Source of the DNA: an uncultured archaeon
GTDB taxonomy: Archaea; Asgardarchaeota; Thorarchaeia; Thorarchaeales; Thorarchaeaceae
Direction of reading: 5' to 3'
Length of the DNA: 28,732 nt
Assembly: GCA_964631415.1 (NCBI GenBank)
Contig: CAZVZC010000013.1
Location: 1 to 28,732 of the forward strand
In this document: one piece after another, positions 1 through 28,732 of the stretch
Layout: each line of letters starts with the position of its first letter
How positions within the stretch are numbered: position 1 is the first letter of the stretch
Position numbers and translations under genes: made by a program
The notes under the pieces: model-generated
Databases searched by the model: none
What the model was told of the DNA's origin: nothing
What the model saw: only the letters and a program-made list of their open reading frames with translations

Positions 1-245
1 GCTCCTGTGAGAATAACCAACACCACAGTCAAGAACGTGAGTGTCTTGGTCCACTTCTCTGCTGCTCTCTGCGCAGCGTAGGACTTCTCTTGGACCCCGT
101 GCATGATCCAGAGCCCCGCCACCTCTAGGAGGTTGATACTGCCCTGCAAGTTGTGAAGTGATCGGTCTCCAGCTATGTCTGCTTCCTTAAGCCCAAGGTC
201 CCTTATTGCCGCTATCTGCTCCCTCTCAACATGACTTCCTGTTGT
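1..245 (-). other. Open frame running off the window edge; possible degraded or partial membrane protein gene
   Basis: Stop-free minus frame 245->1 reads ...HVEREQIAAIRDLGLKEADIAGDRSLHNLQGSINLLEVAGLWIMHGVQEKSYAAQRAAEKWTKTLTFLTVVLVILTGA, ending in a hydrophobic helix. An in-frame TGA lies at 246-248 and there is no convincing start. Confidence 0.3.
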
Positions 246-367
246 TCAGGGGATTCGTCTTCGATGTTAACGTTCAGCTCATACCCTGTGATGAAGGCTG
301 GGCTCGCGGAGGGAAGGAGAGAGCGGGATGTTCATTTGCCAACCCCTCCCTTGCCTTTGGCTAGTCA

Positions 368-2170
368 TTACTGAAACATATGATTGATGTACCAAGAAGG
401 ATCCTCAGTGAGCCATTGGATTTCATTGATTCCAGTGAGATCAATACCCGCATTGTTCAACGCCACTAATGCTAGGAAGTTCACGACGGCTACCGATTCG
501 TCATCTATGAGCTTCTCTAGGATTGCCGGATTCAGTTCCACATCGATGCGATGAATTCCGACTAGCTCATATTCACCGATGAAAGCCATCAGTTCACTCA
601 GAGGAATACTCTCATCGGTTGAAGGAGTCCCCTGACCACGAAGGCAACCACTGCCGTCGCTTGCTGTGAATCCGAAACTATCGACTACCAGCTTATACCT
701 ATCGATGAGATCTAGGACTCTGTTAACCTCCAGAATGCTGCTGAAGGTTATCGTTGCAGGGATACTGAGTTCGCTATTCAGGTGTGTGGCATCAGTGAGT
801 GCCTCAGCTTGCATATCGGCTATCAGGGTTTCAACATCAGCTCTAGTCTTCAAGCCTTCAATGTTAATTCGAGTGTAGATACTTGCATAGTGAGGATACA
901 CGCCGCTAACGATGATGTCATACCATGAATGGTGCTCCCTGTATTCAATGACCTGAGAATCGTTGCTCGGTATCATGTCGCCGGCAGCCTTGAACACCTG
1001 CTCTAGGGCAGAACTCTGGGAATGGTACAAGGTTTCTCCGTCAATCTCCAACCATCCCACTGCATATGCGGGGGGATCAACGAGGGCTACCCAGTCGTTT
1101 TCATTCCCGAGCTCAGCTTCAAGAGTCATGTCAACATACCCTGTTTCCAGAACAACATATCTAATCCTAGAGTCATAGGTATAGTATGCCATCATGAGCT
1201 CAGGGTTCCTCGTGAAAACCTCGACTTCGTCATACTTATCATCTAGTTGCTCTTGCATGCCTGACCAAGTATGGCCTACGATCCCAGGCATTGTTGTCGC
1301 ATACCACTGGTCATACTCTAGTGCAGTGTAAGGTTCACTTCTGAACTCATGGAGGTAACATGGATTCCAGCCCCACGGGAGACCTCCTCCAGCGACATAC
1401 GGCAAGTGGTTTCTAAGCATGTCATCGAGAGGTCCCTGCCGGAAGTAGTAATCTGATTCCACATAGCATCTGTAGTTGGAACCATACCAATCGTGCGCAT
1501 ACTCCACAAGAGTTCGATAGCCAGGCGAGTAGAACCATGCCTCAGCAGACTCCCACGCAACCTGAACCTTCTGTTGAATCCACGCATCAGCTGCCCTGAG
1601 TCTAATGACATAGTCACGGGATTGGATCAAACTCAAGATACTGCCTAGACTCCCAGGACTGCTGAATGCTACCCAATTCCATGAATTGGCATAACCGTTT
1701 GTTACTATATCCGTCTTCCAGACAGAGCTCTGCGTTGTCAGGTCGAAGATCTCTACACTGCCTACAGTCGTTACCTGGGCATAGCTGTACTTGCATCCAA
1801 AGTGTCCCCTAAATATGAGGTCCCTAGCGTCCTCGATTTCCATTCTTGATTCGAGAACCAGCTGGCCCATAATGCCCGCGTCAGAGTAGGTGTCGAACAA
1901 TATCTCTTGATCATAGTTGAAAAGCAGGTCCTGTTTCACTTGTATCACGTCCATCAAGCTAGACCAGAGCTTGTACTCATATCCCACGTAGGGTGTGCTT
2001 GTGAATATCCAGTACGAAGACATCTGCCACATTTCGACATCGCCCACCGCTTTGGTCTGCCAGGTATCCCACGATGTCGCATCCGCTGTCGGAACAAAAG
2101 GTGCAATTGTGAGTCCAAGCAGAAGTAGAAACATAATAGTAGAAACGAGTCTCTTTCGTTCTAGTCTCAT
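368..2170 (-). CDS. Secreted hypothetical protein, 600 aa
   Basis: Long ORF with a Sec-type signal peptide (basic N-terminus, hydrophobic core, ADA cleavage motif) and a GGGTG RBS-like motif upstream. Tyr/Trp-rich and acidic. No family recognised. Confidence 0.85.
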   Translation of the reverse strand: MRLERKRLVSTIMFLLLLGLTIAPFVPTADATSWDTWQTKAVGDVEMWQMSSYWIFTSTPYVGYEYKLWSSLMDVIQVKQDLLFNYDQEILFDTYSDAGIMGQLVLESRMEIEDARDLIFRGHFGCKYSYAQVTTVGSVEIFDLTTQSSVWKTDIVTNGYANSWNWVAFSSPGSLGSILSLIQSRDYVIRLRAADAWIQQKVQVAWESAEAWFYSPGYRTLVEYAHDWYGSNYRCYVESDYYFRQGPLDDMLRNHLPYVAGGGLPWGWNPCYLHEFRSEPYTALEYDQWYATTMPGIVGHTWSGMQEQLDDKYDEVEVFTRNPELMMAYYTYDSRIRYVVLETGYVDMTLEAELGNENDWVALVDPPAYAVGWLEIDGETLYHSQSSALEQVFKAAGDMIPSNDSQVIEYREHHSWYDIIVSGVYPHYASIYTRINIEGLKTRADVETLIADMQAEALTDATHLNSELSIPATITFSSILEVNRVLDLIDRYKLVVDSFGFTASDGSGCLRGQGTPSTDESIPLSELMAFIGEYELVGIHRIDVELNPAILEKLIDDESVAVVNFLALVALNNAGIDLTGINEIQWLTEDPSWYINHMFQ

Positions 2171-2409
2171 ACACCCACCGTCCTGCTCATACAGGCAGTT
2201 GTCTGATCTGACGTGTCGTTAGTTGACTGATGATCGTGAACGATTGAAAAGAAACAGGAATCCTTGCATTTCCCCTTCAATCAGATGAACTGTCCAATAC
2301 CTGAATAGCCTGCATTTCTAATATACGCGCGTTTTGATAATAAACGATTCGGTCAGACGCTTGTTACCGCAAATCTTATACAGCTGGGCGCCCACTAGCT
2401 ATCCTGAGT

Positions 2410-3168
2410 GTGCAGGCAAGGATGGAGGATGCCATGGCTGGCGATAGTTACGGCTTCATTAAGCTTGTGACCATAAGCTACTTCTTCTTTGCGTTCGCGT
2501 ACTGCCTGAGCATAGTAGTCGCGTTATTAGTTGGAGTTGTCGGAAGACTCGTACCAGTGGACGGCATCTGGTTTCAGATAGTCGGCGACCTCTTTGTCCA
2601 GAGTTCTGGCTTGGCAGTCAGGGTGTTCATCTCCATTCTCCCCCTGATCGTCCTGCTAAACCTGAACTATATGTGGTTTGGAAGGCTCCTCACTTCCAAG
2701 CCTCTCGTCGCAGGGCATGTGTTTGTTCAGACTGTGTTTGGGGTCATCGTTGCTCTGCCTCTCCTGACACTTGCCATGGGCATGATGATCATTTCGGCGG
2801 AGCTGTTGGGATTCTGGGAGACCCTTCGTGCCTGGGCTGCCATCTTCTTTCTTGTGCTTCTGTTATACATGCTTGCACTCACTGTTCTCTCGGGGAGTAA
2901 GAAGAAACGAGTCCTTGCTCGAAGCCTTTCGAACCCAGAACTGTGGGTGCTGTATGTCCTCGTTTCCCTCATGTTACTGTTCCCAGTGGCTTCAGTGATC
3001 TATCCCTTCTTCAAGGGGTATTGGACTAACATTCATATGGGTTACGAGGGGTATTGGACTTACGCCCTAGAGTACTTTCTAAAGGCGCTCTTAATCTCCT
3101 TGATTCTCCCAGCCATGCCATACATATTTGCTCGATTCAGTGTGAGGACGGATTCATTCACTGATTGA
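2410..3168 (+). CDS. Multi-pass membrane protein, hypothetical
   Basis: About 6-7 hydrophobic segments. BRE/TATA-like CGCAAATCTTATA at ~2369-2381. The start may be a downstream ATG. Confidence 0.8.
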   Translation: MQARMEDAMAGDSYGFIKLVTISYFFFAFAYCLSIVVALLVGVVGRLVPVDGIWFQIVGDLFVQSSGLAVRVFISILPLIVLLNLNYMWFGRLLTSKPLVAGHVFVQTVFGVIVALPLLTLAMGMMIISAELLGFWETLRAWAAIFFLVLLLYMLALTVLSGSKKKRVLARSLSNPELWVLYVLVSLMLLFPVASVIYPFFKGYWTNIHMGYEGYWTYALEYFLKALLISLILPAMPYIFARFSVRTDSFTD

Positions 3169-3170
3169 AA

Positions 3171-3896
3171 CCTATAGGCGGATACTATTAGACTCGAAAG
3201 CTGTGCACGGACGGCGAAACGTTCGACCTCGACCTGCGAGCAGTCGTAGTGCTCAATGGAATTAGTGCCGAAGTAACACAGCCGGACCTGATGAGACGGT
3301 GCGTGATGCTCAAGTTCCCTTTCATCCCACCAAGCAAGAGACTTACAGAGTTGGAGATAGGGAAGGGGATTCGAGCCCTTGGACCGCAGGTTCTGAGAGC
3401 CATTTTCAGCATTGTGAGTAAAGCGATGACACTCGTTCCCAAGTATGCAGGAATGGCGAACAAGCCCCTGATGGCTGACTTCGCTGTATGGAGCTGCGCG
3501 ATCACAGAAGCACTTGGCCGTGACCCGAATGGGTTCCTACATCTCTACCGCGACAATCAAAAGCTGCAAACTGAGGAGGTCATATCAAGTGACCTGTTCA
3601 GTACACATCTTGTCGAATACCTAGAGATGCGTGAAGCACTTGAGAAGAAGAGAACATTCGTAAGCGTGAAGCAGACATTGCTCGATTCTCTGACAATGGG
3701 CGCATAGGTGAGCGCACCGAGCATTGTGAACAGCAAGTACTGGCCGAAGACAATAAAGGCACTTACTCGCAGACTGGACAAGTTGAGGGCGACTCTGCGG
3801 GCGCTCGGTTGGGAATACACGGAGAGTAGGGGGACAACTGCTAGCGGCACGCGTGAACTGTTGATAGAGTTCACACACAATTATGAGCCTACCTGA
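3171..3896 (+). pseudogene. 5'-truncated relic of a mobile-element replication ATPase/helicase-like protein, interrupted by in-frame TAG at 3189-3191 and 3705-3707
   Basis: A single frame reads GGYY*TRKLCTDGETFDLDLRAVVVLNGI..QPDLMRRC..MADFAVWSCAITEALG..MGA*VSAP..YWPKTIKALTRRLDKLRATLRALG. From memory this resembles the C-terminal half of ATP-binding proteins in plasmid and integrated-element replication modules (RxLYTD, LNGI, PDLxxR, MADFAxW, WPK motifs). Walker A is missing. Confidence 0.65.
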
Positions 3897-3998
3897 TTAC
3901 CTGATTTGACCTATGTGTGATCACTTAAGGTAACCTAAGCAGAACAACACTAAAGCACCTAAAGTAAAAACAGAGTGTGGAATCAGGTAATCAGGTAG
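3889..3998. repeat. Perfect 18-bp inverted repeat built from tandem 8-mers; candidate replication origin (iterons)
   Basis: CTACCTGATTACCTGATT (3889-3906) is the exact reverse complement of AATCAGGTAATCAGGTAG (3981-3998). Each arm contains TACCTGAT twice. The 74-nt spacer is A-rich. Confidence 0.85.
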
Positions 3999-4115
3999 AA
4001 GGTCGGGACAACGATAGGTGGGCCTTGCCTCTTCTGTTAGGACATGTGCTTAATAGACCTCAGAGTCATGCCATTCTCACGAATCTGCCTAAGGGCAGAC
4101 AATGGAGGGGGAGCC

Positions 4116-4541
4116 ATGAGTCCTGACAACGAAGAGACTCCAATTGTAAAACAAATGAAGTCCATTCTAAGCCCCAGCATGAACCCACTCACAAGATCAC
4201 TACTTGGTTACGTGTACATTTTCCTTGGCGAACTCTTTGATGGAGTCATGGTTGAGATGCCGCGAGAGTCGTTCTTCGATGAAATAGCCTGGACTCATGA
4301 GTTCACAGAAATCACTCTTGCAAAGATAATGTACGGCCTTTGTGATGGTTCCTATTTGCTCTGTCGATGTGACAGGGATTGTAGTGTACCTATCTCTTGG
4401 TTGAGCGATGACATTGAAATCCAACTGCCTATCTGTCATTTTGTATCCAGTTTGATCACTTTCTGCAATCTGCCAAACAAGACCGGATACGAAGTAGTAG
4501 ATGGTGACAGACTTTGGAATGCTGCTATTGAACAGCGTTGA
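4116..4541 (+). CDS. Hypothetical protein, ~141 aa
   Basis: ATG at 4116 preceded by GGAGGGGGAG. TATA-like CTTAATA at ~4050. No family recognised. Confidence 0.6.
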   Translation: MSPDNEETPIVKQMKSILSPSMNPLTRSLLGYVYIFLGELFDGVMVEMPRESFFDEIAWTHEFTEITLAKIMYGLCDGSYLLCRCDRDCSVPISWLSDDIEIQLPICHFVSSLITFCNLPNKTGYEVVDGDRLWNAAIEQR

Positions 4542-4599
4542 CATAGTGAGATTGGGTCACCTCAGAAGCGTCTACGCGTTTTTATAGAAACGGTGCGCG

Positions 4600-4818
4600 G
4601 TGTCAGACATGATAGTTAAGGTCGCTATCAAGATCACACTTGCCGGCATTCTGGGTCTCTTTGCTCTGTTGGCCGCGATGGATGTCGTAATGCTCTCCGC
4701 AGCCATGGCTGTCGGATTGGACCCTGCTCTGGCATTGAGCCATTTCATGACGGTGGTAGTCACACTGGTTTGCTTTGCCTTCTTGATTATAGTCATGTGC
4801 CTCGTACTCAAGCATTGA
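4600..4818 (+). CDS. Small two-helix membrane protein
   Basis: Two long hydrophobic stretches. TTTTATA at ~4580-4586 just upstream. The start may be ATG at 4609. Confidence 0.55.
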   Translation: MSDMIVKVAIKITLAGILGLFALLAAMDVVMLSAAMAVGLDPALALSHFMTVVVTLVCFAFLIIVMCLVLKH

Positions 4819-4893
4819 GCTTAGCATGACAAGTGTGCTTGGTTAGCTTATAATACACACAAACAAATGCTTGTTGTGAACACCTCGAAAGAC

Positions 4894-4991
4894 GAGTGGA
4901 GGCTTCACTAGGGATTCACTAGTTCTAGAGCACCCTCAGTAACTCCTCGACACCCCTCCCTACCTGTTTTGACAGTGTGAAACCTCCACTC
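4894..4991. repeat. 15-bp inverted repeat (one mismatch) enclosing nested stems; possible structured RNA or element end
   Basis: GAGTGGAGGCTTCAC (4894-4908) versus GTGAAACCTCCACTC (4977-4991), with internal TAGGGA/TCCCTA and CTGT/ACAG pairings. Confidence 0.7.
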
Positions 4992-5026
4992 CTCCTCTAG
5001 TCGCATCGGAGCTGATTGGGCACTAA

Positions 5027-5072
5027 ACACCTTGGTCATGGCACAGAGTCATGCGCCGCTGGACCAAGGTGT
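5027..5072 (-). terminator. Stem-loop just downstream of the rubrerythrin stop
   Basis: Perfect 11-bp ACACCTTGGTC/GACCAAGGTGT stem plus a 6-bp upper stem on the minus strand. It starts 10 nt after the TGA and has only a short U run. Confidence 0.55.
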
Positions 5073-5082
5073 CGCGAAGGTT

Positions 5083-5667
5083 TCAGAACTCGACCGTGTG
5101 TATCTGGTAGAAGTCCTTGGGATGATCACACGCGGGACACTTTTCGGGTGGACTAGTTCCTTCGTGGATGTAGCCGCAGTTCGAACATCGCCACTTGACC
5201 TTGGTCTCACGCTTGAACACGCGACCTTTGGCGATGTTATCAGCCAGCATCGTATAACGCTGCTCATGCCATGACTCTGCTTTGGCGATGGCTTTCCATA
5301 CTGCGGCTATGAGCGAGAACCCCTCCTTCTCTGCGGTTTCCGCAAAACCGGGGTAGATCTGCGAGGTTTCCATGTGCTCGCCTGCCGCGGCAGCGCGAAG
5401 GTTCTGCTCGGTCGTACCGAGCGGCCCGGTCGGGTACTCCGCCTCAATCTTGACCGCAGCGCCGGTCTTGTTGTCTTGGAGTAACTTGAAGAACCGGGAG
5501 GCATGCTCCTTCTCTTGGCCCGCTGTTTCTTCGAAGATGGCTGATATCTGGATGAATCCCTCCTTCTTCGCTGTGCTTGCATAGTAAGTGTAGCGGTTGC
5601 GAGCCTGCGACTCGCCAGCGAACGAAGCCAAGAGATTCTTCTCGGTCTTTGATCCTTTCAGTTCCAT
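5083..5667 (-). CDS. rbr: Rubrerythrin
   Basis: MELKGSKTEKNLLASFAGESQARNRY, diiron motifs EKEH and ESWH, and a C-terminal rubredoxin-like CSNC...CPAC. GGAGG RBS before ATG 5667. Confidence 0.97.
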   Translation of the reverse strand: MELKGSKTEKNLLASFAGESQARNRYTYYASTAKKEGFIQISAIFEETAGQEKEHASRFFKLLQDNKTGAAVKIEAEYPTGPLGTTEQNLRAAAAGEHMETSQIYPGFAETAEKEGFSLIAAVWKAIAKAESWHEQRYTMLADNIAKGRVFKRETKVKWRCSNCGYIHEGTSPPEKCPACDHPKDFYQIHTVEF

Positions 5668-5812
5668 GATGATTTCCTCCATTCGTCCCCAACAAACGTA
5701 CTCGAAAGCTGTGAGTATGTGTATCCGGGGACAGAATGTGGGGGATTGGCAGACGTTCACTATTAAGTGTGACCGTGTGGCACATTCGCAGTGCTGCAAG
5801 GGCATGAACCTG

Positions 5813-7009
5813 TTAATGTTGAACTTTGGCGGCGATGGCCCGGGCAAGTCTCTTGCAGTCTTCCAGTTCCTGACTAGTGGGCCTACCGTGCACATCAATC
5901 ACCGGTTCCAAAACCTCGAACTTCATATCTTCAAACTTATCTTTGAGCCGCCTCACGCCACCGCCCGCCCATCCGAACGTCCCGAATAGGCATATTGGTC
6001 TCTTAGCGAACCTCTTGCCTTCCATCTCGTTGACGAAGGCCCAGATTCTTGGGAAGGGATACGCATCATAGGTTGGAGTACCGATTGCTATCACGCCCGC
6101 GCGCAATGTATCAGTGATAATCCTGCTAATCTCGGAGTAAGATATGTTGTGAATTTTCACCGGAACAGCAAGATTCTCCAGTTCCTTCTTGATTGTCATT
6201 GCCACTCTGTGAGTGAAGCCATACATGGTCCCGTATATGATTGTGCAGCCTTTCTCAAGATCGGGAGAGCTCCATTCCGCATACCGACTGACAATCCACA
6301 TTGGATTCTTGCGATAGACTGGACCGTGACTTGGGGCAATCATCTTCAGATCGATACCGAGTGCCTTGACCTTGGCAATCGCTTGCTGTACGAACTTGAG
6401 GTAGCTAGTGATTATCGCTGAGAGATACCTTCTGCTTTCAGACTCGACCATGCGCATGTCGATTTCGTCGTCAAAGTGGTTTCCATTCAGTGCACCAAAT
6501 GAACCGAACGCGTCGCATGAGAACAGTATATGGTCTCTCATGTCATAGGTCATCATGGTTTCTGGCCAATGTAGAAATTGCGCATGCACAAACTTCAGGG
6601 TCCGCTTGCCGAGAGAGAGTTCTTCCAGATCATTGACTATCTTCTCCCTCAGTCTGACATCGTAGAATGACCTTTGCATCTCTGACGCCTTGGGCGTGTA
6701 TATCATGGTCGCGTTTTCGGCAATCTCAGCAATGTGAGGAAGCGCACCAGTGTGGTCCGGCTCCATATGATTCATGATGATGTAGTCAATCTTGGCTGGG
6801 TCCACAACCTCTCTTATGTTGGCGATCCATTCGTCTGCCCAAGGTTCCTTAACGCACTCGATCAAGGCGATCTTCTCATCCACAATCAAATAGCTATTGT
6901 ATGATACACCGTAAGGCAGTGCCCAAAGGTTCTCGAACAGAGATGTGTGGTGGTCGTCCACGCCGACATAGTATACACCTCTGGCAATCTCTCGATTCAC
7001 AGACTTCAC
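5813..7009 (-). CDS. fprA: Flavodiiron protein (FprA/A-type flavoprotein; O2/NO reductase family)
   Basis: Metallo-beta-lactamase domain motifs HMEPDH, HWPE, SCDAFG and PSHG, plus a flavodoxin domain (YGTMYGFT, GTPTY, FGTFGW). TTTTAT TATA-like ~30 nt upstream. Confidence 0.96.
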   Translation of the reverse strand: MKSVNREIARGVYYVGVDDHHTSLFENLWALPYGVSYNSYLIVDEKIALIECVKEPWADEWIANIREVVDPAKIDYIIMNHMEPDHTGALPHIAEIAENATMIYTPKASEMQRSFYDVRLREKIVNDLEELSLGKRTLKFVHAQFLHWPETMMTYDMRDHILFSCDAFGSFGALNGNHFDDEIDMRMVESESRRYLSAIITSYLKFVQQAIAKVKALGIDLKMIAPSHGPVYRKNPMWIVSRYAEWSSPDLEKGCTIIYGTMYGFTHRVAMTIKKELENLAVPVKIHNISYSEISRIITDTLRAGVIAIGTPTYDAYPFPRIWAFVNEMEGKRFAKRPICLFGTFGWAGGGVRRLKDKFEDMKFEVLEPVIDVHGRPTSQELEDCKRLARAIAAKVQH

Positions 7010-7166
7010 CTACGAACGAATTCGGGTTTGAATTCCATCATAAAAGCTGCTCGGCTTGACAACGAAAGAGCCAGGACGGAGCGACGCCGCTGTGCCGTCC
7101 ATCAACAACGCATAAGTGCAGGCGTTGCCGGTCAGAGTCAGTGTCGCTCTGCGGAGCTGTGTCCCA

Positions 7167-7745
7167 TTGAACAAACGTTCCATTGCTGCTGTCATGATCC
7201 TGGCTACTGCACTGGCAGCGTTCACGCTACTCTCTATCAGCGCCTTGGGTGCGCTACCAATCGACGCGACTGACTTCTGGATGGAACCCTTTTCCTCGCG
7301 CACCTCTTATGCAGACTGCAGTGCCGGCGACGTACTTCATGGAACGTTCGAAGTGATACAGGATGGCGACCTCTTTCCGGGCGATCAGACCAAGTACGAC
7401 ATTTGGCTGATTGAGGGCGTTGACTTCTTCATCTTTGATGAGTCAAACTATAGTCTTTGGCTCGAGGGAAGTGATGCGACAGCCGCCTATGCCAATGAAC
7501 GAGAGTCTGGGTTGTCTTGGAGCATCAGGATTCCGGACTCCGGCCGATGGTACATCGTGTATTTCAATGGATCAGTATTCAGGAAGCATGTGGCGGCAAT
7601 AGCTGCACGTTCAGGCAGTGCAGGTATGGCCGTTCTTGTTGTGCCGCCGGTCTTGGGGGGCTGCATCTTGCTGAGCCTCCTCTTGCTAACGCGAGCTCGG
7701 GGTCGCAGACAGTCGGTGCTTCAGACCGGCGGACTTCGGCACTGA
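7167..7745 (+). CDS. Type-I membrane protein: signal peptide, beta-rich ectodomain (emp24/GOLD-like by pattern), C-terminal TM helix and basic tail
   Basis: TTG 7167 after GGAG gives MNKRSIAAVMILATALAAF. Alternating beta pattern VDFFIFDESNY...WSIRIPDSGRWYIVYFN. C-terminal hydrophobic helix followed by RARGRR. Confidence 0.75.
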   Translation: MNKRSIAAVMILATALAAFTLLSISALGALPIDATDFWMEPFSSRTSYADCSAGDVLHGTFEVIQDGDLFPGDQTKYDIWLIEGVDFFIFDESNYSLWLEGSDATAAYANERESGLSWSIRIPDSGRWYIVYFNGSVFRKHVAAIAARSGSAGMAVLVVPPVLGGCILLSLLLLTRARGRRQSVLQTGGLRH

Positions 7746-7747
7746 TG

Positions 7748-7790
7748 GTGTGAGTAGCTGGAGACTCGGTCTGATCCAGCTTTCTCACAT
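7748..7790. terminator. Hairpin between convergent genes
   Basis: GTGTGAG/CTCACAT outer stem, AGCTGGA/TCCAGCT inner stem and GAC/GTC cap. Confidence 0.5.
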
Positions 7791-7793
7791 CAT

Positions 7794-8222
7794 TCAGGTG
7801 GTCTGCTGATGAGGTGCGCTTTCCTTAGCGGGCTTGTGCAGCGCCTCATCGATGAGCTCTACTGCGTTTCTTCCGAGCAATCCACCGAAGCCTCCTAGCA
7901 GAGCTCCCAACAACACACTGATGACTATCACCAGCATCCCCATTCCGCTCAGTCCCAAGAGACCGATGAAGAACTCGGCTACTTCCATTGCTGATGCTGC
8001 GAATGAGAGGTATGCAAACAGAAGGCTCCAAGCGATAGCCACGCCAATGAAGCCAACCAAGAATGCACGCTTGGATGTCCTCGTGAACAGCGAGCCGAGT
8101 ATCCCTGCGATTAGCATAGTCACCCATGATCCGCTGAGCTCTAGCGCAATGGCGAGGATAGTCGTGATGATGATTGCCGGAACAAGTTTCAAAGATGGGA
8201 ATATGTCGTCAAGCTTACGCAT
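7794..8222 (-). CDS. Small Gly-rich 4-TM membrane protein
   Basis: Four hydrophobic helices with GxxxG-like motifs. GGAGGTGA RBS overlaps the upstream acylase stop, so the two are likely co-transcribed. Confidence 0.85.
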   Translation of the reverse strand: MRKLDDIFPSLKLVPAIIITTILAIALELSGSWVTMLIAGILGSLFTRTSKRAFLVGFIGVAIAWSLLFAYLSFAASAMEVAEFFIGLLGLSGMGMLVIVISVLLGALLGGFGGLLGRNAVELIDEALHKPAKESAPHQQTT

Positions 8223-8233
8223 TCTGTCACCTC

Positions 8234-10810
8234 CTAGGGAACAAACGTCACAGTCCTCTCAATCATCGTGTTCGTCGTGTCTGCCGCGTGAAATGCTCCT
8301 GCCGTAGCGTAGAAATACATCAGGTTGTAGCCGTACTGCTGTGTGCCTTCGTCAAATGCGTACCACAAGTCGAAGAGGTCGTCCCAGTGGAGACTGAAGG
8401 GATTGCCGCTCTGTCCTGCAGGAATCACACCGTATGACATCTGTATGTTGCTCAGGTCTGCGACCATCCTCCATGAAGGACCGTGTGTCACTCTCCAGCC
8501 GCCTGCACTGTTCAGAGTGTTCTGTCCCCGATGAGGTCCTCCACCGATGTACGTCAAGTCCGCGATATGATCAATGTAGACCCTGTGGTGAACGCCATAG
8601 ATCCAATTCGCCGGGTCAGTGCCAAAGTCCTCAATCATTCCATTGAGAGCACGATGAAGGGCCCTAACAAGTATCTGTTCACGGGTTTCAACCGTCGGGC
8701 TTGTCGTATGATCGTCAAGGTAGTATGAGTAGTTCTCCCTGATGATCATCTCGACAATCGGTGTTCGAGACAGAGGAAGCGTTGTGTCAATTGACCTTAG
8801 CTCATCAAGGATCTCATAGTGTATTGCACTGAGGAGATACATCCAAAACGTTGGGGCGACAATATCGGTGTCCATGACGTAGTCCCATTCTTCGAGCCAA
8901 GTCACAGCCTGCTCAACACTGCTGTTGCCGTCTCCTGCACTGGCCCATGCAGCGGTGACGTAGGGGACGATTTGCTGAGCTCTGACTTCGAGTGAGTCTG
9001 CCTGATACTGCTTCATGTCATCGACAGTCACATTGTTGTTGGCTGCCAGGAGAGAGTCGATGCGGCGGCCTCTGTAGCCGTCATCAAAAGGTCCCAGCAT
9101 TTTGAATCCGTAGGAACTGAAGTCGATTGATTTCTGATTGGCGGACTGCAAGTAGCCCTGTGATGGGTTCACGGATCGAGGAATCAGGGCATAGGGGATG
9201 TTGCTCACCATGCCTATAGAGTCGTTCAAGGCGGTGACCGGGTACTCACCTGTGTATCCCGATCTGATAGGGAACCTGCCACACACGGTAATGGCTATGT
9301 TCCCTGCGTCATCAGCATAGATTATGTTCTGTGGCGGGCTGTCCCACCAGTACAGCGCATCATAGTATCCTTGGAGATCGTTGGCTCTGTTCAGTTTGCT
9401 GATGGCAAGCAACGAAGTGGACACATCACTTCCCGTCCAATTCATTGCGATGTTGGGCTCTGTGTTGGAGTCAAGGCCATATGTGTCCAAGACAGAGTCG
9501 ATGAGCGGCCCATGAACGGAAACCTTCACATCGAACGGGACATCTGGTCCGCCTTTCACGTGAATCGTCTCGTCCACCAATTGGAGGGCTCTGTACTGAC
9601 CATTATACATGTACTTGCTCGAGTTGGTGGGATCGAGCTGCTCTACAAACACATCAAGCACATCCGCGCCAACATTAGTGAACCCCCAAGCGACATGGGC
9701 TGTGTGTCCCAGAATGACTCCTGGCAATCCGGGCAAAGTCACTCCGGCAACGTCTATCTCTCCGGGCACGACAATATGAGCCTCGTACCATAGTGATGGG
9801 GCTTGTAGCCCCAGATGTGGATCATTGGCTAGCAAGGGTTCGCCAGTGGCCGACCTCAGTCCGCTGACCGCCCAGTTGTTACTGCCCAGCATCTCCTCTT
9901 CGAACGGTCTGATGGCATCTCCGAGTACTGCCATCAGAGCGTTAAGCTTCTCACTTGGTATGACCGCCGGGTCGACGATTACTTGGCTAACCAGGCCTTC
10001 CGGGTTCGCCGTCGCAGGGTGTCCTCCTGGCGCATTTGGATAAGTGGCTAGGCTCAAGTTTGTCTGCTCGGGCACTATCGGCACTTCATAGGGCATGACA
10101 TCCGGGAAGAGCTCACCATACATTGTGTCGTTGTCAATGGTTTCTCTCACCCACTGGCGATAGAAGTCCTCGAAACCGCCTGACAGGCCCCATGCCATCA
10201 TCTCTGACCATATGAAGATGTCCAACCGGGTCCAATGTTGGGGTGTGAACCCGAGGATCTTGAACTCAATAGGTGTCATCGCACTTGTCATGGAGTCGAT
10301 GAATGCGTTTACCCCTTGGACCTCCGCGTCAACCACGCTAAGGGAATATGCGATATCAGGGTCGGCTTGGTGTCCTACACACCAGTCGAGGGTATTCTGT
10401 GCGGACCTCGCTAGGCCGATAGTACGGTAGAACTTGTCGCTACTAACGCCGCGAGAACCGACGATTTCACTAATCCGCCCTGAGGCCAGGTAGTTCTGCA
10501 ACACCATCTGGAACAACCTGTCCCTAGCATGAAGGTACCCCAAGGCCATGTAAGCATCTTCGGCTGTGTCACCGTATATGTGAGGGATACCCCACTGGTC
10601 GACAATCACGTCGACCTGCGCTGTGAGACCCGGCAGTTTCACTGTCTGCGCGGCAGCGTTCTTAGCCCCATATCCCACATCAAAAATCCCGCCAATAGGC
10701 TGGATGATGCCCAGACCACCTGCCAGCGGTCCAATGGGCATGGTCAGAAGCACTATCATTACCGCAGGACCGACAAGCGACAGGCAAAAGCTGATGATTC
10801 TCTTCCTCAT
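8234..10810 (-). CDS. Penicillin acylase family protein (peptidase S45, Ntn hydrolase), N-terminally membrane-anchored
   Basis: DQWGIPHIY, GYLHARDRLFQM, autoproteolytic GSNNWAVSG (nucleophile Ser codon 9881-9883), ANDPHL, SANQ, GPSWRMVAD and GQSGNP. GGTGA RBS before ATG 10810. Confidence 0.95.
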   Translation of the reverse strand: MRKRIISFCLSLVGPAVMIVLLTMPIGPLAGGLGIIQPIGGIFDVGYGAKNAAAQTVKLPGLTAQVDVIVDQWGIPHIYGDTAEDAYMALGYLHARDRLFQMVLQNYLASGRISEIVGSRGVSSDKFYRTIGLARSAQNTLDWCVGHQADPDIAYSLSVVDAEVQGVNAFIDSMTSAMTPIEFKILGFTPQHWTRLDIFIWSEMMAWGLSGGFEDFYRQWVRETIDNDTMYGELFPDVMPYEVPIVPEQTNLSLATYPNAPGGHPATANPEGLVSQVIVDPAVIPSEKLNALMAVLGDAIRPFEEEMLGSNNWAVSGLRSATGEPLLANDPHLGLQAPSLWYEAHIVVPGEIDVAGVTLPGLPGVILGHTAHVAWGFTNVGADVLDVFVEQLDPTNSSKYMYNGQYRALQLVDETIHVKGGPDVPFDVKVSVHGPLIDSVLDTYGLDSNTEPNIAMNWTGSDVSTSLLAISKLNRANDLQGYYDALYWWDSPPQNIIYADDAGNIAITVCGRFPIRSGYTGEYPVTALNDSIGMVSNIPYALIPRSVNPSQGYLQSANQKSIDFSSYGFKMLGPFDDGYRGRRIDSLLAANNNVTVDDMKQYQADSLEVRAQQIVPYVTAAWASAGDGNSSVEQAVTWLEEWDYVMDTDIVAPTFWMYLLSAIHYEILDELRSIDTTLPLSRTPIVEMIIRENYSYYLDDHTTSPTVETREQILVRALHRALNGMIEDFGTDPANWIYGVHHRVYIDHIADLTYIGGGPHRGQNTLNSAGGWRVTHGPSWRMVADLSNIQMSYGVIPAGQSGNPFSLHWDDLFDLWYAFDEGTQQYGYNLMYFYATAGAFHAADTTNTMIERTVTFVP

Positions 10811-11010
10811 GCATCTCACCTAGAGCCCCGAAGTGTGGTGTAAGAGAATGTGGGTCGTAACTGATAAGTCTTGGTGAAGGCAAAAACCGAGGGTATGTCC
10901 TGTTCTATGCAGAGATGTGCACACCACCCTCTGCAATGGGCTAGCTGTGCATGTTGGTTGACAAGCTTTTTCAGTAAGATAGATGGCCGGTAACGAGGTC
11001 GTGAGTAACC

Positions 11011-12057
11011 ATGGTAAAGACCGACACATTCAGAGGCAGAGATTTCATAACACTACGTGAATACACAAAAGAGGAAGTCGAAACGATTCTGGAGGTCGCT
11101 CTAGACCTAAAGAGGAAGTTCGCAATCGGAGAGCCGCACAAGCTTCTGGACTCGAAGACGCTCTTCATGATATTCTACAACCAGAGCCTTCGGACACGCA
11201 ACTCATTTGAAGCAGGAATGACGCAGCTCGGAGGACATGCCCACTTCTTGGACCCTGACAAGATATACGCTCCAGCGCTGGAAGGTGATGAGAAGGCCTA
11301 CTCTACCGAGAGAGTGGCCGATGTCGCCAGAGTTCTTTCCAGAATGGGACACGGGATATCGATTCGCTGCTATGGTGACCCGGTAGGCTGGATCTATGGT
11401 CGGGCAAACGAGATAATCAGAAACTTCGCCCATTGGTCCAGCATTCCGGTCATCAACATGGAGGATGATAAATACCATCCGTGTCAGGCACTGGCTGACA
11501 TCATGACTGTGAAGGAGAAGTTCGGCACATTCAAAGGCGTCCGATTCGTGATGTCTTGGGCTTACTCCCCATCAGTCCACAAACCGCTGGCCGTACCGCA
11601 GAGTGCAATCATTGCAGCGACCAAGATGGGCATGGACACAGTGCTAGCTCATCCTAAAGGAATGGAACTCGATGACGACATCATCAAGCAATGCAAGGTG
11701 TATGCCCAGGAGAACAACAGCAGCTTCGAGATAATGAATGATATGGATGAGGCATTCAAAGGTGCTAATGTTGTATACCCGAAGTCTTGGACATGTAAGC
11801 AATTCATACCACCTTTCAACAGCAAGCCAGAGCTCGACAAGGCAAAGGTCGTTTTTGACAAGAACAAGAGCTGGATTTGCGATGACGCGAAGATGAAGAT
11901 TGCCGGGCCCAAGGCTCTCTACATGCATTGCCTCCCATGTGACCGCGGTTTCGAGGTTGCGAACTCAGTGATAGATGGACCTCAATCCATCGTCTGGGAT
12001 CAGGCCGAGAACAGGCTGCATGCGCAGAAGGCTGTAATGGCACTGACCATGCGCTAG
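11011..12057 (+). CDS. Knotted-type carbamoyltransferase (AOTCase/SOTCase/YgeW-like member of the OTCase superfamily)
   Basis: Carbamoyl-phosphate motif SLRT, HPCQ, WAYSPSVHKPLAVPQS, YPKSW, HCLP, QAENRLH and an extended 80s loop. Confidence 0.92.
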   Translation: MVKTDTFRGRDFITLREYTKEEVETILEVALDLKRKFAIGEPHKLLDSKTLFMIFYNQSLRTRNSFEAGMTQLGGHAHFLDPDKIYAPALEGDEKAYSTERVADVARVLSRMGHGISIRCYGDPVGWIYGRANEIIRNFAHWSSIPVINMEDDKYHPCQALADIMTVKEKFGTFKGVRFVMSWAYSPSVHKPLAVPQSAIIAATKMGMDTVLAHPKGMELDDDIIKQCKVYAQENNSSFEIMNDMDEAFKGANVVYPKSWTCKQFIPPFNSKPELDKAKVVFDKNKSWICDDAKMKIAGPKALYMHCLPCDRGFEVANSVIDGPQSIVWDQAENRLHAQKAVMALTMR

Positions 12058-12075
12058 TAGCGATAGCTTACGCAC

Positions 12076-12125
12076 ATCGGGGTCACGCACGGCGGCCGAA
12101 ATCGGCCAATGTCGTGGCCTCCGAT
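12076..12125 (+). terminator. Long GC-rich hairpin between the two carbamoyltransferase genes
   Basis: ATCGGGGTCACG pairs with CGTGGCCTCCGAT (one bulge, one GU). Inner stem GGCCG/CGGCC. Confidence 0.55.
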
Positions 12126-12129
12126 ACAC

Positions 12130-12138
12130 CTTAAAACG
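12130..12138 (+). promoter_or_regulatory. TATA-like box for the second carbamoyltransferase
   Basis: CTTAAAACG lies ~25 nt before GTG 12161 and ~35 nt before ATG 12170. The same 9-mer is at 26980-26988 upstream of tdh. Confidence 0.5.
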
Positions 12139-12169
12139 CCGCGACCTTCTTCCTTTTGTAGTGATTCCT

Positions 12170-13222
12170 ATGAAGAGTCTTTTTGGACGAGACCTGATAA
12201 CGACCCAAGAATGGAGTGTTGAAGAGCTCGAGCGAACCTTGGCCCTGTCTTTTGAGTTCAAGGCTCACCGCTTCGACCACCCATTGAGGAACTGTCTTGA
12301 CCGCAAGACGTTCATGATGTTCTTCTTCAATCCTAGCGTGAGAACCAGACAAAGCTTCGAGTGTGCGGCCACGGAACTGGGTGGGCACGCTCAGTTTCTC
12401 GAACCCAAAACAATGAGACTCAAGACGGAGACAAGTGCAGGCGAAACAGTCCAGGATGCCGCGAATGTGATGAGTCGCTATGCCTGTGGGATTGGCATCA
12501 GGACTCTTGAAACCGCAGTCGACCGCTACGGCGAAGGCGACGACCTTCTCCGGGAGTACGCGAAATGGGCGAGTGTGCCTGTCATCAGCATGGCACATGA
12601 CAAGTTTCACCCTTGCCAAGGATTGGCTGATGTAATGGGAATGAGAATGCACGGCGGCAAGAACCTGAAGCGTAAGAAGCTCCTGCAAGTATGGGGAAAG
12701 GGAGCTCTGGTAAGATCTTGGTGTTCAGTTCAAGAGAGTATTCTAGTCAACACCCGCCTCGGACTTGACGTTGCTCTGGCCTATCCTGAAGGCTATGACT
12801 TAGATCCGCAAGTCATCAAGTGGTGTGAAGACAATGCGGCCGCATCGGGTGGCAGATTCGAGATAGTGCATGACCTGGAGGAAGGATACAAGGGGGCGGA
12901 TTTCGTCTATAGTCGCAATTGGCAGAGCCCTGCGTTCTATGCAGACATGAAGAAGTCGGGTGCTGACGCCGCCAAGAAGAAAGAGATCGAGATGGCAGCA
13001 AAGCATGATGACTGGATCTGCACCAGCGACTGGATGTCAAAGACAAGGAATGCCTTCTTCATGCACTGTGGACCTGTGGATCGTGGTGCAGAGGTGACTG
13101 ACGAAGTCTGTGACGGGCTTCGGTCAATCGTATACGACATAGCCGAGAACAGGCTTCATGTTCAGAAGGCGATAATGGCTCTGACAATGGCTGGCCCTGA
13201 AGCTAAGTCAGATCGCAAGTAG
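12170..13222 (+). CDS. Divergent carbamoyltransferase paralogue (OTCase superfamily), substrate unknown
   Basis: SVRT, HPCQ and AENRLH are retained. Substrate-side motifs are altered: WGKGALVRSWCSVQE, YSRNW, HCGP. Confidence 0.9.
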   Translation: MKSLFGRDLITTQEWSVEELERTLALSFEFKAHRFDHPLRNCLDRKTFMMFFFNPSVRTRQSFECAATELGGHAQFLEPKTMRLKTETSAGETVQDAANVMSRYACGIGIRTLETAVDRYGEGDDLLREYAKWASVPVISMAHDKFHPCQGLADVMGMRMHGGKNLKRKKLLQVWGKGALVRSWCSVQESILVNTRLGLDVALAYPEGYDLDPQVIKWCEDNAAASGGRFEIVHDLEEGYKGADFVYSRNWQSPAFYADMKKSGADAAKKKEIEMAAKHDDWICTSDWMSKTRNAFFMHCGPVDRGAEVTDEVCDGLRSIVYDIAENRLHVQKAIMALTMAGPEAKSDRK

Positions 13223-13270
13223 GATTGGAATCAAGTAGAGTTCCGCCTGCTGCAAAACTGGTATCAGAAT

Positions 13271-13315
13271 GTCCAGTCCGGCTGTCGCCCTCACAATGTG
13301 GCAGGCAGGCTGGAC
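13271..13315. terminator. Hairpin between convergent genes
   Basis: GTCCAGTC/GGCTGGAC, CTGTC/GGCAG and CAC/GTG nested pairings. Confidence 0.45.
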
Positions 13316-13336
13316 CAACTGATCTGTTAGGGTCGG

Positions 13337-13618
13337 CTACCATGCACCCTCGGTTGTATCGAATGCCTTCAGAATGAAGAAGATTATAATCGCTACAAGA
13401 ATGATGACCGTGAAGAAGCCGAGGACAAATGCAGGACCGGACAGTTCGTTCCAGAACACCAAGGGTCCAAAGATGTATCTGAAGTTGACTACTCCTGTCA
13501 CATCTGCCATAATCACCAGCGCAAGGGGCATCATGACGAACACTGTCAATGCCACTGCAATGTAGGCGGCGCGCCGAACCCACACGTGTTTGAAACGAGG
13601 CTTTGGTTCCTCCGTCAT
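13337..13618 (-). CDS. Small 2-TM membrane protein, paralogous to the C-terminal domain of the upstream gene
   Basis: 82-aa ungapped alignment to the 13667 gene C-terminus, with shared IFGPxxFWNELSGP and ILKAFxxxEGxW. Confidence 0.88.
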   Translation of the reverse strand: MTEEPKPRFKHVWVRRAAYIAVALTVFVMMPLALVIMADVTGVVNFRYIFGPLVFWNELSGPAFVLGFFTVIILVAIIIFFILKAFDTTEGAW

Positions 13619-13666
13619 GGCACTCTACTTCATGTCAGTCGGTCACCAAGACAGATGCATGGCTGC

Positions 13667-14545
13667 CTACCAAGTGCCTTCTGCTGCGCTAAAAGCTTTG
13701 AGGATGAAGTACATCATAATCGCAGAAAGAATAACAATCGCTCCAAAACCCATAATGAAGCCCGGTCCTGACAGTTCGTTCCAGAAGATGAACGGACCAA
13801 AGATCTCGCTGAAGGCGCCGACCCCGGTCAGGTCGGAAACCAGCATCAGGAAATACGGTGTCGTCACGAAGACAAGCGCAGCAACAGAGAGGTAGCCTGC
13901 TCTCTTGAGCCAGACTGCCCTCATATCGGACTCTGGCATTGGTGCGACCGCTGCCGTTGCGGTGGCTGGCTCTGCTTGCTTGGCTGCGACACCCGTGCCG
14001 CTTCTCAGATATCGATGACGCAACGAGTCATACCTCAGTTTCCAGTACTCCACGAAGCCCTGCTTGCTGATGTCGTCGGTTCTCCTTAGCAGGCGCCACA
14101 TGAGTGCTGTTGCCGCGATGAACGTGAAAACACCAGCAGCTACGGGGGCGGCATATTCGTAGAACAAGAGGATGTTGTATACAGCCGCGCCCACTCTGAA
14201 TCCTACAAGCACTGCGAGCCACCCTGTCCGATTTCCGAATATCCGCGACCTAGTGTGAAGGTAGTAAGACCCAGCGATCATGGCAAACAATGAGAATGAA
14301 ACTATGTCAACAAGGAACCAGATGTACCACCACTCAGTACTGAGCGCAAACCGCACAAGAGGGTTGAACTCATAGGCCCCTCCATAGCTGTTCCATAGCA
14401 GGACGGTATAGATTGCATCAATCAGACCAATGGGAGTGAGAGATATGACAAGGTATCGAACCCATCTCTCTTCCCACCATAATGACAACATCTGACGAGG
14501 AGTCATTGTGGTCAGGTCTTTCCTTCGCTTAGGCACGCGCATCAT
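13667..14545 (-). CDS. Membrane protein: N-terminal 4-TM domain (DUF5658-like D...T...ExNP motif) fused to a C-terminal 2-TM domain
   Basis: IDAIYT...YEFNPLVRF motif, a basic/Ala-rich linker and the duplicated C-terminal domain. Start uncertain (14608 to 14542). CTTATA TATA-like at ~14593-14598 favours a downstream ATG. Confidence 0.85.
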   Translation of the reverse strand: MMRVPKRRKDLTTMTPRQMLSLWWEERWVRYLVISLTPIGLIDAIYTVLLWNSYGGAYEFNPLVRFALSTEWWYIWFLVDIVSFSLFAMIAGSYYLHTRSRIFGNRTGWLAVLVGFRVGAAVYNILLFYEYAAPVAAGVFTFIAATALMWRLLRRTDDISKQGFVEYWKLRYDSLRHRYLRSGTGVAAKQAEPATATAAVAPMPESDMRAVWLKRAGYLSVAALVFVTTPYFLMLVSDLTGVGAFSEIFGPFIFWNELSGPGFIMGFGAIVILSAIMMYFILKAFSAAEGTW

Positions 14546-14708
14546 GGTGGAACGCTCAGTCGTCATTCTGGAGTTGTACATTGACGTAGGCGCTATAAGT
14601 GCTTCCACCTACGCAGTAGTGGCAAAAGCCTTGAAACTCACTGGAGCCTCCATTCTGTTTTGATCTTGTCGAAAGGGTCCATGTGCCGAACGTGTCAGGC
14701 TGCGATGG

Positions 14709-14745
14709 AAAAATAAGAGAGGCAGAGGGTCGAGCCCTCTGCTTT
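14709..14745 (-). terminator. Intrinsic-terminator-like hairpin with U-rich tail after the ABC binding-protein gene
   Basis: The minus strand reads GCAGAGGG-CTCGA-CCCTCTGC followed by CTCTCTTATTTTT. Confidence 0.7.
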
Positions 14746-14792
14746 TGCGTTCGTGAACTCCTACATTACTGCAAGTCTGTGCTTTTGACCGT

Positions 14793-16658
14793 CTAGGTCA
14801 CTGCAAAGGTCTTGTAGTAGTTGTAGAAGTACATGTCGTGCATTGCATTGTACTGGTAGCCTATCATGTACTTTGACTCTACATGGAAGCTCTGAGCCTG
14901 GTATGCCCAGATGTAGGCAACTTGGTCTACTATGGCCTGCTGGATCTTACCGTAGAGAATCAGTCGCTCTGTCGAGTTCTGACTCTGTGATGCGGCTGTA
15001 ATCCAACCGTCGACAAGGGTCGCGTTCCAGCCAATCGATACGTCCAGACCGATCCTTCTTGGGTAAGTACCAGTGCTTCTGACGAATGGTCCTACGTAGT
15101 TGTCCGGGTCAGCGTAGTCAGGTGCCCATCCTAGGAAGAAGATAGGCAGCTGTTTGTTCTGTACCTGGAACAGGTAGCTTGCCCACTCAAGGGCGATGAC
15201 ATCAACCGTCAGCGGCGAAGATGGCTGGGTGGCCGCTGGGTCAGCAAGGATGGCTGCGATGCCGTCCTTCATCAGCAGGCAGGCTCTCTCACGGTTGGTG
15301 TTGCCTGAGTTGTAGTAGATCTCAAGCTTGTAGGACATGTTGGCTAGCACGGCGGGGAGGCCAGCAGCCATTGCGGCGTTCCACTTCTGAACAGCTTGGT
15401 CAAGGTCGTACTGGTACATGAACAGGCTGTCGTTGTGTCCGAACATGGTGATTGGGATTGGTCCCTGAGCCTGTTCACCAAAGCCGTTCAGGACGTTCGT
15501 AATGAACGATGCGTAGTTGAAGGCGTAAGAGAAGGATTCTCTCAGTGTCTTGATGGTGAACGGGCTCTGGACTATCGAACCAGACTTGTTCAGATAGGGG
15601 TTCATGTTGAAGCCGATGAACATCACGTCGTACGTGAGGTACTGTGCCCACAGCTTCAGACCGGAGATCGATGACTTGAGTGTACCGTCGCCGTTCGAAC
15701 CGTTGACGCGGTTCCAGATCTGGTCAGAGTGGCTCACTGGCCAGTACGTCTGATCGGTCGTTCCTGCCTTAATGTTCAGAATCCTGCTGTTGACATCCTC
15801 GTTGGTCTTGATTGTTATCGAGGTGCAGTTACCTGCATACGGGTGAGTTGTCTTGGCAGCATCTGCTCTCCAGTAGTTGGGATTCAGGTCAAGCTGGATG
15901 TGCGAGTCAGGCACCCAAGCGGTCACCATGTATGGCCCAGTGCCACAGGTAGTTGTGTCCACTATCGTGTTGTGTGTGCCAATTGTGACTCCGCCGTTTG
16001 CCTCAACCCATGATGGGCTCATCATCGCACCGACCTCGTAGGTGATTGCAGCGAGGAACGGAGAGTACGCGTACGCCAGTCTCAGCCTCACGACGTAGGT
16101 GCTCATCACGAGGATTCCACCTGTGCCAGCGTCATTTGCGGCCTTCCAAGCGGTGAAGTTGCCCAAGTGCTGGGAACTGCCCTCACCGAATGAAAAGACA
16201 GCGTCCTCAACGGCCTGTCCGCCGAGGATTGGCTCAGCGAACATCCATCCGGGACCAAAGCTGTCGAATATCTTCATGACTCTCTCGAGGTTGTACTTCA
16301 CGCATGAAGCGTTGAACGGGGTCCCGTCATGGAACGTGATGCCCTCACGGAGGGTGAAGGTGTAGTTCAGCCCGTCTGCTGAAACCACTACGCCCGAAGC
16401 CAGCAACGGCACCGTCGGGGCCGTGTCTGTCGAGTCAAAGTCATACGTATACAACGTCTCATACACATTATACGAGATCCACGAGCCGAAAGACTCGTAG
16501 TCCGTATGCGGATCTAGATACTCCGGATTGCCAATCGTTTCTAGTATCATGGCGTTTGGTCTCGGAGGTGGAGCCGGGGGCTGTAGTAAGAAATATGCTC
16601 CAGCCGCACCCACAATGACGACCACCACTACGATGGCAAGGAGTTGGTTCTTCTGCAT
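14793..16658 (-). CDS. Peptide/nickel ABC transporter substrate-binding protein (family 5, DppA/OppA-like), N-terminal membrane anchor
   Basis: LDPH, NVYETL, YTFTLREGITFHDGTPFNA, GTGPY and GWAPDYADP. GGAGG RBS. Many N-X-S/T sequons. Confidence 0.96.
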   Translation of the reverse strand: MQKNQLLAIVVVVVIVGAAGAYFLLQPPAPPPRPNAMILETIGNPEYLDPHTDYESFGSWISYNVYETLYTYDFDSTDTAPTVPLLASGVVVSADGLNYTFTLREGITFHDGTPFNASCVKYNLERVMKIFDSFGPGWMFAEPILGGQAVEDAVFSFGEGSSQHLGNFTAWKAANDAGTGGILVMSTYVVRLRLAYAYSPFLAAITYEVGAMMSPSWVEANGGVTIGTHNTIVDTTTCGTGPYMVTAWVPDSHIQLDLNPNYWRADAAKTTHPYAGNCTSITIKTNEDVNSRILNIKAGTTDQTYWPVSHSDQIWNRVNGSNGDGTLKSSISGLKLWAQYLTYDVMFIGFNMNPYLNKSGSIVQSPFTIKTLRESFSYAFNYASFITNVLNGFGEQAQGPIPITMFGHNDSLFMYQYDLDQAVQKWNAAMAAGLPAVLANMSYKLEIYYNSGNTNRERACLLMKDGIAAILADPAATQPSSPLTVDVIALEWASYLFQVQNKQLPIFFLGWAPDYADPDNYVGPFVRSTGTYPRRIGLDVSIGWNATLVDGWITAASQSQNSTERLILYGKIQQAIVDQVAYIWAYQAQSFHVESKYMIGYQYNAMHDMYFYNYYKTFAVT

Positions 16659-16690
16659 TTTCTTCCTCCTTCTTCTTGGTGTTCTGTAAG

Positions 16691-16794
16691 CTCACGGCCC
16701 TAGCAACCCCTGCGGGTGGCTTGGACTGCCGAGGTTCTCACACCGAGTATGGTTACCTCAGGCTTATGAAACACAACCTATACGAGGCGTGAGA
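16691..16794 (-). promoter_or_regulatory. Candidate structured 5' leader (two hairpins) of the binding-protein gene
   Basis: Stems at 16736-16794 and 16697-16726. Five positions are G-U pairs on the minus strand but A-C mismatches on the plus strand. Confidence 0.45.
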
Positions 16795-17025
16795 GAGTCT
16801 AATATAGCTATCGACTTCTTGGGCGCAGGTGCCTCTGGCACAGAGATTCTGCGGGATTCAAAAGCTATTAGACGTCGAATGATGTCTTCATCCATGAACC
16901 AGTACGGCGCGTCAGGCAGCCTCAGGCCTCAAGCAAACGCTTAAGTAGGGTGCCCAGATGGGACCCTGAGCCCAGACAAGGTTGCTCACGAGCCGCTCGT
17001 CTCATAGGTACCTGAGGGTCGACAG

Positions 17026-18075
17026 ATGAAGCTCAGAGACTTCATACTTAGAAGAATGCTACTGGCTATTCCAGTAGTCTTTGGTGTAGTCACAATCACT
17101 TGGTTTCTTTCCTACGTTGTTGGCGATCCTATCGCCATGTGGGTGACTGAGCGTACTCCTGACGCCGCCATTCCGGGCATTAGGCTTCAACATGGTCTTG
17201 ACCAACCCCTTGTGGTGCAGTACTTTCTGTACATATCGCAGCTTTTGAGGGGCGATTGGGGACTCAGCTATACGACCGGAGGAGACAAGCCGGTCTTGGA
17301 AGTGATCGCAGAACGATTCCCTGCAACTGGAGAGCTGGCTCTTGTGGCGATGGTCTTTGCCGTGGTTCTCGGGATTCCCCTTGGTATACTCTCAGCGACA
17401 AAGAAGGACAAGCCAATTGACCATTTCACTAGGGTTTTCTCACTGGCTGGCGTATCCATGCCTATTTTCTGGTTTGGCCTGATGCTCAAGTACGTCCTGT
17501 TCTACGAGATGGGCCTTTTGCCATCCGGTGAGAGATTCGATAATGACCTGTGGAAGCTTGTTCTTGGCAACGGTGTCGGCTACACGGACACGACTTCAAT
17601 CACAAGATTCATTCTCGTCGATTCATTGCTTTATGGCAGTCCGGCATTGTTCTATGACGCAGTCCGACATCTTGTCATGCCTGGGTTCTGCCTAGGGTAT
17701 CTGACATTGGCTGTCATTACAAGGATGATGCGCTCCAGCATGTTGGAGGTCTTGAAGGAAGACTACATCACTCTGGCAAAGTCCAAGGGGCTGACTGATC
17801 GTATCGTCATATACAGACATGCCCTACGGAATGCTCTCATTCCAACTGTCACGGTAATTGGTCTTGCCTTTGGTGGTCTCTTGTCGGGGGCGGTGCTGAC
17901 CGAAACCATATTCCAGTGGCCCGGAGTGGGACGGTGGGCGACCCGGGCTATCCTGCAGTCCGACATCGCTGCCATCAACGGGTTCACTCTTCTTGTTGCG
18001 TTGATATTCGTGACTGCGAACCTGATAGTAGATCTCTCATATGGAGCTCTTGACCCGCGCATTAGGTTCGGATAG
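17026..18075 (+). CDS. dppB: Peptide ABC transporter permease, DppB/OppB-like
   Basis: GDP, GLDQPLVVQY, GDWGLS, EAA loop DYITLAKSKGL, HALRNA, ETIFQWPGVG and LDPRI. Confidence 0.96.
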   Translation: MKLRDFILRRMLLAIPVVFGVVTITWFLSYVVGDPIAMWVTERTPDAAIPGIRLQHGLDQPLVVQYFLYISQLLRGDWGLSYTTGGDKPVLEVIAERFPATGELALVAMVFAVVLGIPLGILSATKKDKPIDHFTRVFSLAGVSMPIFWFGLMLKYVLFYEMGLLPSGERFDNDLWKLVLGNGVGYTDTTSITRFILVDSLLYGSPALFYDAVRHLVMPGFCLGYLTLAVITRMMRSSMLEVLKEDYITLAKSKGLTDRIVIYRHALRNALIPTVTVIGLAFGGLLSGAVLTETIFQWPGVGRWATRAILQSDIAAINGFTLLVALIFVTANLIVDLSYGALDPRIRFG

Positions 18076-18087
18076 GAGGACGTTTCG

Positions 18088-19815
18088 ATGGATTCTATAG
18101 AACGCGGCCATTCAGGGGCGCCGGATGACGAGATTGTTGAAGGCTTTCTAGGAAGAGGACTGTCGTATCTGGAAATCATCGTGTCCCTCTTCACGATGAG
18201 CATTGGAGCAGTGTATCTTTTTGGATTGATTGTGGGCTGGATTGCACATGCCATCAGAATCACGTTTGAGATGCCGAGCCTATTCATAGGATGGTCTCTG
18301 CAGGCACTACTCCTCGTGGTGCTGGGATACATGAATCTGAAGATAGGCAGGGCTTTCATGAAGAGTGAGCCTTGGGCATTTTCTTCATCGCTTTACATGA
18401 ACCTCCTCTGTGGCCTGGTCCTCTTCACCATTGGTCCTCTCGGGTTCGTCCCCGCGATGCTCTCGCTAGTACTCATCCTCATGTTGTTCGCACCCAGTGT
18501 GAGGAAGGTGTGGTACGAGGGGTTTCGAGAGGACATGGGACCGAGGACAAAGGAGCTGAAATACAGCCTTCACCTTGTTCGAAAGAGCCCTCTGGTTGTA
18601 GTTGGCATTGTAGTCATCGTAAGTCTTGTCGCTATCGCGTTTCTGGCGCCTTGGATTACGCCGTATGGCTCAGAGGAGCGTGTCTGGAATGATACAAAGG
18701 CTCCTCCGGGCTCTGTGGCGAGCGAGCCAAAGTTTGAGCAGAGAGGCCTTCGCTACTGGAATCATACGGACGTAAAGCTTCTGCCCAACTACACAAGACA
18801 AGAGTTGTCTGTTCTGCCTGAGGAAGTTGCTACGAGCATTGCGCCGAACGTGCATTTCTCGATTACTGTCAAGAACACTACCACTGACGCCCAGAATGTG
18901 ACCATCTACACTGCAGTGTACAATCTCACTTTGGCTGAGTTCGACTCCATGAATGAAACGTTTCGGCAGGCGTACTTGTTGGGGTCGAAGATCGACTATG
19001 ACTGGATGCGCAGCACTGTGAGTCTCGGCAACACGGCTAGGGAATATGTCTGGGTGTATTGGTTCAATGCGACCCAGAAGACAGAGTCCTGGGATGTGGA
19101 CATTTTCATCAGCTTCAGGTACAACTACTATTACCCTGTCCACATATGGGGCGCAGATGAAACTGGCGGAGATGTATACAGCCGCATCATATGGGCCTCT
19201 CAAGTGGACCTCAAGATATCACTCAGCATAGTCTTGGTCGCGATAGCTTCAGGCTCACTCATTGGCGCGGCATCTGGATACTTCGGTGGGAAGCTCGATG
19301 AGATAGTCATGAGAGTGACTGACATATTCTTCGCGTTCCCAGGTCTTATCCTTGCGATGGCTATCGTGATGGCGCTCGGCGCGAGAAGCCTTGACAACAT
19401 CGCCATCGCACTCATGATAACTTGGTGGCCGGTTTACGCGCGGCTTGTCCGCGGGCAAGTCCTATCGGAGCGTGAGAAGTTGTATGTTGAGGCCGCACGC
19501 TCCATTGGAGCTAGCGACACCCGGATCCTACTGGCTCACATCTTACCCAATACAATACAACCGGTGATTGTGCAGGGCACACTGGACACAGGTGGTGTGC
19601 TTCTGACCGCCGCTGGCCTCGCGTTCATTGGGTTCGGTCCTCCCACAGGTAGTGCAGAGTGGGGCTTGATGATTTCAACCGGGCAGCAGTTCCTGTTCAG
19701 CCACCCGTGGATGTCCATGTACCCGGGTCTGGCAATACTGATCACAGCTCTTGCCTTCAACCTAGTGGGTGATGGCATACGCGACATACTCGATCCCAAG
19801 CTGAGAAGGAGATAG
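18088..19815 (+). CDS. dppC: Peptide ABC transporter permease, DppC/OppC-like, with extra N-terminal TM domain and a large extracellular insertion
   Basis: HIWGADETGGDVYSRI, EAA loop YVEAARSIGA, HILPN, EWGLMI and GDGIRDILDP. At 575 aa it is about twice the usual length. Confidence 0.93.
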   Translation: MDSIERGHSGAPDDEIVEGFLGRGLSYLEIIVSLFTMSIGAVYLFGLIVGWIAHAIRITFEMPSLFIGWSLQALLLVVLGYMNLKIGRAFMKSEPWAFSSSLYMNLLCGLVLFTIGPLGFVPAMLSLVLILMLFAPSVRKVWYEGFREDMGPRTKELKYSLHLVRKSPLVVVGIVVIVSLVAIAFLAPWITPYGSEERVWNDTKAPPGSVASEPKFEQRGLRYWNHTDVKLLPNYTRQELSVLPEEVATSIAPNVHFSITVKNTTTDAQNVTIYTAVYNLTLAEFDSMNETFRQAYLLGSKIDYDWMRSTVSLGNTAREYVWVYWFNATQKTESWDVDIFISFRYNYYYPVHIWGADETGGDVYSRIIWASQVDLKISLSIVLVAIASGSLIGAASGYFGGKLDEIVMRVTDIFFAFPGLILAMAIVMALGARSLDNIAIALMITWWPVYARLVRGQVLSEREKLYVEAARSIGASDTRILLAHILPNTIQPVIVQGTLDTGGVLLTAAGLAFIGFGPPTGSAEWGLMISTGQQFLFSHPWMSMYPGLAILITALAFNLVGDGIRDILDPKLRRR

Positions 19816-19822
19816 GGCGTCG

Positions 19823-20977
19823 ATGTCTCAGGAATATGTGCTTGTCATAAAGGATCTTACAACCAACTTCTACACCTACGAGGGTGTGGTAAGAGCGCTT
19901 GATCGCGTCGAGATTAGTCTGAAACGTGGCGACACCATGGGGATAGTGGGGGAAACGGGATGCGGAAAGTCCGTGACCGCCAAGTGCGTGCTGCGCCTTG
20001 TCGAGCCTCCTGGCAGGATTGACGGAGGACAGATTCTGTTCTACGATCGAGACCCAAAGACTGGCGAGTATCAGGAAATCGATATCGTGAAACTTGACCC
20101 GCAGGAGATGCTGAGCATACGTGGAAACAGAATAGCCATTGTCTTCCAAGACCCGGCGACCTACCCGAATCCGGTCTTTCGAGTTGGAGCACAGATTGCC
20201 GAGGTTGTCATGCTGCATCAGGACCTATCCAGAGAGGCGCTTGAGATCAGGATTCGAGAGCTTGAACAGTCTCTCAAGGGCAAAGTGAATCCTGGGCGGG
20301 CTTCGAAGATAGGCGATCAGATAGCGGCCTACACCGCTCAGCTTGACAACCCTCCAAAATCGGACAAGAAATACTTCCGCAAGGCTGCGTGGAACAGGGC
20401 AGTTGAGATGCTGGCGATGGTGCGAATGCCGTCTCCGGAGCAAATCGCAAACCAGTATCCACATGAGCTGTCCGGTGGAATGCGGCAACGTGCACTAATC
20501 GCGATGGCTCTCGCCTGCAACCCATCGATTTTGATATGTGACGAGGCAACGACTGCACTGGATGTAACTGTCCAAGCCCAAGTATTGAATCTACTCAACG
20601 AGCTCAAGAAGAAGATTGGGGCCTCAATACTAATCATCACTCATGATTTGGGCGTTGTAGCGGAAACATGCAATTCCGTGACCGTCATGTATGCAGGCAC
20701 GACAGTCGAGTCCACCTCAACAAAGGAGCTCTTCAACAACCCAGTTCATCCGTACACAATAGGTCTGCTCACAGCAATTCCAAAGCTGCATGAGAACAAA
20801 GAGCGGCTTGATCAGATACTGGGAACCGTACCTAACCTCATCAACCCGCCATCCGGTTGCAGGTTTCACCCGCGATGCGCGTTTGCCACTGATGTATGCA
20901 CGCAGGAACGACCCTCTCTTGTAGAGGTCAGACCTTACCATTGGGTCGCTTGCCACCACCCACAGGGAGACGTCTGA
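19823..20977 (+). CDS. dppD: Peptide ABC transporter ATPase, DppD/OppD-like
   Basis: Walker A GETGCGKS, LSGGMRQR, Walker B ILICDE, H-loop ITHD, HPYT and C-terminal GCRFHPRC..C..C. Confidence 0.96.
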   Translation: MSQEYVLVIKDLTTNFYTYEGVVRALDRVEISLKRGDTMGIVGETGCGKSVTAKCVLRLVEPPGRIDGGQILFYDRDPKTGEYQEIDIVKLDPQEMLSIRGNRIAIVFQDPATYPNPVFRVGAQIAEVVMLHQDLSREALEIRIRELEQSLKGKVNPGRASKIGDQIAAYTAQLDNPPKSDKKYFRKAAWNRAVEMLAMVRMPSPEQIANQYPHELSGGMRQRALIAMALACNPSILICDEATTALDVTVQAQVLNLLNELKKKIGASILIITHDLGVVAETCNSVTVMYAGTTVESTSTKELFNNPVHPYTIGLLTAIPKLHENKERLDQILGTVPNLINPPSGCRFHPRCAFATDVCTQERPSLVEVRPYHWVACHHPQGDV

Positions 20978-20984
20978 GGAGTGA

Positions 20985-22013
20985 ATGAGAATGGCTGATG
21001 TTCTGGTAGGTGTTGAGCACCTCAAGAAATACTTCCCTCTGATGGGCGGTGTGTTCAGGAAGGTCATTGGTAAAGTGCATGCAGTCGATGATGTCACATT
21101 CGACATCTACCGAGGGGAAACCATTGGTGTGGTAGGGGAGTCCGGGTGTGGAAAGACAACCCTTGGAAGGACGATACTCAGGTTGCTGACACCTACGAGT
21201 GGTAAGATACTCTTCGAAGGGGAGGACATAACCAACCTACACGGTGTCGGACTACGTCGCATCAGACACGAGATGCAAATAGTGTTTCAAGACCCAATGG
21301 CTTCACTTGATCCGAGAGTCACCATAAAGAACACTGTTGGTGAGCCTTTGGTCATCAACGGGATAGCCCGCGGACCGAAGATGCGTGCTATGGTGCTGGA
21401 GCTTCTGCAGAAGGTCGGATTGACTGAGGATCACCTGAACAGATTTCCTCACGAGTTCAGCGGTGGGCAGAGACAACGTGTCTGTATAGCGCGTGCATTG
21501 GCATTGAACCCAAAGTTCGTTGTGATGGACGAACCGACTTCGAGCACTGATGTTTCAGTGCAAGCGCAGACGCTTAATTTGATGAAGGACCTTCAGGACG
21601 AGTTCAAGCTCACCTACATGTTCATCAGCCACAACCTGAGCGTTGTGAAACACATGAGTGACCGACTGGCCGTGATGTATCTGGGCAAGATTGTGGAACT
21701 AACCCCATATGACATCTTCAAGAAGGCTCTGCATCCCTACACCTTTGCTCTCGTGTCAGCTGTTCCTGTGCCAGACCCAAGGTATGCAGGGAGGGCTCAG
21801 ATTCTCAGTGGCGAAGTGCCGAGCCCAATCAACCCTCCAACAGGTTGCAGGTTCCACCCAAGGTGCATCTTTGCTCAGGAGATCTGCAGTCAAGAAGAGC
21901 CTCTTCTCAGAGATATCGGCAACGGTCATATGGTTGCGTGTCATTTTGCGGGGGAGCTCGACTTCGGCATAAGTTCACAAATGGAGTACGCCGAGGCCGC
22001 TGCCCCCAGTTGA
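20985..22013 (+). CDS. dppF: Peptide ABC transporter ATPase, DppF/OppF-like
   Basis: GESGCGKT, FSGGQRQR, VVMDEPT, ISHN, HPYT and GCRFHPRC..C..C. Confidence 0.96.
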   Translation: MRMADVLVGVEHLKKYFPLMGGVFRKVIGKVHAVDDVTFDIYRGETIGVVGESGCGKTTLGRTILRLLTPTSGKILFEGEDITNLHGVGLRRIRHEMQIVFQDPMASLDPRVTIKNTVGEPLVINGIARGPKMRAMVLELLQKVGLTEDHLNRFPHEFSGGQRQRVCIARALALNPKFVVMDEPTSSTDVSVQAQTLNLMKDLQDEFKLTYMFISHNLSVVKHMSDRLAVMYLGKIVELTPYDIFKKALHPYTFALVSAVPVPDPRYAGRAQILSGEVPSPINPPTGCRFHPRCIFAQEICSQEEPLLRDIGNGHMVACHFAGELDFGISSQMEYAEAAAPS

Positions 22014-22057
22014 GGTGGCAAGTGGTAGTCACGTAGATATATGATCAAGCCTCTTAC

Positions 22058-22303
22058 ATGAGGATGATGGCAATGGAACGAAACCAAGAAAGGGACAAGG
22101 AGCCCGAGCCTAGCCCGGATGACGGACAGGTGGACTGGTCTGAATACAGTCCTCCCAAAGAACAGGAATCCACAACGCGGCCCTTGGATGCAAAGGACTA
22201 TGTGGCGCTCTTCATAGCCTCACTGCAAACAATCTTCCTGCCTCTGATTATATTGGGACTGATACTCATAGCGATTGTCCTGTGGTTGGCGGTATTGGTA
22301 TAG
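22058..22303 (+). CDS. Small membrane protein with acidic N-tail and hydrophobic C-terminal hairpin
   Basis: LDAKDYVALFIASLQTIFLPLIIL followed by a long hydrophobic run. Located directly after dppF. Start among several ATGs is uncertain. Confidence 0.75.
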   Translation: MRMMAMERNQERDKEPEPSPDDGQVDWSEYSPPKEQESTTRPLDAKDYVALFIASLQTIFLPLIILGLILIAIVLWLAVLV

Positions 22304-22325
22304 GCAATACCAGGGTCGTGTCAGT

Positions 22326-22670
22326 TTGAGCTCGAAATATCGGTTCATCATCAAAGCAATCGCCATTGCATGGCTGCTAGTAGTTGTCGACTCGGTGGTA
22401 GCACTGCTACTGCTACTGAGCTCTGGGATGGGATCAGTCTTGTATGCTGTGTCAAACTTCCTGGTGCTGGAGTTTGCGGTACTGCTCATCCTCGGCGGTT
22501 GTCTGATGGCTCGCCAACCGCTGGAAGACAAAGGCCGCTTTGATGCATCGGGCAAACCCTCAATGTCATGGCGCATGGCAATCTATGGGCGTGAGTTGCT
22601 GACAACGTCGGTGTTCGTCCTTGTGTTTTCACTACTCTTTGCCGTCGCTGCCCTCTATGTGCAGATCTGA
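22326..22670 (+). CDS. Small 3-TM membrane protein
   Basis: Three hydrophobic helices. TTG 22326 avoids overlap with the upstream gene. The 3' end overlaps the convergent gene by 39 nt. Confidence 0.7.
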   Translation: MSSKYRFIIKAIAIAWLLVVVDSVVALLLLLSSGMGSVLYAVSNFLVLEFAVLLILGGCLMARQPLEDKGRFDASGKPSMSWRMAIYGRELLTTSVFVLVFSLLFAVAALYVQI

Positions 22671-23444
22671 CAACAACTGCTTTCTTGATTCTGGTTCTCT
22701 TTTTCTTCTAAGAGTTGAGATCAACATTTTAGGAACCGCATAGAAGACGAGTGATGCGACAAGAGCCACGTACAAAAAAGCCAGAGCCGGGGTTATCTCA
22801 GCCAGGATCAAGGCGGGATAGAAGATCAGATAAGTTGTCATGAAGGCAATGACGGCAGCAATGCCTTGAGGCAATAAGTCACCGAGCGGGGCTACGATTA
22901 TGAAGAAGAAACCGACAGCCAATGAAGCCAATGTCCACTTCGCTAGGCTCGAATTGGCCAGACGGACATATGCGTAGTCTTCTCGAGTCAGGTCTTGAAC
23001 CTCTTGTTTCTCCACAGCTGACAGAAGCGATTCCAGTATGCGTGGTTCGTCTGGCCCAACTGCTACTAGCATACCTGTCAGAAACACGAGAACTCCTCCG
23101 CCGAAAGCCGCAATCGAAGAAACAAACAGAACGCCGGCCGTCAGTGTGACAAATGCGAGAGCGAGGCCCAGCAATAGTACTGTCTGAAACGTATTGTCTG
23201 CTAGTTTCTGTTGTAGAATGGAGCCAAGTCTACTGTGGCTGCGAATCACCAAGTTGTCGATCAGCCACCGTTGGGAAAAGCACATTGTCGTATCCGCTGA
23301 TGTGTGTGCTTTCTGTTCTGTGGCCTCAAGACAGAGTCCCAGTCTGTTCTCGAGGAACTTGTACTTCCGAGTGCGCCTTATTCGCCAGAAGGACGTAGCT
23401 ATGATGGACAATCCAGTTACGACAAGTGCTAGGGCCATTTCCAA
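22632..23444 (-). CDS. Multi-pass membrane protein, hypothetical
   Basis: 270-aa ORF with an N-terminal TM helix and about 4-5 further hydrophobic segments. Confidence 0.8.
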   Translation of the reverse strand: MEMALALVVTGLSIIATSFWRIRRTRKYKFLENRLGLCLEATEQKAHTSADTTMCFSQRWLIDNLVIRSHSRLGSILQQKLADNTFQTVLLLGLALAFVTLTAGVLFVSSIAAFGGGVLVFLTGMLVAVGPDEPRILESLLSAVEKQEVQDLTREDYAYVRLANSSLAKWTLASLAVGFFFIIVAPLGDLLPQGIAAVIAFMTTYLIFYPALILAEITPALAFLYVALVASLVFYAVPKMLISTLRRKREPESRKQLLSDLHIEGSDGKE

Positions 23445-23487
23445 TCTCTATCATCTGCCATGAGGTTCGATGCAGTCCTATCCTTGG

Positions 23488-24405
23488 TCAGAGACTCGCC
23501 ACGGGTCGAGGGCCTCCTCCCATTATCTCGACGGACTCTCTGAGTGCATTCAGCCATACGTGGAAGGCAAGCACATCCGATGTGACCGAGTTCTCCGGGA
23601 AAGACTTACCCAAGAAGATCCTGATCTGTCCTCTGAGAGCGAGTTCCTTTCTGTTACTGACCTTAAGCATTACATTCGCACCATCTGCGTCCAGTCTGAG
23701 ACCATGCTCGTAGAATACTTTGGGACTCTCTGAGAACGAGTAATCTAGACACTTCTCAGGGGCTGGGTACAGGTGACAATCAGACTCCTTGGCCGCGATT
23801 CCGATACGGAGTGCCTGCAGTTCATACCGTGGGACTCTAGCCGTATCTCCCAAGGTCCCAGGGACGACGATAGGTCTCATCCCCACAAGCCTCCGTGCAA
23901 TGCGTCCTTCAACCAAGCCGCAGTAGTTGCCTCCTAGTCCCTGAAGGGAGATGTGGCATTCTTCTTCATCAACTGAGATTCCAGTGATGTCACCGCGTGC
24001 ACGACGGGAGCCCAGAGGGTTTGTCTTGGTAATCGCCGTTGGTTCCCAGTAGAACCACGGTATGGTCACCATAGGCAGCATCCTTTCCGGGCAGACGGCT
24101 TTTTGTTGCATGAGTTTCCACGTATCGTCATTTAGAACGAAAAGAGACATGGCAATCGATTGGAAGTGCTCAGTGCCCTTCTCCACGTGGCTAAAGAGTT
24201 GTTGGCTATCCGGCAGCAGCTCATGAACAACGTCTGCGACTTGCGCAGTGAGAAGAGTCACTCTTGATTCTGCTTCCATCTGCTTCTCCTGTTCTCTGTT
24301 GAGTCTAATCTGTACTCCAGTTTCTTCCTCAAATGACTTGATGGTTTCTTTGTGAAAGGTGCATCTTGTCGACACAGTTAATGCCAAGTCTCCTTCATCA
24401 GGCAA
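23488..24405 (-). CDS. Soluble hypothetical protein, 305 aa
   Basis: Long ORF with natural composition. GGTGA RBS-like motif before TTG. No family recognised. Confidence 0.8.
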   Translation of the reverse strand: MPDEGDLALTVSTRCTFHKETIKSFEEETGVQIRLNREQEKQMEAESRVTLLTAQVADVVHELLPDSQQLFSHVEKGTEHFQSIAMSLFVLNDDTWKLMQQKAVCPERMLPMVTIPWFYWEPTAITKTNPLGSRRARGDITGISVDEEECHISLQGLGGNYCGLVEGRIARRLVGMRPIVVPGTLGDTARVPRYELQALRIGIAAKESDCHLYPAPEKCLDYSFSESPKVFYEHGLRLDADGANVMLKVSNRKELALRGQIRIFLGKSFPENSVTSDVLAFHVWLNALRESVEIMGGGPRPVASL

Positions 24406-24497
24406 CCCATCACCGTGTTCGGCTCGCTTGGGCCGGAATGAGGCGGCTCATTTGTGTTTAATATCACTTCGACGCCATATCGGGATAGCTTGAAAAA

Positions 24498-25421
24498 GTG
24501 TTTGCAGCTAGCAAATCTGAACCCCTTGTGACAAAGAGTCTGGTCCTGAAACTGAGCGATGAACGTCTTGACGACTGGGTTCGAGTCTTAAACATGGGCT
24601 CGCGGAAGCTGCAAGCTGACGCTCCATTATCTGCACAGGATGTCCGTAGAATCACAGATCTAGGCTTGGTTGGTGTCGGAAACATGTACTTGGAGCTTGA
24701 GCGGGGCCTTCCGACGGCCACAGCAAGGCTTCAGATTGTTGGTCGCGAAAGCGCGGCGCTGAATGACTTCAAGACTCTTCCCGGACGCAGTGAAGCTGGC
24801 TACGAATTGTTCAATCACATCTTGACGATTTGCAGGAAGGAGAGATTACTCTCGGTTGCCGCTTGGGTTTCCCACGATGAGGCACACCTTTCAGACATGC
24901 TCGCTTCGTACACATTTGTTCCGGAACATATCCGAAGCAGAATGAAGCTTCAATTGACAACCCCGCCTGAGGATACCCGGCTCGACTCCCCTTACGTGGT
25001 GGAAGAACATGAGGGACTCAAACAAGAAGGGATTCTTCGCTGGGGCCTGGGACCCAGGGCCGACGGAGTAGGTTTGACAGAGTTGAGAAACACACTTGAC
25101 AGCAGATGGAGATCATCAGTCAATCTACGATGTAAGGGACAAGATGAGCCGCTCGTGGTTGGATGTGTGTCAGATTCTGATAGAAGACATGGTTGGATAC
25201 TTGTAAAGGAGAATCTGTCATCACACGGTATCCAGTCATGGCCATCAGTCGAGATGCTGAAGCGTGTTCTTCTTGTCATGTATGGTCAAGGTGTCCGCGA
25301 CGTCACGTGTGAGGCCGAAGCTAGCCTGACGTTTCAAAGCCCTCTCATGGAGATTGGTTTTCGTTCTGAAGCAATGTACTTCGAGTTCCTGTTGTCATTG
25401 ATGCACAACTCGTCCTCGTGA
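24498..25421 (+). CDS. Hypothetical protein, probably a degenerate tandem GNAT fold
   Basis: Two segments resemble GNAT helix/motif B (ELFNHILTICRKERLLSVAAWV..MLASYTF and EMLKRVLLVMYGQGVRDVTCEA..LMEIGFR). No clear R/QxxGxG motif A. Confidence 0.65.
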   Translation: MFAASKSEPLVTKSLVLKLSDERLDDWVRVLNMGSRKLQADAPLSAQDVRRITDLGLVGVGNMYLELERGLPTATARLQIVGRESAALNDFKTLPGRSEAGYELFNHILTICRKERLLSVAAWVSHDEAHLSDMLASYTFVPEHIRSRMKLQLTTPPEDTRLDSPYVVEEHEGLKQEGILRWGLGPRADGVGLTELRNTLDSRWRSSVNLRCKGQDEPLVVGCVSDSDRRHGWILVKENLSSHGIQSWPSVEMLKRVLLVMYGQGVRDVTCEAEASLTFQSPLMEIGFRSEAMYFEFLLSLMHNSSS

Positions 25422-25680
25422 TTGTTGGCCGAGCCTAATTGGCGCCAACGAGAAAACGCGGACTGATTCCCTAGAATCTCTATATGTTCATCCGCGGCTC
25501 TTCACACGCTCTAGGCCGGGAGGATGAGCCACCGGAGCAGCAACAGACGAATCAGACGCATCCACATGGAGAACATTGACCCGTGACCTCTCCATTATCA
25601 CGGACGGTACGGAGTTCCTGTCAATCCGTGACTTGACGAGCGGAATGAATGCTCGAATACACACAGGATCGATGTTCTAC

Positions 25681-25702
25681 GTGAGCGCCCTCTGGCGCTC
25701 AC
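25681..25702 (-). terminator. Perfect hairpin 3 nt after the orphan ATPase stop
   Basis: GTGAGCGCC-CTCT-GGCGCTCAC, a 9-bp stem with no U tract. Confidence 0.55.
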
Positions 25703-25705
25703 ACC

Positions 25706-26803
25706 TTATTCTTGCTCTATCTCTCCCCATCGGTGACATCGAATCCAGTGTTCTTGCTCGACTTCCCTGTATTCAGGAATCTCGTTGCGGCATCTGTCAA
25801 CCATGAAGTCGCATCTGGGATGAAAAGGGCAGCCTTTGGGGACATCAGAGAGATCAGGTGGGTTTCCTCTTATCCCCCTCAGCACGGGCCTCTTGCCTCC
25901 GGCTTTCATGCGCATCATGGCTATTGTAGGGAAGGACGCCATCAACCCTTTGGTGTATGGATGGGCCGGGTGGTGGAACATCTGGACAGCAGTGCCGAAC
26001 TCCATGATCTTGCCCGCATACATCACGGCAACTCGGTCTGCAAGCTCGGCAACGACTCCAGCGTCATGGCTGATTACAAACAGAGCAACATTGAACTCGT
26101 CCCTGATCATTCTCAGAACGTTGAGTATCTGGCGCTGAACCGTCACATCCAGTGCCGAAGTTGGCTCATCAGCAATCACCAAGTATGGTCCAGAGATGAG
26201 TGATATAGCTATGAGAATCCGCTGTGCTTCGCCTCCGCTGAAACTGCCAGGATCCATTACGAATCGAGTACCAGCATCTGGCAGGCTCACCAATCCAAGG
26301 TACTCGAGGACTCTCCTCTTGAGCTGTATCAGACGGACGTGCTCATCATGAATCTCAACGGGCTCTCCAGTCTGCATGCCTATACTATACATGGGATTGA
26401 GCGCATGTCCCAAGCCCTGTGGAATCATTGACAGCTCTCTGCCCCTCAGCTTGACGAACTCCTCTTCAGGCAGCTTCGTCAGGTCCACTCCTCTGAAATA
26501 GATGCTCCCATGAACACCCGGCCTATCAGGTGTTTCGCTTTTCTGACCCTTGTCGAACTCTTTCCGAAGAGTCGGGTCACCGGAAGTACCCGCGGCGTAG
26601 CGAGCAACTCTCTCGAAGAACCCCATCACTGCAAGCGCCAGACTTGTCTTGCCGCAGCCGCTCTCTCCAAGCAGACCGACGCATTCTCCCTCTCGAACCA
26701 TGAAGCTGACATCGTCCACGGCCCTGATGAGTCCCTTCCTCGAGGCATAGTAAGCTCTGAGGTTCCTGACTGAGAGAGTTTCGGCTTTCGGCAAAGGCGC
26801 CAC
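25706..26803 (-). CDS. Orphan peptide ABC transporter ATPase (DppD-like)
   Basis: GESGCGKT, FSGGEAQR, VIADEPT, ISHD, HPYT and GCPFHPRC..C..C. TTTAATA lies ~26 nt upstream of GTG, consistent with a leaderless mRNA. Confidence 0.94.
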   Translation of the reverse strand: MAPLPKAETLSVRNLRAYYASRKGLIRAVDDVSFMVREGECVGLLGESGCGKTSLALAVMGFFERVARYAAGTSGDPTLRKEFDKGQKSETPDRPGVHGSIYFRGVDLTKLPEEEFVKLRGRELSMIPQGLGHALNPMYSIGMQTGEPVEIHDEHVRLIQLKRRVLEYLGLVSLPDAGTRFVMDPGSFSGGEAQRILIAISLISGPYLVIADEPTSALDVTVQRQILNVLRMIRDEFNVALFVISHDAGVVAELADRVAVMYAGKIMEFGTAVQMFHHPAHPYTKGLMASFPTIAMMRMKAGGKRPVLRGIRGNPPDLSDVPKGCPFHPRCDFMVDRCRNEIPEYREVEQEHWIRCHRWGEIEQE

Positions 26804-27007
26804 AATGCCTTCGCGTTCTACGCACTCGTATTAAACCCTATCACATGAGCACGCGGACTCATTGCCGTCTTTTCGCCAAACTGACACTCAGGACAAAAGT
26901 GGTAGTTCCGCTAGGCTACCACAGTGGGCTAAGGTGCCATGCCAACACGTTTCTTAGACCACACCCCTCAACGTCAAGACTTAAAACGAAGTTGCTTCGC
27001 GCTCAGA

Positions 27008-27134
27008 GTTGTCGGTCGAGGCACCACTGAGGGAAGCTGCCTAGTGAAGAACTTGACAGCTTCATCCGGCCTGGCGAAGCAGGTCTGGCTCGGTGGATCT
27101 CGGTAAGCAGTTCGTGTACTAGGGGAAGTCCAAT
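27008..27134 (+). promoter_or_regulatory. Candidate structured 5' leader of tdh with alternative pairings
   Basis: TATA-like TTAAAA at 26981-26986 implies a ~125-nt leader. CCTAGTG/TACTAGG and GAACT/AGTTC would sequester the purine-rich RBS region. Confidence 0.4.
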
Positions 27135-28091
27135 ATGAAACGCGTTCTAGTGACCGGCGCCTACGGCCAGATTGGCACTGAACTCATTGAAGCACTCAGG
27201 AATCGATACGGCGGTGAGAATGTCATTGCCACAGGGCGCAAGAAGCCGCCGGCGGTTTTGATCAAGGGTGGCCCTTACTATAGGCTTGATGCTCTTGACA
27301 TGAATGACCTTCAAAGAATGCTCGTTGACTACAACATTGACATAATCATTCACAACGTGTCTATCCTGTCGGCCGCTGGAGAGCAGAACCCGCAACTGGC
27401 ATGGGAAACAAACGTGCAGACCTCTTACAATGTTCTGGAGGCCGCGCGAATCATTGGGCTGGACAAGGTCATGATTCCCAGTTCCATAGCCGCCTTCGGT
27501 CCTAGCACACCTAGAGAGAACACGCCGAATGATGTCATTATGAGACCCACGACAATGTATGGTGTGACAAAGGTCGCCATTGAGCTTCTTGGGGAGTACT
27601 ACGCTCGCAAGTTCAATGTGGACTTTCGATCTCTGCGGTATCCGGGAATCATAAGCTCAGAGGCCCTGCCCGGTGGTGGGACCACGGACTACGCTGTCGC
27701 CATCTTCTACGAGGCAATCAGGAACAAGCGCTACACTAGCTTCTTGGCGAAGGACGCCCGCCTGCCAATGATGTACATGCCAGACTGCCTCAAGTCAACA
27801 ATCGACCTCATTGAAGCAGACGCGAAGAAGCTCATGCACAGATGCTTTAACGTCACTGCGGTGAGCTTCAGCCCCGAGGAGCTTGCTGCAGAGATCAAGA
27901 AGACAATCCCCGAGTTCGTGTGCGACTATAAACCTGATTTCCATCAGGCCATAGCTGACTCATGGCCAAAGTCAATTGATGACAGCGTCGCGAGGAAGGA
28001 GTGGGGCTGGAAGCCAGAATACGATTTGCCGGCTATGACCAAGGACATGATTAAGAAGCTCAGACAGAAACTCGGCGCTCCCGGGAAGTAG
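27135..28091 (+). CDS. tdh: L-threonine 3-dehydrogenase, SDR/UDP-galactose-4-epimerase-like type
   Basis: TGAYGQIG, LSAAGE, PSSIAAFG, MYGVTK, RYPG, PGGGTTDY, PMMYMPD and IADSWP. Confidence 0.92.
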   Translation: MKRVLVTGAYGQIGTELIEALRNRYGGENVIATGRKKPPAVLIKGGPYYRLDALDMNDLQRMLVDYNIDIIIHNVSILSAAGEQNPQLAWETNVQTSYNVLEAARIIGLDKVMIPSSIAAFGPSTPRENTPNDVIMRPTTMYGVTKVAIELLGEYYARKFNVDFRSLRYPGIISSEALPGGGTTDYAVAIFYEAIRNKRYTSFLAKDARLPMMYMPDCLKSTIDLIEADAKKLMHRCFNVTAVSFSPEELAAEIKKTIPEFVCDYKPDFHQAIADSWPKSIDDSVARKEWGWKPEYDLPAMTKDMIKKLRQKLGAPGK

Positions 28092-28097
28092 TTCAGT

Positions 28098-28146
28098 AAA
28101 GAGAAGGCGGTCGGCTGCACGATGCGGCAGGCCGGCACCCCTCTTT
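28098..28146 (+). terminator. Hairpin after tdh, between convergent genes
   Basis: AAAGAG/CTCTTT, GTCGGC/GCCGGC and TGC/GCA nested stems. Confidence 0.45.
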
Positions 28147-28201
28147 CATTGTTCCGGCATGGTTCCTCTGGAGTCATTGTCAGGAATTCGGTCTTGTCTT
28201 C

Positions 28202-28732
28202 CTAGAACACTCTCTTCTTGATCTCGACGCCCCGGGCACGCATGGCGTCGATGAATGCACCCGGAGGAATTGCTTTCTCTGGTGGTAGAACACCTCTCTC
28301 CTTTATGGTGCCGTCCGCCAACATGACGGCCGTCGCTGCAGCAGGAAAGGCAGTCGTTCTCATCATCGAAGTGAGGCCCGTCTTGTCATCATATGTGTCA
28401 ATGACCTCGTACTCGATTGTCCGTGACTCCGTCCCTTTCCATCCCTCTACAGTGATGCGAATCAGTGTCGCGTCCTTTCCTGAAGCCGGTAGGTTCTTCT
28501 CAAGGAGCTTCTCCAGAACTTTCCTCGGAGCTAGCTTGACGCCACCAAACTCCTGCTCACTGCTATCCATGAACCCGAGCTTATATAAGCACCACATCTT
28601 GTGCCCGTGACCGGGGTACCTGAGCGTCTTGTAGTCAAGATCCTTAATCTTTCCCTGGTATGTCAGTGGCAGCGTTGATGTCCCACCACTGGTATTGAAC
28701 GCTTCGAGCATCCCGAATGGCTCTGGGAACTG
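28202..28732 (-). CDS. Saccharopine dehydrogenase / lysine 6-dehydrogenase family protein, C-terminal part (5' end outside window)
   Basis: The frame is open to the window edge: QFPEPFGMLEAFNTSGGTSTL, YKTLRYPGH, MMRTTAFP and GVLPPE. Confidence 0.9.
   Translation of the reverse strand, partial: QFPEPFGMLEAFNTSGGTSTLPLTYQGKIKDLDYKTLRYPGHGHKMWCLYKLGFMDSSEQEFGGVKLAPRKVLEKLLEKNLPASGKDATLIRITVEGWKGTESRTIEYEVIDTYDDKTGLTSMMRTTAFPAAATAVMLADGTIKERGVLPPEKAIPPGAFIDAMRARGVEIKKRVF

Follow-up and report, generated by a model that had tools for sequence, protein, structure and literature searches.

Two tandem genes of a Thorarchaeota genome, here called TC1 and TC2, belong, as judged from their sequences, to two conserved carbamoyltransferase families related to E. 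coli YgeW. We suggest, at a probability of about one half, that they encode separate enzymes, each removing by phosphorolysis one of the two ureido groups of 2,3-diureidopropionate, one after the other. It is evident that the two families are paired far beyond chance. Of the 46 bacterial loci whose sequence extends 2.5 kb or more beyond TC1, 33 have them as neighbours, and they occur together in about 44 of the 81 genomes of the archaeal class; co-occurrence of the two clades was one of the checks proposed in an earlier note on this DNA. That note had also raised an undescribed substrate specificity. This stands for the second enzyme and the two-enzyme arrangement, but not for the first, which keeps most pocket residues of YgeW, an enzyme shown in 2025 to act on 2,3-diureidopropionate (PMC12507026; bioRxiv 10.1101/2025.04.24.650524). 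Our literature search found no paper describing two carbamoyltransferases in the reductive urate pathway.

In the window (the whole stretch of DNA analysed, 28,732 nt), the open reading frames lie at 11011-12057 and 12161-13222, exactly where a tandem, co-oriented pair had been reported. TC1 (11011..12057, plus strand) is translated into a compact YgeW-like carbamoyltransferase of 348 amino acids. The reading frame of TC2 opens at a GTG at 12161, but the ATG at 12170 is most likely the start because homologues begin M-K/N-S-L-Y-G, which would place TC2 at 12170..13222 (plus strand) with 350 amino acids. The two proteins are paralogs, 40% identical over 344 residues, and both contain the Pfam domains OTCace_N and OTCace above the gathering scores (137.7 and 125.6 bits in TC1, 121.9 and 116.2 bits in TC2). 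All the motifs listed in the earlier note are seen in the translations: SLRT (residues 59-62), HPCQ (156-159), the proline-rich loop WAYSPSVHKPLAVPQ (183-197, with three prolines) and YPKSW (256-260) in TC1, which also has HCLP at 306-309, and SVRT (59-62), HPCQ (150-153), YSRNW (250-254) and HCGP (302-305) in TC2. The canonical OTCase motifs STRT and SMG, the latter part of the ornithine loop DxxxSMG, are missing from both, again as described. In the intergenic spacer (12058..12169, plus strand), GGCCG-AAAU-CGGCC at 12094-12107 makes a small hairpin, and TC2 is preceded by a T-rich stretch and a TTAAAA element; the spacer is only mildly structured, with a fold energy of -37.7 kcal/mol (z = -2.07; 5 of 200 shuffles as good). 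The hairpin noticed between the genes is thus present, but at this z score the hairpin and TATA element are a weak argument for independent control of the two genes. Among relatives, the gap between TC1 and TC2 ranges from 13 nt to several kb.

Every NCBIfam score of the two proteins is below the curated cut-off. The best score of TC1 is with the AOTCase model NF003384 (287.7 bits, cut-off 288), to which TC2 scores 254 bits. The scores of TC1 and TC2 are, with the OTCase models, 256.9 and 206.9 for TIGR00658 (cut-off 280.85), 256.2 and 213.9 for NF001986 (cut-off 306), and, with the YgeW models, 155.5 and 135.9 for TIGR03316 (cut-off 500) and 162.1 and 145.9 for NF005538 (cut-off 453). In the phylogenetic tree, E. 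coli YgeW and the TC1 and TC2 families make up a clade of 47 rows (SH-aLRT 97), and its sister is a 30-row AOTCase/SOTCase clade (SH-aLRT 99) with members that match X. campestris AOTCase at ~316 bits; TC1 and TC2 are included in a 77-row knotted clade (SH-aLRT 99). Support for the family clades is 96-99 for TC1 and 99 for TC2, and the grouping of TC1 with YgeW inside the 47-row clade has an SH-aLRT of only 89. The phylogeny that the earlier note had called for thus puts TC1 and TC2 outside the characterised OTCase and AOTCase/SOTCase clades. The genome's own canonical OTCase (439 bits) holds a separate position in the tree, and the genome also encodes an ATCase (375 bits). Asgard and bacterial members of both families are 65-73% identical.

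The best PDB sequence match of both proteins is P. furiosus OTCase (PDB 1PVV/1A1S; 227 bits for TC1 and 200 bits for TC2), with which they share the fold and the carbamoyl-phosphate motifs SxRT and HPxQ, but from which they differ, besides the absent STRT and SMG, by insertions in the 80s, 120s, proline-loop and 240s regions. Aligned with this OTCase, the conserved long 80s loop of TC1 is 9 residues longer, near the AOTCase length, and a 120s insertion is found in TC1 (10 residues) and also in TC2. AOTCase (X. campestris ArgF′, PDB 3KZC) and SOTCase (B. fragilis), the sister clade within the knotted group, resemble TC1 and TC2 in length, in their extended 80s and 120s loops and in a near-gapless alignment. 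However, of the AOTCase specificity residues Glu92, Asn185 and Lys302 (PMC4581275), Lys302 is replaced by Glu315 in TC1 and Glu311 in TC2, Asn185 corresponds to Pro192 in TC1, and the alignment at Glu92 is ambiguous. AOTCase is also the best structural match of the AF2 model of TC1 (pLDDT 78.9; Foldseek TM 0.82, compared with 0.77 for OTCase), although both TM values are compatible with a C-terminal domain with or without a 3-1 trefoil knot; the AF2 model of TC2 has a pLDDT of 66.3 and a poor N-terminal domain.

The closest known system is YgeW (YTCase; PDB 3Q98), which lies in the clade common to TC1 and TC2 and which, with the carbamate kinase YqeA, the hydrolase YgeY and the lyase YgeX, forms the lower reductive urate (2,8-dioxopurine) pathway. 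At the positions aligned with TC1, the real E. coli YgeW sequence has WAYSPSYGKPLSVPQ and YPKSW, so that TC1 shares with it the proline-rich loop and YPKSW. Eight YgeW acceptor residues have been proposed: Q98, D124, Q160, S200, K203, K270, D334 and E344 (PMC4581275). TC1 keeps five of them, its S188, K191, K258, D311 and E315 matching YgeW S200, K203, K270, D334 and E344 in an alignment of sequences rather than structures, and Glu replaces Q160. These five residues and the whole proline-rich loop are invariant across the Asgard and bacterial members of the family. The alignment with E. coli YgeW therefore bears out the description of gene 1 as an AOTCase-like long 80s loop joined to YgeW-type acceptor loops. 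The acceptor pocket of TC2, from the same kind of comparison, appears to differ from that of TC1 and YgeW. Of the YgeW acceptor residues, no more than three (D124, D334 and E344) persist in TC2, which has an Arg where YgeW has K270, and its acceptor loop WGKGALVRSWCSVQE (residues 178-192) has the length of the proline-rich loop but not a single proline. In the TC2 family alignment, R185-S186-W187, S189-E192, R252 and N253-W254 are invariant; HCGP replaces HxLP and reads HPMP in bacterial members, with the His and Pro invariant. Knotted transcarbamylases are marked by an extended 120s loop together with a proline-rich loop (PMC4581275), and these sequence features support the term "knotted", applied earlier to both genes, for gene 1 but only in part for gene 2, given its proline-free loop.

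TC1 and TC2 nevertheless differ from YgeW in several respects. They are only ~33% identical to it, with 136-162 bits against YgeW cut-offs of 453-500, and are ~45 residues shorter. YgeW has extra N- and C-terminal helices, a two-helix 240s insert and a short 80s loop (PMC4581275); the helices and the insert appear as gaps in TC1 and TC2, and the 80s loop of TC1 is long. Two enzymes take the place of the single YgeW, YgeY is mostly absent from the system, and in this archaeon the TC genes are not clustered with the pathway.

The neighbourhoods of the bacterial homologues give the best support to the "ureido catabolism" reading that the earlier note had offered. TC2 follows TC1 directly in 23 of the 46 bacterial loci; carbamate kinase is found in 31, and in 28 it is found together with TC2. 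Genes for SsnA, hydantoinase, a PreA-like reductase and xanthine dehydrogenase are often near bacterial TC1 and TC2. One locus (L009) has SsnA (566 bits, cut-off 444), D-hydantoinase (498, cut-off 393), a PreA-type reductase (465, cut-off 335) and carbamate kinase (393, cut-off 266), as well as a xanthine-dehydrogenase Mo subunit (below the cut-offs), a GltD/YgfK-like subunit and a xanthine permease. Like YgeW, the bacterial families adjoin carbamate kinase together with SsnA, HyuA and Xdh genes. The bacterial clusters represent the reductive urate (2,8-dioxopurine) pathway of the 2025 papers in a variant form that mostly lacks YgeY, and carriers of the TC1/TC2 system include Chloroflexota, Eisenbacteria, Caldisericota, Acidobacteriota, Myxococcota and Asgard archaea. 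YgeY was considered as an alternative to TC2, an idea weakly supported by its presence in 2 of the 13 TC1-only loci and in only 3 of the 33 TC1+TC2 loci. One TC1-only locus has the order TC1, carbamate kinase, YgeY; most TC1-only loci have neither TC2 nor YgeY, and three loci have both, so that TC2 and YgeY are not cleanly complementary across loci. A ThrC-like PLP enzyme is encoded just after the bacterial operon and, in a Heimdallarchaeon, ahead of TC1. It was discarded as a partner, its ortholog in this genome (on C9, 57% identical) lying among housekeeping genes.

Since TC1 and TC2 occur with carbamate kinase in the uric-acid breakdown clusters of many anaerobic bacteria, the two enzymes probably carry out the phosphate-dependent removal of both urea-like groups. 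They would be two separate catabolic carbamoyltransferases of the YgeW-containing knotted branch, presumably homotrimers, acting in the phosphorolytic direction (ureido compound + phosphate to amine + carbamoyl phosphate). TC1, as the functional counterpart of YgeW, would take one ureido group off (R)-2,3-diureidopropionate, which arises by ring opening when urate or purines are degraded reductively. TC2, with its other acceptor pocket, would take the remaining ureido group off the mono-ureido product, a step that YgeY (or UacY) performs hydrolytically in E. coli and Clostridioides. Both carbamoyl phosphates could then pass through carbamate kinase, yielding two ATP per purine instead of one. 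In the published pathway, phosphorolysis of 2,3-diureidopropionate by YgeW yields the compound from which YqeA forms ATP, and the other ureido group is lost to hydrolysis by YgeY (PMC12507026; bioRxiv 10.1101/2025.04.24.650524). These two papers are at odds over which group YgeW phosphorolyses, the 2-ureido or the 3-ureido, and the division of labour between TC1 and TC2 is therefore not assignable. We infer the substrates, the order of the steps and the homotrimeric state, and likewise a common function of the Thorarchaeota and bacterial copies.

The Asgard loci argue against the two-step reading, all of them being without purine-pathway neighbours and TC1 being tied there to an acylase and an Opp-type transporter. 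In the window, a penicillin-amidase-family (Ntn) acylase with a hydrophobic N-terminal segment is divergent from TC1 (8234..10819, minus strand; Pfam PF01804, E = 1e-184). Pfam also identifies an Opp/Dpp-type ABC transporter, with its SBP_bac_5 protein at 14793-16658 (minus strand) and two permeases and two ATPases at 17026-22013 (plus strand). A Pfam search for pathway partners across the window returned only the acylase, rubrerythrin, a flavodiiron protein, DUF5658 and the Opp genes; carbamate kinase, deiminase and arg genes, already said not to be adjacent, are absent from the whole window. Carbamate kinase, SsnA, hydantoinase and Xdh genes are likewise absent within 10 kb, here and in all 22 Asgard loci. 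The order rubrerythrin, flavodiiron protein, TC genes, DUF5658, SBP5, Opp recurs in five loci (L011, L013, L023, L026 and L028). The acylase, directly upstream of TC1 in 15 of the 22 Asgard loci, is a conserved Thorarchaeota neighbour and a putative functional partner, and the transporter, which recurs near TC2 in Thor- and Lokiarchaeota, has a putative tie to the TC enzymes. In one Thorarchaeon, a CN_hydrolase gene is found divergent and upstream of TC2, where the window has the acylase and TC1. The CN_hydrolase family includes carbamoyl-amidases, and a hydrolase swap is possible, which would favour the two-step reading.

It is possible, if rather doubtful, that the Thorarchaeota enzymes carry out the same chemistry on another substrate among ureido or N-carbamoyl compounds. 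Candidates would be N-carbamoyl or ureido amino acids, citrulline-type residues in small peptides, and pyrimidine-derived beta-ureidopropionate, which the exported acylase would release outside the cell and the neighbouring Opp-type transporter would import. The recurrent divergent pairing of TC1 with the acylase, its hydrophobic N-terminus, the SBP_bac_5 and Opp genes beside TC2 and the count of 0/22 Asgard loci with a purine-pathway gene within 10 kb are consistent with this, and the PreA-like, dihydropyrimidinase and CN_hydrolase genes of the class would fit pyrimidine ureides. However, the synteny of acylase and transporter is not functional evidence, the ligand of the transporter is only conjectural, and the 65-73% identity between Asgard and bacterial members, together with their invariant acceptor-pocket residues, argues for unchanged specificity.

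The purine-pathway genes of this archaeon and its relatives are scattered. In the genome under study, an assembly ~85% complete, tblastn with bacterial and E. coli cluster proteins placed an SsnA-like gene on C53 and genes of PreA-like and deaminase-like proteins on C31, and on C78 it found a partial Xdh-family Mo subunit with a fused Xdh-FAD/GltD-like protein; these genes are not clustered with one another. In the same 85%-complete genome this search found no carbamate kinase, YgeX or close HyuA, and no hydantoinase exceeds the threshold. Across the 81 class genomes, a carbamate kinase over the cut-off is found in 64, including two of the same genus, an SsnA-like gene in 65 (scores 355-397, below the SsnA cut-off of 444) and a hydantoinase over the cut-off in 43. 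The presence of these parts in the class favours the two-step reading, whereas the SsnA scores and the carbamate kinase and hydantoinase missing from this assembly weigh against it. The absence of carbamate kinase reported earlier thus holds for the window and this assembly, but not for the class, in which 64 genomes have one elsewhere.

None of the 81 class genomes (0 of the 24 high-quality ones) has a CPSase large subunit at E ≤ 1e-30, whereas all 14 control genomes do, and the canonical OTCase and ATCase of this genome both need carbamoyl phosphate. These results could be explained if the main role of TC1 and TC2 were to supply carbamoyl phosphate to those two enzymes for biosynthesis rather than for ATP. 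We consider this unlikely. Carbamate kinase could itself make carbamoyl phosphate, as in Thermococcales; class genomes without TC1 or TC2 exist; and in bacteria the pair belongs with carbamate kinase to catabolic clusters. There is a slim chance that Thorarchaeota obtain their carbamoyl phosphate through TC1 and TC2, which would phosphorolyse ureido compounds scavenged from the environment via the exported acylase and the Opp-type transporter, feeding pyrimidine and arginine synthesis as well as ATP formation.

An obligate TC1/TC2 heterotrimer with mixed active sites at the subunit interfaces, the alternative offered in the earlier note, is improbable because each gene often occurs alone: about 13 class genomes have TC2 only and about 8 have TC1 only, and a solo TC2 is found in a bacterial genome of 5.18 Mb. 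The genes are adjacent and co-oriented here and co-occur widely, as counted above, and the 80s loop of the neighbouring subunit contributes to transcarbamylase active sites (PMC4581275). However, TC1 is followed by carbamate kinase without TC2 in three loci (L049, L074 and L075), Asgard genomes often have them on opposite strands or separated by 3-17 kb, and the characterised family members other than ATCase and OTCase are all homotrimers (PMC4581275). The least tenable reading, anabolic ornithine or N-acetylornithine carbamoyltransferase isoenzymes for arginine synthesis, agrees with the best NCBIfam match of both proteins (AOTCase) and with the public records, which name family members OTCase or AOTCase, but is ruled out for canonical arginine enzymes by the NCBIfam cut-offs, the motifs, the tree and the separate OTCase of the genome, and is further opposed by the Glu at AOTCase K302 in both proteins, the non-conserved N185, the absence of arg genes beside TC1 and TC2 in this window and the loci examined in detail, and a bacterial context that is catabolic.

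Two large and highly conserved families are thus at present named ornithine or N-acetylornithine carbamoyltransferase, which would lead to a false arginine-pathway call in Asgard and many bacterial genomes. If TC1 and TC2 do remove the two ureido groups in turn, the anaerobic urate pathway of 2025 has a widespread variant in which both groups end as carbamoyl phosphate, with two ATP per purine, and a naturally occurring pair whose pockets differ would help to settle the disagreement over the 2- and 3-ureido groups. The missing CPSase, together with TC1 and TC2, raises the question of the carbamoyl phosphate source in these Asgard archaea. The two families also point to interdomain gene transfer of an energy-yielding module and, should they prove to be the carbamoyl phosphate route of Thorarchaeota, a transferred catabolic module would have been built into the core anabolism of an Asgard lineage.

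The two neighbouring, co-oriented genes TC1 (positions 11011-12057, 348 aa) and TC2 (12161-13222) each encode both Pfam carbamoyltransferase domains, and their products share 40% identity across 344 residues. The TC2 reading frame opens with GTG at 12161, although the ATG at 12170 is the more likely start, because TC2 homologs open with M-K/N-S-L-Y-G. All the motifs that the earlier note had listed for the two genes are present in the translations, which show SLRT, HPCQ, WAYSPSVHKPLAVPQ, YPKSW and HCLP in TC1, and SVRT, HPCQ, WGKGALVRSWCSVQE, YSRNW and HCGP in TC2. The small intergenic hairpin that it had also reported does exist, at 12094-12107 within a 112-nt spacer, but its fold is only modestly better than those of shuffled sequences (z = -2.07).

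The best NCBIfam model for both proteins is N-acetylornithine carbamoyltransferase (AOTCase), and both scores (287.7 for TC1 and 254 for TC2) are below the cut-off of 288, as are those with the ornithine carbamoyltransferase (OTCase), putrescine carbamoyltransferase and YgeW models relative to their own cut-offs. In the alignment, the AOTCase specificity residue Lys302 (X. campestris numbering) is replaced by Glu in both TC1 and TC2, and Asn185 is not conserved in either. The host genome (2.16 Mb in 81 contigs, 85% complete) carries a canonical OTCase (439 bits) and aspartate carbamoyltransferase (ATCase, 375 bits) on other contigs. The scores below cut-off, the separate canonical OTCase and the absence of Lys302 and Asn185 argue against either protein being an OTCase or AOTCase.

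For a phylogeny, a check of the kind that the earlier note had suggested, 106 representatives from an exhaustive TC1 search were combined with members of the families, E. coli YgeW and the OTCase and ATCase of this genome, for a tree of 124 sequences. A clade of 77 sequences (SH-aLRT 99) divides into clades of 30 (99) and 47 (97). Members of the former match AOTCase at ~316 bits, and one of two tested also matches N-succinylornithine carbamoyltransferase (SOTCase); it is therefore the AOTCase/SOTCase clade. TC1 and TC2 fall outside it, in the 47-sequence clade, together with YgeW; the families of TC1 (96-99) and TC2 (99) are each well supported there, and the grouping of TC1 with YgeW reaches an SH-aLRT of only 89. 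Alignment with the YgeW sequence shows that TC1 shares its proline-rich loop and YPKSW. Eight YgeW residues have been proposed as the binding site of the second substrate (PMC4581275), and TC1 retains five of them. These five (S188, K191, K258, D311 and E315, corresponding to YgeW S200, K203, K270, D334 and E344) are invariant among Asgard and bacterial TC1 members. TC1 nevertheless lacks every YgeW-specific insertion, and its 80s loop is long, of AOTCase length, and strongly conserved. TC2 differs further, with Arg in place of K270 and an acceptor loop that contains no proline; its family has an invariant set of its own (R185, S186, W187, S189-E192, R252, N253 and W254). Like other knotted-type transcarbamylases, TC1 and TC2 carry an insertion in the 120s loop. 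The predicted TC1 model (pLDDT 78.9) matches both AOTCase (TM score 0.82) and OTCase (0.77).

The two families have many members and are highly conserved: the Thorarchaeota proteins share 65-73% identity with those of Chloroflexota, Heimdall- and Lokiarchaeota, Elusimicrobia, Cloacimonadota and others. In the TC1 family tree, Asgard sequences form a single clade (SH-aLRT 100) amid bacterial clades, which fits a single interdomain transfer in either direction. We surveyed 80 loci around TC1 homologs (22 Asgard, 58 bacterial) by tblastn. Of the bacterial loci, 46 extend 2.5 kb or more beyond TC1 on its downstream side; TC2 is found in 33 of these 46 (immediately downstream in 23), carbamate kinase in 31 and both together in 28. 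In one bacterial locus, L009, the neighbours of the pair, named with curated models, include SsnA (566 bits, cut-off 444), D-hydantoinase (498, cut-off 393), a PreA-type reductase (465, cut-off 335), carbamate kinase (393, cut-off 266), a xanthine-dehydrogenase Mo subunit (below cut-offs), a GltD/YgfK-like subunit and a xanthine permease. These genes make up the set of the reductive urate (2,8-dioxopurine) pathway, which was described in 2025. There, SsnA and HyuA open the rings to (R)-2,3-diureidopropionate, YgeW phosphorolyses one ureido group, YqeA uses the resulting carbamoyl phosphate to form ATP, YgeY removes the second ureido group by hydrolysis and YgeX turns diaminopropionate into pyruvate (PMC12507026; bioRxiv 10.1101/2025.04.24.650524).

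The tree, the conserved pockets and the clusters in bacteria suggest, with a probability of about 0.5, that TC1 and TC2 act as distinct catabolic enzymes which between them remove both ureido groups from 2,3-diureidopropionate in a phosphate-dependent manner. On this reading TC1 would correspond to YgeW, and TC2 would take the step that YgeY performs by hydrolysis. A YgeY homolog is rare (6 of the 80 loci; 3 of 33 with both TC1 and TC2), and one TC1-only locus has the order TC1, carbamate kinase, YgeY. Our literature search found no paper on two carbamoyltransferases in the reductive urate pathway. A ThrC-like PLP enzyme (PRK08197, ~321-323 bits, cut-off 303) lies downstream of the TC1-TC2-carbamate kinase core in 18 of the 46 bacterial loci (e.g., L009:13044-14282) and upstream of TC1 in a Heimdallarchaeon (L012:8575-9822). 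No close YgeX was found, and the ThrC-like enzyme may be what removes diaminopropionate in this pathway variant.

The Thorarchaeota gene context by itself gives no pointer to purines; carbamate kinase or purine genes occur within 10 kb in none of the 22 Asgard loci. TC1 is divergent from a penicillin-amidase-family acylase in 15 of them; in the window this gene (8234-10819, minus strand, with a hydrophobic N-terminus) is separated from TC1 by 191 nt (10820-11010). TC2 is no more than 10 kb away in 8 of 18 Asgard loci, and genes for DUF5658, SBP_bac_5 and Opp components are recurrent downstream neighbours. A different ureido substrate, supplied via the acylase and a transporter, would suit these neighbours; we consider it unlikely. 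In an otherwise syntenic Thorarchaeota locus (GCA_021498125, L011:9017-9883), the position of the window's acylase and TC1, upstream of TC2, is taken by a divergent CN_hydrolase gene whose best match, N-carbamoylputrescine amidase, scores below cut-off. A hydrolase may have been swapped in for the transferase there.

Across 81 Thorarchaeia genomes (24 of high quality), the large subunit of carbamoyl-phosphate synthetase (TIGR01369, E <= 1e-30) was found in none, and all 14 control genomes were matched. OTCase and ATCase are still present in these genomes, and a supply of carbamoyl phosphate for biosynthesis is an improbable though conceivable role for TC1 and TC2. By approximate hand counts, TC1 occurs in ~52 of the 81 genomes, a TC2-type gene in ~61 and both in ~44. 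The obligate heterotrimer raised in the earlier note is weakened because each gene is often found without the other, and is now very improbable. A role in arginine biosynthesis, in a genome with its own canonical OTCase, is hardly credible. Carbamate kinase exceeds its cut-off in 64 of the 81 genomes, and two of these share the genus of the window's genome; the lack of the gene in the window's 85% complete assembly therefore probably reflects a gap. Hydantoinase exceeds its cut-off in 43, and an SsnA-like gene, below cut-off, is present in 65.

A fifth, very divergent transcarbamylase-like ORF of 347 aa (L005:928-1971, contig C31 16586-17629 of the window's genome) adjoins radical-SAM and ABC-transporter genes. 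It aligns with the family and is probably a non-catalytic relative, since SxRT, HPxQ and HxLP are missing. On the 4.4-kb contig C78 of this genome, a partial Mo-subunit gene precedes a 788-aa fusion (L097:947-3313), an Xdh-type flavoprotein subunit whose FAD_binding_5 and CO_deh_flav_C halves are separated by an inserted GltD/YgfK-like NAD(P)H-FeS module (Fer4_20 and Pyr_redox_2). Additional TC1-like paralogs (58-59% and 45-47% identity) are found in some Thorarchaeia genomes (G023, G011, G039, G044, G049; G070, G071); in G071, one such paralog adjoins a carbamate kinase gene.

Members of the TC1 and TC2 families are named OTCase or AOTCase in their source records. The near-miss of TC1 (287.7 against 288) may explain why records differ over its close relatives, some using the name N-acetylornithine carbamoyltransferase and others ornithine carbamoyltransferase. 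For the TC1 family, both public names are probably wrong.
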